From Leptospiraceae bacterium (GTDB lineage Bacteria > Spirochaetota > Leptospiria > Leptospirales > Leptonemataceae), in NCBI GenBank assembly GCA_040217195.1, contig JAVJNR010000002.1:192001-256000 (forward strand): 64,000 bases of DNA, read 5' to 3'. The notes beneath the pieces are model-generated. The model was given only the letters and a program-made list of their open reading frames with translations. It searched no databases and was not told the origin of the DNA. A program made the translations under genes and the position numbers. Below are positions 1 through 64,000 of the stretch, one piece after another; position 1 is the first letter of the stretch; every line of letters begins with the position of its first letter.

Positions 1-17
1 CTTCAGCCCTGGAGAGT

Positions 18-2273
18 ATGGATCGAGCCATTCCAGATCTTGTGGTCATGGATGTGCGCCTCCGAGGTGATATGGATGGCATTGATACAGCGCTCATAGT
101 TCAAAAAGATTACAGCGTCCCCGTTGTTTATGTTACCGGCCAGTCGGATCCTGGTACATTAGATCGCATTCAGAGTAGTCATCCATTTGGTTTCTTGCTC
201 AAGCCCTTTGAGGCCCGGGAACTGGATACAGTGATTCGGATTGCTCTGAATCGGCATCACCTGGAACAGGATCTTTCAGCCAGCGAATTCAGAAATCGAC
301 TCTTATTTGAACTGGCATCGGATGGAATCTTGATCGCGGACCAAACCGGCGTGGTGAAACGAGCCAATGGCCGAATTTCCGATCTTACAGGCCTGCCTAA
401 AACCGAATTGCTGGGTAAGTTCTTCTGGGAGCCTTTTGAAGTGGATACTGAATCTCTGGCAGTGGATCGAGGAAAAGTACGATTCGTGGAAACCGTACAT
501 CGGCCAGCCCGGGGAGCTCCCACACCTGTAGAGTTATCCATCTCCGTACTGCCTGGAAGAATGATTCAAGTACTGGTTCGGGATTTGAGAAATCAAAAGA
601 AAGGCCAGGAGCAGATGCAACTTCTGGCTCGAGTCTTTGATAGCATAGTGGAAGGTGTTTTTGTTTCGGATCGAGATAGGAATCTTATAACTGGAAACCG
701 TGCCTTTATGGCAATCAGCGGCTATGAACTGTCCGAACTTCAGGGAAAAAACGTTTCCGTATTTCGCTCCGAACAGCATTCCCGATCATTCTATAGTAAT
801 CTCTGGAGGGACCTGGAGCATCAGGGTAAATGGGAAGGTGAACTGATCATTCGAAAGAAAAGCGGCGAAGAGGAGGAGCAGTGGGCCTCTCTTTCTGCGA
901 TCCGAGATGATAACGGGCAGATTTCTCACTTTGTAGGAATCTTCATCGATCTTACGGAGCGAAAGCGGTATGAGGATAGACTGTATTATCTGGCTCATCA
1001 TGATTCTTTAACAGATCTACCCAATCGATCATTGTTTGCTCAAAGGCTGGATCGAGCGTTGAACCAGGCTCAAAGATCGGGGCAGCGATTTGCTCTGTTT
1101 TTTCTGGATCTGGACAAATTCAAGCGGATCAATGACACCTATGGTCATGAGGCCGGGGATCGACTACTGTGCGAAACTGCGGATCGACTTCGAAGAACTC
1201 TGCGAAAAGGTGATACGGTTTCAAGGTTCGGAGGAGATGAATTCAATATTCTGGTAGAAGATATCCGAGAGCTAGAGGATGTGAGCGTTGTAGCGGAAAA
1301 GGTGATAAAATCACTGGAAGAGCCCATGGCTTTCGAAGGCAAACATCATCGAATATCTCCGAGTATTGGAATTTCCATATATCCAGAGGATGGACTTACC
1401 GCAGAAGAGCTACTGCGGTCCGCGGATCGAAGCATGTACAGAGCCAAAGGAGATGGCGGAGATAGTTATCGCTTCGCAAGCAAGAAGCTCAATCTTCGTT
1501 CTCTAGAAAGGGAGTTGTTGTATTCAGGCCTGGAGCATGGCCTGGAAGCCGGGCAATTCATCGTTCGGTACAATCCAATCCTTAGTGTATCTGAAAAGCG
1601 TTGTATTGCCGCCCAGGTGGGTCTTTACTGGAACCATCCTGAGCTGGGCCTTCTTTCATCCAGTCGGTTTCAAAAGGTTATTGAGGACTCATCCATAGCT
1701 GGAAACTTCAATCGGTATACAATTGAAAAAATGCTTATCGATGTTGAGCAGTGGGATCTGGAATCCGAAGCATATCCCCTTTTATTAGTGTCATCCAGTT
1801 CGGCCTGCATACATCCGGAAGCCATGATGGAGCTTCTCGAAAGCTCCGCGCTTCAGCCCCGGAATATGCAACATGTTGCCCTGGAAATGGAGGAACGGGA
1901 GCTTCGAGAAATGACAGATACACATCCAGATTACCTACAGTTACTGGAACAAAGAAGCATGACGGTTGCAGTTCGCGATCCGGGCACAGGCTATTTAAGT
2001 CTGCAGGAATTGAATCGGTTGCCCCTATCCATGCTAAAAGCTGGAGCGGAGAGAGTGCATCGTATGGATGAAAATCCGCTGGAAAGGTCTGTGTTTCAAA
2101 TCACAGCCGGTATGGCCCATACTCTGAAGGTGCCGCTGGTAGCTGAAGGAGTGCATTCTGGAGCTATGCTTTCATTGCTCGAGGAGCTGGATTGTGATGC
2201 CTACCAGGGTTCCTTAACAGGGCCACCGTTGAGCGGCCCGGATTTCCATTCACAGCTATTGAACCAGGGTTAA
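18..2273 (+). CDS. REC-PAS-PAS-GGDEF-(degenerate EAL) diguanylate cyclase; probably 5'-truncated by the window edge
   Basis: N-terminal receiver motifs (PDLVVMD, FLLKPF), two PAS-like segments, HDSLTDLPNR, RKGD...SRFGGDEF; EAL-like C-terminus (AEGV) lacking the EAL and DDFGTG motifs; frame is open upstream of 18. Confidence 0.9.
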   Translation: MDRAIPDLVVMDVRLRGDMDGIDTALIVQKDYSVPVVYVTGQSDPGTLDRIQSSHPFGFLLKPFEARELDTVIRIALNRHHLEQDLSASEFRNRLLFELASDGILIADQTGVVKRANGRISDLTGLPKTELLGKFFWEPFEVDTESLAVDRGKVRFVETVHRPARGAPTPVELSISVLPGRMIQVLVRDLRNQKKGQEQMQLLARVFDSIVEGVFVSDRDRNLITGNRAFMAISGYELSELQGKNVSVFRSEQHSRSFYSNLWRDLEHQGKWEGELIIRKKSGEEEEQWASLSAIRDDNGQISHFVGIFIDLTERKRYEDRLYYLAHHDSLTDLPNRSLFAQRLDRALNQAQRSGQRFALFFLDLDKFKRINDTYGHEAGDRLLCETADRLRRTLRKGDTVSRFGGDEFNILVEDIRELEDVSVVAEKVIKSLEEPMAFEGKHHRISPSIGISIYPEDGLTAEELLRSADRSMYRAKGDGGDSYRFASKKLNLRSLERELLYSGLEHGLEAGQFIVRYNPILSVSEKRCIAAQVGLYWNHPELGLLSSSRFQKVIEDSSIAGNFNRYTIEKMLIDVEQWDLESEAYPLLLVSSSSACIHPEAMMELLESSALQPRNMQHVALEMEERELREMTDTHPDYLQLLEQRSMTVAVRDPGTGYLSLQELNRLPLSMLKAGAERVHRMDENPLERSVFQITAGMAHTLKVPLVAEGVHSGAMLSLLEELDCDAYQGSLTGPPLSGPDFHSQLLNQG

Positions 2274-2354
2274 CTCAAATGCCGGCCCCTTTCATGATCG
2301 AGGCTTTCCTGGAAAAAGCTTGAACGGATGATGAGAAAGAAGCTCCCATCCAAC

Positions 2355-2819
2355 ATGGCATTAACCGAAAACTCAATCGCACCGGATTTCACTCTACCGT
2401 CGGACGATGGCTCGAATTTCAGTCTACATACATGCAATGAGCCGGTGCTTCTAGTCTTTTATCCGGGAGACAATACTCCAGTCTGTACAGCGCAACTTTG
2501 CGACTATCGGGACAACATTTCAGCTTTCCAGGGGCTGGGGATCAAAGTTGTGGGCATAAGCAAGGATGATCAGAATTCGCATCAGGCCTTTAAAGAAAAG
2601 CATAAGCTCCCATTCGCATTACTCACTGATGCAGAATGCCAGGTTGCCGAGCAGTACGGAGCCAAATCATTTATGGGCGGAATGAAGCGTGGAGTCGTCC
2701 TGGTGGCTTCGGATAACAAAATTCTATATTCACACATCGAAAGTGTGGCACTCTTCAAACGTAGTGCTGAGGAACTGAAAGATGTGCTGGAACATTTGAA
2801 GAAAGAAGGAAAGGTTTAA
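2355..2819 (+). CDS. bcp: Peroxiredoxin, Bcp/PrxQ (AhpC/TSA) family
   Basis: APDFTL, FYPGDNTPVCTAQLC; ATG 2355 preferred over 2328. Confidence 0.85.
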   Translation: MALTENSIAPDFTLPSDDGSNFSLHTCNEPVLLVFYPGDNTPVCTAQLCDYRDNISAFQGLGIKVVGISKDDQNSHQAFKEKHKLPFALLTDAECQVAEQYGAKSFMGGMKRGVVLVASDNKILYSHIESVALFKRSAEELKDVLEHLKKEGKV

Positions 2820-3766
2820 TGCACATTGTACGGGAACTGGAAGACTTTCTTCCGTTCTGGGATCGGGCCAGTCTAACCCTGGGTGTATTCGATGGGATGC
2901 ATCGAGGTCATCAGAAAATCATTCAGAGAGTGCAGAAAAGAAGCAAAGGTGCCCGGCATGCCCGGGTTCTGGTAACCTATCATCCTCATCCTGACATTGT
3001 CCTGGGAAAACGGGAGTCCGTCCGAGGGGCTGAGCTGTTCACCTATGAGGAAAAGCTGGCGTTGTTTCAGAAGTTTTCTCTGGATGTAGTAGTATTTCTT
3101 CCATTTACTCCTGAGCTGGCTCGGATGACCGCTTTGCGCTATTTGCGCGAAATCCTGCTGGGAAAACTCAGGGCCAAGAGTATTGTCATTGGCTATGACC
3201 AATGCTTCGGACGCGGTCGAAAAGGGGACTATGAATTCCTGAAGTTAATGAGTCGTAAATATGATTTCCAGGTAGATCGTATAGAAGCTGTTAAGAGCAA
3301 AGGGGAGATAATCTCAACTTCAAGGATACGAGGAGAGATTCAGAAGGGCTCCGTGGTGGAAGCCAACCGGCTTCTGGGTCATGATTACTTTCTCACCGGT
3401 ACTGTGGTTCGTGGATTTCAGCGCGGACAGACCATCGGCTTTCCTACAGCGAATCTGGAAGTGGCTGAAACAAAACTTATCCCGGCGGAAGGTGTTTATG
3501 GCGTTGTCTGTGAATGGGGCGGACAACATTACCGAGCCATGGTCAACATCGGTCGGAACCCAACGTTTAAGAATCAGCAAATGTCAATTGAAGCCCATTT
3601 ACTAGGTTTCAATGGAGATCTCTACGGAGAGACGTTGAGAATGTACTTTCTGCACAGATTGAGAGATGAGCTAACCTTTGGATCGGTGAATGATCTAAAG
3701 GAACAACTTCAAAAAGATCAAAAGTCCACAGAGGCCATGAGCGTACCCAGGTACTATTCATTGTAA
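2819..3766 (+). CDS. ribF: Bifunctional riboflavin kinase/FAD synthetase
   Basis: GVFDGMHRGHQ, ISTSRIR, GFPTANL, NIGRNPTF, IEAHLL. Confidence 0.97.
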   Translation: MHIVRELEDFLPFWDRASLTLGVFDGMHRGHQKIIQRVQKRSKGARHARVLVTYHPHPDIVLGKRESVRGAELFTYEEKLALFQKFSLDVVVFLPFTPELARMTALRYLREILLGKLRAKSIVIGYDQCFGRGRKGDYEFLKLMSRKYDFQVDRIEAVKSKGEIISTSRIRGEIQKGSVVEANRLLGHDYFLTGTVVRGFQRGQTIGFPTANLEVAETKLIPAEGVYGVVCEWGGQHYRAMVNIGRNPTFKNQQMSIEAHLLGFNGDLYGETLRMYFLHRLRDELTFGSVNDLKEQLQKDQKSTEAMSVPRYYSL

Positions 3767-3857
3767 GTTAGTAACCTGTGGAAAATTTTTTGCCCGGAAC
3801 CTGACGCTATGTTCGAAAAAATGTTGATCTGCATTGGCCCGACCGTCAATAATGGAG

Positions 3858-3940
3858 TACGTCTTCGGACGTAATAAAAAAGAACGGTGGCTAAGCCCAA
3901 GGGATTAGTCACCAAAAGAATGGGTGAAAACCCAGGAGGA
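3858..3940 (+). promoter_or_regulatory. Structured 5' leader of the lipase gene (three hairpins, then SD)
   Basis: tacgtc-TTCG-gacgta (3858-3873); ggtggctaa..ttagtcacc (3886-3913); tgggt-GAAA-accca (3921-3934); SD ggagga 3935-3940. Confidence 0.55.
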
Positions 3941-3948
3941 GTGTTTAT

Positions 3949-4881
3949 ATGAAGAAGCTGGCGTTCAAGCTAGCCTGTTTTGCTGTGCTCTCTCTGGTTC
4001 CTGCTGGCCTGATGGCTGGTGGAGGATCTTCAGAGAAGCCACTTGCAGGAAGCTATCCTATCGTGCTATCGCACGGACTATTCGGATGGGGGGATTCTGA
4101 TTCTCCCGGTGTAATCAGCATTGTGGAATACTGGGGTGGTATGGATGACTACCTGCGCGGAGAAGGTGTGGCCGTTTATGCGCCCACTAAAACTGCTACT
4201 CAATCCAATGAGTATCGCGCACAAGAGCTAAAGAATAAGATTAACTACTGGATGGCTGCTAATGGCTATTCCAAGGTTCATATCCTGGGCCACTCCCAGG
4301 GCGGTCTGGATAGCCGATACATGGTGTCCAACCTTGGTATGGCCTCCAAGATCTCTTCACTAACTACCTTGAATACTCCGCATCGCGGAAGTCCCATCGC
4401 AGACATTACAAATTCTGTAATTCCTGATTGGCTTAAGCCAAGCGTTGGAGCTGTTCTAGGCGTTATCACTGACATCGTATATGGTGGCGGCGAGCAAGAT
4501 GCTCTGGCTGCTCTGGATTCTCTGACCAAAAGCGGACTGGCAGTGTTCAATCAAAACACACCTAACCGTTCCGGAGTTGATTATTTCTCTTATGGTTCCA
4601 ACATCACAATTACTGATATAGTGCAGCACCCACTGATGGGAATTCTACATCCTATTTGTGGTCTGGGCGGAACTTTCAACGGACAGGGCTTCAAGAATGA
4701 TGGTCTGGTTCCAGATTCTTCTCAAAAATGGGGAACCTGGAAAGGTGGACCAAGCTATTCCTGGTATGTAACTGGTGTAGACCACCTTCAGGCTTCCAAC
4801 ACTCTGTACAGCGGAGAGCTGTGGTATGATGTTGAGGCTTATTATCTGAAGATGGCAAAAAACGCCAAAAACAGCCAGTAA
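3949..4881 (+). CDS. Secreted triacylglycerol lipase (family I-type alpha/beta hydrolase)
   Basis: Signal peptide, YPIVLSHG, GHSQGG nucleophile, TPHRGS, NDGLV, VDHL. Confidence 0.93.
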   Translation: MKKLAFKLACFAVLSLVPAGLMAGGGSSEKPLAGSYPIVLSHGLFGWGDSDSPGVISIVEYWGGMDDYLRGEGVAVYAPTKTATQSNEYRAQELKNKINYWMAANGYSKVHILGHSQGGLDSRYMVSNLGMASKISSLTTLNTPHRGSPIADITNSVIPDWLKPSVGAVLGVITDIVYGGGEQDALAALDSLTKSGLAVFNQNTPNRSGVDYFSYGSNITITDIVQHPLMGILHPICGLGGTFNGQGFKNDGLVPDSSQKWGTWKGGPSYSWYVTGVDHLQASNTLYSGELWYDVEAYYLKMAKNAKNSQ

Positions 4882-4890
4882 GCAGAGCCA

Positions 4891-4926
4891 AAGCCGGGTC
4901 GCTATCGTTGCGGCTCGGCTTTTTTG
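4891..4926 (+). terminator. Rho-independent terminator after the lipase
   Basis: aagccgggtcgc/gcggctcggctt stem followed by a T run. Confidence 0.85.
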
Positions 4927-5013
4927 TTGCCCGATTCCGCTCCGCTCTTTAAGAAAGGTCCAAACAGATTCTGCTCACAGATCTGACCGATTCCATTTGA
5001 AGTAAGATTAATT

Positions 5014-6048
5014 ATGAAAAACAAGACCCCGTTATTTTTGATTGGTGGCATTCTATTCGTTCTTGTGGTTGTGCTTTTTTATGTCATGCAGCCAGGAGGC
5101 GATTACTCAGAAGCCCCGGACCTGGAAGCTATAGACCAGGAAGAGCAAGCTCTATTGAACAACATGTCCGATGAGGAACGTTCTCGCCTTAAGGATGAAG
5201 CACTGCTAATGTTTGATCAACCCGGATATCTAACATTTGAAGAAATTATGGCCGGAGCCAGGAATGGTAAAGTGAAGCTTGTAAGTGAGCTATGGAAGCT
5301 CCGTCGACGTTGTCCTCCTGAATTAAGCCCGGAAGAATGTAATCTGCGAATTAAGATCTTCCTTCGAGAAAAATTTCAACCTGGTGGAGAAAAGCTGGCT
5401 CGATTGTTTGCCTACTATGTGCGATATGAAGGCCATATGCGCTCCGAAAAGCCGCCCGAGGGTCTGAGTCCTGAGGAGCAATACGAATGGATTAAAGGCC
5501 AGCGCCGGAAGGTAATGGGCGAAGAGGCTGCAAGTCTGATCTATGGCTACGAAGAGGCTCGTGTTGATTTCCGTGGAAAATTCCAGGAGTTCATGGATGA
5601 CACGAAAGGACTGTCAGCCGATGAGCGAATCAAGAAATACGAGCAGTTTAGAAGAGATCATTACGGCAATTACTACGAAACGATAAAGGAGCGGGAGCCC
5701 AAATTCAATACTTACGATGTGGAAATGACCCTGCGCGAAGAGCAACTTTCAGGGATGAATTCTTCGGAGCGAGATGCAAAGGTTCGGGAAATGAGAGTCT
5801 CTTATTTCGGTGAAGAAGCCGCCAGGAGAATGGAGGCTGTGGATCAAGAGATTCAAGAAGACCAGGAACGGAAGGATGCATACCAGGATGCCAAAGCCAA
5901 GCTTCTGGAGGCCAACCCATCCGCAAGTCCTGCAGAGCGCGAATCCATGCTAGCTCAACTGAGAAAAGAATACTTTAGCGCTGAAGAAGCGGAGGCCATG
6001 GCAAGGCGCGAAAAGATGCGGCAGGAAATGGATCAGTTAAAAGAATAG
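5014..6048 (+). CDS. Lipase secretion chaperone (Lif/lipase modulator-like)
   Basis: N-terminal membrane anchor, helical charged body with repeated R..(Y/M)FGEEAA-type motifs, directly downstream of a family I lipase. Confidence 0.75.
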   Translation: MKNKTPLFLIGGILFVLVVVLFYVMQPGGDYSEAPDLEAIDQEEQALLNNMSDEERSRLKDEALLMFDQPGYLTFEEIMAGARNGKVKLVSELWKLRRRCPPELSPEECNLRIKIFLREKFQPGGEKLARLFAYYVRYEGHMRSEKPPEGLSPEEQYEWIKGQRRKVMGEEAASLIYGYEEARVDFRGKFQEFMDDTKGLSADERIKKYEQFRRDHYGNYYETIKEREPKFNTYDVEMTLREEQLSGMNSSERDAKVREMRVSYFGEEAARRMEAVDQEIQEDQERKDAYQDAKAKLLEANPSASPAERESMLAQLRKEYFSAEEAEAMARREKMRQEMDQLKE

Positions 6049-6053
6049 TCCGA

Positions 6054-8018
6054 GTGGCCAAAAAAAAGAAAAAGAAATCGGGGGGCTCTTCTGATCTCGG
6101 AAGTAGCTTCCTGAATCACAATTATACCGGTTATTCATTCTATCTGCTTGGCATTCCCCTGGCAGGCTATCTATTCTCCTTATCCCTGGCCCCGGTAAGC
6201 AGCGGTTGGGCCGGTCTGGGAAGCATGCTAATTTTTATGGCCCTTGCCCGGTACATCTACCGCGGCAGCCCCTGGCTCATGCTTTTCACTGCCTGGTTAC
6301 TCTCCTTGAGCTTTCAGCTATTCGCCTTCTACTGGATACCCGGAACCATTCAATTCTATGCCGGAACCAGCCGGGAGGCGGCTACAGTTTATGCGCTGTT
6401 GTACTCCCTGGTTTACCAGCTTCGGGTATTGATTCTATTTGCTGGATTCTGGCTTTCCTTTCGCTTTACAAAAACTAGCCTGGCAATCGTTGCTCTGGCC
6501 GCCCTTCTGGGAGATGGACTGGCTCCACAGGTATTCAACTGGTACTGGGGGAATATGACCGAAGGCTGGGAACTCTGGAGCCAGCTGGCAGCTCTTGGCG
6601 GTGTTTTTCTTCCAGGTGCCTTATTACCTGTACTGGTGCGCTTACTCTATGATCTTCTGGCTGAGGTTTTATCTCTTCGGAATAAGGGTCCTGGAATTCT
6701 AAACCTGATTCAATCGTATTTGAAAGAACCCGGGAGCTCATCCCGGGACCAGCCAGTGGCGGGGGACTCATCTTCGCAGTCAGCGCAGAATGAATCGACT
6801 TTATCTAGTTCTGTTCGGTGGAAGTGCAGCCTTTCCACTGCTGTATTGCTGCTGCTAATTCTAATCCATGGCTTCTGGAATGTGTACAGGGTGGAGAAGG
6901 CTATTGCAGTGGGGAAAGATCGTGGTAGTTTAAACGTGGCCATGCTTCAGACTGGAACATCGCGCAAGATGCTTGGAAGTCTTAGCGATTACGATCATGC
7001 CGCATCTTCCATGAATCGAGTTGTGAACCAGTCTCTGGAAGTGATTCAAAAGAGTGGTGCTGCCCTGGATTTAATCATTCTACCCGAGTCTGCTATTCCC
7101 TATCACGGAATTTCACCGGGTCAGAAAGGTTATTCCGTAACCATGCATTCCCTTCTTTCCTTTATCTATGGAACCGCCCAGACTCCGCTTTTGTTTAACC
7201 AGCTTCAGCATAATAAGCAGGATGAGTCTCTTACATATAATACAGCCTCACTCATGGATCCGGGCCACAGGACGCAGCAGCATTATCGAAAAAGAGTGCT
7301 AATTCCCTATGGCGAATATCTACCCCTTGAGACTGTATTTCCCTGGCTAAGGAGTATCTTTCCGGGAGCAGGAAGATATTCGCCTGAGAATCGCGATCAG
7401 AATCTCACCATGGATATGACCTATTATCCGGATCGTCCGAGAGTGCAATTATTGACCGCGCAACAGGCTGGTCTCCAGGATCCAGCCAGTCTATGGGCCA
7501 ATCCAGGAGATTCATTGCGAGCCGGTTCAATGATGTATTCTAAATCTCTGGGCGAATCCCCATCTGAGTCAGTCGAATTCAGTTATAGGAGAAATGCAAA
7601 GAATCTAAAATTTGCCCTTCTGATTTGCTATGAAGATCTAATTCCGGAGTTATCCGTAAGTGCATTTCTGGACGAGTCACCGGATTTCATAGTGAACATC
7701 AGCAATGATTCCTGGCTGAGCGATAAACGAGCCATGCAGCAGCATTACGGAGCAGCACGATTTCGGGCTATTGAAACCGGTCGATTTCTGTTACGCACCA
7801 CGTTAACCGGGATATCTGGAATCATGGATCCGGCGGGTAGAGATTACGTGGAGCCCACGGAGGTTAATCAAAGGGGAACTCTTGTGGAAAAGGTACCTCT
7901 GCAGGGCTCGGTGCAGACATTGTACGCCAGCCTGGGGCCCTGGGCCTGGAGAATCCAGGTGTTGCTCTCTCTTCTTGTTCTGGGCTTTATAGCCCTAACA
8001 GTTCGATTACAGAAATAG
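6054..8018 (+). CDS. lnt: Apolipoprotein N-acyltransferase
   Basis: Multi-TM N-terminus; nitrilase-fold triad LPES, YRKRVLIPYGEY, ICYED; NISND, FRAIETGR. Confidence 0.92.
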   Translation: MAKKKKKKSGGSSDLGSSFLNHNYTGYSFYLLGIPLAGYLFSLSLAPVSSGWAGLGSMLIFMALARYIYRGSPWLMLFTAWLLSLSFQLFAFYWIPGTIQFYAGTSREAATVYALLYSLVYQLRVLILFAGFWLSFRFTKTSLAIVALAALLGDGLAPQVFNWYWGNMTEGWELWSQLAALGGVFLPGALLPVLVRLLYDLLAEVLSLRNKGPGILNLIQSYLKEPGSSSRDQPVAGDSSSQSAQNESTLSSSVRWKCSLSTAVLLLLILIHGFWNVYRVEKAIAVGKDRGSLNVAMLQTGTSRKMLGSLSDYDHAASSMNRVVNQSLEVIQKSGAALDLIILPESAIPYHGISPGQKGYSVTMHSLLSFIYGTAQTPLLFNQLQHNKQDESLTYNTASLMDPGHRTQQHYRKRVLIPYGEYLPLETVFPWLRSIFPGAGRYSPENRDQNLTMDMTYYPDRPRVQLLTAQQAGLQDPASLWANPGDSLRAGSMMYSKSLGESPSESVEFSYRRNAKNLKFALLICYEDLIPELSVSAFLDESPDFIVNISNDSWLSDKRAMQQHYGAARFRAIETGRFLLRTTLTGISGIMDPAGRDYVEPTEVNQRGTLVEKVPLQGSVQTLYASLGPWAWRIQVLLSLLVLGFIALTVRLQK

Positions 8019-9072
8019 AAATCGAAGCGGCGGATGTAAGTCCTGGACTCTCGATGCCCAGCAAATGAATCCAGGGCCCATCCTGTTTCATATAAAAGTC
8101 TCTGTGATCCTTTCCGTTGATGCGTAATCGGGGGCGAATCCCTGCATAGCCAGCAGTTAGATCGTCAGGACCATAACCATCCAGTATATTGCTCAGAGAT
8201 TCAGCAAACTCTGCGGCCGACTGAGTAATGCGATAATCCTCTTTCGTGTCTGCACCAATGGCATTTGGGCCTGCATAAGCATCACCCCCTGGATGAAATG
8301 TATAATGCACTCCCAGAGCCGTAGAATCAGGGTCTGGCAGGGGATAGACCAGTTTTCCTACTGAATGGGTATTTTTCAGGCGATAATACTCACCCCTTAC
8401 CGGTACAATTTCCATACCGTCCAGTCCGGCCAGGGCAGCTATCTGATCTGAATACAAGCCCGCTGCATTTACAACTATAGAAGCTTCAACGGACTCTTCG
8501 TTTCCAGCTGAGTCCTGCAGTAGTATTTCGCAACCTTCGTGGTTTGTCCGGGCGGACGTTGCCTTCCTGCCATTAAGCCAGGATACACCTTCTGCTTGAG
8601 CTTCCGCTTGAATGGAATGGAGGTAGGCGGCGGCATCGCATACACCCGTATTGGGACTCAGGATGGCTGCATTTCCCTGAACACCGGCGAACCTCTTTCC
8701 CGGGCTGGATAAGATACTGAGATCCCGGGCTCCGATTCGTTCTGCATTCGCCTTCAGTGCTTCTAGTTTTTCAATAGAATCTTTACTGGCATTGCGTCCT
8801 GTGGTTATGAGTTTGCCACAGATTTCATGGGGAAGCTTTTTGGATTTTAGATACTCCAGGGTAAGAGCATATCCTCGTATGCAATGAAACGCTTTGAGGG
8901 AGTCAGGGGCATAGTAGATACCTGCATGCAGGACGCCGGAATTTCTACCCGAGGTTGCATCCCCGGGCTGATGCGAAAGATCGCATAAGGCCACGGATAA
9001 TCCTGCCCTGGCCGCCCGAAGGGCCACCCAGCTTCCAACAATTCCGCCGCCAATAATCAGTACGTCTAAAAT
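7987..9072 (-). CDS. FAD-dependent oxidoreductase, L-2-hydroxyglutarate oxidase (LhgO)-like; proposed ATT start
   Basis: TSGRNSGVLHAGIYY, VNAAGLYSD, PVRGEY, YAGIRP, GIESPGLTS; the GGGIVG FAD motif lies upstream of the ORF-track start 9027. Confidence 0.88.
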   Translation of the reverse strand: MLDVLIIGGGIVGSWVALRAARAGLSVALCDLSHQPGDATSGRNSGVLHAGIYYAPDSLKAFHCIRGYALTLEYLKSKKLPHEICGKLITTGRNASKDSIEKLEALKANAERIGARDLSILSSPGKRFAGVQGNAAILSPNTGVCDAAAYLHSIQAEAQAEGVSWLNGRKATSARTNHEGCEILLQDSAGNEESVEASIVVNAAGLYSDQIAALAGLDGMEIVPVRGEYYRLKNTHSVGKLVYPLPDPDSTALGVHYTFHPGGDAYAGPNAIGADTKEDYRITQSAAEFAESLSNILDGYGPDDLTAGYAGIRPRLRINGKDHRDFYMKQDGPWIHLLGIESPGLTSAASISISVIELLGL

Positions 9073-9118
9073 ATAGCTAACCTCAAATCAGTAGAATTAT
9101 TCTGATTGAGAAGTCTCG

Positions 9119-10048
9119 TCAAAGATGACGAAAGTAGTCAATGGTTCGCTTCAGTCCTGCCTCCAGAGGAGCAGTGATTTCATAACCAAACAATTTTCGT
9201 GCCAGACCGAGATCCGGTCGTCGTCTTGTAGGGTCATCCTGTGGCAAGGGCTGATTTACCACCCTGGACTGGCTTTCCGTAAGTCGAATTACTTCCTTTG
9301 CCAGCTCTTGAACTGTGAATTCTCCATCATTACCCAGATTCACCGGGCCGGTATGTCCTTCCGTCTTCATGAATCGAACGATGCCGTTTACCAGGTCATC
9401 GACATAGCAGAAGGATCGAGTCTGGGTTCCATCTCCGTAAATGGTTATATCTTCACCCTTTAACGCCTGGACAATAAAGTTGGAGACCACTCTTCCATCC
9501 GCCGGATCCATTCTGGGGCCGTAGGTATTGAAGATTCGGATTACACGAATATCCACACCATGCATTCTGTTATAGTCAAAGCACAATGTTTCTGCTGCTC
9601 TTTTGCCCTCATCGTAGCAAGCTCTAATGCCTATTGGGTTCACGCTTCCTCTGTAGGATTCCGGCTGCGGATGCACTTCCGGATCTCCGTATACTTCGGA
9701 CGTACTGGCCTGAAGAATTCGCGCTCCGGTGCGTTTGGCAAGGCCCAGAAGATTCATGGTGCCCAGGACAGAAGTCTTCATTGTTTTTACTGGATTGGCC
9801 TGATAGTGTACAGGACTGGCCGGACAGGCCATATTGTAAATTCGGTCTACCTCAATGCGAATCGGTTCCGTTATATCGTGTCTGATTAGTTCGAAGTTCT
9901 TATTGCCGAGCAGATGCTGGATATTCCTTCGTCTGCCGGTAAAAAAATTGTCCAGACAGATTACATAATCTCCCTGCTCTAGAAGCTTTTCGCAGAGGTG
10001 AGATCCAATAAAGCCGGCGCCACCGGTTACAAGTGCTGTATGAGCCAT
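9119..10048 (-). CDS. UDP-glucuronate decarboxylase family extended SDR
   Basis: [45 protein letters not shown]. Confidence 0.95.
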
Positions 10049-10159
10049 CCAATACAGGGATGTTCCAGGGCCAGCACAAGCAACCAGAATTCAAACAGGA
10101 ATTCCCGATAGGGCCCAGCAAAGTCACCCCTAATAGCTGAGGGGCCGGGAAATTCCTGG

Positions 10160-11092
10160 TCAGCGAATACCGGTTCTTGCGATTTCCGATGAATGATCGA
10201 ATGGATTCTCAAATCCCGGGGAAACCGGCTGCTGGCTCTCCGATTCCGCAGCGCTGGAAAAAGATTGGGAGAAATCTTCGCTGGAGCCGGGGGCAGAAGG
10301 GATCGGATTTCCAACGCTATCGGAACCGGGGCTGGAAGACTCCGAGCCTTGAAATTCGGATCCCATAGCGTCTGGATCTTCAGCAGGGTCCGGTTCCCAG
10401 TAATGAATGGATTCTCTGACTGCAGGTGCCAGTACCAGGTAGGCCCCGAATAGGATGGCAGTAGTCCAGGCAAGGGAGATGCCCACAGCGGTAATTCCCA
10501 CAGATCCATGCTCCAATGCTCCGGAGCCCAGGTAGGAAGCCAGAATTGCAGCATCGGTGCTATCCACATCCCGGGTAAAATCAAACAGGTCGAACAGGCT
10601 ATAGAATAGAAAGAAGACCCCGATCGCTGTTAATGCACCTCGGGCTGGCCTTTGACCCAGGGCAGAAATGACCAGAAACGCCAGGCCATAACCGGTTCCA
10701 GTATAGAAAGCGGTTTCCAGAGGCGATGTGAAAAGCCAGGAGAAATAGATTAGCAGGACCGAAAAAACAATCAGAGTGACCCGCTCCAATCGCCCGACCA
10801 GGGATTGTCTCAACAGCAACGCTCCGGTAAGGGCGCAACCGATGTAGCCTGCTGAAACTGCCAGCACAAACCCGAGATTTGAAAAGTCTCCAGTTACCAG
10901 GGTTTTGCCCGATTCGTTCCAATGCACCTCAATGGAATCCAGCCTGACCCCTGCGGCCAGAGAAAGAAATCCATGCCACATTTCATGAACCAGTACAACA
11001 AGTAGCTTGACCGGGCGTAACAGGCTGGAATCCCAGAAGAGGGTCAATGCAAGGCCGATGGCCACCATTAATAGGAATCTCTTGCCAGCCAC
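10160..11092 (-). CDS. M50B-like membrane metallopeptidase with acidic C-terminal tail
   Basis: HEMWH zinc motif, SAGY, STDA; several TM helices; start uncertain (11128, GTG 11092 or 11068). Confidence 0.82.
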   Translation of the reverse strand: MAGKRFLLMVAIGLALTLFWDSSLLRPVKLLVVLVHEMWHGFLSLAAGVRLDSIEVHWNESGKTLVTGDFSNLGFVLAVSAGYIGCALTGALLLRQSLVGRLERVTLIVFSVLLIYFSWLFTSPLETAFYTGTGYGLAFLVISALGQRPARGALTAIGVFFLFYSLFDLFDFTRDVDSTDAAILASYLGSGALEHGSVGITAVGISLAWTTAILFGAYLVLAPAVRESIHYWEPDPAEDPDAMGSEFQGSESSSPGSDSVGNPIPSAPGSSEDFSQSFSSAAESESQQPVSPGFENPFDHSSEIARTGIR

Positions 11093-11113
11093 GTACCGAT
11101 TATCGGCAAAACC

Positions 11114-13045
11114 ATGATACATATCCAAAACGGAAAGGTCTTCAATTCTGAATTCCAGGATATCTATTTTAGTCAGGAAGATGGGGAGTCTGAATCGGAT
11201 TATGTCTTTCTAAAAGGTAACCATCTGGAGCAACGCTTCCAGGCCTTGCAGAGCTACGAAAGTTTTTCGGTGGGAGAACTGGGCTTTGGCACTGGCTTGA
11301 ATTTTCTGTTAACCAGGAGACTGTTTCTCAAGGAAGCTCATCCATCCACCAGATTGGAGTACATTTCTTTTGAGATCGATTTGCCTTCGCCACCGTTGTG
11401 CCGAAAAAGTAACTCTCTTTTTCCCTCACTCAAGAATGACGCTATCTTGCTACGTCGAAAGCTACGCGGAGTACTCCAGCGAAATACCGGAACTCATACA
11501 ATCCTTTTCGATTCAGGCAGAATTAAATTAACTCTGTTTCTTGGGGATGTTCGAACAGAAATCTTCCGAATGCAGGGAAACTGCCATGCCTGGTATCTGG
11601 ATGGTTTCGCGCCTTCAAAGAATCCCCAGATGTGGCAGGTTTCAATATTTCGGGAGCTTGCGAATCGGAGTCATCCGGGGGCTACATTTTCAAGTTTTTC
11701 AGCTGCCGGTGGTGTAAGACAATCGCTAAAAGAAAGTGGCTTTGAAGTAGAGAGAATACCCGGCTTTGGTCGCAAGAAGCATATGATTCGTGGTCAACTC
11801 TTTTCGCGCCACTTGCAGCCTGAGGCATCTCATCCCGGAGTCTCCATTGTTGGTGGTGGATTGGCCGGTCTGGCCACAGCATATGCTCTTACGCGAAGAG
11901 GAGTCCATGTAACTCTCTATGAGGCCAATGATATAGCCAGCGGTGCATCGGGAAATATGGCTGGAATGGCGACGGCTGGACTTACAGCGGAGCCCACCAA
12001 CTTAAGTCTGCTTGGTATTCGAGCTCAGAGCCTGTTTATTTCATGGTTAATGGATCAGCAAGGTGATTGGAAGCGATTGGGTCTTGTGCGAAAACGAGAC
12101 GATGTGAGTCGCTACAGCAGAGCTCGGGAAACTCATAAGCTGATGAATGTATATCAAAGTTCCCGGCGAAGGGAAGCATTGGTGGGATGGGCCGCCGCCG
12201 TTAACCCTGAAAAACTCTGTCAATTCTATCTGCAGAAATGCCTTAACTCCGGACTATTTGAATTGCACAACGCAGTGAGAATCGATGCGCAACAGATTCA
12301 ACAGGATGCTTCAAATCCGGACAAAGACCAGGGCACTGTTTGGATTCTATGTAATGCCAACGAATTAAGTGAATTTCCTCAGACACGGTTCATTGTCCAT
12401 TCTCCGGTAAGGGGACAGGTCCTCCATATACCTCTGACCGGCACAGGACTCAGGTTTCCGGTGACCAATCAGATCTATGTGGTTCCCAATCCCTTGAATG
12501 CGGCCACCGGTGTGCTCGGCGCTACTTTCGACATGCATCTTTCGGATTCGCAACGGTTGCCGCAGAGAGATGATTATTTGCTGAAAGAGATGCAGCAACG
12601 TCTGGGCGAAATCTGGAATAGTCTAAGCGAAGAGTCCAAAAGAAGTTTATTGGCCGGACACTCAGAAGGGCGGGTTGGATTTCGCTGTCAGGCCCGAGAC
12701 TATGTCCCGGTCTGTGGCTCTCTACCAGATCCGGGTGAATTCTTGAAAAGGCATGATCGGCACTATACTTTGCCAGTAAGCACAAGAAAAAATCATTTGC
12801 ATCAGTGGAGTCGGGAGCTGATTCGAAATCCAGGTCTATACGTTAATGCCTGCCATGGCAGTCGCGGAATAACCTCAACGTTTCTTTGCGCAGAGATAAT
12901 CGCATCTGAAATCTGTGGCGAAACAGCACCTGTGGAGACTGATCTGCTTTTTGCTTTAGATCCTGCAAGGTTTCTATGGAAGGTGGTAAGCCAACCACCA
13001 GACAAACGGCCAGATTGGGCCAGGGCTGGAAAGCATTGGCAATGA
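11114..13045 (+). CDS. mnmC: Bifunctional tRNA mnm5s2U34 methyltransferase/FAD-dependent oxidoreductase
   Basis: FQDIYFS, ELGFGTGLNF, WYLDGFAPSKNP, PGFGRKKHM, VGGGLAG, GASGN, HGSRG. Confidence 0.96.
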   Translation: MIHIQNGKVFNSEFQDIYFSQEDGESESDYVFLKGNHLEQRFQALQSYESFSVGELGFGTGLNFLLTRRLFLKEAHPSTRLEYISFEIDLPSPPLCRKSNSLFPSLKNDAILLRRKLRGVLQRNTGTHTILFDSGRIKLTLFLGDVRTEIFRMQGNCHAWYLDGFAPSKNPQMWQVSIFRELANRSHPGATFSSFSAAGGVRQSLKESGFEVERIPGFGRKKHMIRGQLFSRHLQPEASHPGVSIVGGGLAGLATAYALTRRGVHVTLYEANDIASGASGNMAGMATAGLTAEPTNLSLLGIRAQSLFISWLMDQQGDWKRLGLVRKRDDVSRYSRARETHKLMNVYQSSRRREALVGWAAAVNPEKLCQFYLQKCLNSGLFELHNAVRIDAQQIQQDASNPDKDQGTVWILCNANELSEFPQTRFIVHSPVRGQVLHIPLTGTGLRFPVTNQIYVVPNPLNAATGVLGATFDMHLSDSQRLPQRDDYLLKEMQQRLGEIWNSLSEESKRSLLAGHSEGRVGFRCQARDYVPVCGSLPDPGEFLKRHDRHYTLPVSTRKNHLHQWSRELIRNPGLYVNACHGSRGITSTFLCAEIIASEICGETAPVETDLLFALDPARFLWKVVSQPPDKRPDWARAGKHWQ

Positions 13046-13234
13046 TCGCAGATAGACAAACAATGATTCAGGATGCCGGCTGCCCGGAAGCCCTGTATGC
13101 GTTTCACGTTGTATCTAGAAATGGGATTTCGAGCGGCTCCAGGCCACACACAGACCAGGGTGCAATGGCGAATACATCCGAGTAACTATCAGATAGGCCG
13201 GGTTTTCTAATTCACCAGCGGTCCACGGCCTGGC

Positions 13235-14314
13235 TTATTCCGGAAGTCTGTATTTACCAATCATAGGGAGATGATCGCTGATATGCTGAGTATCAGTCTG
13301 TCGCACTGAGTAACTGGACTGGGAAAGATCGCTGGAGTAGAAGATATAGTCAATGGTTCGATCGGGACCTTTAATAGTATGGCTATTGGGAAAATGAGTA
13401 TAATACTTTGCCTGATTCGGCCCGTTTAAGGTGTCCACATCCACGCTTGAGTTAAATTCAGAGAACAAGGTCTGAATCTCGCTTTCTTCCTGATAAAAAA
13501 CCTGATCCCGGGGGTCTAACTGAGACCGTTGCCATTCGGGGGGTAGCAGATTGAAGTCTCCAGAAATTAGCCAATCATTACCTTCTGCGTTCAGTGAAAG
13601 CAATAGATCTCTTACTTCATTGACCTGCCTTTCCATTGTGTCCGTTCCCTGGGCAAATGCATCCAGGTGGGTATTCATTACAACCAGAGGTTGGCGGTCC
13701 GTCACCGGTAGTGACACTTCCAGTATGGCTCGCTTTAAATAGAACTGCTGCGAGACAATGTCCATGGGAACCAAAGACAATTGATGTCTTCGCGCGGTTT
13801 CCATCTTATATCGGCTGATGGTAAGCAATTTCATGCCTACTGATCCCATGACGTTAGGATCGGGCACAAAGTCGGCCTTCCAGTAATAGGCACTTGTATA
13901 GCATGGGTACTCCGGGCCAAGACCCTTTACGATCTCGGTCACCTGGTCCATATAGTCCGTGGCCTTCGCATCCACATGAACTTCTTGTAGCAGCAGGATG
14001 TCTGGCCTTTCCTCTCGAACGACCTTGAGGAATTCGCCGAGTGTTTTTTTGACTTCTTCAGCTGCGGGCTCCAGGTCCATTCCAGAGCCATCGGAAACGT
14101 CGTACCAGAATACATAACTTTTGCCGGCCAGATACTGGATGTTCCAGTTCATCACCTTGATCTCCTGGCCCGGCTGTAGTTCCGGAGCGTCGGCGGGACA
14201 TTGGATTTCCATCTCTTCAACTGGACCTGGGTGGTAAGTAATTAGATTCACTGTGAGAAAAAGTATTCCGAGCAGTCCAGCGAGGGTAAATCCGGTAATC
14301 TTAAGGGCTTTCAT
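13235..14314 (-). CDS. Endonuclease/exonuclease/phosphatase family protein, membrane anchored
   Basis: NWNI, LLQEV, NTHL, GDFN, IDYIF, SDHLP. Confidence 0.9.
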   Translation of the reverse strand: MKALKITGFTLAGLLGILFLTVNLITYHPGPVEEMEIQCPADAPELQPGQEIKVMNWNIQYLAGKSYVFWYDVSDGSGMDLEPAAEEVKKTLGEFLKVVREERPDILLLQEVHVDAKATDYMDQVTEIVKGLGPEYPCYTSAYYWKADFVPDPNVMGSVGMKLLTISRYKMETARRHQLSLVPMDIVSQQFYLKRAILEVSLPVTDRQPLVVMNTHLDAFAQGTDTMERQVNEVRDLLLSLNAEGNDWLISGDFNLLPPEWQRSQLDPRDQVFYQEESEIQTLFSEFNSSVDVDTLNGPNQAKYYTHFPNSHTIKGPDRTIDYIFYSSDLSQSSYSVRQTDTQHISDHLPMIGKYRLPE

Positions 14315-14419
14315 GAGCCCCGCAGATTGCAGGGCTGCCGGCCAGTATCAAGTGTTTTTCGCATAGCCAGATCCGCTGTTTGCATTGCCTTTTGAGGGAA
14401 CTTCGAATCTATTTCGGCT

Positions 14420-15421
14420 TCAGGATTCATTTCTTGCTCCATTCATCCCTGGAACAGAAGAGGCTGCAATCAACCGAACCAGGGTTTCATTTACAGGAGC
14501 ATCCAGACCATGCATCTTGCTTCGCTGCACCAGATATCCATTCAAAGCTTGAATTTCCGTCTTCCGTCCTCGATTTAAATCAGCCAGCATACTGGGTTCA
14601 TGCTCGGCTGTAGCAGGAATCAATGTGTTTAATAGATGCTGAAAATATTCGTCTGGCGAAGACCAGAATAAGGATACGTTCTCTGCCCTGGCCAGTGCAA
14701 ATGCTTCTATCAGGATTTGTCGCATAATTTGCAGGGTTGGCTCCAATCGCAGTTTGCCGTAAGCGACCTTCAACAGCGCCCCCAGAGGATTCAAGCAGCA
14801 GTTATAAAGAAACTTCGCCCAGAGAAAGGAAAGCATGGTCTCTGTGTATTCGAATACTAGTGGTGTCTCGGAAAGCAAGTCTACCAGCTCCCTGGCGGCG
14901 GATTCCGATTCGCTGGAAGGCCCTTTGTCCGCAAGCGATCCAATCTTGCCCGGTCCGCCGTAAACTGTGATCGCCACCCGTCCATCCTCTACGACGTCAT
15001 AGCCTGTTATGGTCATTCCGCTCAGTATTATTGGTCTTTTTCCGGAAGCTTGCCTGGAAATTACGTCCTTAATGCATTCAAAATTACCCAGACCATTTTG
15101 AATATGCACGTACCGGGGCAAAGAGGGATCTGGCAGAGTCTTTACAAGCTGGCGAATCGCGTCTTCAGTGGCCGTTGACTTTACCGTAATCAGTACCCAG
15201 TCCAGCGGATGCTTTATGAATTCCCGGGATTCTAATTCAAAATCGTGACAGGCCTGTGGCTTATGGAAGCTGTTGCCAAGAATTCCTTCTATCCGCAGCC
15301 CCCGGGTTTGAATGGCATCAATGTGGCTACCTCTGCCAACCAGGAGAACCTCATGATGCTGCGATAGAAATCCACCTATGGCACTTCCTACGGCGCCGGC
15401 ACCCATCACCAGGATTCTCAT
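14420..15421 (-). CDS. panE: Ketopantoate (2-dehydropantoate) reductase
   Basis: MGAGAVG, TVKS, QNGLG, WAKFLYNC, SMLAD, TEIQALNG. Confidence 0.9.
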   Translation of the reverse strand: MRILVMGAGAVGSAIGGFLSQHHEVLLVGRGSHIDAIQTRGLRIEGILGNSFHKPQACHDFELESREFIKHPLDWVLITVKSTATEDAIRQLVKTLPDPSLPRYVHIQNGLGNFECIKDVISRQASGKRPIILSGMTITGYDVVEDGRVAITVYGGPGKIGSLADKGPSSESESAARELVDLLSETPLVFEYTETMLSFLWAKFLYNCCLNPLGALLKVAYGKLRLEPTLQIMRQILIEAFALARAENVSLFWSSPDEYFQHLLNTLIPATAEHEPSMLADLNRGRKTEIQALNGYLVQRSKMHGLDAPVNETLVRLIAASSVPGMNGARNES

Positions 15422-16308
15422 TTCTCTCTGTGAAACTCCATTACAAGCCAGCCATCATCGCTTAATTCGCTTTTCAGTTTCCAGGTCGGAAATGCATCCA
15501 GAAAGTCCTGTTTCTGTTCTTCAATGATTCCAGATACTACCAGACGATTACCAGGTAACCGGGAAACTACATCCCGGGCAGATAGAAAAACATTCAGGGT
15601 AATATTGGCCAGGGTAATGTCTGCATTAAAATCAAAGATCTCTTTCAGTTCGAATCCTGCCTTTTGCACCGACACTGCACCTTGATCCGGGAAGTTTAGT
15701 GCCAGATTCGATTTTGTGGCATGAACGGCATTTCCATCCACATCAAAGGCAAGTACTTGCCCGGCTCCTACGCGAAGAGCAGCGATAGTTAAGATGCCGG
15801 AGCCGCATCCAGCATCCAGTACTTTAAGGCCTTCCAGAGGATTCTCTTCCATCCATCGGACCATCATGCGACTGGTTGCATGCAAACCTGTGCCAAAAGC
15901 CAGGCCCGGATCAAGATAAATTCTTTTTCGCTCTCCAAAGCGGGCATCATCTTCGGAATCTTTGAACCAGGATGGAACTACTGCAAAGTTTTCGCCGACT
16001 ACAAAAGGACGATAATGCTGCTTGTAAGCTTCCTGGTAGTCCGACTGTTCAATTGTGTTTTCTTCCAGATGATAGTTTTCGATTCCGTATGCAAGAAGAA
16101 TGAGTTCCAGCTCCCATCTACCTTCCTCGAAATCTCCCGGGAAATAAAGAACCAGAGTGGTTTCATCGCTGGCCGGGCGATTCTCTTCATAGAGAATCTC
16201 ATAATACCCGGAAAGATCCGGAATCAAGTTCTGATCCAGCAATGCAGTTAAATCCTGGGCTGCATCCTGGCTTAGATGTAAATGTATTTCGTGGTACGAA
16301 GAACTCAA
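15418..16308 (-). CDS. prmA: Ribosomal protein L11 methyltransferase
   Basis: VVPSW, DPGLAFGTGLHATS, LDAGCGSGIL. Confidence 0.93.
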   Translation of the reverse strand: MSSSYHEIHLHLSQDAAQDLTALLDQNLIPDLSGYYEILYEENRPASDETTLVLYFPGDFEEGRWELELILLAYGIENYHLEENTIEQSDYQEAYKQHYRPFVVGENFAVVPSWFKDSEDDARFGERKRIYLDPGLAFGTGLHATSRMMVRWMEENPLEGLKVLDAGCGSGILTIAALRVGAGQVLAFDVDGNAVHATKSNLALNFPDQGAVSVQKAGFELKEIFDFNADITLANITLNVFLSARDVVSRLPGNRLVVSGIIEEQKQDFLDAFPTWKLKSELSDDGWLVMEFHREK

Positions 16309-18134
16309 GAGGGCAGGGCTCCGAAGGATTTTTCATAATCCTCGGCATTCATCTCAATGACACCACCATACAGATCTCCTGACTCTAACCTATGCGCAAG
16401 AGCTTTTGCAAAGCAACTGGTTTCCATGAGCGCTTCTTTCACTTTCTTGCCATCCAGACGCATTCCTTCATTGGGCTTCAAATCGAAATGCAGGTCTTCT
16501 TCCGGATTGGATAGAGTGGAACCTCCGGCACGAAAATCCTCAATAATTTCGGTAAGGATAGTGTGAATTTCATCCATAAAATCCTTTATCTGGATTCTGG
16601 TTTGCCGTCCGCTCTGGCCTCGTCTTGAATCGTGAAAGGATACCTTTTTGGCATGTTCAACGTAATTACCAGCCTGGGCCGTTTCCTGGGCTGATTTGTG
16701 GAACTCCAGACATTCATGAATGTAGGCCTTGAAATAGTCATAAGGCTGACGAATTTTTTCCAGACAATCAGACATTCTTTCACGATAATCGATCTTTACG
16801 CCGCCGCGATAGGCTGTATGAAGCTTGATCTGCGGTGTGGTCAGTACAACACTGAATTCATCTTCGAATAGTCGAAGGAAAAGATAGGCGATAACCACTT
16901 TATCCTGATAGGGAACAGTTTTCCATTCTCCCTTTGGATCATAACGCTTGCGTAAATCCTCGAGCGGAAAAGAGTTCATTACTTGCATTCCATAATGCAA
17001 TTCTTTCTGTGCCTGGTCCCCGCCTTCTTCAGCGCCTGAATCAGCTTCCAGGGTCACCTCATCTGCGGTTTCTTCAACTTCATTTTCCCGCGCATCATCG
17101 GCTACCTCCGAGGTTGCTTTTTCCTCATCCGGTTTATCTTCCTCTGACGAAATCTGCGCTTCGCTACTCTTTTTCGATTGGCCGTCCTGAGTCTGGGAAG
17201 CAGCCGTGCCTGTTCCAGTAACTTTGCCCATCTTTTCGGATTCCACAACTCCAATCATGGTTTCAAATAGCCGAGTGCCCGGTTCTGCCTTCTTCATCTC
17301 TGCACGCTGGGCCAGTGCCACAAGAGCCGGGTATATCTGCTCCATCAAAGTACGCCAATCGGATCGAATCTTTTTCCTTTTTGCATCATATAAAGAGGAA
17401 GGTTTATTCTGTACTCTTTGTTGTGTACCAATGGCCAATTCGGTGGCCACCTGAAATGCTTCACTGTAAGGTCGCAAATAATATAGCTTTCGCAATAGTG
17501 CGAACAGGGAGGGGCGAATAGCATCCAGGGGTACGCTTCGATCCGGATAGTCCTGATAATCCGAAAGCATTTCTGAAAGCTCTTTTCGATCATATAACTT
17601 GGAGGCACGTTCCAGAACTTCCACATACAATGGGCCGCTGCGCGAAAGGTCTTTTCGCACTTCTTTGGACACAGCTGGCTCGGAAAACAGCAATTCATTT
17701 CCCAGGATATTACATTCCATTAAGGCTCGTTTGCCCTCAAGGTTTATGAGCGAAAAGAAGGATGGTTTAACCATGTCCTGGCCATAGGGAGTGAGCCCCA
17801 TAAACATGCATCTGAGCTTGATGCCCATGCGGGCAAAAAAACTCGTGGCTGCCTTTTCTTCAGATTCCAGCTCCTTTCGCAGTCTGGCCTGGGCTTCCAT
17901 TTCCTTTCGCCGGTTTTCGCGAGCGATTTCGGATGGTAATCGAGAACCCTCGCCGGAGCCTCCAGAACGCCCTCGAGATCTTTCCCGCTCGGGCTCTTCC
18001 TTTTTTACCGCTCGCTCTCCCAGAACCTGACCACCGGATCCTTTCAATTGATCCAGCATCTTCTTCCGATCTTGAGAGCCCAGGTTCTGAGCACCAATGG
18101 CTTTGCGAGTTCTATCGAACTCCATTTCATCCAT
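16305..18134 (-). CDS. Conserved hypothetical helical protein
   Basis: Long ORF whose stop overlaps the prmA start; ATG 18134 (MDEMEFDRTR) preferred over 18227. Confidence 0.75.
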   Translation of the reverse strand: MDEMEFDRTRKAIGAQNLGSQDRKKMLDQLKGSGGQVLGERAVKKEEPERERSRGRSGGSGEGSRLPSEIARENRRKEMEAQARLRKELESEEKAATSFFARMGIKLRCMFMGLTPYGQDMVKPSFFSLINLEGKRALMECNILGNELLFSEPAVSKEVRKDLSRSGPLYVEVLERASKLYDRKELSEMLSDYQDYPDRSVPLDAIRPSLFALLRKLYYLRPYSEAFQVATELAIGTQQRVQNKPSSLYDAKRKKIRSDWRTLMEQIYPALVALAQRAEMKKAEPGTRLFETMIGVVESEKMGKVTGTGTAASQTQDGQSKKSSEAQISSEEDKPDEEKATSEVADDARENEVEETADEVTLEADSGAEEGGDQAQKELHYGMQVMNSFPLEDLRKRYDPKGEWKTVPYQDKVVIAYLFLRLFEDEFSVVLTTPQIKLHTAYRGGVKIDYRERMSDCLEKIRQPYDYFKAYIHECLEFHKSAQETAQAGNYVEHAKKVSFHDSRRGQSGRQTRIQIKDFMDEIHTILTEIIEDFRAGGSTLSNPEEDLHFDLKPNEGMRLDGKKVKEALMETSCFAKALAHRLESGDLYGGVIEMNAEDYEKSFGALPS

Positions 18135-18215
18135 GGCTCTTATACCTGTGGAATCAATGTACCAATCAATCAAAAAAAAGTGGCTGGAATCCCTTTGTCT
18201 CAACGGATGGCATTC

Positions 18216-18581
18216 ATGGTGCAGCAAGAAAGCCTCACTCTGGAAGACCTGAATAATGCCTGCAGTTCAGGATGGGATACGGTCTGTGGAGTAGTACTCT
18301 TTGGTTCCAGAGCCCGGAATGAGGCAGCGCCGGGCGCAGACTGGGACATTGGTATCGTCTATGCGAATGATGCAGAGGAGCCGGAGTTTGAGATTTCTGC
18401 GGACTGGGATTTGTTTCTATGGAATGAAAGCCGCTGGGAAGATGGTTTCGCACTTCAGGTGGAAATAGCCAGGGATGGGGTCATTCTACTGGATCCAGAA
18501 GGAAAGCTTGCCGAGAGATTTGAAAAGATTCGGGAATACATTTTACCGCACTGGGCTGGTTATCTAAAAAAGATGGGCTAG
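18216..18581 (+). CDS. Minimal nucleotidyltransferase (MNT/Pol-beta family) domain protein
   Basis: VVLFGSRAR..ADWDIGI and EIARDGVILLD; start 18207 or 18216 rather than 18048. Confidence 0.85.
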   Translation: MVQQESLTLEDLNNACSSGWDTVCGVVLFGSRARNEAAPGADWDIGIVYANDAEEPEFEISADWDLFLWNESRWEDGFALQVEIARDGVILLDPEGKLAERFEKIREYILPHWAGYLKKMG

Positions 18582-18710
18582 TTCAAAGGCTCTTACCAGG
18601 AAGCCTCCGGTGGAAATGCCATTTTTTCTTATCAACCAATCCAGAAAGACCGGACTTGTCTAGGCCCATCGGCTCAAATCTTTTGCAAAAAGGTCCTCCA
18701 GAGGCTAGAT

Positions 18711-20888
18711 TTATTCCTCGGCAGGCCTCTTCGTAGCTTTCTTTTTGGTGCCGGATTTCTTTTTCGCTGAGGTTTGTTTCCTGGAAGCACTCTTCTTACC
18801 GCTTTTGGCTCCGGTTGAATTCCCACTTCCTTTTCCTGAAGAGCGGCTCTGTCCAGCGGTGCTAAAAGGCAATACCCTGGTTTCGAATTTCTCCAGAGCA
18901 GCCCCGGATTCCAGTAATTGCATCGCATCGCGTAGCATAGCCGCTTTTTCGAATTCCATATTCCGGGCAGCTGAAAGCATCTCTTCTTTTAGATGGGCCA
19001 CCTTTTCGCGGCGGGGCATCTGCGGATCCAGAACGATTGTTTCTTTTAACGTGGCCAGAACGTCATCTTCTGTGGTGTCTTCTTCATGGCTTCTTTTGAT
19101 AATATCCTGGATTTCTTTTCGAATTGTCTGAGGCGTAATCCCCATTCTGGTATTGTATTCTTCCTGAATGGCCCGGCGACGAAGGGTTTCATCCATGGCT
19201 GCTTTCATGGAAGGAGTGATAGAATCTGCATATAGAATTGCCTTTCCTTCAACGTTTCGCGCGGCTCGCCCCATGGTCTGAATCAAGGATCGTGTATTTC
19301 TTAGAAAGCCTTCTCGGTCCGCATCCAGAATAGCCACAAGAGATACTTCAGGCATATCCAGTCCTTCCCTCAGCAGGTTAACTCCTACCAGAACCTGGTA
19401 TTTGCCTTTTCGAAGGTCTCGAATGATTTCCACTCTTTCTATTGTATGGATTTCCGAGTGAAGATAAGCCACATCAATCCCAACCTCTCGGATGTAATCG
19501 GATAGGTCTTCCGCCATCTTCTTGGTCAGTGTGGTAACCAGGGTTCTTTGATCATTTTCTATGCGCTTTCTGATCTCCTGAACCAGGTCTTCAATCTGAC
19601 CCTTTACAGGCCGAACATCGATGGTAGGATCCAGAAGCCCTGTGGGCCGGATAAGCTGCTCCACTCGCTTACTACTTCTGCCCAGCTCATAGTCTGCCGG
19701 AGTGGCGGAAACGTACATGACTTTACTTGCAATAGATTCAAACTCCTTAAAGTTCAAGGGTCTATTATCCAGTGCCGATGGAAGCCGAAAGCCAAAGTCC
19801 ACCAGAGTCTGTTTCCTTGACCGGTCCCCTTCGTACATGCCGCGGACCTGGGGCATGGTTACATGGCTTTCATCCATAATAATCCAGAAATCATCTGGAA
19901 AATAGTCCAGCAGGCAGGCAGGAGGTTCACCCGCTTCGCGACCGGTAAGATGACGGGAGTAGTTCTCAATTCCGTTGCAGTAACCCAGTTCTCTGAGCAT
20001 TTCCATATCATAGCGAGTACGTTGCTGAATTCGCTCTGCTTCCAGAGGCTTCCCTTCTTTCTGGAACCTGGCTACCTGCTCTTCCAGTTCCTTTTCAATC
20101 TTCTCCAGCGCTTCCTTTAACTTTGGCGGGGAGGTAATGAAGTGCTTGGCTGGATAGACTACGGCTCTTTCAAGGCTATCCAGTATTTTGCCTGTAAGCG
20201 GGTCGAAATAGCTCAGGTTGTCAATTTCATCGCCAAACCATTCTATGCGAATTCCTTCATTTCTATAGGCTGGAAATATTTCTACTGTATCGCCTCTTAC
20301 ACGAAAATTTCCGCGACTAAAATCCAGATCATTTCTCTGGTATTGAATGTGTAATAACTGTCGAATTACATCGTTTCGTTCAATGGTAAGCCCTCGATCC
20401 AGCATTACCAGGCTATGGCGATATTCCTCTGGCGAGCCCAGACCATAGATGCAGGATACGGAAGATACGATAATTACATCCTGGCGCTCTAAAAGAGAGG
20501 ACGTGGCCCTCAGTCTAAGCCGATCAATTTCATCGTTAATCGAAGAATCTTTTTCAATATATGTATCTGAGGAGGGAACGTAGGCTTCTGGCTGATAGTA
20601 ATCGTAGTAGGAAACAAAATACTCTACAGCATTTTCTGGAAAGAATTCACGAAACTCCCGGTATAGTTGTGCAGCCAGAGTCTTATTATGAGTCAGTACC
20701 AGCGTTGGCTTCTGCATGTTCTCTACGAAGCCAGCCATGGTGTATGTTTTACCGGATCCGGTTACTCCAACCAGACATAATTGTTCTTCTCCGCTATTGG
20801 CCGCTCCGGAGAGCTCACGGATGGCCCGGGGCTGATCGCCTGCCGCTTCATAATCGGATACCAGGCGGAACCTGCGATTCTCAGACAT
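18711..20888 (-). CDS. uvrB: Excinuclease ABC subunit B
   Basis: [35 protein letters not shown] domain. Confidence 0.99.
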
Positions 20889-21511
20889 TAGCTTACCTTT
20901 TTGCGTGCTGTAAAAATGGCCAGGTTCTCGGAATCTTTTATATCTATATCCAGTTCATCAAACAGCTTGGACATTACCATCATGCCCCGCATAAGAGTTA
21001 AGGAGCTGTTATATTTTCCGGCTTCAATATCGCGTTCGATTTGAACCTCTTTCAGGCCATTGCGTATTTCTATGCGAAACTCGCCATCTTCAATTGAGTA
21101 GTTGATTTCTATAGGATTCTGATCATTGTATTTAACTGCATTCTCCATCGCTTCCGTTGTGGCGATGGACATATCGACAATAAGTTCTTCAGGTAGCTCT
21201 TTGATGCGAAAGAAAGTCTCAAGTCTGGCTCGCACCATTTGAATGGGCGAATCTTTCAGAAACCCGGAAACGCGATACCTGGTAATCGGAGTCGCTTCGG
21301 TTATGGATGCAAGCACGAACTCTTCGGATATACTGTCATGATTTTTCAGTAGACCTTCTGATGTAAGAGTTTGCAGAGCGGAAAGAGTTTCTTCTTCAGT
21401 GGAGTCGATATTGTATTCGAAGCGAAGCCAGGATCTGAAATCCTTATGATTTCCCCAGCAACCAGATTGAATCAATTCACGTAATGCACTGATTACTGCC
21501 GGATTCGTCAT
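20888..21511 (-). CDS. RsbW/SpoIIAB-like ATP-binding protein (HATPase_c) with an extra N-terminal domain
   Basis: [15 protein letters not shown]-box, [12 protein letters not shown]; stop overlaps the uvrB start; start 21511 or 21547. Confidence 0.75.
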
Positions 21512-21512
21512 T

Positions 21513-22403
21513 CTACTCTTTTTTCTCAGAGTGTCGGAAAAGGGCAAGAAAAAGATTTCCGACGAATATCAAGCTCGCACCAATTGCTCCGGATAGTCCT
21601 GGAATCTCCTGTAATAGAAAGAAACCGGCCACAAGGGCAATTGGTATACGTAGACTGGAAACTATGCTGCCTGCTGTAGCTGACAAATAGGCGTAGGATC
21701 TGGTTAAAGACCATTGGCCTGCCACTCCCAGGCAGGCCGATGCGAGCACAAATAGACCTCCTGGATGCAACATTTGCTCCAGGGATGAATAGGCCAGAGG
21801 GAGGCTGGCAACGGTGCCAAGAGCAAACATCCATAAGAGAATTTCCTCAGACCTGGCCTGCATGGCGGCGCCTCGTAGCGAAAGAATGGCTATGGCTGCA
21901 AGTAAGCCTGAACCAATGCCCCAGAGATCCGGTTTTGAAATATTGCCCGTTTCGTATAAAGGATAGAATACATACAGACCAATCCCTCCTAAGCTGAAGG
22001 CAAGTACCACCAGCATTCGCCGATCAGGAATTTCCCGGAAGATGGGAATCGCAAACAGAGCCACAAAGGCCGGATAGGTCATATTTAAAACATTAGCTGT
22101 GCCAGCTGGGCCCGTTGCTACTGCCTCATAGAAAAATAGCAATGCAAGAGTATTGAAGATGGCTCTTAGATAGACAGGTACTGGAACTTTCCATCGAAAG
22201 GGTAGACCTGCTCTGCGAAACAAGTAGATTGAGAAAAAAAATCCAAGCAAATAGCGGACAAAGGCGAATAACTCAGAAGCCAGTGCTTCATCGTATAGCG
22301 CTCCCAGACGCACAAAGAAGGTAGCAAAGTAAAAACTCAGAGCGCTGAATGCATTAAGTAGAATACCGTAGAGTTGTCGCCGATGGTAAATGGATTGACT
22401 CAT
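21513..22403 (-). CDS. DMT/EamA family transporter
   Basis: About 10 TM helices in a two-repeat EamA pattern (ANVLNMTYPAFVALF, FLLQEIP). Confidence 0.88.
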   Translation of the reverse strand: MSQSIYHRRQLYGILLNAFSALSFYFATFFVRLGALYDEALASELFAFVRYLLGFFFSIYLFRRAGLPFRWKVPVPVYLRAIFNTLALLFFYEAVATGPAGTANVLNMTYPAFVALFAIPIFREIPDRRMLVVLAFSLGGIGLYVFYPLYETGNISKPDLWGIGSGLLAAIAILSLRGAAMQARSEEILLWMFALGTVASLPLAYSSLEQMLHPGGLFVLASACLGVAGQWSLTRSYAYLSATAGSIVSSLRIPIALVAGFFLLQEIPGLSGAIGASLIFVGNLFLALFRHSEKKE

Positions 22404-22431
22404 GATCGCTCCGAGACGAACAGGAAGAATC

Positions 22432-23148
22432 ATGGCGATTCTGAAGGTAAGCATTTTTCAAAAGAATCTCACCGAAGGCCTGAATCTATCCCTGCATAAG
22501 AAGCTTGCGGCTCTCAAATCTGACTTTCTGGTTTTTCCGGAATACTTTGCTGTTGATGGCTCCATAAAAGATCATAAGTCCCTGGCGGATCGGACAAAGT
22601 TTGCTCTGGACTGGCTCGGTAAGCTCAGTGAGGCCTATAAAGGCGTAGTTATAGGTGGAACGGTTATTCGTGAGGTGGAAGGCCAGTATTTCAATGCAAT
22701 GCCGGTTTTCTTCGAGGGGCAGCTGGTGGACTGGTATCATAAACGATTTCTCACAGAGAATGAATCGCCAGTGCTGACTCAGGGTCAGGATCCAGGCATT
22801 TTTATCCTGGGCGGACATCGGTTTGGAGTACTGATTTGCGCCGATGTGCTGAAGCCTGAGTACGTAACAGAGCTGGCGCAACAGGATGTTCGATTGATTT
22901 TTACAGTCATGAATTCGCCCTATAAAGAAGAATCCAGCGATGAGAAGCATGCCAGAGATGAAAAGCTTTACTGCGGTCCGGCCCGAGAACAGGGGCTGAC
23001 CATTATTAAATGCTGCTCCACCGGAACAATATTTGGCAGACGATTGCAAGGACGTTCGCTGGCAGTAACGCCATCTGGCATTAGCTGGAGAGTGGCCCCG
23101 GATGAAGAAGATCGGGAGATACTCAAGACCGTTGTTCTAAATGCCTAG
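22432..23148 (+). CDS. Carbon-nitrogen hydrolase (nitrilase superfamily)
   Basis: VFPEY, YHKRFL, LICAD triad, GRS. Confidence 0.88.
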   Translation: MAILKVSIFQKNLTEGLNLSLHKKLAALKSDFLVFPEYFAVDGSIKDHKSLADRTKFALDWLGKLSEAYKGVVIGGTVIREVEGQYFNAMPVFFEGQLVDWYHKRFLTENESPVLTQGQDPGIFILGGHRFGVLICADVLKPEYVTELAQQDVRLIFTVMNSPYKEESSDEKHARDEKLYCGPAREQGLTIIKCCSTGTIFGRRLQGRSLAVTPSGISWRVAPDEEDREILKTVVLNA

Positions 23149-23243
23149 GCGAATTAACTGAATCCATGGATCCGCTTCCTGGTTAGCTTTACCAGTATCC
23201 TCGTTTAGCTGGGGCCTCCCACCATTTCTCTGGAGGCGGATCT

Positions 23244-24164
23244 CTAATGTCCGAAGAGAACTCGGTTCAATCTGGAAAAAAATCGCGAAAGATAATAATG
23301 GGTCATTCCGGCCATTCTCTTATGTAATCCGGCTTTGAATTCGAATACTGCTTCTGCCACTGCCGGAAAATCCGGTAATCGCTCACTCGATTTTAGAATC
23401 ATCAAACCAATCAAATCCAGAATTTCCTCATAGCTGCGATCCAACTGTGTTTTCCAGTCCTGAAAATTCTTTTCCAGAGATGCATAGATTTCCAGTTCAT
23501 GAAGGCCCATTGGATGTCCCAGACCATCTTCAATTTTCTCTTTCAATCGTATGAAGCTATCGTCCAGAATAACGCTTGAAAGCTCCAGGCTACCTCCCAT
23601 CAGATCCAGAATGAACTGATCTGATTGGCCGGTAATCTCTGACATAGTATTGCCAGGAATTAAATGGAAGGGAATGCAGACCCCTCGGCTGATGATCGTT
23701 TCTTTTAGTAATTCCAGATCTTCAACGAGCAGCACAAAGCGGCTATGCTCCGGTGGTTCCTCCAGGGTCTTTAGAAGGGCCGTTTCTGCCTCATTTTGGA
23801 TCAAGTCGGCCCGTGGAATGAGTATATATCGCTGGGCTGCCTTGAAAGGTGGATACATTAATCGAGTGCGTATTAGCCATCGGACGGTGAAAGGAGCCGG
23901 CTGTTTTTCATCCCCAATCAGGATTTTCTCTTCAGGAAATAGAATGTAATCGGGATGTTCCTGGCGGCTGAACAGTCGACAGGATGGGCATTGACCGCAT
24001 CCGTTACCGGTTTCGCATAAAGCGCATTGAATAAACCATTCGGCAGCGCTGAATTTCCCCACCCCAGCCGGGCCATGAAGTATAAGCAGTGGCGGCGCCG
24101 GATGTCCTATGTAATGATCCAGCATGGACCGGGCAATACTCTGACCTTTTAATTGAAAGCCCAT
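23244..24164 (-). CDS. holB: DNA polymerase III delta-prime-like clamp loader subunit
   Basis: HGPAGVGK, CxxxxGCGQCPSC zinc motif, HPD, ALLKTLEEPP. Confidence 0.82.
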   Translation of the reverse strand: MGFQLKGQSIARSMLDHYIGHPAPPLLILHGPAGVGKFSAAEWFIQCALCETGNGCGQCPSCRLFSRQEHPDYILFPEEKILIGDEKQPAPFTVRWLIRTRLMYPPFKAAQRYILIPRADLIQNEAETALLKTLEEPPEHSRFVLLVEDLELLKETIISRGVCIPFHLIPGNTMSEITGQSDQFILDLMGGSLELSSVILDDSFIRLKEKIEDGLGHPMGLHELEIYASLEKNFQDWKTQLDRSYEEILDLIGLMILKSSERLPDFPAVAEAVFEFKAGLHKRMAGMTHYYLSRFFSRLNRVLFGH

Positions 24165-24223
24165 AGTGCCAACCACTGAGAAGCGGCGGTCTGTGCAATT
24201 CTTACAAAAAGTGCTGGAAAAAG

Positions 24224-24257
24224 AAAAAACCCGGCCTCCTCATTCGAAGGGCCGGGC
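24224..24257 (-). terminator. Rho-independent terminator ending the candidate sRNA
   Basis: Minus strand gcccggccct-tcgaatg-aggaggccgggt followed by tttttctttt. Confidence 0.85.
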
Positions 24258-24373
24258 TGCATCTGAACACACTCTTTCCCGATCTGTCGCCGACTTTTCA
24301 TCGGCGCGGATACTCGCTCGAAGCGAGTAATGAGTGAAAGGATACCTTTTAATCTCCCCCTTAAAAGAATCCG
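24224..24373 (-). ncRNA. Candidate ~150-nt sigma54-dependent small RNA
   Basis: sigma54 box upstream, three strong internal hairpins, intrinsic terminator, no credible ORF. Confidence 0.6.
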
Positions 24374-24382
24374 ACTATACTA

Positions 24383-24400
24383 TTGCAGGCGGCGTACCAG
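24383..24400 (-). promoter_or_regulatory. sigma54 (RpoN) -24/-12 promoter
   Basis: Minus strand CTGGTACGCCGCCTGCAA: GG-N10-GC, close to YTGGCACG-N4-TTGCW; predicted +1 near 24373. Confidence 0.7.
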
Positions 24401-24614
24401 GGAGGGCTCGGACCGGAAAAAAATGCTCATCAAGACCTGTGGCAGAGAAAAAAAAGTGCCTTTTTGCTGATTTTCCGCATCCACGCATGGTACAGCCATT
24501 CGCAGGGGCACTTTACGTCTAGAAGTCTGGTCCTGCGGCTGCCCACTCGGTGTAGCTTTACGCCGGATCCCCGGGGGGTGCACAAAATATAGCTGCCATC
24601 CTTTGCTACATGGC

Positions 24615-24639
24615 TTTATTGTAAGCCAAGCACAATAAA
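24615..24639. promoter_or_regulatory. Perfect inverted repeat, possible enhancer-binding-protein site
   Basis: TTTATTGT-N9-ACAATAAA, about 250 nt upstream of the sigma54 start. Confidence 0.45.
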
Positions 24640-24915
24640 TGGTCAGAATTACTGCCCGGAGAAAAGTCCCTTCCTTCTCGAGGAGAAATTCCCCTGGCAG
24701 ATGTGGGTTTCCCGGTTTCTATTCCCTGCCTCATTCTTTCGTCAATTCGCCATTCTCTCAATAATTTGGCCTGGTCCGGAGTTGATGGGCCCATTGGATG
24801 GAAAATCGATGGATCCTGAACGGACCGGTAGGGCCAGAACCATTAACTGGATGAAAAGAAAGCCAGCTCAAGGAATCTATTTGACCGAAAGGGTGATACA
24901 ATTAGATTCCGCTTC

Positions 24916-25515
24916 ATGCGAAAACATAGATTCCTTGCGGTGGTTGCCATTCTGGCCATTTGTTCGGCGACTTACTGCAAGTCCGGTGACGAAGAGCCAT
25001 CCGATGATCAAGAGCTATTGAATCTTCTGGATGTAAATGTGGCTAATGGGATATTCTGGGTGGGCAAGACCAGTCAGAATAGCTGCAATGCGGGGGATGC
25101 ATCCACCACAGCAACCGTATGCTTTACTCAAACGACTCTGGAAAATACTTATCTTTCCGGAAATGAAAATAACCTGAACCTTTATTTGCCATCCGGAAAT
25201 CCGCCGGCGGGAACTGTCAGTCTTTTGATTCCGCACCCGGACAATTCTTCGCTCAATACATTCGATATTGCAGTGAGTGGAGATCTTTCCGGGGGGTATG
25301 AGACCGGAAACGGAGTGAGTCGGGTGCTAACACTGACTGCGGCTACAGCCACCACTGCCGCAAGTTCTTCAGTGCAGATTCAAATGGTGAGTTTTACAGC
25401 TCAGCAAACGGAGAATTCGGTAGATGGCACCATCGTAGTGCGATTTCTGAGAGCCAGCGGCAGCAATCCAACCTATGACGTTGAATATAACTTCTCTCTG
25501 GACAGGCAGTACTGA
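24916..25515 (+). CDS. Putative lipoprotein, unknown function
   Basis: Basic N-terminus, hydrophobic core, Cys (ATYCKS); beta-rich body. Confidence 0.75.
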   Translation: MRKHRFLAVVAILAICSATYCKSGDEEPSDDQELLNLLDVNVANGIFWVGKTSQNSCNAGDASTTATVCFTQTTLENTYLSGNENNLNLYLPSGNPPAGTVSLLIPHPDNSSLNTFDIAVSGDLSGGYETGNGVSRVLTLTAATATTAASSSVQIQMVSFTAQQTENSVDGTIVVRFLRASGSNPTYDVEYNFSLDRQY

Positions 25516-26945
25516 TGAAGGGGGAACAAGGAATGAAAAACATGCGAAAAACAAAGGTACTGGCAATCCTTCTTACTTTTTGTCTGAGCGCGCCTGTATT
25601 CGGCGAAGCTGATCCTACCGGTTGGGCACTGCAACCCCTTCCTCTGGTAAGCGCAAGTTCCGATGATGGATTTGGCTATGGTCTGCGGGTTTACGGAACG
25701 TATAAGGATGCGAAAGCTGAACCTTATAAGTACCAGATCTACGGACAATACTATGCCACTACCCGAGGGTACGAATTTCATGAATTATCCGTTGATGCAG
25801 TGGATTTTCTTGATTCATCTTTTCGAATCATTACTCGTCTGGGTGTAGAAAGAACTCTCAATGCTCAGTGGTACGGAACGGGAAACTTTCAGGATATTCA
25901 GAGACAAAAGAAGATCAAGAATGGCGAGATCCCGATCAATGAAAACGTGCAGGTAGATCCAACTACCGGTCAGCCAATTCGTGATCTCTACACTTTTGAA
26001 GAGTATAGCGACTCGGTTTATTCATTGAACACAAGAGCGTTGCTGGGTCCCGGAGCAGGCGATTTTCTTAATCCCGGCCGAAAGCTGCTAAAGCAAACTC
26101 AGGGAAAATACTTCTATTATGACCGGATTCGTCCATTTGTCATGATGTCTACTGAGCAATGGATGGGAGATACAAACTTCAAGTGGTTTGTGGGTATTCG
26201 CGGTCAGAGCTATAAGATTCAATCCTACGCCGGCGACTTTGAAGGAGGGGACAAGCTTCCTAACGGTCGAACTCTAATCGATATTGAAAAGCCCCTGGGC
26301 TATGATGCCACCGAAGATAACAAGTTCGTAAATGGACTTCGGGGTGCATTGATCTATGATTCAAGACCCAGAAAGCGGGAGATCAATCCTAATTCAGGTA
26401 TCTTCGCCGATATTCATATCGAAGGAGTGGGCAAAGGCACGGGAAGTAACTATTCCTTCATGAGATATACGGCCGCCTGGAGACAGTACATTGAAGTGCT
26501 ACCCGGTTTCTTCAATCCTCAGGACCGAGAGCTAGTTTTCGCATATCGTGTTCTTGGACAGAAAACCACCGGAGATGTTCCGTTTTATGAGATGGGCCGA
26601 ATCTACACTTCCCGAGAGAACGCAGAGGGTCTGGGTGGAAATGGAGGCCTGAGAGGGTATCCGGCCAACCAGTTTGTGGATCGAGTCATGGGTATGGCAA
26701 ACTTTGAAATGCGTCTGACAACGTTTAGCGTCGATGCGCTGGGCGGCATTGACTTCATTTTCCTGGGCTACTATGACGTGGGACGAGTGGCTCCCACTAA
26801 CCGGGAAATGACTTTGAAGGGCCTGCACCGAGCCTACGGTGGTGGCGTTCGATTACTATGGCAGGAAAACGTTGTGATCAACATTTCCTACGGCCGATCT
26901 CAGTATGAATCCAACTTCAATTTTGGATTTAATCATATGTTCTAG
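25515..26945 (+). CDS. Omp85/BamA-superfamily outer-membrane beta-barrel with no apparent POTRA domain
   Basis: Signal peptide, PLPLVS..DDGFGYG, GGLRGYP lid motif, YDVGRV, C-terminal FGFNHMF; start may be 25533 or 25542. Confidence 0.88.
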   Translation: MKGEQGMKNMRKTKVLAILLTFCLSAPVFGEADPTGWALQPLPLVSASSDDGFGYGLRVYGTYKDAKAEPYKYQIYGQYYATTRGYEFHELSVDAVDFLDSSFRIITRLGVERTLNAQWYGTGNFQDIQRQKKIKNGEIPINENVQVDPTTGQPIRDLYTFEEYSDSVYSLNTRALLGPGAGDFLNPGRKLLKQTQGKYFYYDRIRPFVMMSTEQWMGDTNFKWFVGIRGQSYKIQSYAGDFEGGDKLPNGRTLIDIEKPLGYDATEDNKFVNGLRGALIYDSRPRKREINPNSGIFADIHIEGVGKGTGSNYSFMRYTAAWRQYIEVLPGFFNPQDRELVFAYRVLGQKTTGDVPFYEMGRIYTSRENAEGLGGNGGLRGYPANQFVDRVMGMANFEMRLTTFSVDALGGIDFIFLGYYDVGRVAPTNREMTLKGLHRAYGGGVRLLWQENVVINISYGRSQYESNFNFGFNHMF

Positions 26946-26973
26946 GCTGAAATTCTCAGCTTGAACTTAGAGG

Positions 26974-26998
26974 AAAGGGGGCTTCGGTCCCCTTTTTT
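26974..26998 (+). terminator. Rho-independent terminator
   Basis: aaagggggc-ttcg-gtcccctttttt. Confidence 0.88.
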
Positions 26999-27108
26999 CG
27001 TTTCTGGCAGAAATCACTCCAGGTTCGGCCTCAAATCATCTTGAAAACCGGTGAAGCCATGAACTACTTGGGCAGAAACTCCATCTAATCCCACAGAAAA
27101 GGTCTAAT

Positions 27109-27681
27109 ATGTTTTCAATTGTCCGTACAAGTTTCTCTGCCCTCGTAATTCTGACCATGCTCACCGCCTTCTCTGGATGCCAGAGCTCTGCACCGGCGGA
27201 TCCTGCGTCATCGCCCGCTGCAGATTCCGTAGAGAATTCTTCGGAGATGGAGTCCGCACCGGAAAACCGATCCGTTGAACCCAGTGATGATCGAGGCGTA
27301 GAAGTGGTGGAGAGAACCGGTATCTATGTATACCACTACCCGGAAACTCTGCAGCTTGAAGATCCATATAAAAACTATTTGAGCAAGCGGCGAGTGTTCG
27401 ATGATAATCTGGCCGCAGAGATCGAATCTCTACTTGCGGAAGAGGCGGACTATACTCCTGAGTATCGGGCTCGCTGCCTGCCTGTCTATGACTACGGAAT
27501 AGTAATTGTTGAAGAAAAGGAGCGAAGGACCTATCTGTTTTCTTTTCGCTGCAACACCATGCATTACAAAGAGAAGAAGCTCTGGAAGGACTTTACACCA
27601 ATTCGCACCAGACTCTATGCATTATTGCAGTACCAAGTAAACGATAATACATCGGTCATTGTGGATTCCCGGGATAACTGA
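27109..27681 (+). CDS. Putative lipoprotein, unknown function
   Basis: Lipobox-like AFSGC, then a Ser/Pro/Glu linker and a globular domain. Confidence 0.75.
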   Translation: MFSIVRTSFSALVILTMLTAFSGCQSSAPADPASSPAADSVENSSEMESAPENRSVEPSDDRGVEVVERTGIYVYHYPETLQLEDPYKNYLSKRRVFDDNLAAEIESLLAEEADYTPEYRARCLPVYDYGIVIVEEKERRTYLFSFRCNTMHYKEKKLWKDFTPIRTRLYALLQYQVNDNTSVIVDSRDN

Positions 27682-28775
27682 TGATTGCTCGTTCCTTACT
27701 GATTTCCGGGAACGCCGCCGGAATTTTCATTCTTCTAATCTCATTTTCAGGGTTCTGTACATTACCATCCAGCCGAAACCAGAAACCTGACTCTGGAGGC
27801 GGTGCCGAGACAATCGAAAAGGTGGAAGAAGTACAGCCAGATCCCAGACCAGGGTCTGAAGCAGAAGAACAAAGCAATGGCCACGAAATAATCCGTTCCC
27901 GCCGCGGAGCTGTTGCCGTACTTCCTTTTCAAGTTGCCCGGGGATCTGAGAAGGGCACAGGGCTATCGTCGCGCTTGATGGCCACCCTTCAGGGCAAGAA
28001 TCAATTTCAGATAGTAGAACGATTGGATCTGGAAAGCATTCAAAGCGAGCTTCTGGTTGGACAGTCAGGACTGGTGGATAGTGATAGTGCTGCGAAGATT
28101 GGAAGGCTTACGGGTGCCAGGTATCTGGTTCTGGGAGAATGGTCGCCTACACTGAACAATCAGGGCAAGGCATCCTATCGTCTGGTCGTGGCTGAAACCG
28201 GAAGGCTCATTGGATCTGGCATTGCCATAGGGTCGGAGGAGGAAATACTTCATCGCTTCGGGGAAAGTCTGGCGCGTCAGCTTGCGATCTATCAGAGTCT
28301 GGATAATCCAGAAAGTCCTTATTCCATCCTCTTGCAGCTAAATCAGGAAGATCATACATATCGGCTGGGCCAGCGAGTGGAAGTCAGCTTTGAAATCAAG
28401 CGTCATAGAAATTCCGCTCCGTCTCAGGTTTACATCCAGCTTTACGCTATCGATTCCAGCGGTGTTATGACAATGATCTATCCCAATCGATTCAGCGGAA
28501 TCAAACCTGTAGTGGTGGGGCAGAAGTACTCATTCCCTTCGCAGGAAGATCCATTCGAGTGGAAACTGGTGCCTCCCACTGGCACAGAAACCATTCAGGC
28601 ATTTGTTACTACACAACCTGTGGATCCATTTAGAGCCACCGATCGTATGGAAGATGGATTTGTTCAAGTCAGCACCAGAGGTCATAATCAGGAGACCTTT
28701 TCTGGTATTGTCACTGTCCTTAAAGAAGAAGAGGGATGGAGTGCAGACACCATTACATTTGAGATAATCGAATAA
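27681..28775 (+). CDS. Exported protein with CsgG/FlgO-like domain plus DUF4384-like domain
   Basis: VAVLPF..IVER.DLE.I..E..SGLV..AKIGRLTGA; YRLGQRV..MIYPN..PPTGTETI. Confidence 0.75.
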   Translation: MIARSLLISGNAAGIFILLISFSGFCTLPSSRNQKPDSGGGAETIEKVEEVQPDPRPGSEAEEQSNGHEIIRSRRGAVAVLPFQVARGSEKGTGLSSRLMATLQGKNQFQIVERLDLESIQSELLVGQSGLVDSDSAAKIGRLTGARYLVLGEWSPTLNNQGKASYRLVVAETGRLIGSGIAIGSEEEILHRFGESLARQLAIYQSLDNPESPYSILLQLNQEDHTYRLGQRVEVSFEIKRHRNSAPSQVYIQLYAIDSSGVMTMIYPNRFSGIKPVVVGQKYSFPSQEDPFEWKLVPPTGTETIQAFVTTQPVDPFRATDRMEDGFVQVSTRGHNQETFSGIVTVLKEEEGWSADTITFEIIE

Positions 28776-29016
28776 TCTAGATTTCATCCGGTCCTTAACC
28801 GGCTACGTAGGTCCTGCGGGGTTCCGTACCTAGGCGACTTTACTCTAGCTCTCCCATGAAGTTGTTCAGCCAGTCTGCCCAGGGCCGAAAAGATGAGGCA
28901 TTCGCACGGCATCGTCTGCTAAATTCTGGAATCCACTACTTTGCTTTGCGACAGCAACACCGCCCCGTTTCAGATACGAATCCATTTAGCGGACCACTAC
29001 GAATTAATTTAACGGA

Positions 29017-29565
29017 CTACTTCACCCATTTAATGGAACAACCCATGCTGGGAAAAACCTTCTCGGGGCCCGGGCCCTTGCCCATATCTCGAAGCAATGC
29101 CAGCTCAAGACTGTTTTCTTTTACAGCTGATGGATCCTGCCAGTTATCGTTGATTCGACCGTGGTAACTTAGCTTTCCTTGATGGAATAGATAGGGGTCC
29201 GGAGTGCAAACCGCTCCGTATGTTTTTGCCACCGACTGATCTTCGTCGAACAGGTATGGAAAGCGAATGTCATTTTCTTCTGCGAAGGGTTTCATCCGAT
29301 CGAATCCATCCTCCGGATAAGAAGGATTGTTATTTGGATTGATGGCCACGATTTCTAATCCCTGTTCGCTGTATCGCTGATGCAAATCTTTGAGCACCGG
29401 CCAGGAAGCGATGGCATAAGGACAATGGTTGCAGGTGAAGACGATAAGCAGGTGGGGTCTGGAAACCAGCTCCGCAGAATCTACGAATTTTCCATCCACA
29501 TCCTTCAACTTGAAGGCCGGCAGGGGAGTGCCTTTTTCCATTTGATCCGATTCCAGTAATGCCAT
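29017..29565 (-). CDS. Thioredoxin-fold AhpC/TSA-like protein
   Basis: FTCNHCPY, FPYLFDE, AVCTPD, YHGRI, GCSIKW. Confidence 0.92.
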   Translation of the reverse strand: MALLESDQMEKGTPLPAFKLKDVDGKFVDSAELVSRPHLLIVFTCNHCPYAIASWPVLKDLHQRYSEQGLEIVAINPNNNPSYPEDGFDRMKPFAEENDIRFPYLFDEDQSVAKTYGAVCTPDPYLFHQGKLSYHGRINDNWQDPSAVKENSLELALLRDMGKGPGPEKVFPSMGCSIKWVK

Positions 29566-29614
29566 GTATTCAAAAAAGGTTGATGCAGAGGCAGTGGAAA
29601 GGACTTTTCGGGCT

Positions 29615-29968
29615 ATGATTAAGTTCTATGGCTACAAGAAATGTTCTACATCGCGCAAGGCGGAGAAGTTCCTCTCCGAACGAGGAATCAAATATGACTT
29701 TGTAGATATTACGGAAAATCCGCCAAATCAGTCCACCTTGAAGCAGGTCATCGAACTTTCCGATCTCCCTACCAAAAAGATGTTCAATACCAGCGGACAG
29801 CAGTACAGAGAGCTGGGAATAAAGGACAAACTTCCTGATCTGAAAGATGGAGAAATAATTAAGATGCTTGCTTCGAACGGAAAATTGATCAAGCGACCGG
29901 TGGTTACCGACGGAAAGAAGGCTACGGTGGGGTTCTCAGAAGAAAGCTACCAGAAAACCTGGAAGTGA
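29615..29968 (+). CDS. ArsC/Spx/MgsR family protein
   Basis: YKKCSTSRKA, FNTSGQQYREL, LIKRP, VGF; ATG 29615. Confidence 0.9.
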   Translation: MIKFYGYKKCSTSRKAEKFLSERGIKYDFVDITENPPNQSTLKQVIELSDLPTKKMFNTSGQQYRELGIKDKLPDLKDGEIIKMLASNGKLIKRPVVTDGKKATVGFSEESYQKTWK

Positions 29969-30006
29969 ATTGACAGGCTGTGTTATTGGGGGGATCTGAC
30001 CTTGTT

Positions 30007-30079
30007 GCCCAGGTAGCTCAGTCGGTAGAGCAGTGGACTGAAAATCCACGTGTCGGTGGTTCGATCCCGCCCCTGGGCA
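30007..30079 (+). tRNA. tRNA-Phe (GAA); CCA not encoded
   Basis: GCCCAGG/CCTGGGC acceptor stem, D arm GCTCAGTCGGTAGAGC, anticodon loop CTGAAAA, GGTTCGATCC T arm; TTGACA at 29970. Confidence 0.98.
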
Positions 30080-30091
30080 CACATCTACCCC

Positions 30092-30325
30092 CTATTTCGC
30101 TCCCTGAATCCAGAACTCTTCGAATTCCTCCTCAGAAGAAGCAGCGCATCGTTCCGGCGCGAACAGCTTTTTTACCGGTGGTTTGGGATATGTGGACACT
30201 TCCCCTGTATCAGGGATGGCAGTGAGCATTCTCAGAATTTCATCTTCGCCCTGGATTTCATACATGGTATAGCTCATCCCTTTTCCGGGAACAATCTGCT
30301 CGGTCTTTAGATATTTCTTTTCCAT
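30092..30325 (-). CDS. Small hypothetical protein
   Basis: 77-aa ORF with aggaag SD and protein-like composition. Confidence 0.7.
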   Translation of the reverse strand: MEKKYLKTEQIVPGKGMSYTMYEIQGEDEILRMLTAIPDTGEVSTYPKPPVKKLFAPERCAASSEEEFEEFWIQGAK

Positions 30326-30400
30326 TCTGCTTCCTTTTGAGAATTCTTTTCTTGCGTGGTCCCCCGGCCATCTTACAGTCCGGACCTGGGGGACTCATTA

Positions 30401-30889
30401 ATGAATAAAGGCTACATAGTCTGTGTTGACGATGAAATCTCGGTTCTGGAAACGCTCCGGGAGCAATTGAGGCAGTATTTCGATCAGACCCATGAAATTG
30501 AGGTAGCCGCCAGTGCTGAAGAGGCCCTGGAACTCATCGAAGATATTAAAGAATCCGGCGGATTGGTCGAGGTGATAATTACCGATCAAGTGATGCCCGG
30601 CATGAAAGGGGATCAGTTTCTGGAAACCATACACAGGGATTTTCCGGACACAATTAAGATCCTGCTAACCGGCCAGGCCGGGCTGGATAATGCCATCCAT
30701 GCCATCAATCGGGGAGGACTAAACCGATATGTGGAAAAGCCCTGGAACATGGAGGAGCTCCAGAAAGATATCAAGGAACTCATCGAAAAGTACCAGCAAC
30801 AGGTGGAGAATCAGCGGCTTATCGCTCAGCTGGAATCCAGAATCACTGCCCTGGAAGATGAAAATCGATCTCTTAAAGAAGGGGGCTGA
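30401..30889 (+). CDS. Response regulator (receiver domain plus coiled coil)
   Basis: [25 protein letters not shown]. Confidence 0.93.
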
Positions 30890-30923
30890 AGCCATCGGCC
30901 CTCATTTCACTGGTGCAGTTCTA

Positions 30924-32117
30924 TTGCGAAAATGCAGCTTGCTACTGCTTTCGCTAGTATTTTTGCCGGGACTAATATCTCCGCTAATGGCGGAGGAAAA
31001 GCCTGATCGGGCGAAGCCGGCTACGGAGGAATCTGAAAAGAGCGAAAAGCCAGCCACGACTACCGAAGAATCCAAAAAGAAACCATCGGAGAAAGAGACC
31101 AAAAAGGATCCGAAAAAGCAGGCCAGGCGGGAAGAGGAGCTACAACTTCTGAAGCAGCAGATGCTCTATGCGCCCTCCACTGAACGAAGACAGGCCATCC
31201 ACCAGGTGGAGCGCCTGGAAGAAGAATCGGAACAGAAATATTTCCTGGATACCTTGCGAAAGCTGGCTCTGGAAGACATGGATCCTCTGGTGCGCGAAGC
31301 ATCCGTTCGACTACTGGCAGATATTAAAGACAGTGGTTCGGGGCCCACTTTTCTGAAAGCCCTGGAAGATGATATGCGTCCTGTCATGCGTGAAGCCCTG
31401 AGAGGGATTGGTCGAATTGAGCTCAAGACAGCAGATACCAGGATTTTTGAATTACTAAAGAAGGAAGAATTCAAAGAGAACGATAACGTCACCGTGGGAA
31501 TGATTCGCACCCTGGCAGAACTGGAAAGTCAGATTGCAGCGGATTTTCTTGCCGAGGTCTATGCCAGAGATGATACAAATCTTGAGATTCAGCGAGCCAT
31601 CCTGCTTTACTACGGAAATGCAGAAATTGAAGCTAAAAAGAAATGGCTCACAGATATTCTAACAGATAAAAACGAAGATATTGTGTCCAGGTCCTATGCA
31701 GCAAATGCGCTGGGTAAAATCAAATCCACAGAATCCATTGAACCCTTGAAAGGGGTACTCAAAGAGATTCGAGATTTGCGAAGTAGCAGAGAACGAGCCA
31801 GACACAATTCATTGAAGCAACAGGCCATTCTGGCTTTGATTCGCCTGGATGACAAATCCATCCTTCCAGAGCTTAAAGCGGCCGCTCTGGATGACGATGC
31901 ATCTGTAAGACTTCGGGCTGTGAAGCAAATCGGGCAGCTGAAGATTACAGAATTTCGGGATATGCTGGAATACAAGGCCAAGCATGAGCCCAGTCGATCG
32001 GTGAAAAAGGCCGCTCAGGAAGCTCTGGATATCATGGATGGTAAAAAAGAAGCGGAGGGCGACGAGGATTCTCCGGAAGTAAGCAGCGAAGAGGAGAAGC
32101 CGGCTCCCGCTGAGTAG
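30924..32117 (+). CDS. Exported HEAT-repeat protein
   Basis: Hydrophobic signal, Lys/Glu linker, repeats such as DPLVREAS, RSYAANALG, ASVRLRAV; start uncertain. Confidence 0.8.
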   Translation: MRKCSLLLLSLVFLPGLISPLMAEEKPDRAKPATEESEKSEKPATTTEESKKKPSEKETKKDPKKQARREEELQLLKQQMLYAPSTERRQAIHQVERLEEESEQKYFLDTLRKLALEDMDPLVREASVRLLADIKDSGSGPTFLKALEDDMRPVMREALRGIGRIELKTADTRIFELLKKEEFKENDNVTVGMIRTLAELESQIAADFLAEVYARDDTNLEIQRAILLYYGNAEIEAKKKWLTDILTDKNEDIVSRSYAANALGKIKSTESIEPLKGVLKEIRDLRSSRERARHNSLKQQAILALIRLDDKSILPELKAAALDDDASVRLRAVKQIGQLKITEFRDMLEYKAKHEPSRSVKKAAQEALDIMDGKKEAEGDEDSPEVSSEEEKPAPAE

Positions 32118-32197
32118 CAGCCAACACCGGGCTATCTGCTTGTTCCGTGAAATCTGATACAGGATTCTACCGAAAACTCTTTCACCGGGCCATTTGA

Positions 32198-33004
32198 ATG
32201 CGATACAGGATTATCCTATTTTTAGTTTCCTCTGCCATGAGCCTGGCTGGCCTGGACGCTCGCATTCCTCAGACCATGGCCGAGTATCGGGCCCTCATGG
32301 GTAGCGGCCGGTCCGTGACAATGAATCTTCGATTTCGCGGAATTAAAACCGTGGATACTGGTAAAGCCATTGAAGATCGCTTCTTGTTTAGCAGCAGGGA
32401 TGGAGTTACTTTCTATATCAAGCTGGACTGGAATCATCAACTTGCTCTGGATCAAGTGCGAAGCGGCAACGAACTGGCCCCCTTTCGATACAATCTGGTC
32501 TATGAGCTTGGCATTAGTTTTGAGCATCAAACAGATCGTGGTCTGCTCATAGTTAGAGCAACTCCGGCAGAGGTCTGGGAACTTCGCCTGGCCCGGGAAA
32601 TTCCACCGTATACCGGAGATATAACTGAGCAGGATTTAAGAATTCGTGAGCTGATTCAAAAAATTCGTCAAAACGAGCAGCCTCCTGGAGAGTATAAGCT
32701 ATTCTTTTCCCGGAGGGAATCTTTACATCTGGTCTTCTACGATATGGAAGGCCAGGAAGTTCGCTTCCAGTATAGACGGGACCGCTGGGAAATGAAGGAG
32801 TTAAAGAAGGTTCGATTCCTGATTCCTGGTGCAGCCTACCTGGTGAAAGGCCCCCTTCGAGGTCTGGTACTTGATGAAAAGAGCATACCGGTAACAGATC
32901 AAAGATTCATGGAAGCGCTTCAAGATCGTAGCATTGAGGAATTCTATCTCTGGTTTGATTTTGAATCGGCGGAGCCTCTGCGAACCGAGCAAATCCTGTA
33001 CTAG
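32198..33004 (+). CDS. Exported hypothetical protein
   Basis: 268-aa ORF with signal peptide. Confidence 0.7.
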   Translation: MRYRIILFLVSSAMSLAGLDARIPQTMAEYRALMGSGRSVTMNLRFRGIKTVDTGKAIEDRFLFSSRDGVTFYIKLDWNHQLALDQVRSGNELAPFRYNLVYELGISFEHQTDRGLLIVRATPAEVWELRLAREIPPYTGDITEQDLRIRELIQKIRQNEQPPGEYKLFFSRRESLHLVFYDMEGQEVRFQYRRDRWEMKELKKVRFLIPGAAYLVKGPLRGLVLDEKSIPVTDQRFMEALQDRSIEEFYLWFDFESAEPLRTEQILY

Positions 33005-33006
33005 GG

Positions 33007-33588
33007 GTGGATATGCCTTGTTGCTTGAGCAAAACGGAACATTTGCATTTCACGTTTCAGCCACTTTCCGTGCCGGGGCAACAGTTCCAGGCCTCTTGCC
33101 TGGGGTTGGCTCTGCTTGTTTTTGCCTTGCTCTGGCCCAATCGTCTGTATGCTGAAGTAGAGCTAATTTCAGAAGGTCAGAAGTTTTCTCACTATCGGTT
33201 CTATTTTCAGTTTGAAGCTCCAATGACCTTGCAGTATAGAATTTCGCCCTATGGAAACTCTAAATTGCTCCAGGCCTGGGATTCTGCCCAGACACTGGTA
33301 ATTGTATCGCGTACTTTGAGACTTACCGAGGAAGTGCCTTCCGGACAATTCCTGAAACCTCCCGGTTGCGCCGAACTACCGGATTTCAAAAAACAAAATG
33401 GGTCTGTTCGGTGCGAATCCGTTGAGGATGGTGTGCCTCTAATTCGATTGATTCGATGGGAAAATACGGCCGGTCTTATGCATCTATTCGCCGCCACGGT
33501 GCAAAAAGAAGACCGTTCCATTCTGGATAGTCTGGAGCAAAGCCTGCAGCCCCAGCCAGCATTCTATTATCCGGACGATGGGCTCTAG
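33007..33588 (+). CDS. Hypothetical protein, probably exported
   Basis: ORF with hydrophobic segment ending LYA-E; real start probably downstream of 33007. Confidence 0.55.
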   Translation: MDMPCCLSKTEHLHFTFQPLSVPGQQFQASCLGLALLVFALLWPNRLYAEVELISEGQKFSHYRFYFQFEAPMTLQYRISPYGNSKLLQAWDSAQTLVIVSRTLRLTEEVPSGQFLKPPGCAELPDFKKQNGSVRCESVEDGVPLIRLIRWENTAGLMHLFAATVQKEDRSILDSLEQSLQPQPAFYYPDDGL

Positions 33589-33669
33589 GACAATTCCGGT
33601 TCAGTGGAACCCTGAAAATCCGTTTGTTTCTGTCTTGCTTTCAAGAGAGGCCTTGCTTTCCTGGAGGAG

Positions 33670-34845
33670 ATGTCCACCAGCAACGACATATATGAATTTA
33701 GAAACCGGGAAGAATTGCTCAAAAGCGCCCGGGAGCTGAAAGAAGACTTCCAACAGCGATGGCAAAAAAATGGAATCGAGGGTCAGCTTGCAGAAATGCA
33801 GGACATGGAAGACCTTATGACTCAGCCGGATTTCTGGGATGATCCGGATAAGGCCCGTGAAATGTCGCAGCGAAAATCTGCCCTGGAAAAAAAGCTAATT
33901 CCCTGGAAAGATCTGAATCGCGACCTGGAGGACTTCCCTGATCTGGTAGAACTGACCATGGAAGAGATGGATGACCAGGAGGCGGCCCTGCAGCAGCTCT
34001 CCAGAGAGTACGCTGGCATAGAAGAACGATTCGAAGATGTGCAACTTGCGGAAGCACTGCTGGGAAAAGATGATCAACTAAATGCAATTGTAACCATTTC
34101 ATCCGGTGCCGGTGGAACGGAAAGCCAGGACTGGGCACAGATGCTGCTTCGTATGTACACTCGCTGGTTTGATCGAAAAGGCTTTGGATACGAAACCCTG
34201 GATCTGCAGGATGGAGAAGAGGCCGGCATTAAAAGTGCATCCCTTCTGGTAAAAGGAGAGTCTGCCTTTGGATATTTGAAATCTGAAAACGGCGTCCACC
34301 GATTGGTTCGAATCTCCCCCTTTGACTCAAACAAAAGAAGACATACATCTTTTGCTTCGGTTCATGTGGCTCCAGAAATCGACGATGAGATCGAAGTAAA
34401 CGTTGAAGAAAAGGATTTAAGGGTGGATACGTACCGCGCCAGTGGGGCCGGCGGTCAGCATATCAATAAAACGGACTCAGCGATTCGGATTACTCATATT
34501 CCTACCGGAGTGGTGGTTCAGTGCCAGCAGGAGCGCTCACAACATAAGAACCGAGACAAAGCAATGAAGATGCTTCGCTCCCGGTTATACGAGCTGGAAA
34601 GAGAAAAGAGGGAAGAAGATGCTGAAAGTAGATCCGGGGAAAAAAGAGATGTTTCCTGGGGAAATCAGATTCGCAGCTACGTATTTCATCCATACAAAAT
34701 GGTTAAAGATCTGCGAACCGGCTTCGAGACTTCGGATCCGGATTCCATAATGAACGGCGAGCTGGAAGACATGGTAAAATCCTATCTGAAGGGTGTTGCC
34801 AGCGGCGGAGATCTTAAAGTGACTGTGAATCCAGATATAGAATAA
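33670..34845 (+). CDS. prfB: Peptide chain release factor 2 (single frame, no frameshift)
   Basis: GAGGTESQDWA, RISPF (SPF), GAGGQHINKT, WGNQIRSY. Confidence 0.98.
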   Translation: MSTSNDIYEFRNREELLKSARELKEDFQQRWQKNGIEGQLAEMQDMEDLMTQPDFWDDPDKAREMSQRKSALEKKLIPWKDLNRDLEDFPDLVELTMEEMDDQEAALQQLSREYAGIEERFEDVQLAEALLGKDDQLNAIVTISSGAGGTESQDWAQMLLRMYTRWFDRKGFGYETLDLQDGEEAGIKSASLLVKGESAFGYLKSENGVHRLVRISPFDSNKRRHTSFASVHVAPEIDDEIEVNVEEKDLRVDTYRASGAGGQHINKTDSAIRITHIPTGVVVQCQQERSQHKNRDKAMKMLRSRLYELEREKREEDAESRSGEKRDVSWGNQIRSYVFHPYKMVKDLRTGFETSDPDSIMNGELEDMVKSYLKGVASGGDLKVTVNPDIE

Positions 34846-36652
34846 TCTTATTCACTCTTTCGATGGGAGTCCCGGGCGGAGGCTCCTGTTTGAATACTGT
34901 ACCGCTTCCGCTAAACTGCACTGACTTTTTGTAATCCTTTCCAATTAACTCCAGAGCCTGTATGGCGCTCATTCCACGAAAGTCAGCCAGTTTATCAGGT
35001 GAGGTGGACCTGGGATGACCGGGACTGGTTTCAAATCGATGAGCCTTGTAGGTTTTTCGCGGAGCTCGGATGATTGGCAGAATGCTTTCCACAAATTTTT
35101 TGAATACCGGTGCCGCCAGCGAGCCACCAGCCCAGCGGCCGGAAACATCGTCATAAAGAATTAGCCCAATGTATTCCGGATTCTCCGCCGGAAACATTCC
35201 GATGAAGGAAACTGCATATCGGTCGGAGTAACCGGAAGCGGAAGATTTCTGACCGGTTCCTGTTTTGCCTATGATGTCTAGCTCCTGCATATCGGCGGCT
35301 CGACCGGTGCCCGATTTAACCACAAGTCTCATCATGGCCCGGACGCGGGCAAGTTGCTCTGGCTGAAACGGTGTAATGTCCACTGCAGTTTTGCTTTCTT
35401 CAACAGAACGGCCATCTTCGGTGACGATTCGTTTTACAATTCTGGGATGCACCAGGCTGCCATCGCTACCGATTACACTGGCTGCTCGAAGTAGCTGTAT
35501 TGGAGTGACGCTAAATCCCTGTCCGATGGGATAATAGAAGCGCGTACTATCAACCCAGTTTTCTGGTGCAGGCAGATAGCCTTCTGTTTCGCCCGAGCCT
35601 TCCGGGAGAATACCGGTGCGTTCTCCCAGGCCCAGGGCTTTCATCTTGCGGTATAGTTCTTCCCGTGGCACGTCCTTCATCGCCTTGATCATTCCGACGT
35701 TGCAGGATTCCCGGATGATTTCTTCCAGCGTTAATGAACCGTGGGCAAAGGTATGCCCTCTTCGAAGACAGCGAACGCTTCCAGTTTCGAAATCATATTT
35801 ACCGTTGCACTGGTAGCGTTTTCCAGGTTCATATCCTTTGCTGCTAAGGAGAATGGCAGTCATTAGAACCTTTACTGTGGATCCTGGCTCATAGTTCAGT
35901 CGGATGGCCCAGTTTCCTCTTTCGTTTGCAGAGTATCGATTGTAGCGATTGGGATCAAAGTCTGGTAGATTGGCCATTGCCAGAATCTCACCTGTAGGTA
36001 TATGCATGAACAGACCTACGGCTCTTTTCGCATCCGACTTTTCGAATCCTTCCTCCAGTGCTTTTTCCAGGCGAAATTGAATCAGGCTGTCTATTGTAAG
36101 ATAAAGCGACGGTCCTCTGGGTTCTCCATAAGACTCCAGAAGTACATCGTTGTAATCTCTTTCTATGCCTTCCAGTGCACTGGATGCATCCTGGCCTACA
36201 AAGCCCAGGAGGTTTGCGGCCAGATCTGCAGAAGGATATACGCGACGGTATTCAAAGTCTCGATGGACTCCAGGAATCTGCAGCTCCATAAGTCGTTCGG
36301 CTGCAAAGTTATCCACCTGTCTTTCCAGAAGGAAATATTTACGGTCGCGATAAAGATAGAAGCGCCGCAGGATCTCTGCCTCTTCCATGTCAATGAATCG
36401 AGCTACCTGGGTTGCCGTAAACTCTGGATCCACCACCTCTTCAGGCGCTATGCCTATGGTGCTGGCCTCTTCCGTTAATGCCAGGGTAATGCCCCGGCGA
36501 TCCAGTATGGGGCCCCGGACCGTTTCCAGGCTGGAGCTTTCCCGCCAGCCCCGGCCTTCCCAGACTAGAAAGGCTACTCGACCAAGAACGATGCCCAGAG
36601 CCAGACTGACAAAAACAGCAAACAGGGTAATCCTGAACTGAGCCCGTTCCAT
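34814..36652 (-). CDS. Class B penicillin-binding protein (FtsI-like transpeptidase) with PASTA domain
   Basis: RGPILDRRG, EPGSTVK (SxxK), SCN (SxN), KTGT; C-terminal PASTA-like segment. Confidence 0.92.
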   Translation of the reverse strand: MERAQFRITLFAVFVSLALGIVLGRVAFLVWEGRGWRESSSLETVRGPILDRRGITLALTEEASTIGIAPEEVVDPEFTATQVARFIDMEEAEILRRFYLYRDRKYFLLERQVDNFAAERLMELQIPGVHRDFEYRRVYPSADLAANLLGFVGQDASSALEGIERDYNDVLLESYGEPRGPSLYLTIDSLIQFRLEKALEEGFEKSDAKRAVGLFMHIPTGEILAMANLPDFDPNRYNRYSANERGNWAIRLNYEPGSTVKVLMTAILLSSKGYEPGKRYQCNGKYDFETGSVRCLRRGHTFAHGSLTLEEIIRESCNVGMIKAMKDVPREELYRKMKALGLGERTGILPEGSGETEGYLPAPENWVDSTRFYYPIGQGFSVTPIQLLRAASVIGSDGSLVHPRIVKRIVTEDGRSVEESKTAVDITPFQPEQLARVRAMMRLVVKSGTGRAADMQELDIIGKTGTGQKSSASGYSDRYAVSFIGMFPAENPEYIGLILYDDVSGRWAGGSLAAPVFKKFVESILPIIRAPRKTYKAHRFETSPGHPRSTSPDKLADFRGMSAIQALELIGKDYKKSVQFSGSGTVFKQEPPPGTPIERVNKIILYLDSQSL

Positions 36653-36703
36653 AGGTCCAGGCTGACATCCGGCTGAAATTTGGGTACAAAATTTCCAGTT
36701 CGC

Positions 36704-37567
36704 TCAGCGGGAATCGTTATTGATGGCGAAACCAACAATGTAAGACACAGGGATGAAACCTACGATTCTGGAGTCCCTGGAATGGGATCGGTTATCGCCC
36801 AGGACCAAAATACTATTTTCGGGCACAATGCCGGTCCGGGGAAGACCGTTCATCGCAGCATACAGAGCCTCAACGCCCAGTTTTCGAACTTCCGGGCTCA
36901 CTGCCAGAAGCGGTGGCTGATAGCCCTCCGGATAGGGTTCCGTGCCCGGAGGTTGAAAGACGAAGTTCCCGGATTGATCATAGGATTCGGGTTTGCCATT
37001 TACAAGCAGACTTCCTTTTTCAAATACATAGCGGTCACCAGGTAACGCCACAATTCGCTTGATCCAGAGTGGATTATTACAGCTTCCTTCGACCGGATAC
37101 CGGTACACAACGATCTGTCCTCGCTCGATTTCGGGAGAAAGGATAGGAATTCGAATGGAAAGAGGAAAGGAGAGATCCAGGACTCCGGCTTTTCGAATCC
37201 AGAAAGAGTCATTTTCTGTCAAAGTGGGCTGCATGCTGGGTCCAGCCACACTGACTCTCTCCAGAAACAAGGAGCGAACGTGCAATGCCAGGGTTCCCAG
37301 GATTAATGCCCCGAGGATGATTGTCCGGCCTGGAAAGTGGATCAGCCTGTCAGCAGAAGGCCTTATTGGATGAAAGAGAAAACAAAGACCAATTCCAGCA
37401 CAGATTATTACGCTGCTGAGCACGATAAGGCCAGGACAGCCTCCCGATCTGACTGTTTCAGGATCCGAGCCCAATAACTGAATTATCTCGTTGGCCGTAA
37501 ACAATGCTGCGTAGAGATATATAGGAAGGAATGAAAATGGTTTTACAGAGAAACCGACAGGCCACAC
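36704..37567 (-). CDS. lepB: Signal peptidase I
   Basis: GPSMQPTL, IKRIVALPGD, LGDNR..SRDSR; start uncertain because the ORF-track start overlaps the divergent gene. Confidence 0.88.
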   Translation of the reverse strand: MWPVGFSVKPFSFLPIYLYAALFTANEIIQLLGSDPETVRSGGCPGLIVLSSVIICAGIGLCFLFHPIRPSADRLIHFPGRTIILGALILGTLALHVRSLFLERVSVAGPSMQPTLTENDSFWIRKAGVLDLSFPLSIRIPILSPEIERGQIVVYRYPVEGSCNNPLWIKRIVALPGDRYVFEKGSLLVNGKPESYDQSGNFVFQPPGTEPYPEGYQPPLLAVSPEVRKLGVEALYAAMNGLPRTGIVPENSILVLGDNRSHSRDSRIVGFIPVSYIVGFAINNDSR

Positions 37568-37607
37568 CTTGCCCCGATCCACTTGTTTTTCCCGATCCAA
37601 ACGGTTC

Positions 37608-39584
37608 ATGTCATCCGAAGAAAACGTACTAGAATCTGAATTATCCAGACTGGAACTTGGCGCACTCAAGCGAGTCGCTCAAGTCTGGAATGTACCCAAA
37701 CTGGGCAAAGATAAAAAGACGGTCATCAAGAATATCATCCAGACAATGCAGGATGATTTCTACCTGAAAGGCGTACTGGAAAAGCTCAGCGCCACCCAGG
37801 TAACAATATACACATCCCTGCTCAAGAGCAAGACCAAAGTCCTGACTCTTGGAGAGATTTCGCGAAAAATCTCCATGCCTCCTGTAAATGCGGAAATGGA
37901 GCTGGGTGTATTAAAGCGATACTTCCTGGTTTATCAAAGAAAGAATCGCGAGCGTTTGACCAACAACCTGGACCGATATTACTATTATCCAGAAAGCGGT
38001 GATCGGGTTCTAATGGAGACCAATGAAAAGGGTCTCAAATTTAAGCCTTCTTTGCCGCAGATCCTGCAAAGCCGTGATGTACTATCGCCTACCTGGAAAA
38101 AGGTACTCGGTAACCAGTCCGTTACCCGAACCACGGAAAAAGAGAACCTGGATGAGATTATAGATCAGCTTTCCGAGCTCGATAGAAATGTATTGCTCGA
38201 GTGCTTCCTTCAGGGCGGAATTCTGGAAATCTCCCGGGCTCGTGAGTTTATCGCAGAGAAGAAAGGTAAATGGGAGCAGGTTGTGGCCAGCCTCCATGAA
38301 CTGGGTCTACTAATCGATGACTACTATATAGATGAGCGATTTGTTCGTCTTCTGGTTTGCCCTCTGGAAGTGTTTGAGTATCTTCAGGATTATCCTCTGG
38401 TTCCTCAAACCAAGCGCGGTACTCGTAAGAGGCAGGAAAAGGTAGTTAGCAACGATCTGGACTTTTACACAAACATTAAGAAGATGATTGTGTACATAAG
38501 TCGAAAAGGTCTGAACCTGGCCAAGTCTGGCAAGATCAAGCAGGTGGATTTAAAAGAAACCGAAAACAGGCTTCTGCGTCCGGACATTTCACTCTTTCTG
38601 GAAAAAAGTCAGATCTATCAAATCGAATTACTGCTTCCTGTAATGCGCCTCCTGGACATCGTCCGGGTTAAGAAAGACGATGCAGTTCTAAGAAATAACT
38701 ACGAAGAAGTTCTAAAGAAAGACCTGTTCGAATTGATGAAGCAGGTTATTCAGGAAATCGGCCAATCCAGGAACCGGGTGGTACGATACGAAGATGTATT
38801 CGAATCCCTGTACGTTCCCTTTTTCCTGAAACCAGTCTTTGATGAATGTGTGGAGTTTGTCAAGAAGCGAAACAAAGTGATGTACACTGTTGTCATGGCT
38901 TCTCTCATTCGCGAAAAGCTGGTTCTGTCCAAGAAGTTCAAGATCAAAGATTTCCAGCAGGACCTGGCTGAACTGCGAAAAGAGCTCACTTCTGCGCTAT
39001 TTTTCCTTCAATTGCTGGGTCTTATCCGCGTGGAATATCCGGATCGTTGGATTGAAATCTCTGCCCTGGGAAGCTATTATTTTAACGCTGAGCCGCTCAA
39101 GCAGGAAGATGATGCAGGCGGTGTTATCATTAACCCGGACCTGAGCTTGATTGCCATTCCAGAGCATATGACCCTTGAGAGTCTATCCCTGCTCAAGATG
39201 TTCGCCGAACTGAAGACCTTCGACAATGTGTATACTTTTCAGATCACTCGGGAATCCTTTCAGGAAGGACTATTGCTTCGGGCCAGGAAAGAAGACTTTC
39301 TGGATTTTCTCAACCGAGCCTCTCAGAACGATCTACCGCAGAACCTGCTGTTCTCCATCGAAGACTGGTCCAGCAATCTACCTCTAGTCACTATCACAGA
39401 TGAATGTGTTGTGGTGCAAACCGAAGACCCCAACCATATGGAGCTTCTCCTGGGCCAGATTAGTGGAAAGAAAATTGTGCTGCAGAAGATCAGCCCGACC
39501 ACCATTCTAATTGACCCGGAAAAGATTTACGAAACCATCAGTTACTCGGAGAAATTGAATCTAATCGTGAAGCTCATTCGCTAG
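37608..39584 (+). CDS. Helicase-associated (Helicase_C_3/XPB N-terminal-like) domain protein
   Basis: IINPDLSL..FAE..VYTFQITRES..FL..LPQNL..IEDW C-terminal pattern; no Walker motifs. Confidence 0.75.
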   Translation: MSSEENVLESELSRLELGALKRVAQVWNVPKLGKDKKTVIKNIIQTMQDDFYLKGVLEKLSATQVTIYTSLLKSKTKVLTLGEISRKISMPPVNAEMELGVLKRYFLVYQRKNRERLTNNLDRYYYYPESGDRVLMETNEKGLKFKPSLPQILQSRDVLSPTWKKVLGNQSVTRTTEKENLDEIIDQLSELDRNVLLECFLQGGILEISRAREFIAEKKGKWEQVVASLHELGLLIDDYYIDERFVRLLVCPLEVFEYLQDYPLVPQTKRGTRKRQEKVVSNDLDFYTNIKKMIVYISRKGLNLAKSGKIKQVDLKETENRLLRPDISLFLEKSQIYQIELLLPVMRLLDIVRVKKDDAVLRNNYEEVLKKDLFELMKQVIQEIGQSRNRVVRYEDVFESLYVPFFLKPVFDECVEFVKKRNKVMYTVVMASLIREKLVLSKKFKIKDFQQDLAELRKELTSALFFLQLLGLIRVEYPDRWIEISALGSYYFNAEPLKQEDDAGGVIINPDLSLIAIPEHMTLESLSLLKMFAELKTFDNVYTFQITRESFQEGLLLRARKEDFLDFLNRASQNDLPQNLLFSIEDWSSNLPLVTITDECVVVQTEDPNHMELLLGQISGKKIVLQKISPTTILIDPEKIYETISYSEKLNLIVKLIR

Positions 39585-39626
39585 AAACTGCCTTGAACTG
39601 GCTGGAGCAACACTGACGGTACCAGT

Positions 39627-40190
39627 ATGAATAAAAACATGAGAAAAGGATTCCTGAAAAGGTCACTGGTTGGGTTCATTTCTCTGTTTTGTATTTCCGT
39701 TGTCCTGTCTGCGATTTCCTCTTGCGATCAGAGTAGCAATGAGATTCGCACTGGAAATGTACGAATCGTTGAAGGCGGTCAGAGGTTTCCTCTAGAGATT
39801 CCGCCTGAATTCAAGTATCCTGGAGCTGAAATGGTTTTCTCTTCCAGCTTCGAAGGCAGTAGCTTTTGGACCAGACCTGAAACCACAGCAAGTCTTCGAA
39901 GTGCTGATTCGCTAAATGCTGTAGCAAACTACTATCAAGCATCTATCGAACAGAGTGGATGGACTATCATTCAGAGTCGAAGGAACTCTGACGCTGTTCT
40001 CTATATGGCTGAATCCGGTTATAAGAACCTGCTGACAATCATCATTAGACCCGAACTGTCAGGCAATGATGAGTCCAGCAGCCAGGAAAGTCCGAATCCG
40101 GAAGACTCCCCGGCTCCAGATGAGCTGGCCAGCGAGACTCCAGGACCAACGCTTGTGAAACTGTATCTCAAGCAAAGCGGTGCTGAATAG
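39627..40190 (+). CDS. Putative lipoprotein
   Basis: Lipobox-like AISSC; P.YPGA and YYQ...GW motifs. Confidence 0.72.
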   Translation: MNKNMRKGFLKRSLVGFISLFCISVVLSAISSCDQSSNEIRTGNVRIVEGGQRFPLEIPPEFKYPGAEMVFSSSFEGSSFWTRPETTASLRSADSLNAVANYYQASIEQSGWTIIQSRRNSDAVLYMAESGYKNLLTIIIRPELSGNDESSSQESPNPEDSPAPDELASETPGPTLVKLYLKQSGAE

Positions 40191-40249
40191 AATAGTTTGA
40201 TTGTTTCTGATTCGGTCCCGGCCGTGCGGGCCACAGGCTGCGCAAAACG

Positions 40250-41446
40250 ATGCAAGACCCAACCAAAGAAAGGCAGATTCGCACCGTTCCCAGATCGGTG
40301 ATTATGCCCTATCTGGGAGGTCTGATTATCGTAGGGTCGGCCCTTCTCGTTTTGATAGTTTATCGCTCCTATGCCTGGTCAGGCTTTCTAGCACTTCTAT
40401 TCTATGCAGGTTTCCATAAACCGCATCACTGGGTTCTTCAGAAGGTTGGCCAGCGCAGGACACTTGGGGCCAGTATCTCTACCCTGGTCGTAATGGCCGT
40501 GCTGGTAGGTCCGGTGTCTATACTGACCAGACTCCTGATCGTTCAGGCCATCGATTTACTGAATGGAATAAAGGCATTTCTGATTTCGGACTGGGCCCTG
40601 GAGCTGGCGTATCGCTTTCCGGGCATTGTATCCTGGATTACCGAAGATCCATTCTTCTGGGTAGAGCTGGAAGCTACCTATATTCAAATCCTGGATGAAT
40701 ACAGTACCTATCTGGATCCAGACCGCATTGGCAATCTGGTAGGAGGAGCGTACTCCTTTGTTCTGGGTGGAATGTCTTTTACACTTGGATTCGCGGTTAA
40801 CCTGGTCTTCGGATTTATTCTTTTGTTCTTTTTATTCAAGGATGCTCCGCTCTTTTCTCGCGGCCTTGAATCCGCTCTTCCATTCCCGCCTTCCATGCTT
40901 CGCAGTTTCGTAGATCGAATGAAGGCTACCATCAGCGCTGTACTGGTTGGAAATGTATTTATCTCTATATTGCAGGGATTCGCTCTCGGTATCGGATTTG
41001 CGATCTGTGGAGTGCCCAATGCATTGCTCTATGGTAGCATAGCCATCGTATTTTCTATAATTCCGGTCATAGGCACTTCGCCGGTATGGTTGCCAGCGTC
41101 GCTCTACCTTGCATTTATTGAAGAAAGCTACGGCCTGGCGATTTTTCTGGCTCTATACGGGCTGGGTATGTTTCTGTTTCTGGAGAATATTTTGAAGCCC
41201 AAGATTCTGGATCGCAGGCTGGGCATTCATCCAATGTTTCTTTTCTTTTCTATTATTGGCGGACTGAAGGAATTCGGAATTACAGGTATCTTTCTTGGTC
41301 CACTATTTGTGGCTTTATTCGTAACTCTCTGGAAGATCTATCATATCTGGGATACTACCGAAGACGAGGAACGCAAGCTGGAAGAAGTTGGAAAGGATCC
41401 AGCGAAAGAAGAGGCAGCCAGCCTGGAAGAGGCCAAAGATGGATAA
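40250..41446 (+). CDS. AI-2E family transporter (PerM/YdiK-like)
   Basis: FFLFKD, SIIPVIGT, ENILKPKI, IHP..GG..FG..GIFLGP. Confidence 0.92.
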   Translation: MQDPTKERQIRTVPRSVIMPYLGGLIIVGSALLVLIVYRSYAWSGFLALLFYAGFHKPHHWVLQKVGQRRTLGASISTLVVMAVLVGPVSILTRLLIVQAIDLLNGIKAFLISDWALELAYRFPGIVSWITEDPFFWVELEATYIQILDEYSTYLDPDRIGNLVGGAYSFVLGGMSFTLGFAVNLVFGFILLFFLFKDAPLFSRGLESALPFPPSMLRSFVDRMKATISAVLVGNVFISILQGFALGIGFAICGVPNALLYGSIAIVFSIIPVIGTSPVWLPASLYLAFIEESYGLAIFLALYGLGMFLFLENILKPKILDRRLGIHPMFLFFSIIGGLKEFGITGIFLGPLFVALFVTLWKIYHIWDTTEDEERKLEEVGKDPAKEEAASLEEAKDG

Positions 41447-42752
41447 CCTGGCAAGAATCGATACAGTACAAAACAGCGGTATGGATGTATGGACAGTCAG
41501 CCGGCTGAATCAGACAATTTCATCAGTCCTTCAAAGCGAATCCGCAATTCAGGGGATCTGGCTGGAAGGAGAAATATTTAATCTTACCTATCATAGTAGC
41601 GGCCACATTTACTTCTCATTGAAAGATGAGCGGTCCACCGTCAATTGCACCTTTTTTCGAGGTGCAAATCAGAAACTGAAGGGTCTGAAACTTCAGGTAG
41701 GCATGCAGATCATGGCCTTTGGCGGTGTAAGTGTTTATCAGCCCCGGGGCAATTACCAGTTCAACGTACAGAGAGTTACACTTGCCGGCGAAGGAGAGCT
41801 GAGACTTCGGATCGAGCAATTGAAGAAAAAGCTTCATGAAGAAGGGTTGTTCAACCCTGAAAATAAAAGGCCACTGCCTTTCTTGCCCATTACGGTAGGA
41901 GTGGCAACAGCACCCACTGGAGCAGCCATACAGGATATCATCCGCGTCTGCCGATATCGGTTTCCAGAGGTTAATATCTTGTTGGCCCCTTGCGTAGTTC
42001 AGGGAGAGGGAGCGATTCGCAGTATTGTTTCTGCCATCGAAGCTTTAAACGATCCATCTCTGGAGGTGGATGTAATTATTGCCGGTCGTGGTGGCGGTTC
42101 CTTTGAGGATTTGATGGCTTTCAATGAAGAGGAAGTGGTTCGAGCCTATGCGAAATCAGAAGTACCCATCGTTTCTGCTGTTGGCCATGAGATTGATTCT
42201 CCACTTTCCGATCTGGCTGCTGATGCCTTTGCGCCTACACCCAGCGCCGCGGCCGAAAAGGTAGTACCGGTTCGCGAGGATCTGGAACAGATGCTGGACG
42301 ATGCAGATTATCGCATGGCCACTGCCCTGGGCCAGAGACTGAGAAATGTGAAAGATCGAGTTGTGCGAGTGGCTGGATCCAATGTTTATCAGAATCCAAT
42401 GGCCATACTCAATCATCCGGCAGAAAAATTACAATGGCAACTACGGGAGATGCAATCCAGCATGCAGAGTCTGTATGTGGAGTCATTGAGAGGGCTGGAG
42501 CGCTATTCTCATTTACCGGTTCTCTATCAAAGGGAGATGGATCGTCATTCTAGAAAGTATTCCTTGCTGGCAGAGAGATTGGACAACTTCAGTCCCCTGG
42601 GTACTCTTAAACGAGGATTCTCCGTGGTTCGAGATTCTACAGGAAAGGTTGTTCGGAAAGCTGCAGATCTGGCCAGGGGACAGGATGTGGAACTACTGTT
42701 CGCAGAAGGCAAAGCACGAGCTACGGTAAATAGTACGGAAAAGTCCTGGTAG
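41439..42752 (+). CDS. xseA: Exodeoxyribonuclease VII large subunit
   Basis: SGHIYFSLKD, TGAAIQDI, RGGGSFEDL, SAVGHEID, PTPSAAAE, LKRGF. Confidence 0.97.
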   Translation: MDNLARIDTVQNSGMDVWTVSRLNQTISSVLQSESAIQGIWLEGEIFNLTYHSSGHIYFSLKDERSTVNCTFFRGANQKLKGLKLQVGMQIMAFGGVSVYQPRGNYQFNVQRVTLAGEGELRLRIEQLKKKLHEEGLFNPENKRPLPFLPITVGVATAPTGAAIQDIIRVCRYRFPEVNILLAPCVVQGEGAIRSIVSAIEALNDPSLEVDVIIAGRGGGSFEDLMAFNEEEVVRAYAKSEVPIVSAVGHEIDSPLSDLAADAFAPTPSAAAEKVVPVREDLEQMLDDADYRMATALGQRLRNVKDRVVRVAGSNVYQNPMAILNHPAEKLQWQLREMQSSMQSLYVESLRGLERYSHLPVLYQREMDRHSRKYSLLAERLDNFSPLGTLKRGFSVVRDSTGKVVRKAADLARGQDVELLFAEGKARATVNSTEKSW

Positions 42753-42830
42753 TGCCCGGTGGTGCCGTGGGGTTCTGGAGAACTGAATCCTTTCCAGAAA
42801 AGCCGCTTACAGTCCTGGATTCGATATTAA

Positions 42831-43070
42831 TTATTGGCTGCTTGCCAGAGGGATATAATCCCGATTTTCTTTATTGTAGAGTTCCACGTCCAGGGAACGA
42901 ATGAAGGCGGCCGGGTCTGAGAAAATACGGGTTTTCAGTTTTCGGACATTGTGCTTTCTTCCGCTATATACATCATAGAACAGAAAGCCAAACAGATCCT
43001 CACCCATTTCGACCCGTACCAGATGACCGGCCCGGGCGCCCGTAGTATTTTTGAGCCAGATGGAAGACAT
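42831..43070 (-). CDS. Small WGR-domain-like protein
   Basis: DLFG..YSGRK..K..RDY layout resembles stand-alone WGR domains; the Trp is replaced. Confidence 0.55.
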   Translation of the reverse strand: MSSIWLKNTTGARAGHLVRVEMGEDLFGFLFYDVYSGRKHNVRKLKTRIFSDPAAFIRSLDVELYNKENRDYIPLASSQ

Positions 43071-43117
43071 TCCAGTCGCACCATTCAGGAAATTCATTCA
43101 GGTACAAGCAATTTTTT

Positions 43118-43819
43118 ATGATGAAATCTAAAAATCAGCCGATACATCCGGATTTTCCAAAACCGGAAATGGATGCTGAGAAATTTCTGAAAATCTCGGA
43201 AACCTATACGACTCTTCAGGGGGAAGGCTCTCATTCCGGGCTTCCCTGCTATTTCATTCGGCTGGCTGTTTGCGATATTCGATGTACCTGGTGCGATACT
43301 CCGGATTCCTGGACGGGAGGGGATTGGATGTCCCTGGAAGAAATCCTGACAGACGTTCCGGATCACATTGAACTAATCCAGATTACCGGAGGAGAGCCGT
43401 TACTACAGATTAAGCGACTGGGCATTCTATTTGAAAAATTGCATTCAATGCACAAGAAGATCCTTCTGGAAACCGGAGGTCATCGGACTCTACATTCAGT
43501 GCCTTCCTATGTGCATATAATTATGGATATCAAGTTGCCGGATTCTGGAGAGAGTGAACACCCTTTTCAGGAGAACTTCCCCTATCTCAAGAGTGAAGAT
43601 GAAATCAAATTTGTGGTGGCCAGCGAATCGGATTTTCAGACAGCTCTGGAATGGATTCATCGTTTCGATTTGAGCAACCGTTTCCGTCTATTGATTTCGC
43701 CGGTGGCAGGTCTGGATCTTAAGAAGCTTGCGCAATGGATGCTGGACTCAAAATTGACAATGAGACTTCAGCTGCAGCTGCACAAGTACATCTGGGGTCC
43801 GAAGGCCCGCAAGGTGTAG
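43118..43819 (+). CDS. queE: 7-carboxy-7-deazaguanine synthase (radical SAM)
   Basis: TLQGEG, CDIRCTWCDT, ITGGEP, ETGG, QLHK. Confidence 0.95.
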   Translation: MMKSKNQPIHPDFPKPEMDAEKFLKISETYTTLQGEGSHSGLPCYFIRLAVCDIRCTWCDTPDSWTGGDWMSLEEILTDVPDHIELIQITGGEPLLQIKRLGILFEKLHSMHKKILLETGGHRTLHSVPSYVHIIMDIKLPDSGESEHPFQENFPYLKSEDEIKFVVASESDFQTALEWIHRFDLSNRFRLLISPVAGLDLKKLAQWMLDSKLTMRLQLQLHKYIWGPKARKV

Positions 43820-43822
43820 TAA

Positions 43823-44203
43823 ATGAACCAGGAAGTGGAAATTGTAAAAAAGTACCGATTCGAAGCGGCCCATTTTCTTCCCAATGTTCCGGAAGGTCAT
43901 AAATGTCGTAGAATGCACGGCCATTCCTTTCGCTTTGAGCTAGTTCTTCGAGGTCCTGTAGATCCGATTACTGGATGGCTAATCGATTTTGGGGACATTA
44001 GCAAGGTTGTAAAACCACTGATTGAAGATCACCTGGATCACTACCTACTGAATGACGTTGAAGGTCTGGAGAATCCGACCAGCGAACAGGTTTCTATCTG
44101 GCTCTGGAATCGAATCAAACCCCATTTGAATGCTCTGGCAGAAATTGTAGTTCATGAAACCTGCACCGCTCGTTGCGTCTATCGAGGTCCAGGAAATCAG
44201 TAA
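43823..44203 (+). CDS. queD: 6-carboxytetrahydropterin synthase
   Basis: FEAAH, KCRRMHGHS, DFG, LDH, NPTSE, HET. Confidence 0.96.
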   Translation: MNQEVEIVKKYRFEAAHFLPNVPEGHKCRRMHGHSFRFELVLRGPVDPITGWLIDFGDISKVVKPLIEDHLDHYLLNDVEGLENPTSEQVSIWLWNRIKPHLNALAEIVVHETCTARCVYRGPGNQ

Positions 44204-44917
44204 ATGGCATCCGAGCCAGTTAGAAGATCGGAGTCCGGTGGGAAATGTGTGGTGCTACTAAGTGGCGGTCTCGATTCGGCCACAACTCTCTACTATGCGA
44301 AGTCCCTTAACTACGATGTACATGCACTTTCCTTTGATTATGGCCAGAGACATAGTATAGAACTTCGCAGCGCAAACAAGCTGGCCAGAGCTGCAGAGGT
44401 TTCTGCTCATTCTACTATCTCTGTAGATACAGGAATTTTTCAGACAAGCGCACTGACCGATGTCAGCATCGAAATACCGCAGGACCGAAGTGAGCAGTCC
44501 ATGTCTTCCAGTATTCCGGTAACCTATGTTCCCGGTCGAAACATCCTATTTCTTAGCTTTGGTTTGTCTTACTGCGAAAGTCATGGACTGGATGCTATAT
44601 TTATTGGTGCAAATGCAGTAGACTATTCAGGGTATCCGGACTGCAGACCTGACTTCATAAAGGCATTTCAAGATATGGCTACCATCGGAACCAGGGCTGG
44701 AGATGAAGGAAGGCCCATCAGGATAGAGGCCCCGCTCATTGAAATGACGAAAGCTGAGATCATTTCTATGGGTACGAAGCTGGGCGTAGATTACAGCCTG
44801 ACTTCAAGTTGCTATCAGCCATCCGAGGCTGGCAAGCCCTGCGGTCGTTGCGATAGTTGTTTGCTTAGGGCCCAGGGATTTTCCGTTGCTGGATTGAAAG
44901 ACCCCCTTACAGCTTGA
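44204..44917 (+). CDS. queC: 7-cyano-7-deazaguanine synthase
   Basis: SGGLDS, YGQRH, TYVPGRN, DYSGYPDCR, CGRCDSC. Confidence 0.98.
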   Translation: MASEPVRRSESGGKCVVLLSGGLDSATTLYYAKSLNYDVHALSFDYGQRHSIELRSANKLARAAEVSAHSTISVDTGIFQTSALTDVSIEIPQDRSEQSMSSSIPVTYVPGRNILFLSFGLSYCESHGLDAIFIGANAVDYSGYPDCRPDFIKAFQDMATIGTRAGDEGRPIRIEAPLIEMTKAEIISMGTKLGVDYSLTSSCYQPSEAGKPCGRCDSCLLRAQGFSVAGLKDPLTA

Positions 44918-44947
44918 CAGCATTTTCAATCATCGCTCATTGAACGT

Positions 44948-45691
44948 ATGTCCTCTGTTCTTGGTGTTATACCCGCACGCTTCGGTAGTACTCGATTTCC
45001 AGGAAAGGTCCTGGCAAAGATTGGAAGCTGGCCCATGATCCGCTATGTTTATGAGGCAGCCAGACAGTGCACAACCCTGGATCATCTAGTCATTGCCACC
45101 GATGATGAAAGAGTAAGGGATGCGGTTCATGAATTCGGGGCCGAATGTCTAATGACTCAGGACACACATAAGAGCGGCACAGATCGTCTTGCCGAAGTTG
45201 CAGATTACTACAAAGATTACGACATTCTGGTAAACATTCAAGGCGACGAACCTGGAATCGAACCAGAACTCATTAATGGCGTGGTGCAACTAAAGAAGGA
45301 TCATCCTGAGTGGGAAGTGGCCACCGCTGCCAGGCCATTTCAATCCAATGAAGATCCGTTGCAGCCAAACCGTGTAAAAGTGGCCCTTACCAGGAAGCAA
45401 AAAGCTCTGTATTTTTCCCGTTCTCTGATTCCTTTTCCCAGAAATAAGACTGCACAGACGGTGTACTTGCACCTGGGTATCTATGCTTATCAGAGAGATT
45501 TTTTACTTCGATTTCATACACTTCCCCTGTCTTTGCTGGAGGACACTGAGTCTCTGGAACAACTTCGGGTCCTGGAAAATGATTATAGCATGGGTGTATT
45601 CCTTGTGGACGGTTCCCTGCCTGGAGTAGATACTGCAGAGGACCTGGCCAACATTACAGGTATCTTCAAGCAGAAAGGCATGTTGCATTGA
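44948..45691 (+). CDS. kdsB: 3-deoxy-manno-octulosonate cytidylyltransferase
   Basis: IPARFGSTRFPGK, SGTDR, NIQGDEP, LYFSRS, ESLEQLR. Confidence 0.97.
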   Translation: MSSVLGVIPARFGSTRFPGKVLAKIGSWPMIRYVYEAARQCTTLDHLVIATDDERVRDAVHEFGAECLMTQDTHKSGTDRLAEVADYYKDYDILVNIQGDEPGIEPELINGVVQLKKDHPEWEVATAARPFQSNEDPLQPNRVKVALTRKQKALYFSRSLIPFPRNKTAQTVYLHLGIYAYQRDFLLRFHTLPLSLLEDTESLEQLRVLENDYSMGVFLVDGSLPGVDTAEDLANITGIFKQKGMLH

Positions 45692-46899
45692 CGGTACGGG
45701 AAATCCTGCAAGACATTGTTGAGCATATTCGAAATGCCAACAAAGCCAAAGATGGAGAGAAAATCCCCACCTCCGACGATATGGTACGGAGACTGGCTGC
45801 AGAATACGCTCTGGAAAAGGATGTGATTCGTTATTACCTGCGAGTCCTCTCCGATGCGCATTACATAATTACCATTCATTTTGTGGAAGCCGATGAGCGC
45901 CTTATGATTAGCGGCGTGAACGGCTATGTTGTGGCCGAACCCGGCATTGTAGAAGAAGTAAAAAACTACGCCTACAGACTGCTGGAGCAAACCTACGAAG
46001 CCCAGTTTTACAGACGAAAGCAGGCCACACTGATCATCCGCGAAATGATGACGGATGTTAAGCGATACAATAACACTCCTCTTGGAAAGACTCTGAATGC
46101 AGCTCTTATGTTGCAGCAGTATGATTCAGTGATCGAAAGTCATCAGGGGGAGTTTTCGGATCAATGGAAGTCTTCCAGGCTCGCAGAACTTGTACCCGGG
46201 CTAAATCAGGATCCTGGAGCTGCGGCAGCTGCACCGATTGCTGCAGACGATACGTTTGTGGCACCCGATGTGGAGAGCCATCGTGCTGTGGATTCGGAGG
46301 CCTATCGCAACCTGGAGAAGATGGATCTTTCTGGCTCCTGGGGAAAAGCTGTTAACAAATACGGAGTAAACTTTCTTCTACGAATTCATCTGAGAAAATA
46401 TGAATTCGATAGAGTGCGAAAGCTAATCAAGCAAAAGAAAATTGCACGTTACGATGATTTGAAGTATGTTCGGGATTCTGTGCGAAAGATGGAGGATCGA
46501 ACCTTTGAAGATCCAATGTTGCAGTACTACCAGAATGATATGACGGAATTGCGTCGACTGGCACAGATCAAACTAAATCAGATAACCCTGGCAAGACAAC
46601 AGGCAGGTATGGCAGATTCTGAACTGCACGATAGGCCAGCAAGGCCTTCGGTGGCTGCCAGTAGTCCATCCATGCCTGTTAGTCCACCGTCGGATTTTGC
46701 TTCGCCTTCTGACCCGGCTGGCTCCTCCGATGATTCCCCATCGGACTATTCCGTAGAAAGCCTCCCAGATCTAGATGCAGTGGCCTCCGGCGATGATGTT
46801 GCCGGCGCCACATTACCAGATTCTGTGGCCGATTCCCCTGTACCTCCAGATCTGGAGTCGGAAGAGAATGAGGAATCCGACTCCCAGGACGATTACTGA
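45688..46899 (+). CDS. Hypothetical protein with acidic Ser/Pro/Asp-rich tail
   Basis: 403-aa ORF whose TTG start overlaps the kdsB stop. Confidence 0.75.
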   Translation: MTVREILQDIVEHIRNANKAKDGEKIPTSDDMVRRLAAEYALEKDVIRYYLRVLSDAHYIITIHFVEADERLMISGVNGYVVAEPGIVEEVKNYAYRLLEQTYEAQFYRRKQATLIIREMMTDVKRYNNTPLGKTLNAALMLQQYDSVIESHQGEFSDQWKSSRLAELVPGLNQDPGAAAAAPIAADDTFVAPDVESHRAVDSEAYRNLEKMDLSGSWGKAVNKYGVNFLLRIHLRKYEFDRVRKLIKQKKIARYDDLKYVRDSVRKMEDRTFEDPMLQYYQNDMTELRRLAQIKLNQITLARQQAGMADSELHDRPARPSVAASSPSMPVSPPSDFASPSDPAGSSDDSPSDYSVESLPDLDAVASGDDVAGATLPDSVADSPVPPDLESEENEESDSQDDY

Positions 46900-46916
46900 G
46901 ACTCGGAGGTAGAGTC

Positions 46917-46944
46917 AGGCCAGTTCCGTTGGAGCCGGCCTTTT
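46917..46944 (+). terminator. Possible terminator between convergent genes
   Basis: aggccagttcc-gtt-ggagccggcct followed by a short T run. Confidence 0.45.
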
Positions 46945-46946
46945 CA

Positions 46947-47798
46947 TCATTCCTTTCCTTTTTTAACCCTTTGCTTCAGAAGATCATCGATTTTGGTTGG
47001 GTCCACAGCTCCGCGATGGGGACTGAGTGCTTCGCCACCATCCATGATGTAGATTGAGCCGGTCATCCAATTCCCTGCATCAGAAGCCATAAAGACAGCC
47101 AGATTTCCAATCTCCTCTGGATGACCGGAACGACCCAGGGGAATGGTGGACTGGAATTGATCGAAGCTTCCCCCCATTTCGAAAGCTTTGGAAACTCCCT
47201 CTGTTATGATCGGTCCTGGAGCAATAGCATTGACTCGAATGCCTTTATGAGCCCATTCCAGAGCCAGAGTTTTGGTAAGTGCATCGATACCGGATTTGGC
47301 TGCAGTGGCAGGAGCCATTCCAACCCAGCCATTATGATGCAATGTCATGGAGATGCTGATGATCACTCCACCGTTATCTTTCATGTATTTATGTGCGGCC
47401 CGGGCACAATAGAAAGTGCCATTCAGGTCAATATCGATGACAGCATGCCACAGTTTATCCCGGAGCTTATGGGCTGGAAAATAGAAGTTACCGGCAGCAT
47501 TGTTGATCAGAATGTCTATCTTGCCCATTTGATCGGCGGCCTCTGCAAACATTCGGTTTACATCGGAAGACTCTACAACGTTTAGAGGCAGACCAATGGA
47601 TTTGATTCCAAATTCATCGGTGAGCTTTTTGGCTTCCTCCTCGCATCGTTCTTTTCTGCGAGAGGCAATTACAACATCGGCTCCGGCCATGGCCAGCCTT
47701 CGGGCAATTCCATTACCAATTCCGGAGGATCCTCCGGTAACAATGGCTACTTTGCCTTTCAATAAGTCTTTTCTGAAGATATTAGCGGGTGCATCCAT
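46947..47798 (-). CDS. SDR oxidoreductase, 2,4-dienoyl-CoA reductase-like
   Basis: TGGSSGIG, INNAAGNF, IDIDLNGTF, LALEW, IAPGPI. Confidence 0.9.
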   Translation of the reverse strand: MDAPANIFRKDLLKGKVAIVTGGSSGIGNGIARRLAMAGADVVIASRRKERCEEEAKKLTDEFGIKSIGLPLNVVESSDVNRMFAEAADQMGKIDILINNAAGNFYFPAHKLRDKLWHAVIDIDLNGTFYCARAAHKYMKDNGGVIISISMTLHHNGWVGMAPATAAKSGIDALTKTLALEWAHKGIRVNAIAPGPIITEGVSKAFEMGGSFDQFQSTIPLGRSGHPEEIGNLAVFMASDAGNWMTGSIYIMDGGEALSPHRGAVDPTKIDDLLKQRVKKGKE

Positions 47799-47838
47799 CC
47801 AGGCAGATTGACTGAAAAATCAATCCATGCAAGCCTTT

Positions 47839-48885
47839 TCAGGGAAGCTCCAGAAGCACCTTACCCCGATTCTGACCCTGTTTAAAATACTCCAGCGCTT
47901 CTGGTGCCTTTTCATAGGGAAAGACTCGGTCAATTACCGGCGGCTTCCATTTAATGCTCATCATATCCTCGTATAAATCCTTCAGTAGATCCACCTGAGA
48001 ATAGAGCCAGATCAAATTGAAACCCATCACCGATTTGTTGGAGCTGATCATTTCCAGCGGATCAATGCGGTCTCGCCTGAGATACTGCACTGCCAGTTTT
48101 GCATAGTTGGGTCGATTGCCCTGAGGCATGAAATTGGCCGAACCATAATATATGAATCTGCCTGCCGGGTTCAGTCGTTTATACAGTGGTTTAAAGAATG
48201 GAGCTCCGATGGCATCGAAAACCAGATCGAATCCGGACCGATTGAACCTCCTCAGCTTATGGTCCAGCTCCAGCGCAAACCCTTTGCTGGTGCGTACAAT
48301 AATTTGATCTCTGGAAAGCCCAATCTCTTTCTCCAGGAATTCCATCTTCCTATCGCTTCCCACAGAAACGATAGGTAGAGCCCCAAAATGATTGCAAACT
48401 TGCAATGCATGCAGGCCCACTCCACCGGCACCCGAATGAATGAACACTGTGCCTGACTTGAGACGAGAAATGGCTCCCTGGTCTTCCAGGCCATAGTAGG
48501 CAGTGAGTGCCTGCACCGGAAAGGCGGCTGCCTGGGCCTGGCTCCACTTGCCTGGAACTTTGCGCAGGTATCGCACGTCTGCATTAATGTGAGTGGAGTA
48601 CCCGCCAAACCGAATGAGCCCCATGACTCGATCGCCCTTTTTGAATCCGCTCCTTGCACCACCTGGAACCGATTCGATGGTACCTGAGTATTCCAGACCT
48701 GGAATGAAGCTGCCCTTCGGAGTGGCGCTATAAAGTCCCAGAACTGCGAATACGTCGGCCAGATTGAGGCCGCAGTAATTGACGCGAACCCTGGCCTGTC
48801 CTGGCTCCGGATCGGGAAGCGGAATTTCTCGCAGCCTTAGCTTTTCCAGATTTCCAGCAGACTTTTGTATCCATGCATGAGCCAT
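47839..48885 (-). CDS. MDR/quinone oxidoreductase (VAT-1-like)
   Basis: GLNLAD, PGLEYSG, HSGAGGVG, NRGKVLL. Confidence 0.9.
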   Translation of the reverse strand: MAHAWIQKSAGNLEKLRLREIPLPDPEPGQARVRVNYCGLNLADVFAVLGLYSATPKGSFIPGLEYSGTIESVPGGARSGFKKGDRVMGLIRFGGYSTHINADVRYLRKVPGKWSQAQAAAFPVQALTAYYGLEDQGAISRLKSGTVFIHSGAGGVGLHALQVCNHFGALPIVSVGSDRKMEFLEKEIGLSRDQIIVRTSKGFALELDHKLRRFNRSGFDLVFDAIGAPFFKPLYKRLNPAGRFIYYGSANFMPQGNRPNYAKLAVQYLRRDRIDPLEMISSNKSVMGFNLIWLYSQVDLLKDLYEDMMSIKWKPPVIDRVFPYEKAPEALEYFKQGQNRGKVLLELP

Positions 48886-48972
48886 GAGTCAGTTTTTACT
48901 TCTTCGGATCTCTGGCAAGTTCTGCAAATAATTACTCCAGGGCTGCACGTAAAAAGCCAAAAACTCTGGCTT

Positions 48973-49968
48973 TTAGCCGCGAACGATGAGATAACTCAGA
49001 AAGGCGGCGAACATAGCAAGCAGCAGAACTCCATGAATACGATTCAGGCGCCATTTTTTGCCAAACAATAGTAGGGCCAGAATAAGCACATGGGCTCCAA
49101 CATTCACCGATGCATCTTCGATCTGTGGTTCATGCATTGGAATATCCGATATGCAGGCTGTTATTCCCAGAATGAAGAATGTATTGAATATATTGGATCC
49201 AACTACGTTACCCACCGCCAGATCCGATTTTCCGCGAAAGGATGCTACAGCACTTGTGGCCAGTTCCGGCAATGAAGTTCCGGCGGCCACAATCGTTAAT
49301 CCAATCAGTCCCTCGGATAGATAAAAAGTGCGGGCCAGAGCAACAGCACCTTCCACAATCCAGGCACCGCCAACACCCAGACCTACCAGGCCAAGTACAC
49401 TTAGAACACAGGATAACCAGAAGGGCATTTCTGTGGACGGCTCATCGACGGTAACGGCGGAGATTTTCGATTGGTCCACATCCGTGGGGGCTGCCAGGGT
49501 TGGTTCCACATATGCGGTTTCGTAACTATAGTACAGAAAGATGGCAAAGAAACCAAGTAAGAAGATACCTTCCGATCTGGTAATGGATGACAACAGAGGG
49601 CCCTCGGAAAAATTCAAGGAAGCTGCAAGTATCATCAGTGCTGCGAGCAATGCGAAGGGCAGTTCCTTCCTTACGGTGTTTACATGCACCTGTAGTGGAT
49701 GAATCAATGCGGCCAGCCCCAAAATCAGCAATAGATTAAAGATATTGGAGCCCAGGATATTTCCAGCCGCAAGAGCGGTCCTACCTTCCAGAGCGGAAAC
49801 GATATTGACTATCAGCTCGGGAGAACTGGTGCCGAAAGCTACGATGGTTAGCCCTATAACCAGTTCGGATACGTTGAAACGTCGGGCAATACCGGATGCT
49901 CCTCGAACAAGCGATTCTGCGCCGGCTAGTAGGAATAGCACCCCGGGAATAATTAATGCAATGGTCAT
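48973..49968 (-). CDS. Calcium/sodium antiporter (CaCA, YrbG-like)
   Basis: Two alpha repeats: GTSSPE..GNILGSN and GTSLPE..GNVVGSN. Confidence 0.95.
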   Translation of the reverse strand: MTIALIIPGVLFLLAGAESLVRGASGIARRFNVSELVIGLTIVAFGTSSPELIVNIVSALEGRTALAAGNILGSNIFNLLLILGLAALIHPLQVHVNTVRKELPFALLAALMILAASLNFSEGPLLSSITRSEGIFLLGFFAIFLYYSYETAYVEPTLAAPTDVDQSKISAVTVDEPSTEMPFWLSCVLSVLGLVGLGVGGAWIVEGAVALARTFYLSEGLIGLTIVAAGTSLPELATSAVASFRGKSDLAVGNVVGSNIFNTFFILGITACISDIPMHEPQIEDASVNVGAHVLILALLLFGKKWRLNRIHGVLLLAMFAAFLSYLIVRG

Positions 49969-50064
49969 CTGGCCCGCATCAAGCCGATGGCCCCTGCGAT
50001 GTCAATCCGGATTTCGCCAGGGAAGTTTGCTGCAGAATGAAAGGCTAGCCCTCGGAGGAGCGGT

Positions 50065-50856
50065 TCAAATCCAGCCTGCGGATAATATGAGTCCATAAAG
50101 ATTGGTAAGTGCAGGAGCCAGTACCAGCGCTGGTAATAGGTTTAGAATCTTGATTGCTTTTAGTTCCAGGATTTCCAGAGCCAGTCCCAGTAGTAGAAGC
50201 CCCCCGACTCCATTTAGATTCGCCAGTGCCTCTGGCTCCAGAAAGGGTGCGATATGGACCGCAGCCAGTGTTAGTGTGCTTTGAAATAGAAAAAGCGGTA
50301 AGGCCACCACCAGGATGACGCCACCAAAGGCGGAGGCCAGGGCGATGGAAGAGATTCCATCCAGTACGGATTTTGCGAAAAGCAAATCAGAGCCCTTGCC
50401 CAAACCTTCCTGGATGCAGCCGAGCACTGTCATGCTTCCCACACAGAATAGCAGAAAAGCATTTAGCACACCATGCATGGGTTGTGGCTTTCCGGATCCA
50501 TCCAGGTTAGAGTTGCTACTCTGTAATCGCTGGGCGGAATTGCTGCCATCCCCTGTTTGCCGGTCCGAGGATTCCAATGAAGGTTTATTTCCAGGGATGC
50601 GGTTTAGCAGAATTCGCAATCTTTGATCCAGGCTTAGAGCTGAACCAAGAGCGCCACCGAGCAAAAGAGATATGAGCACAAGCAATGGATTCTCCGTTTC
50701 CAGAGAAAGCTTCATTCCCAGAAACAGAGTAAAAAGGCCAATGCCGACAAAAGTGGTCTTAGTAATTCGATCCGGGAGCCGCCTGCCAATGAATGCTCCC
50801 AGGGAAGCTCCGATCAGGACGGCAAGTGTATTGACTATGGTTCCCTGTAAGATCAC
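50065..50856 (-). CDS. DUF554 family membrane protein
   Basis: GTIVNT, LLFCVGSM..G, KSVLDG; GTG start overlaps the can stop (GTGA). Confidence 0.9.
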   Translation of the reverse strand: MILQGTIVNTLAVLIGASLGAFIGRRLPDRITKTTFVGIGLFTLFLGMKLSLETENPLLVLISLLLGGALGSALSLDQRLRILLNRIPGNKPSLESSDRQTGDGSNSAQRLQSSNSNLDGSGKPQPMHGVLNAFLLFCVGSMTVLGCIQEGLGKGSDLLFAKSVLDGISSIALASAFGGVILVVALPLFLFQSTLTLAAVHIAPFLEPEALANLNGVGGLLLLGLALEILELKAIKILNLLPALVLAPALTNLYGLILSAGWI

Positions 50857-51482
50857 ACGATTAGTGAAAGCTCTTCGCTCTTCTTTACAGAGTTGACCGT
50901 AACATTTAGATCCTTCAGCATACCATCGCGAATCTGGTAGAACCATCCGTGTAGCGCTGGAAAGTCACCTGCGGCCCACTTCTGTCGGATGAAGGAGACC
51001 TTGGATAGATTGTAGACCTGCTGCCTGACGTTTACCATGGCCATTGCATCGCTTCTTTGATTTGGGTCCGGGATTTTTTCCAGTTCCTCTTTGTGGAATT
51101 GATACACATCCTTGATATGGTTGAGCCAGTTATCCAGAAATCCGAAATTGTCCTGGGACATGGCTGCCTGAATGCCGCCACAGGAAGAATGACCGCAAAC
51201 AATAATGTGACGTACCTTCAGGTATTCAACTGCATAGTAGATTACGCTTAATAGATTTATATCGGAATGGATTACCAGGTTGGCGATGTTTCTGTGAACG
51301 AATATCGAGCCAGGCATGGAACCTGTGATTTCAGTGGCAGGAACGCGACTGTCCGAGCAGCCTATCCAGAGGAAGCGCGGGCTCTGGCCTTCGGCCAGCT
51401 TTTCAAAAAAAGAAGGATCCGCCTTCTTTACATCACCCAGCCAGCGGAGATTACCTTCTAAGAGTTCTCTGTAGGATTCCAT
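50853..51482 (-). CDS. can: Beta-class carbonic anhydrase
   Basis: GCSDSR, HRNIAN, CGHSSCGG. Confidence 0.96.
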   Translation of the reverse strand: MESYRELLEGNLRWLGDVKKADPSFFEKLAEGQSPRFLWIGCSDSRVPATEITGSMPGSIFVHRNIANLVIHSDINLLSVIYYAVEYLKVRHIIVCGHSSCGGIQAAMSQDNFGFLDNWLNHIKDVYQFHKEELEKIPDPNQRSDAMAMVNVRQQVYNLSKVSFIRQKWAAGDFPALHGWFYQIRDGMLKDLNVTVNSVKKSEELSLIV

Positions 51483-51618
51483 TCTTTCCCAGCTTCCATC
51501 TGGGGAATCTGTGGATAAAGCTTTTTTCAGTCAATTGCAGAGACTTCTATCAGAACGATACTGGAGATTGTGAAATTAGTCCCGGGCCACAACGATTTAC
51601 GGGAAGATTCCAGCCAGG

Positions 51619-52566
51619 CTATGTGCGACTTGATGCCCCGTTTCCGAGAGTTCGAACATTGGTTTTCTCAAAGGAATAAACCATCATATCGCCCTGGTTG
51701 ATAGTTTTTACCGTGGCATCCGCTATTTTTTTGGCCATTCGATACATGGATCCCATCCCTTTATAGGAAGTGAAGCCGGAGCCATAGGTGACTTTTCCGT
51801 TGGATTTCAATCCGTAGCGGGAGGCCATTTTCTCCAGTGTAGAAGGCGAGAAATAGAATAGATGCTCCGGAACGTTTAGAAATCTCCATCTGGGTCCCAG
51901 AATTCTGGAAAGCAAACCCCAGCGGCAGGTAGAAAGGATGAGCCGGCCCCCGGGACGGAGCATACTGCTGATCTTTCGGAGCGCTTCGGCAGGGCTTCTC
52001 AGGTGCTCAATGGAAGCCCAGAGGGTAATAAGCTCATAGGGTTGCGACGGCTGAAACTGCAAAAAATCCTGGATGTGAATTTTCAGTCCCATTTTTTCAA
52101 TGCCAGCTTTCGCAGCACTTTCGCTCAACTCAATGCCCTCTGATTGCCAGCCCCGGCGATTTAGATAATCCACAAAAAAGCCGGCGGCACAGCCCACATC
52201 CAGAGCAACTTTACTGGTGCCAGGGGAATTCTCGAATTCAAAGAAACCCACATCCCTGAGATTCATGTTCCACACAATTTCCAGCTGCTTTCGCATATTT
52301 TCTGAAAAGTAGTCATTGTAACCGCGGTCCGTGCGATTCTCAAAATAATGAGCACCGTAGCATTGCTCCAGCTCTTCATCGTTTGGTCTGGGTAGAGTCT
52401 GCACCAGGCCGCATCCTTTGCATTTATGGATTTCGAAGCGCTTCCCACTGGCGGACGGTTTAGAAAATAGGAAACGAAAATCATCTATTGAGCACAAATC
52501 ACAGAGCTCTGAGTCCGGTCTTTCCAGCTGTTGTTTTTGAATTGCCTGCACGATTGATATATTCAT
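51619..52566 (-). CDS. Class I SAM-dependent methyltransferase with N-terminal zinc ribbon
   Basis: CDLC..CKGCG, LDVGCAAG, IEH, LRPGG, PEHL; ATG 52566 preferred. Confidence 0.88.
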   Translation of the reverse strand: MNISIVQAIQKQQLERPDSELCDLCSIDDFRFLFSKPSASGKRFEIHKCKGCGLVQTLPRPNDEELEQCYGAHYFENRTDRGYNDYFSENMRKQLEIVWNMNLRDVGFFEFENSPGTSKVALDVGCAAGFFVDYLNRRGWQSEGIELSESAAKAGIEKMGLKIHIQDFLQFQPSQPYELITLWASIEHLRSPAEALRKISSMLRPGGRLILSTCRWGLLSRILGPRWRFLNVPEHLFYFSPSTLEKMASRYGLKSNGKVTYGSGFTSYKGMGSMYRMAKKIADATVKTINQGDMMVYSFEKTNVRTLGNGASSRT

Positions 52567-52578
52567 CGTCACCACAGA

Positions 52579-53217
52579 ATGGACCGAAAGGACTTTTTCA
52601 GTCGGGGGATAAAGGATCTGACGCGGAAGGCTTATCGGACTCCTCCCGGTCAATGGCTGGACAAAAACTTGCAGGCCATGTCCAATTTGCTCAGTCCTGC
52701 CTGGGGCTTTGGGATCTCCGAAGAGAAAAGCTCTGCCCCGGAACCGCAACCATTCTCCCGCAATCGAGGATTGCCCCGACCTCCCGGAGCACTGCCGGAT
52801 CCTGCAGAATTCAATAAGGCATGTACTGCCTGCGGTGACTGTATTGTAGCATGCCCTTACGGAGCTATTTTTACAATTCCGGACGTATACGGTCCGGTAC
52901 TGGATCCCAACCATCTAGCATGCCATCTATGTGAGGACTACCCTTGCATTGAGGCCTGCCCCGATTCTGCTTTGCTACCACTGGAGGAAGGTTCCCTTCC
53001 TGGATTTGGACTGGCCGAGCTACACCAGGATGCCTGCCTGAATGAGCATCGTAAGAAGGGTCAAAAGAAGTGCAAAGAATGCTATGAACAATGCCCGGTG
53101 GAGAATGCGATAATCTACGATACCAGGGGCTTACCAGATATTCAGGAGCAATGTACAGGATGCGGTCTTTGTGTTGAGCATTGTCCCACCGGTGCACTGA
53201 AAGTAACCTGGGGCTAA
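52579..53217 (+). CDS. NapF/MauM-like 4Fe-4S polyferredoxin
   Basis: MDRKDFF, RPPGA, CTACGDC...CP, CTGCGLC...CP. Confidence 0.9.
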   Translation: MDRKDFFSRGIKDLTRKAYRTPPGQWLDKNLQAMSNLLSPAWGFGISEEKSSAPEPQPFSRNRGLPRPPGALPDPAEFNKACTACGDCIVACPYGAIFTIPDVYGPVLDPNHLACHLCEDYPCIEACPDSALLPLEEGSLPGFGLAELHQDACLNEHRKKGQKKCKECYEQCPVENAIIYDTRGLPDIQEQCTGCGLCVEHCPTGALKVTWG

Positions 53218-53299
53218 TTCCAATCCTGCTTTGCAGTGGCTTCCTTTCTATAAGGGACATTGAGCTTGACAGTTCAGAGGCTTGGACTCACGTTATAGC

Positions 53300-54061
53300 G
53301 TGGCTAAAGTCAAAAAAGGCGGACTATTTTTCTCTCTATTCGTTTGGGTATCCGTTGTTCTAATTACCTTGTTTTACGGAATCCTGGTGATGCCCTTTGT
53401 TTTGTTTCGCGCATCTCACATCATTCACTGGTTTGCAACCATGTGGGGGCGGACTCTGTTAAAGCTTTCCTTTTCTAGAGTTACTGTAACCGGAAAGGAA
53501 AAGATTTATCGAGAAGGTCCGGTAATCTTTCTTAGTAACCATCAAAGCATGTTTGATATTGGAGTGTTCTACCACTTCCTGGATGTTGCAGTTCAGTTTC
53601 GCTGGATGGCCAAAGCTTCTTTGTTCAAGATTCCCATTATGGGCTGGGCCATGAAAGCTGGTGGATACATTCCGGTTGAAAGAGGAGATCGCAGAAAGGC
53701 ATTGCAGTCCATGTTTGATGCAGCGGATCAGATACGGCAGGGGAAGAGTGTGATCATTTTTCCAGAAGGAACGAGAGGTACTCCGGAAGGCAAGTTGCTT
53801 CAATTCAAGAAAGGTGGATTCATTCTGGCCAAGAAAGCTAATGTAACTCTGCAGCCTGTTACCATCTGGGGCGCGCATGAGATCATGCCTCCGCAAAGAG
53901 ACAAGAAGTTGCAGCGTTTAAATCGAGGCCATATCCAGGTCACGGTGCATGATCCGATTCCACCCGAGCGGTATGCGAACCTCAGTCCTGATCAGTTATC
54001 GAATCTAATTCGAGAGAAGATCGAAGAATCAACCAATGTGGACGATCCGGCCGGGGATTAA
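53300..54061 (+). CDS. plsC: 1-acyl-sn-glycerol-3-phosphate acyltransferase
   Basis: NHQSMFD, FPEGTR, FKKG; GTG 53300 preferred. Confidence 0.92.
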   Translation: MAKVKKGGLFFSLFVWVSVVLITLFYGILVMPFVLFRASHIIHWFATMWGRTLLKLSFSRVTVTGKEKIYREGPVIFLSNHQSMFDIGVFYHFLDVAVQFRWMAKASLFKIPIMGWAMKAGGYIPVERGDRRKALQSMFDAADQIRQGKSVIIFPEGTRGTPEGKLLQFKKGGFILAKKANVTLQPVTIWGAHEIMPPQRDKKLQRLNRGHIQVTVHDPIPPERYANLSPDQLSNLIREKIEESTNVDDPAGD

Positions 54062-54064
54062 ACA

Positions 54065-57000
54065 ATGCCAGAGAGCCGAGTCAGAGGCATACTATTTCTG
54101 TTCTGTCTGGCCCTTACTACTCAAATTGCCTGCAAGCCTGCAGCTGAGCCTGCCAGGGTTGACTTCGGCTCTTCGCCGATCTATGTAGAACCCGGATTCA
54201 GGGACTCCCTTCTTACAAATTTCGCCCCGACAGACCGGGGCAGAATCTATGCCTCCTTTCCCATTGCTCCTCTGGATCATTTTCCGGTGGAACATCCAGG
54301 AAAGCTCATTGAGTTTACTTTTTTTATTCCATTTACTCTGTCGGATGCTGAACGTGAGCGTCTGGTATCACCTGCAATTTTCTTTCCAGGTCTAGGGGAA
54401 AACTATGTGATCTATATGAATGGTGAGGAGATCGCCAGCGAGCTTCATATACAGGGAGGTGAAATTCAAAAAAGAAGAACGGAACTCTCTTTGTCTGTGC
54501 CCATCAAGCGAGAACTTCTCCAGGCTGGAGATAACCTTCTGGTCATTCGTTTACTGGGACATTCGCCGCCCGGTGGTGATGCAGCGCCTGTTCCAGGAAT
54601 GTTCTACGATGGCGGTTATTTTCTGGGCGAACAATGGGATGTGCGAAATAGCGGCACAGATACGTTTAATCTGATTCTGGTTTCTCTCTATTTAGCTTTT
54701 GGTATTTACTATCTACTGGTATTTTTTCGCCGGCCCAGGGAGCTTTACGGGCTCTACTTTTTCTTATTTACATTGGGCACATTCGGCTTCTATTTCTTTC
54801 GCACTCGCATCGCCTATGACCTAATTGATGATACTGAGAATCTGACCCGATGGGAAAACGCATCCATATTCCTGCTTCCGGGAGTGTTAATGCTTTTTCT
54901 GATTACATATCTGAGATACCGGGAAAAGATTCCTGTATGGGGTTGGATAGTCGGTGGAGTGAATGCTCTGTTTTCATTGCTTGCACTAACTGTGCCGTTT
55001 TCCCTGGTTTCCTTTCTCGTGGAGATCTGGAGGTTGCTTCAGATTCCTCTCATGGTATGGCTTCCCATTTTCCACGTCCTCAGCATACGCAGAAAGGACC
55101 GGGATGCAGGCCGATTCATGGCCGCCCTGGTTCTGCTTCTGTCAGCGGCGGTGTTTGATTTAATAAATAGTATTTATCATCTAATTTCCATGGAGCCCAC
55201 CTTTCGATGGGGCTTTTTTGGTTATGCACTGCTGCTGGTCACCATTATGGGCAATCGATTCCTGGTCTCTCTTAGAGAGTCCGAGCAATTGAATGAAAAG
55301 CTGGAAGCGGCTCGAGTGGAACTGGAAGAAGCAGCGCGCATGCGCGATACCTTTGTGGCTGCGGCTTCCCATGAAATCAGAACTCCGGTACATGGAATCC
55401 TGGGAATTTCAAGAATCCTTCTGATGGAAAATCAGCCGGGAGGTGAGGGTCTCAGCCCATCCCTGAGGCATTCTCTGGAGCTAATACGTGAAAGCGCAGT
55501 ACGTCTCAGTCGTCTTGTGGACGATTTTGTAGACCATAGCCGCTTAAAAGAAGGCCAGCTGAAGATCAATCGCAGCGCAGTCAGATTACATCCTGTGGTG
55601 GAGTACTGCATTGCATCCGTAGGAAATCAGCTGAATCAGCCCCTGGAATTAATAAACTCCGTAGAAGAAGAAATCCCTCCTCTGTATGCTGATGAATTGC
55701 GACTCCAGCAAATACTCATCAATTTGCTAAGCAATGCCATTAAGTTTACCCGGGAAGGAACCGTGCGTGTTAGTGCCACGTTGAATAAGGGTACCGTTGA
55801 GATTGCAGTTTCAGATACAGGCATTGGCATTCCGGCCGACAAACTGGAAGAAGTATTCAAGCCCTTTAACCAGGCCAATGCGGCCATCGCTCGGACCTAC
55901 GGGGGTACCGGACTGGGACTCTACATTGTGCGAAGACTTGTTGAACTCCATGAAGGGACTCTTGACCTGGAAAGTCGCCCCGGTCGGGGCTCTCGTTTTA
56001 GCTTCAGGCTACCATTGTATGATTTTGCCGGAAGGCCGATGGTGGAGCAGAGCGCTCCAAGCGGTCGAGCGTTGAAGCAATTTCGATTACTGGAGGAAGT
56101 CACCAGGGAGAGTGCATCCACATTTAAGAAAGAGGAAAAGCGCCCGGCTGTGGTGATCGTGGATGATGAGAGAATCAATGCTGCAGTCTTAAGAGGAATT
56201 CTGGAACCGGCTGGCTTTGATATCATAATGTTTAGAAATGCCCGGGACGCTATCTATTATTTTCAGACTGGTGGCCGCGTGGATCTTGCCATTCTTGATT
56301 TGATGCTGGGTGGCATGTCAGGCCTGGATCTATGTCTCTGGATTCGAGAATCCTATTCATCCGTGGATTTGCCTGTACTCATTCTGACCGCCCATGGGGA
56401 CAATGATCGAATGGTAGAGGGTTTTGCAGCTGGTGCCAACGATTATCTGGAGAAGCCCGTGGATCCGGTGGAGCTTCTGGCGCGCGTTCGTACACTTGTG
56501 GATCTGCGATTTTCAACCAGAGAGAAAACCGAATTACTTAGCTACCGCCAGGAATTACAGATCGCCCGAAAAATCCACATGGAACTTCTGCCTTCGGAAC
56601 TACCCGTGCTGGACCAGCTATGCACAAAAGTACGTTATCTTCCACGGGGTGATCTGGGTGGCGATTATTATGATGTTCAGCTCGTGGATAGCGGGGCCGT
56701 AGCCATTCTTGCAGATGTTACCGGTCATGGAATTGCTGCTGCACTGGGAGCTGCCATGATTCGGGTGGCTTTCTTACTGCAGAGAGAACACTGGCAGAGA
56801 CCGGACCAGGTTCTGTATGGAGTGAATCGAATACTTCTGGATGTAGGCAGCTCTCAACTGGTAACCGCTGTATGTGCTTTTGTAGATCTAAGTACCAATA
56901 CGCTTCACCTGGCCAGAGCCGGACATCTACCGGCTGCATTGCTTAGGGCGGATGGAAGTCTGGAAGTGCTCTTTCCCAGAGGCCGAGTCATGGGCTGGCT

Positions 57001-57298
57001 TAGAGATCTAAACCTGGCACCATTGGAGTACCCTTTTCAGCCAGGGGATCGACTTGTTCTATTTACCGATGGAGTGACGGAACTCAGGAATTCTGGCGGC
57101 GAATTTCTGGGTGAAGAGCGGATCCTGGAATTCCTGGAGAAGAATGGTAATCTGACCTCCGATGAGCTTTCCGATTCATTGATGGATTTTGTTCATTCCT
57201 GGCATTCGGAGCCAGAAGACGATATTGCAGTGTTAGTTCTGGAGCATGTACAAGCGAAAGTGCAGTTGGAGGTAATCAGTTCTACGGAGAATCAGTGA
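54065..57298 (+). CDS. Hybrid sensor: extracytoplasmic domain, 7TM (DISM-like), histidine kinase, receiver, SpoIIE/PP2C phosphatase
   Basis: SHEIRTP, NLLSNAIKFT, DTGIG, GGTGLGL; VDD..LDLML..KP; GGDYY, ADVTGHG, FTDG, DDIA. Confidence 0.92.
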   Translation: MPESRVRGILFLFCLALTTQIACKPAAEPARVDFGSSPIYVEPGFRDSLLTNFAPTDRGRIYASFPIAPLDHFPVEHPGKLIEFTFFIPFTLSDAERERLVSPAIFFPGLGENYVIYMNGEEIASELHIQGGEIQKRRTELSLSVPIKRELLQAGDNLLVIRLLGHSPPGGDAAPVPGMFYDGGYFLGEQWDVRNSGTDTFNLILVSLYLAFGIYYLLVFFRRPRELYGLYFFLFTLGTFGFYFFRTRIAYDLIDDTENLTRWENASIFLLPGVLMLFLITYLRYREKIPVWGWIVGGVNALFSLLALTVPFSLVSFLVEIWRLLQIPLMVWLPIFHVLSIRRKDRDAGRFMAALVLLLSAAVFDLINSIYHLISMEPTFRWGFFGYALLLVTIMGNRFLVSLRESEQLNEKLEAARVELEEAARMRDTFVAAASHEIRTPVHGILGISRILLMENQPGGEGLSPSLRHSLELIRESAVRLSRLVDDFVDHSRLKEGQLKINRSAVRLHPVVEYCIASVGNQLNQPLELINSVEEEIPPLYADELRLQQILINLLSNAIKFTREGTVRVSATLNKGTVEIAVSDTGIGIPADKLEEVFKPFNQANAAIARTYGGTGLGLYIVRRLVELHEGTLDLESRPGRGSRFSFRLPLYDFAGRPMVEQSAPSGRALKQFRLLEEVTRESASTFKKEEKRPAVVIVDDERINAAVLRGILEPAGFDIIMFRNARDAIYYFQTGGRVDLAILDLMLGGMSGLDLCLWIRESYSSVDLPVLILTAHGDNDRMVEGFAAGANDYLEKPVDPVELLARVRTLVDLRFSTREKTELLSYRQELQIARKIHMELLPSELPVLDQLCTKVRYLPRGDLGGDYYDVQLVDSGAVAILADVTGHGIAAALGAAMIRVAFLLQREHWQRPDQVLYGVNRILLDVGSSQLVTAVCAFVDLSTNTLHLARAGHLPAALLRADGSLEVLFPRGRVMGWLRDLNLAPLEYPFQPGDRLVLFTDGVTELRNSGGEFLGEERILEFLEKNGNLTSDELSDSLMDFVHSWHSEPEDDIAVLVLEHVQAKVQLEVISSTENQ

Positions 57299-57329
57299 TA
57301 GCTCAGGTTCCCCGGGAACGATAAAAGAA

Positions 57330-57866
57330 CTATCGATTCTTTCTTTGTTCCTCCCATTCCTTCCATAGAGACGGCAATCTACGTTCAAACCATTCATAAA
57401 ACTCTAAAAGCTCCTGCACCATCCTTCTACTATTGGACTCTGGTTCAGTGAAATTGATACCATCTCGAACAATCAGCTTAAAATCCTGAATCATCTCCAG
57501 CCTTTTAGAAAACATGGAATTCAGTGCATCATATTTTACTCTGAAATAGTCCTGCCTTTCGCCACGTTTGCCGGTTTTTTCTATGATTCCGCGCTCCATC
57601 AAGAACCGAGTCATAGTAGAAACAGAACCCCGGGAAGCATGGAGAAGATCTAGAATTTCCGATGTAGATACCACTTCTCTGGTATCTGTTAGTAGCAAAC
57701 CAAAGATTCTGCCTGCCATTCTTGGAAGCCCACTTCTTTCAAAGAAGATTCCCATTCGCTCCAGATAATCCAGCCTGGCCTCTGTCAATTCCAGGCGACG
57801 GCCTTTCTTAGCAGAGATCCCGTTCTCTTCATCTGTTGTTCTGCCTGTTTTCTTTTTTCGCGTCAT
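57330..57866 (-). CDS. GbsR/MarR-family transcriptional regulator
   Basis: GLPRMAGRIFGLL, SRGSVS, GERQDYF. Confidence 0.88.
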   Translation of the reverse strand: MTRKKKTGRTTDEENGISAKKGRRLELTEARLDYLERMGIFFERSGLPRMAGRIFGLLLTDTREVVSTSEILDLLHASRGSVSTMTRFLMERGIIEKTGKRGERQDYFRVKYDALNSMFSKRLEMIQDFKLIVRDGINFTEPESNSRRMVQELLEFYEWFERRLPSLWKEWEEQRKNR

Positions 57867-57881
57867 TTTGATCCTGGCAAA

Positions 57882-59372
57882 CTAGAAGTGCCATCGCATA
57901 TAAATAAAGGCCTGAGGTGGCGCGCCCTGGAATTCAGACTCTTGTGGATGATCGCCTGTCTGATAGAGACGTGCTCCTGCGACGATTAGAATTTCATTGC
58001 TTGCATTGAAAGAAAACTGAGGACCGTAGAGAACGCTGCCGCCTTCCGGATCCCAGATAGCAAATACATCGCCTGTAATTAGTTCGGTGATATTGTAGCC
58101 CAGGGAGGCCTGCACCAGGTAAGGATTCCTGGTGAGAATACGGCCTCTTGTGCGAAAGAAGCTTTCGTCACGGAGTTCTGGCTCACTCTGATTCGATGCC
58201 ACTTCCAGTTCCTGGCCTTGCTGCTCTGGAATATAAGGGTCCTCTCCATAGGGACGGGAATTGTAAAACACTTCGAAATTGGTCCGTAGCTCTCCCCAGA
58301 AGGCGTAGCTGGCCCCCAGAACGAATTGATGCGTATCGTTCTGAGCTAGATAGTCTGTATGAAATTCTTCATCTTCCTGGCGTCCCAGGTAAGCGAAGCG
58401 AAAGCCGGCATCCCAGACTGTTAGATTGAGCTCCGTTCCCCAGACATAGCTTCTGTGCTGCCTGCCCGCCAGAAATACCAGATCCAGATTTCCGTAGGTG
58501 CCCTTGAACCGTCCTATGGCCGTGGCATCCTCCGAGCGAAGGCGGCCAAGATCTCGTTCATCCTCTCTGGTGTAGGGAACCACAACCAGTTGCAGCGAAT
58601 CATATGAATTGAAGAAGTAGCTAGTATTAATTGCATCTGCACCGGGTACATCCTCCAGATCCTGGATCAATGGGCCCACAGGTGTAATCAGATCCATGGG
58701 ATTCAGTAGGCGGCCTTCTCCCCAGGAAATGGCCTGACGACCAACAGTGATGTGAAAGTCAGCACTCTTGTAAGCCGCATTAAGGCGATGGATGTCCCCA
58801 CGAATGACGTAGTCTCCGTGGTCCTGTATGGTTTCCATGGATAGCATTCGGTTACGAATCTCTGAAACAAAAAGAGGCTTAAATGCAGGGGAGTTGGGAT
58901 GGTTGGTGAATAGGAAATCTCCGTTTCCGCTCAATTCCGCCTGAATGGGGCCGCTTGAGTATTCCAGTTTCAATCTAAGGCGACTTTCTGAGATGACGTC
59001 CGTGTACTTTTTGTCAATGGGATAATATGGCTTCAGTCCCTGAATACCCTGGCGAAAGAAGCCTCCAAAGTGGTAGGGACTGTCAAATTCGCTCAGGTCA
59101 AAATCTGAATATTCGGATTCGCTACCGGAAGGTTCGTTGGATTTTTCTTCTGAATCCTGCTCGAGCGATGCCGGATTCTGACTGGACTGCTCAGATGTGA
59201 ACTCCGATTCCTCCGGCGGTGTCTGCGCCTCAACAGGCAGTGGGCCAGCAATACATAGAAAGCCAAGAACAAACAGAATAGTAATAGAATTGGCCCCGGA
59301 TTTACATTCAATCCTTCGCCAGGTACTTGCGGCAATACCTGCCTTTAGATTCCATTCTGGTGAAGCTTGCAT
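57882..59372 (-). CDS. Probable outer-membrane beta-barrel protein of the ABC operon
   Basis: GRQAISWG..NPMD..PGADA motif, C-terminal aromatic strand (YMRWHF); start uncertain. Confidence 0.75.
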   Translation of the reverse strand: MQASPEWNLKAGIAASTWRRIECKSGANSITILFVLGFLCIAGPLPVEAQTPPEESEFTSEQSSQNPASLEQDSEEKSNEPSGSESEYSDFDLSEFDSPYHFGGFFRQGIQGLKPYYPIDKKYTDVISESRLRLKLEYSSGPIQAELSGNGDFLFTNHPNSPAFKPLFVSEIRNRMLSMETIQDHGDYVIRGDIHRLNAAYKSADFHITVGRQAISWGEGRLLNPMDLITPVGPLIQDLEDVPGADAINTSYFFNSYDSLQLVVVPYTREDERDLGRLRSEDATAIGRFKGTYGNLDLVFLAGRQHRSYVWGTELNLTVWDAGFRFAYLGRQEDEEFHTDYLAQNDTHQFVLGASYAFWGELRTNFEVFYNSRPYGEDPYIPEQQGQELEVASNQSEPELRDESFFRTRGRILTRNPYLVQASLGYNITELITGDVFAIWDPEGGSVLYGPQFSFNASNEILIVAGARLYQTGDHPQESEFQGAPPQAFIYMRWHF

Positions 59373-59435
59373 TTGCCTCTCTCTGCTTAACTGCGAAGGC
59401 CAGGATACCGTGAGTCCTGAAGTCTGTCCGAGAGT

Positions 59436-60137
59436 TCAGGATTTAGTTTCATCTTTTTCGATTTTGCCGTCCCGCAGATGAATCAGGCGTCGGGCACTTT
59501 TGATGACTCGTTCATCGTGGGTACTGAATAGAAAGGTTGTGCCGGTTTCCTTACACATCTGAAGCATTAGTTCTATTAATTTCTCTGCATTGTGCGTATC
59601 CAGATTGGCAGTAGGCTCATCTGCCAGAACAACTTCCGGTTCTCCAATGAGAGCTCGTGCCACAGCAACCCTTTGCTGCTGACCACCGGAAAGCTGATCT
59701 GGAAAGCGATCCATAAGATCCTGCATATCCATACGGTCCGCCAGCTTTAGAATTCTGTCTTTTCGCTGCTTTGCATCCACACCTTGAAGTAGAAGGATGT
59801 ATTCCACATTCTCAAAAGCAGTGAGTACCGGAACCAGATTGTAAGCCTGGAAAACGAATCCAATATTCTGAAGACGAAAATCACTCAGGGCATTGCCGGA
59901 CAGAGCTGTGATATCCTGACCTTCAATGTTCACAACACCGCTGGTTGGTTTATCCAGGGCACCCATACAATTGAGCAGAGTACTCTTTCCTGAACCAGAA
60001 GGGCCCACCAGAGCTCCAAACTCACCTCGACCAAATGTAAGGTTTACGTCCGAAAGAGCATGGACCAGGGTTTCGCCCTGAATGTAGTCTCTGCTAAGGC
60101 CATCCACTTCTATGTAGTTTGTAGAAATTGCATTCAT
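59436..60137 (-). CDS. ABC transporter ATP-binding protein (LolD/MacB type)
   Basis: GPSGSGKS, GFVFQ, LSGGQQQRVA, ADEPTANLD. Confidence 0.96.
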   Translation of the reverse strand: MNAISTNYIEVDGLSRDYIQGETLVHALSDVNLTFGRGEFGALVGPSGSGKSTLLNCMGALDKPTSGVVNIEGQDITALSGNALSDFRLQNIGFVFQAYNLVPVLTAFENVEYILLLQGVDAKQRKDRILKLADRMDMQDLMDRFPDQLSGGQQQRVAVARALIGEPEVVLADEPTANLDTHNAEKLIELMLQMCKETGTTFLFSTHDERVIKSARRLIHLRDGKIEKDETKS

Positions 60138-60237
60138 TGGGTTTCCTCTTTATTCCCTGGCCGGCGCATCTGTGGTGCGGCGAACTCGATCTGACGGAAT
60201 ACCAGGCGGCCATAGTGACTGAAAGAATCGAAACAAT

Positions 60238-61545
60238 TCAATGTCGTCCTCCAATGGCTTCCACTGGCTGGATAGATGTTGCTTTGAAAGCTGGATAAAT
60301 GGAAGCCACTATACTCATTCCAATGGCTACATAGAATCCAAGGGAAATATCATCTGCCGTGATTCGTGGATATACAACTGTGCTCATGGAGCCTATCATT
60401 TCTACGCCACCTGCGAAACTTCCCAGCGGTATCCCTGAATAGGCAAGAGCGAGCACAAGTCCGCCTCCCAGCAGCAGCCCGGTGATTGCACCTGCCATAG
60501 CAAGCATTACCGACTCTACGATGATGGAGGCCACTATGAAGCTCTTTCGCGTACCTATGGCCATCTGGATTCCAATTTCTCTTGTGCGTTCAAAGACGCT
60601 CATCAGCACTGAATTAAGGAGCGTAAGCGCAAAGCCAGACATCAGTACTCCATAGATGATTCCTTTAATGTCTTCTATATAATTAAGCATGGTCTCGATC
60701 TGAGGTTGCAGCTGGAAAAAGGAAAGAACCTCGAACTTCATTTCTTCTTCGGTGCCGGAAGCCGGTAGAAGTGAATCCTCCAGGTACCGGTCCAGGGCAG
60801 ATGATTTATGAAGATCGCTACTCAGAAAGGTTATGTTACTGATCTGACTGGACTCCTTCTCGTAGAGATTACTTAGAGCGCTTCGGTGAACCAGAACTGT
60901 GTGTCGATCAATGCCGGTCATAGGGGATTCGAAAATGCCAACGATTCTGGCCCGGACAGATACAGATTGCGAGTCATGGTTACCCATGGTGAGGATGACG
61001 TAGTCGCCCAGTTCCAGTTCCATTCGCCGGGCATTAACTCTTCCAAGTAGGCAGGGAATAATACCGGTGGCGTCCAGCTCCAGATCTTGCGATAAATAGG
61101 CGCCTTCAACGATCCAATCATCAAAGGAGCTAACATGTTTTTCTCGCAGCGGATCCACACCGGTAATGACAACCCCTTCCTGGTAAGAGCCGATCCTTAG
61201 CAGGCCCTCCCGTTCAAATCGAGGAGCCAGATGTGCTGGTTGCAGCTCGGCGGGAATGTCCAGTTGATCCAATCGCTCAAGCAGGACGGATCCGTTTTCC
61301 AGTGTTCGGTTAATCTTACGTTCACTTTCAAATCCAGAAGGGCGAATCTGTACATGGCCCAGACCGGACTGCACTCCGCCACGAATCATGGAATCGACCA
61401 TGCCGTTGGAAAAACCCATGCTGAATAATACGCCAGTCATTCCCACGGTTGCCGTACTGATCACAAGGAGCGATCTTCTGCGGTGTCTTAATGCACTTCG
61501 CCAGGCGAAGATAATCAAAAAACTCAAGCGGTCCAGTAGTCTCAT
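60238..61545 (-). CDS. ABC transporter permease (FtsX/LolE type)
   Basis: AWRS..RRS, GHVQI, SVFERTREIG, YPA..PVEA. Confidence 0.93.
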   Translation of the reverse strand: MRLLDRLSFLIIFAWRSALRHRRRSLLVISTATVGMTGVLFSMGFSNGMVDSMIRGGVQSGLGHVQIRPSGFESERKINRTLENGSVLLERLDQLDIPAELQPAHLAPRFEREGLLRIGSYQEGVVITGVDPLREKHVSSFDDWIVEGAYLSQDLELDATGIIPCLLGRVNARRMELELGDYVILTMGNHDSQSVSVRARIVGIFESPMTGIDRHTVLVHRSALSNLYEKESSQISNITFLSSDLHKSSALDRYLEDSLLPASGTEEEMKFEVLSFFQLQPQIETMLNYIEDIKGIIYGVLMSGFALTLLNSVLMSVFERTREIGIQMAIGTRKSFIVASIIVESVMLAMAGAITGLLLGGGLVLALAYSGIPLGSFAGGVEMIGSMSTVVYPRITADDISLGFYVAIGMSIVASIYPAFKATSIQPVEAIGGRH

Positions 61546-62852
61546 AGGGTACCTATTACCTCCACCGGATTGAGCCTGGGGATCTTGCGGATGGCAAGAT
61601 AGGAGAGTCCAAGAGACGGTAGCATCAGAGTTAATAGAGCTATATAAGTCTCCTGAAGATTGACGATTGCCCGGATAGTTACCACGCTACCCATTTCTTG
61701 AATAGCCTTCCCCATTTCGCCTCCCAGTTCTATGGGATTTAATTCCAGGTAGTAGCCAAAACCCATTCCCAGAGCGAGCCCTGGAATAATGCCAAAGAGC
61801 AGAAGCAAAAAAATCTCCAGCATCACTACTCGGATCAAATGACTCCCTCTGGTGCCAATGGCCATCAGGATTCCAAACTCTCGCTTTCTTTCATGCAATG
61901 ACATCTCCACAGTCGTCATTACTCCGGAGGCCATAATCAAAATAAGAAAGGTGAGGGTGATTTCATTTCCAATCTGATCGAGTAAAAGATACTGAACCAG
62001 ATCTTGATTTAGATCATCCCAGTAGAGCACCACAGGATCGTAATTTCGCGCATACTCCGGAGGTAGTTCCGTCTCCGGTACAGGAAAACGTTTCTTCAGA
62101 TCATCGTATATATCTTCGGCCACCAGCGGATTTTTAGCCCCCAGCACTATGGAAGTGTAGCGAACAATGCCCTCTTCTGGATTGCCCGGTGCGAAAAGCT
62201 CTCTGGCTGTTCGAAGATCGGTCCAGAGCATATTTCCATCCAGCTCCGGATTGCCGGTTTTTACAATTCCCTGGATCTTCACTAGAGCTGCCCCGGTGGA
62301 ACCATCAAAGCGCGATCCCACGATAGAAACGATGGATCCTACTTCTGCCTCCAGATTGTCGGCCAGTCTGGTTCCGATGATTGCCTGATAGATTCGCACT
62401 CCTTCATCGTTTTCTTCTATCTGGAAATCCTGTTGAAGGTACTGACCAGAGATGATTTTTTTGTGAAGGTTACTGACCTGCATTTCCTGCTCTGGCGCGC
62501 CTCCCTGAACCTGGACAAAGGCGCTATGCTCTTTTCGTGCCACCAGACCCCCGGACGAAATTCGTGGACTTATCGCTTCAATGTCCGGGTGCTGGAGTTT
62601 CTTTTCCAGTTCTTCGGTATAATCCACGGCCCGGTCCAGTCTTCGTCGGCTTTCTACCCAGCCATAGGCCGCCACCTGTAAATAGCCGGTTGTAAGCTCA
62701 ACCATCTGATCTATGTTTTCCTGATGCGTTCCGTAAGTTAGAAATCGCATAAAGGATGTAAGGGCCACAGAAAGAGCGATGGAGACCATGGTAATGTAGG
62801 TCCTTCGTTTGTTCCTGAATAGATTGCGGGATGCCAGGCGAAATATACTCAC
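61542..62852 (-). CDS. ABC transporter permease (FtsX/LolC type)
   Basis: RNLFRNKRRT, ERKREFG, LNPVE. Confidence 0.93.
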   Translation of the reverse strand: MSIFRLASRNLFRNKRRTYITMVSIALSVALTSFMRFLTYGTHQENIDQMVELTTGYLQVAAYGWVESRRRLDRAVDYTEELEKKLQHPDIEAISPRISSGGLVARKEHSAFVQVQGGAPEQEMQVSNLHKKIISGQYLQQDFQIEENDEGVRIYQAIIGTRLADNLEAEVGSIVSIVGSRFDGSTGAALVKIQGIVKTGNPELDGNMLWTDLRTARELFAPGNPEEGIVRYTSIVLGAKNPLVAEDIYDDLKKRFPVPETELPPEYARNYDPVVLYWDDLNQDLVQYLLLDQIGNEITLTFLILIMASGVMTTVEMSLHERKREFGILMAIGTRGSHLIRVVMLEIFLLLLFGIIPGLALGMGFGYYLELNPIELGGEMGKAIQEMGSVVTIRAIVNLQETYIALLTLMLPSLGLSYLAIRKIPRLNPVEVIGTL

Positions 62853-62861
62853 ATCTGGCCT

Positions 62862-63605
62862 CTATTTTCGCAGGTTGGATTTGCTGAAGATATACGGCGG
62901 AATACCGGTATTGAACTTCAGTTGGTGGAAAATCAATGTTGTGCGTGAGACCTCCCGACCCTGTTCCAGGGAAATCATCTGGTACCTGGTGGGGATGGTA
63001 CGACCGCCCATAGTCTGAATTCGATCATAGAGCATCTTCTTCTTTAAACGGCCCTTATGATCGTAGAATTCTTGCTGCACTGGTAAAGAATCCGATTTGC
63101 GAACCTTGAGCACAATCCTGGACCAGACCACAGCGGCGCTGGGTTTCGGTATCATCTCTATAGTGTAGGTCTCTCCGTCTTTGCTCAGGAATTTATGCGT
63201 GTAATCATCCACGACATTTGTTGCCCTGAGCAGATCGTCATTGGTAAAATCTGACCCCATCCAGCTATCCTGGAGCAGGGACCCCTCTATCTTGATCTCT
63301 TTGTTAATGCTGGGCACATACTGCCACATATTGTCCTTTACTTTTAGAAAAGCGGTACCCCGGTCACGCTCGGGTTTCAGAACGCGAATGAAACCGCGGT
63401 CCGTGCTGGACTCATCCCAGATCTGCATTAGTAGGCTTCGATGAACCCGGTCCCGATCAATCTGTAGTTCCATCAGGCCTTCCGAGGTATTTCCCCGGGT
63501 CTTCTGGTCCATTTGATCCACAACCTGGCGGGCTGTGGGCTCGGCCTGTAGACTCAGGCCTGTGAACAGGAAAAAGAAGATGGTAGCTGTAGCTTTTCCG
63601 CTCAT
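62862..63605 (-). CDS. Outer-membrane lipoprotein-sorting (LolA-like) protein
   Basis: Signal peptide, P..RGTAFL, WQYVP, SWMGSDFTNDD, FSKSNL; SD gaggagg. Confidence 0.88.
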   Translation of the reverse strand: MSGKATATIFFFLFTGLSLQAEPTARQVVDQMDQKTRGNTSEGLMELQIDRDRVHRSLLMQIWDESSTDRGFIRVLKPERDRGTAFLKVKDNMWQYVPSINKEIKIEGSLLQDSWMGSDFTNDDLLRATNVVDDYTHKFLSKDGETYTIEMIPKPSAAVVWSRIVLKVRKSDSLPVQQEFYDHKGRLKKKMLYDRIQTMGGRTIPTRYQMISLEQGREVSRTTLIFHQLKFNTGIPPYIFSKSNLRK

Positions 63606-63633
63606 GGAGACTCCTCCTCAGAAGTTCTTTCGG

Positions 63634-63673
63634 AACTTTCAGTAATAATTGAAAGTTTATTCCTCTCTGTCAA
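63634..63673 (-). promoter_or_regulatory. sigma70-type promoter overlapped by a palindromic operator
   Basis: TTGACA (63673-63668), 17-nt spacer, AATTAT; perfect AACTTTCA-N8-TGAAAGTT at 63634-63657. Confidence 0.7.
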
Positions 63674-63729
63674 ATGCTTTGAGTTTTTTCTTCGAGTCGT
63701 TTGCTCTAGCGGCCAGGATTTATTTTTAC

Positions 63730-63784
63730 GAATGCCAGAATGCCAGAATGCCAGAATGCCAGAATGCCAGAATGCCAGAATGCC
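63730..63784. repeat. Perfect 8-bp tandem repeat: (GAATGCCA)x6 plus GAATGCC
   Basis: Read directly from the sequence; intergenic. Confidence 0.97.
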
Positions 63785-63809
63785 GGTCTGAAATGGCCTC
63801 AAGCAGGTC

Positions 63810-63998
63810 TCACGATTTATTCTTTTCCAGCAGTGCATTGAATCCATCGGCGTTTAGAGCCGGACTGAAATAGAAGCCCTGTATTGAGTGCACTCCCAGG
63901 TCTTCCAATTTGCCCAGGGATTGAATATCTTCCACGCCCTCGGCCACCATGGTCAGTCCCAGTGCCGATGCCATTCCGGTAATCGCCTGGAGTATGCG
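63810..63998 (-). CDS. C-terminal end of an EAL-domain protein (partial, runs off the window)
   Basis: Manual translation ...ALGLTMVAEGVED...GVHSIQGFYFSPAL...KNKS*; not in the ORF track. Confidence 0.88.
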   Translation of the reverse strand, partial: RILQAITGMASALGLTMVAEGVEDIQSLGKLEDLGVHSIQGFYFSPALNADGFNALLEKNKS

Positions 63999-64000
63999 GT

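Follow-up and report, generated by a model that had tools for sequence, protein, structure and literature searches.

A predicted sigma54-dependent small RNA upstream of holB in free-living relatives of Leptospira and its proposed role as a sponge of a second small RNA

The 64-kb window of Leptospiraceae DNA analyzed here (contig JAVJNR010000002.1, positions 192,001 to 256,000, of genome G000, 4.6 Mb and 94% complete) contains a small RNA gene of ∼150 nt at 24224 to 24372 on the minus strand, recognized by its fold, by RNA-library contigs, and by its conservation in the family. Its downstream neighbor on the same strand is holB, encoding DNA polymerase III delta′ (23244 to 24164; TIGR00678 match of 125 bits, under the cut-off of 180.6). 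On the plus strand, a divergent lipoprotein-like gene (24916 to 25515) is followed by an Omp85-family gene (25515 to 26945; NF047779, 316.8 bits).

The stretch from 24375 to 24224 folds with a predicted energy of −60.6 kcal/mol (z = −3.73), and none of 200 shuffled sequences was equally stable. Folding agreed with the original prediction of three hairpins, a CACUC/GAGUG helix, and a GC-rich terminator with a U tail reaching 24224, all of which are present. The loop of the 5′ hairpin (24372 to 24340), GGGGGAGA at 24353 to 24360, has an unpaired probability of 0.97 to 0.98 in the predicted fold. A conserved element, GGGAAAGAGUG-UGUUCA-GAUGC (24259 to 24280), precedes the intrinsic terminator CCCGG...CCGGG-U6 (24224 to 24256), and its GAGUG is held by CACUC (24336 to 24332) in the predicted fold. 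The statement that the locus has no credible open reading frame needs amending in that a 50-codon frame starting with ATG runs from 24301 to 24149; however, this frame runs across the terminator, and genome G001 has ATC in place of the ATG. A small-ORF reading was rejected because this start codon is not conserved, and no reading frame behind the conserved element is conserved among the homologues. As had been supposed, the RNA belongs to no known family, falling below every gathering threshold of Rfam 15 (best match anti-hemB, 18.9 bits against a threshold of 49.5); a tRNA was the sole Rfam match in the whole window, and a BLASTN search against phages gave no match.

Seven RNA runs from three studies carry a small share of the words from 24000 to 24700, and four of them were aligned on 23200 to 25600. 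Runs X2 (one study) and X4/X6 (one sample of another study) each gave a single contig, 151 to 154 nt in total length, spanning 24372 to 24223/24224 with six differences from the window, as from a relative. The contigs thus begin where a +1 near 24373 had been placed and bear out the idea of a stand-alone RNA of ∼150 nt. Metatranscriptome contigs prove neither strand nor ends, and the runs were chosen for containing the 24000 to 24700 stretch, so the weight of this evidence lies in the contigs themselves ending at both predicted termini in two studies. Run X1, from the third study, gave an adapter-flanked 141-nt piece (24323 to 24183) that is identical to the window and extends 41 nt beyond the terminator; it represents either read-through or DNA. 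No contig between 23200 and 25600 lay on holB, the gap, or the lipoprotein gene, an absence that is not taken as evidence about their expression. The window RNA is almost certainly a real, expressed RNA of ∼150 nt in free-living Leptospira relatives.

The sequence TGGTAC-N6-TGCA (24384 to 24399, minus strand) forms a sigma54-type −24/−12 box, and the exact GG-N10-GC spacing originally read in CTGGTACGCCGCCTGCAA (24400 to 24383, minus strand) was confirmed; the contig end at 24372 is 13 nt from the G of GC. When the box alone is scored, 23 intergenic sites in G000 are equally good. The window box is more than a chance match because GG-N10-GC is kept in all six aligned congeners and in five other genera. 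Altogether, 12 homologues in six genera have it, and the four copies in genus g4 show none. Upstream of the box is a conserved distal enhancer site (24629 to 24645; consensus TGCA(C/T)-W7-GTGC(A)). Sites of this type lie 175 to 260 nt upstream of the box in 11/11 of the first homologues and in the later one from G012, and the same loose pattern occurs at scattered positions in 4/19 holB upstream regions that lack the box. The G012 homologue was detected by a covariance model holding no promoter information and yet carries both box and enhancer, so it serves as an out-of-sample check. In a ranking trained without G000 and its close kin, the distal enhancer came first among 45 candidate sigma54 promoters of G000, above the 99th percentile of background. 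A proximal half-site (24579 to 24595), 50 bp from the distal site, keeps its TTGTGC half in all six congeners and scores low by itself in G000. The genome encodes RpoN and CsrA, as expected from leptospires, together with eight enhancer-binding proteins. With box and enhancer conserved in 12 homologues, the proposal that the window RNA is driven by sigma54 is very probably correct. Two other sequences were seen in this region. A sigma70-like CTGACC-17-TACAAT (24646 to 24618, minus strand) overlaps the distal enhancer, and a TA-N3-T-like word is found there in congeners. In G018 (locus L023), a second GATAAAAGAGTGTGTT resembling the g1 element lies ∼55 to 75 nt upstream of the sigma54 box, outside the predicted transcript, and has an 8-nt match to the partner RNA described below.

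The most likely activator is an enhancer-binding protein with two GAF domains, EbpA-like by domain order, found in 37/42 family genomes and in all carriers of a window-type RNA except G006 (58% complete). A second, REC-type activator is found in 40/42 family genomes and in all carriers except G001 (77% complete). An NtrX-like activator was considered less likely, as it was not found in G021 (94% complete), the bearer of the strongest enhancer sites. The one ground for preferring the GAF-GAF protein is its last helix, NRNTLDKK, which we take to be close to the NtrC recognition helix. The G000 enhancer is not clearly shared with glnA- or amt-like promoters. In Leptospira, EbpA and RpoN serve growth under nitrogen limitation and survival in water (PMC12655853). 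Leptospira, presumably of the same order, shares the GAF-GAF protein; in contrast to the window RNA, the EbpA-RpoN regulon in the available portions of the two reports names mRNA promoters alone (amtB and two lipoproteins) and no sRNA (PMC12655853, PMC5243855), and the sRNA tables of the latter cover Leptospira.

Homologues were sought in the DNA upstream of 30 holB orthologues, by pattern search, and by scanning 151 genomes with a covariance model confined to the 3′ core. A window-type RNA was found in 16/42 family genomes and 7/21 genera (g1, six genomes; g4, four; g10, two; and one each in g7, g13, g16, and g17), counts that overstate independence since the genomes are related. Within the genus, the block from 24404 to 24195 is 87 to 93% identical in five of the six other congeners, next to gap DNA upstream that cannot be aligned; the contig of the sixth, G003, ends before the block. 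Homologues are ∼80 to 185 nt long and share an A-rich strand, (G)GAAGAG(U)G, a variable spacer, and the CCCGG terminator across genera. Conservation is highest not in the loop but in the GGAAGAGUG element that precedes the terminator: AGAGUG is invariant in 12/12 aligned homologues (AGAGAG in G012), while GGGG(G)RA occurs toward the 5′ end in g1, g10, and g17 and is absent in g13, g16, and g7. Among 12 homologues, 99% of terminator cells are paired and both sides have changed in 3/8 pairs across genera, the only covariation seen at that distance. Within the genus, compensatory change in the stems was found in 0/53 pairs.

The search was also carried beyond these genomes. A pattern scan of genome contigs gave mostly chance matches; among the matches listed, 2/80 loci score like members, L163 ("Spirochaetia bacterium") and L199 ("Leptospirales bacterium"), at 58 and 56 bits with the window-RNA model. 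With the help of these two names, the family of G000 (f1) was taken as Leptonemataceae-like and the other family of the order (f2) as Leptospiraceae. A holB scan of metagenomes returned distant HolB/DnaX relatives alone (25 to 38% identity) and was set aside. In this second family, many of whose genomes have withheld bases, the model gave matches at an E value of 0.05 in 56/109 genomes (best, 2.6e−5). These were rejected, as the best 12 loci read are mRNA terminators, 10 of them behind one small ORF, with no sigma54 box. Neither the window RNA nor its partner was found in that family. The small ORF is itself highly conserved in genus g23 of the second family, where 10 loci (L142 to L145, L148 to L150, and L152 to L154) carry it between two larger genes; it has ∼70 codons (MLQEINAAG...) and a strong terminator.

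The GGAAGAGUG element, the spacer, and the G-rich loop of the window RNA are complementary to a second predicted small RNA of the same genome, here called the partner. It was found by searching intergenic pre-terminator DNA for the complement of the seed, which gave 8 sites among 222 intergenic CACTCT words. The G000 gene, ∼80 nt, lies behind an AAA ATPase gene on the plus strand (C1:316290-316373; L495:2490-2575), with the seed complement AUGAACACUCUUCCUGCCCC at C1:316326-316345. Its layout comprises TTGACC-16-TACATT and a 5′ hairpin, followed by the single strand UUUUCGCAUGAACACUCUUCCU and then by a terminator whose C-rich loop reads AUUCCCCC and whose tail is U8. A 16-nt core, CATGAACACTCTTCCT, is exact in 31/42 family genomes (one mismatch in G018) and in 0/148 other genomes of the class; one-mismatch core matches outside the family (8/114 in f2) are no commoner than those of a control pattern. 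All 16 genomes with a window-type RNA have the partner, 15 with the exact core and one with a single mismatch, and in roughly half of the genomes that carry the partner no window-type RNA was detected. The near-invariant 20-nt seed stands directly before a U-tailed terminator hairpin in 21/21 loci read, most of which have a TTG-type −35 box (g4 copies do not), and the 5′ parts cannot be aligned across genera. When partner promoters were scored for the window-type enhancer site, 4/21 loci exceeded the 95th percentile. The best Rfam score of the partner was 16.9 against a threshold of 56.4. G019 has two partner copies, one of which (L486) is identical over the printed part to that of G011 (L481), a genome of a different genus, and is probably bin contamination. 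In G015, two copies of CACTCTTCTGTCAGTTGAACTGACCTCT lie ∼1 kb apart on the minus strand (L420:9372 and 10440) with similar sequence after each, an unexplained repeat.

The two RNAs are predicted to pair at two sites. The suggestion that the G-rich loop is a base-pairing site is supported in that GGGGGAGA is complementary to the partner's terminator loop AUUCCCCC (−13.0 kcal/mol, with the cost of loop closure not counted). The conserved element is complementary to the partner seed GCAUGAACACUCUUCC, with a duplex energy of −19.8 kcal/mol in the window copy and −19.3 to −34.4 kcal/mol across the family. Complementarity to the partner of its own genome is seen for every window-type RNA, and the parts used differ among genera. 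Exact complementary runs of 16, 15, 14, 14, 13, 12, and 10 nt occur in g4, g17, g13, and g16. Those of g4 (12 to 16 nt, using GGGGCAGG) reach into the partner's terminator arm, those of g13, g16, and g17 (10 to 14 nt) cover its core, the spacer AUGCGA of g10 pairs with its 5′ arm, and G022 has three separate sites (14, 13, and 7 nt) covering seed, 5′ extension, and terminator loop. Among 149 intergenic pre-terminator 30-mers of G000, none matches the family's elements as well as the partner (mean z of −4.2; next best, −1.8), which ranks first for six of eight genus representatives and second for G000 and G012; these ranks are partly circular because the partner was found by searching for the seed complement. 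For 7/8 representatives, at most 3 of 3,000 random 34-mers pair equally well.

The window copy is among the weakest of these pairs. Its G/U-rich element is matched in pairing by 145/3,000 random 34-mers, no exact run exceeds 8 nt, internal pairing is predicted for half of the element, and the RNAcofold gain is just 12.8 kcal/mol. A GGGGGAG/UUCCCCC contact between the loops may offset this weak, half-buried seed site. Duplexes with the partner of the same genome were not significantly stronger than cross-genome duplexes (P = 0.12; all permutations, eight genera), as the partner barely varies, and single cases of matched change are seen in g10 (AAGG/CCUU) and g12 (ACAGG/CCUGU). Complementarity to the seed of another predicted sRNA in the same genome, one mark of a sponge, is conserved, though weak in the window copy.

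The single strand of the partner is the complement of a ribosome-binding site (RBS) and start codon, AGGAAGAGUGUUC-AUG-CGA-A. The best predicted target in G000 is the RBS of a gene for a secreted alpha/beta-hydrolase of lipase-like type (3949 to 4881 on the plus strand, 3929 to 4881 with its RBS; Abhydrolase_1 and Lip_C matches), which ranks first of 3,928 starts at −26.7 kcal/mol; no orthologue was found in the examined part of G015. The comparison of orthologues was confined to near-start regions and used our own gene calls (3,928 genes of G000; 2,020 genes of G015, from 2.4 Mb of a 4.3-Mb main contig). Two of 911 G000-G015 orthologue pairs with matching starts fall in the top 0.65% of both genomes, a number reached by 0/100 shuffled seeds. 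One is a GDSL lipase, and the other is a secreted hydrolase-like family that has no name and only a weak DUF7379 match. In ten further genomes, GDSL starts were in the top 1% in 5/5 located (seven stretches) and hydrolase-family starts in the top 5% in 9/12 located (13 stretches). Three of the 20 stretches had no start, and among several ATGs the one before a signal-peptide-like sequence was chosen. The GDSL gene was not found in G021, G022, G018, or G014. Strong Shine-Dalgarno (SD) sites and MR/MK starts score well by themselves because the partner is anti-SD-like; against a stricter background of such starts (strong SD, MK/MR), 5/5 GDSL and 5/12 hydrolase starts remained in the top 5%. Broad enrichment (seven pairs in the top 5%) was equalled by 2/30 shuffles, and the excess of signal-peptide genes among the top sites (17/30 versus 7.5 expected) is confounded by MR/MK starts. 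The three hydrolase misses are all from G028 (L503 to L505) and have GGGGG(A) as the SD sequence. This word matches the partner's UUCCCCC terminator loop, which may be a second seed, and GGGGG occurs at 60/3,928 G000 starts. The RBS of a LolA-like outer-membrane sorting protein gene (62862 to 63605, minus strand) ranks 9/3,928 for partner pairing.

The genes facing the window RNA are also candidate targets. The lipoprotein-like gene begins UUC-AUG-CGA-AAA (24913 to 24924, plus strand), a 12-nt exact complement of the partner; its energy rank is just 137/3,928, and 37/3,415 ATG starts read ATGCGAA. This start occurs in g1, g19, g12, g20, and g4 and is absent in g6, g10, and g16. The lipoprotein start AUGCGAAGCAUC of G062 and its partner GAUGCUUCGCAU differ from g1 by a matched change, and in G024 the ATGCGAA start is kept with no partner detected. 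In the Omp85-family gene, the second ATG (25542) reads AUGCGAAAAA, and the start is in the top 1% of G000 starts for partner pairing.

No conserved mRNA target near start codons was found for the window RNA among 1,262 to 1,266 G000-G015 orthologue pairs, which cover about one-third of the G000 genes. A shared CACTCT near the start occurred in 1/1,266 pairs (0.89 expected), and combined duplex ranking gave a best E value of 1.7 (1,262 pairs). Two single candidates were dropped: acyl-CoA dehydrogenase, with a site in 1/25 orthologues, and ntrX, whose site G015 lacks. Because the partner occurs more widely and shows conserved matches to mRNAs, for which the window RNA has no counterpart, the likely sponge of the two is the window RNA. 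From the sequences compared, we favor a reading in which it is a sigma54-dependent sponge (target mimic) that probably binds the partner and lifts its repression.

Since pairing between sRNAs is mutual, direction is not fixed by sequence, and the window RNA could instead be an ordinary trans-acting sRNA of the Qrr or GlnZ kind that addresses mRNAs through its AGAGUG seed, the partner match being secondary or the partner itself being the sponge. The architecture of 5′ hairpins, A-rich strand, seed, and terminator would suit such a role, as would the presence of Hfq. However, the near-chance sharing of CACTCT, the poor best E value, the nonconserved acyl-CoA dehydrogenase and ntrX sites, and the wider distribution of a partner with conserved mRNA matches make it unlikely.

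A cis-acting holB leader, in which the partner or a ribosome at the SD-like element sets the terminator and the 150-nt RNA is the attenuated product, is less likely still. It would account for the position of 15/16 homologues directly upstream of holB and for the X1 piece that crosses the terminator, and in g4 pairing would be possible between a GGG ahead of the seed and the terminator's 5′ arm. The argument that holB has its own promoter fits this genus, in which TTGC of a possible −35 box, TTGCAC (24198 to 24193, minus strand), is kept ∼40 nt before the start in 5/6 congeners, but not g4 and g13, where only ∼12 to 18 nt separate the terminator stem from the holB start. This leaves no room for a separate promoter, and holB may therefore be read through in these two genera. 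Against a leader, TTG-type boxes follow the terminator in g1, g10, g16, and g17 (by eye), a 411-codon gene stands between RNA and holB in G012, and the element is missing ahead of holB in at least 14 other family genomes that have this gene. A riboswitch or attenuator would always lie 5′ of the same gene and have a conserved antiterminator or leader peptide; no conserved ORF or antiterminator was seen among the homologues (the latter judged by eye).

It is very unlikely that the RNA is a protein decoy that titrates CsrA through GGA loops or Hfq through an A-rich ARN tract, in the manner of RsmZ or CrcZ. The suggestion that the G-rich loop could be a CsrA-type site found no support: GGA is present in one to four copies, above shuffles in 0/8 homologues, ANGGA is present in none, and the many (A)NGGA loops of CsrB/RsmZ are thus missing from these eight. 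The CsrB-type repeat CAGGAAG does occur in g4, g7, and g12, but g10 and g16 have no GGA at the conserved site. CrcZ-type Hfq decoys are defined by several AAN/ARN tracts, and one tract at most was found here. The longest ARN run is six in 2/8 homologues (G018 and G012; reached by 0 to 1 of 300 shuffles) and only two in the window copy. CsrA and two Hfq-family proteins are encoded in the genome. The csrA gene sits in a flgK-flgL-fliW-csrA run (names from sequence reading, csrA alone being profile-tested), which argues against an RNA decoy given that csrA is likewise linked in Leptospira to fliW, whose product is a proposed antagonist (PMC8668096). In favor of the sponge reading, the hfq gene adjoins a miaA-like gene, and Hfq was found in 40/42 family genomes. 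Leptospirales carry classic Hfq (PMC11607428). A second, divergent Hfq-family gene (L096; G000 C4:435310-435561) is present in most family genomes.

Equally improbable is that the two RNAs work side by side on some third partner, for example through RBS-like shaping, with complementarity as a by-product: the partner is anti-RBS-like, the window element is RBS-like, and cognate pairs are not significantly above cross pairs, but no reading frame is conserved behind the element, and a shared RBS bias would not yield the different partner parts used per homologue (AUGCGA in g10, GGGGCAGG in g4, three sites in G022).

If the window RNA is a sponge, the circuit might run as follows. An NtrC/Fis-type activator would bind GCA-N9-TGC-type sites ∼200 to 250 bp upstream and fire the promoter, and the 150-nt RNA, probably on Hfq via its terminator and U tail, would pair with the ∼80-nt partner. 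First contact in this genus could be made by the open GGGGGAG loop with the UUCCCCC loop of the partner's terminator; the single-stranded seed of the partner would then displace the CACUC/GAGUG helix and pair with GGAAAGAGUG-UGUUCA-GAUGC. The partner is predicted to cover RBSs of the form GGAG(N)GUG(UUC)-AUG-CGA-A on mRNAs for secreted lipases, esterases, and envelope proteins, and the lipoprotein-Omp85 genes facing the sponge may be among those repressed. Induction of the sponge would bind the partner and release lipase, hydrolase, and envelope mRNAs. These bacteria are fatty-acid-dependent, and such targets, if real, would explain the release of secreted lipases on a sigma54 signal.

GlmY and CrcZ are sigma54-dependent sRNAs that act as decoys of proteins (RapZ and Hfq/Crc, respectively), not of RNA; like Qrr and GlnZ, neither was matched at the Rfam threshold by the window RNA. 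In Qrr and GlnZ, a sigma54 promoter with an NtrC-family enhancer drives the sRNA, as is proposed here, and both pair with mRNAs (PMC13501541, in the portion available). Close in kind is QrrX of Vibrio cholerae, a stand-alone RNA that is made from a regulated promoter of its own and pairs with the conserved seed of an Hfq sRNA; no other targets were found for the window RNA, and the available part of the QrrX report gives none for QrrX (PMC9732341). In Vibrio the sigma54 RNAs Qrr1 to Qrr4 are sponged and QrrX is LysR activated (PMC9732341), whereas here the sigma54 RNA is the proposed sponge. The two have no sequence relation by Rfam, and a second contact, at the terminator loop, is predicted for the window RNA. 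SroC mimics the targets of the metabolic sRNA GcvB and frees a nutrient-uptake regulon, as proposed for the window RNA; unlike the latter, a primary transcript, SroC is an mRNA decay fragment, to which a G030 variant at an mRNA 3′ end compares, and its regulon consists of amino-acid transporters in place of the lipid hydrolases and envelope proteins predicted here (PMC4474525, as far as the accessible text goes).

RNA sponges, among them QrrX and SroC, are a known kind, and our search suggests that both RNAs at issue are undescribed: the full-text literature searched (subscription papers lay outside it) describes neither RNA, nor any base-pairing sponge driven by sigma54, nor an Hfq-type sRNA with a known partner or target in Leptospirales. 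The usual route to sponges is RIL-seq; in this case, it is conservation alone that points to one, in an arrangement that reverses that of Vibrio by placing sigma54 on the sponge. The result is two conserved RNA genes with a predicted pairing and named targets that can be tested by reporters. More tentatively, and with somewhat less than even confidence, we propose a family-wide two-RNA switch in free-living Leptospirales. A near-invariant anti-RBS sRNA, itself repressing envelope proteins and secreted lipases, would be countered by a sigma54/EbpA-driven sponge mimicking three partner surfaces (seed, start-codon arm, and terminator loop), with a kiss between terminator loop and sponge loop as entry. 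The sponge would have been rebuilt from different modules in different genera, with the 3′ end of a fatty acyl-CoA ligase mRNA as the apparent source in one case. If true, this would be the first Hfq sRNA-sponge circuit for spirochaetes, and it would tie nitrogen or starvation sensing to lipid scavenging.

In G030, what the covariance model matched is the 3′ end of a gene for acyl-CoA ligase. Ligase 3′ ends in G000 have no AAAAAAAACAGGAAGAGU-type site, and the 3′ untranslated region of the G030 ligase (C239:35103-35188, minus strand; L140) carries AAAAAAAACAGGAAGAGU before its terminator. This sequence is an 11-nt exact complement of the partner of G030 itself and may mark an mRNA-derived sponge.
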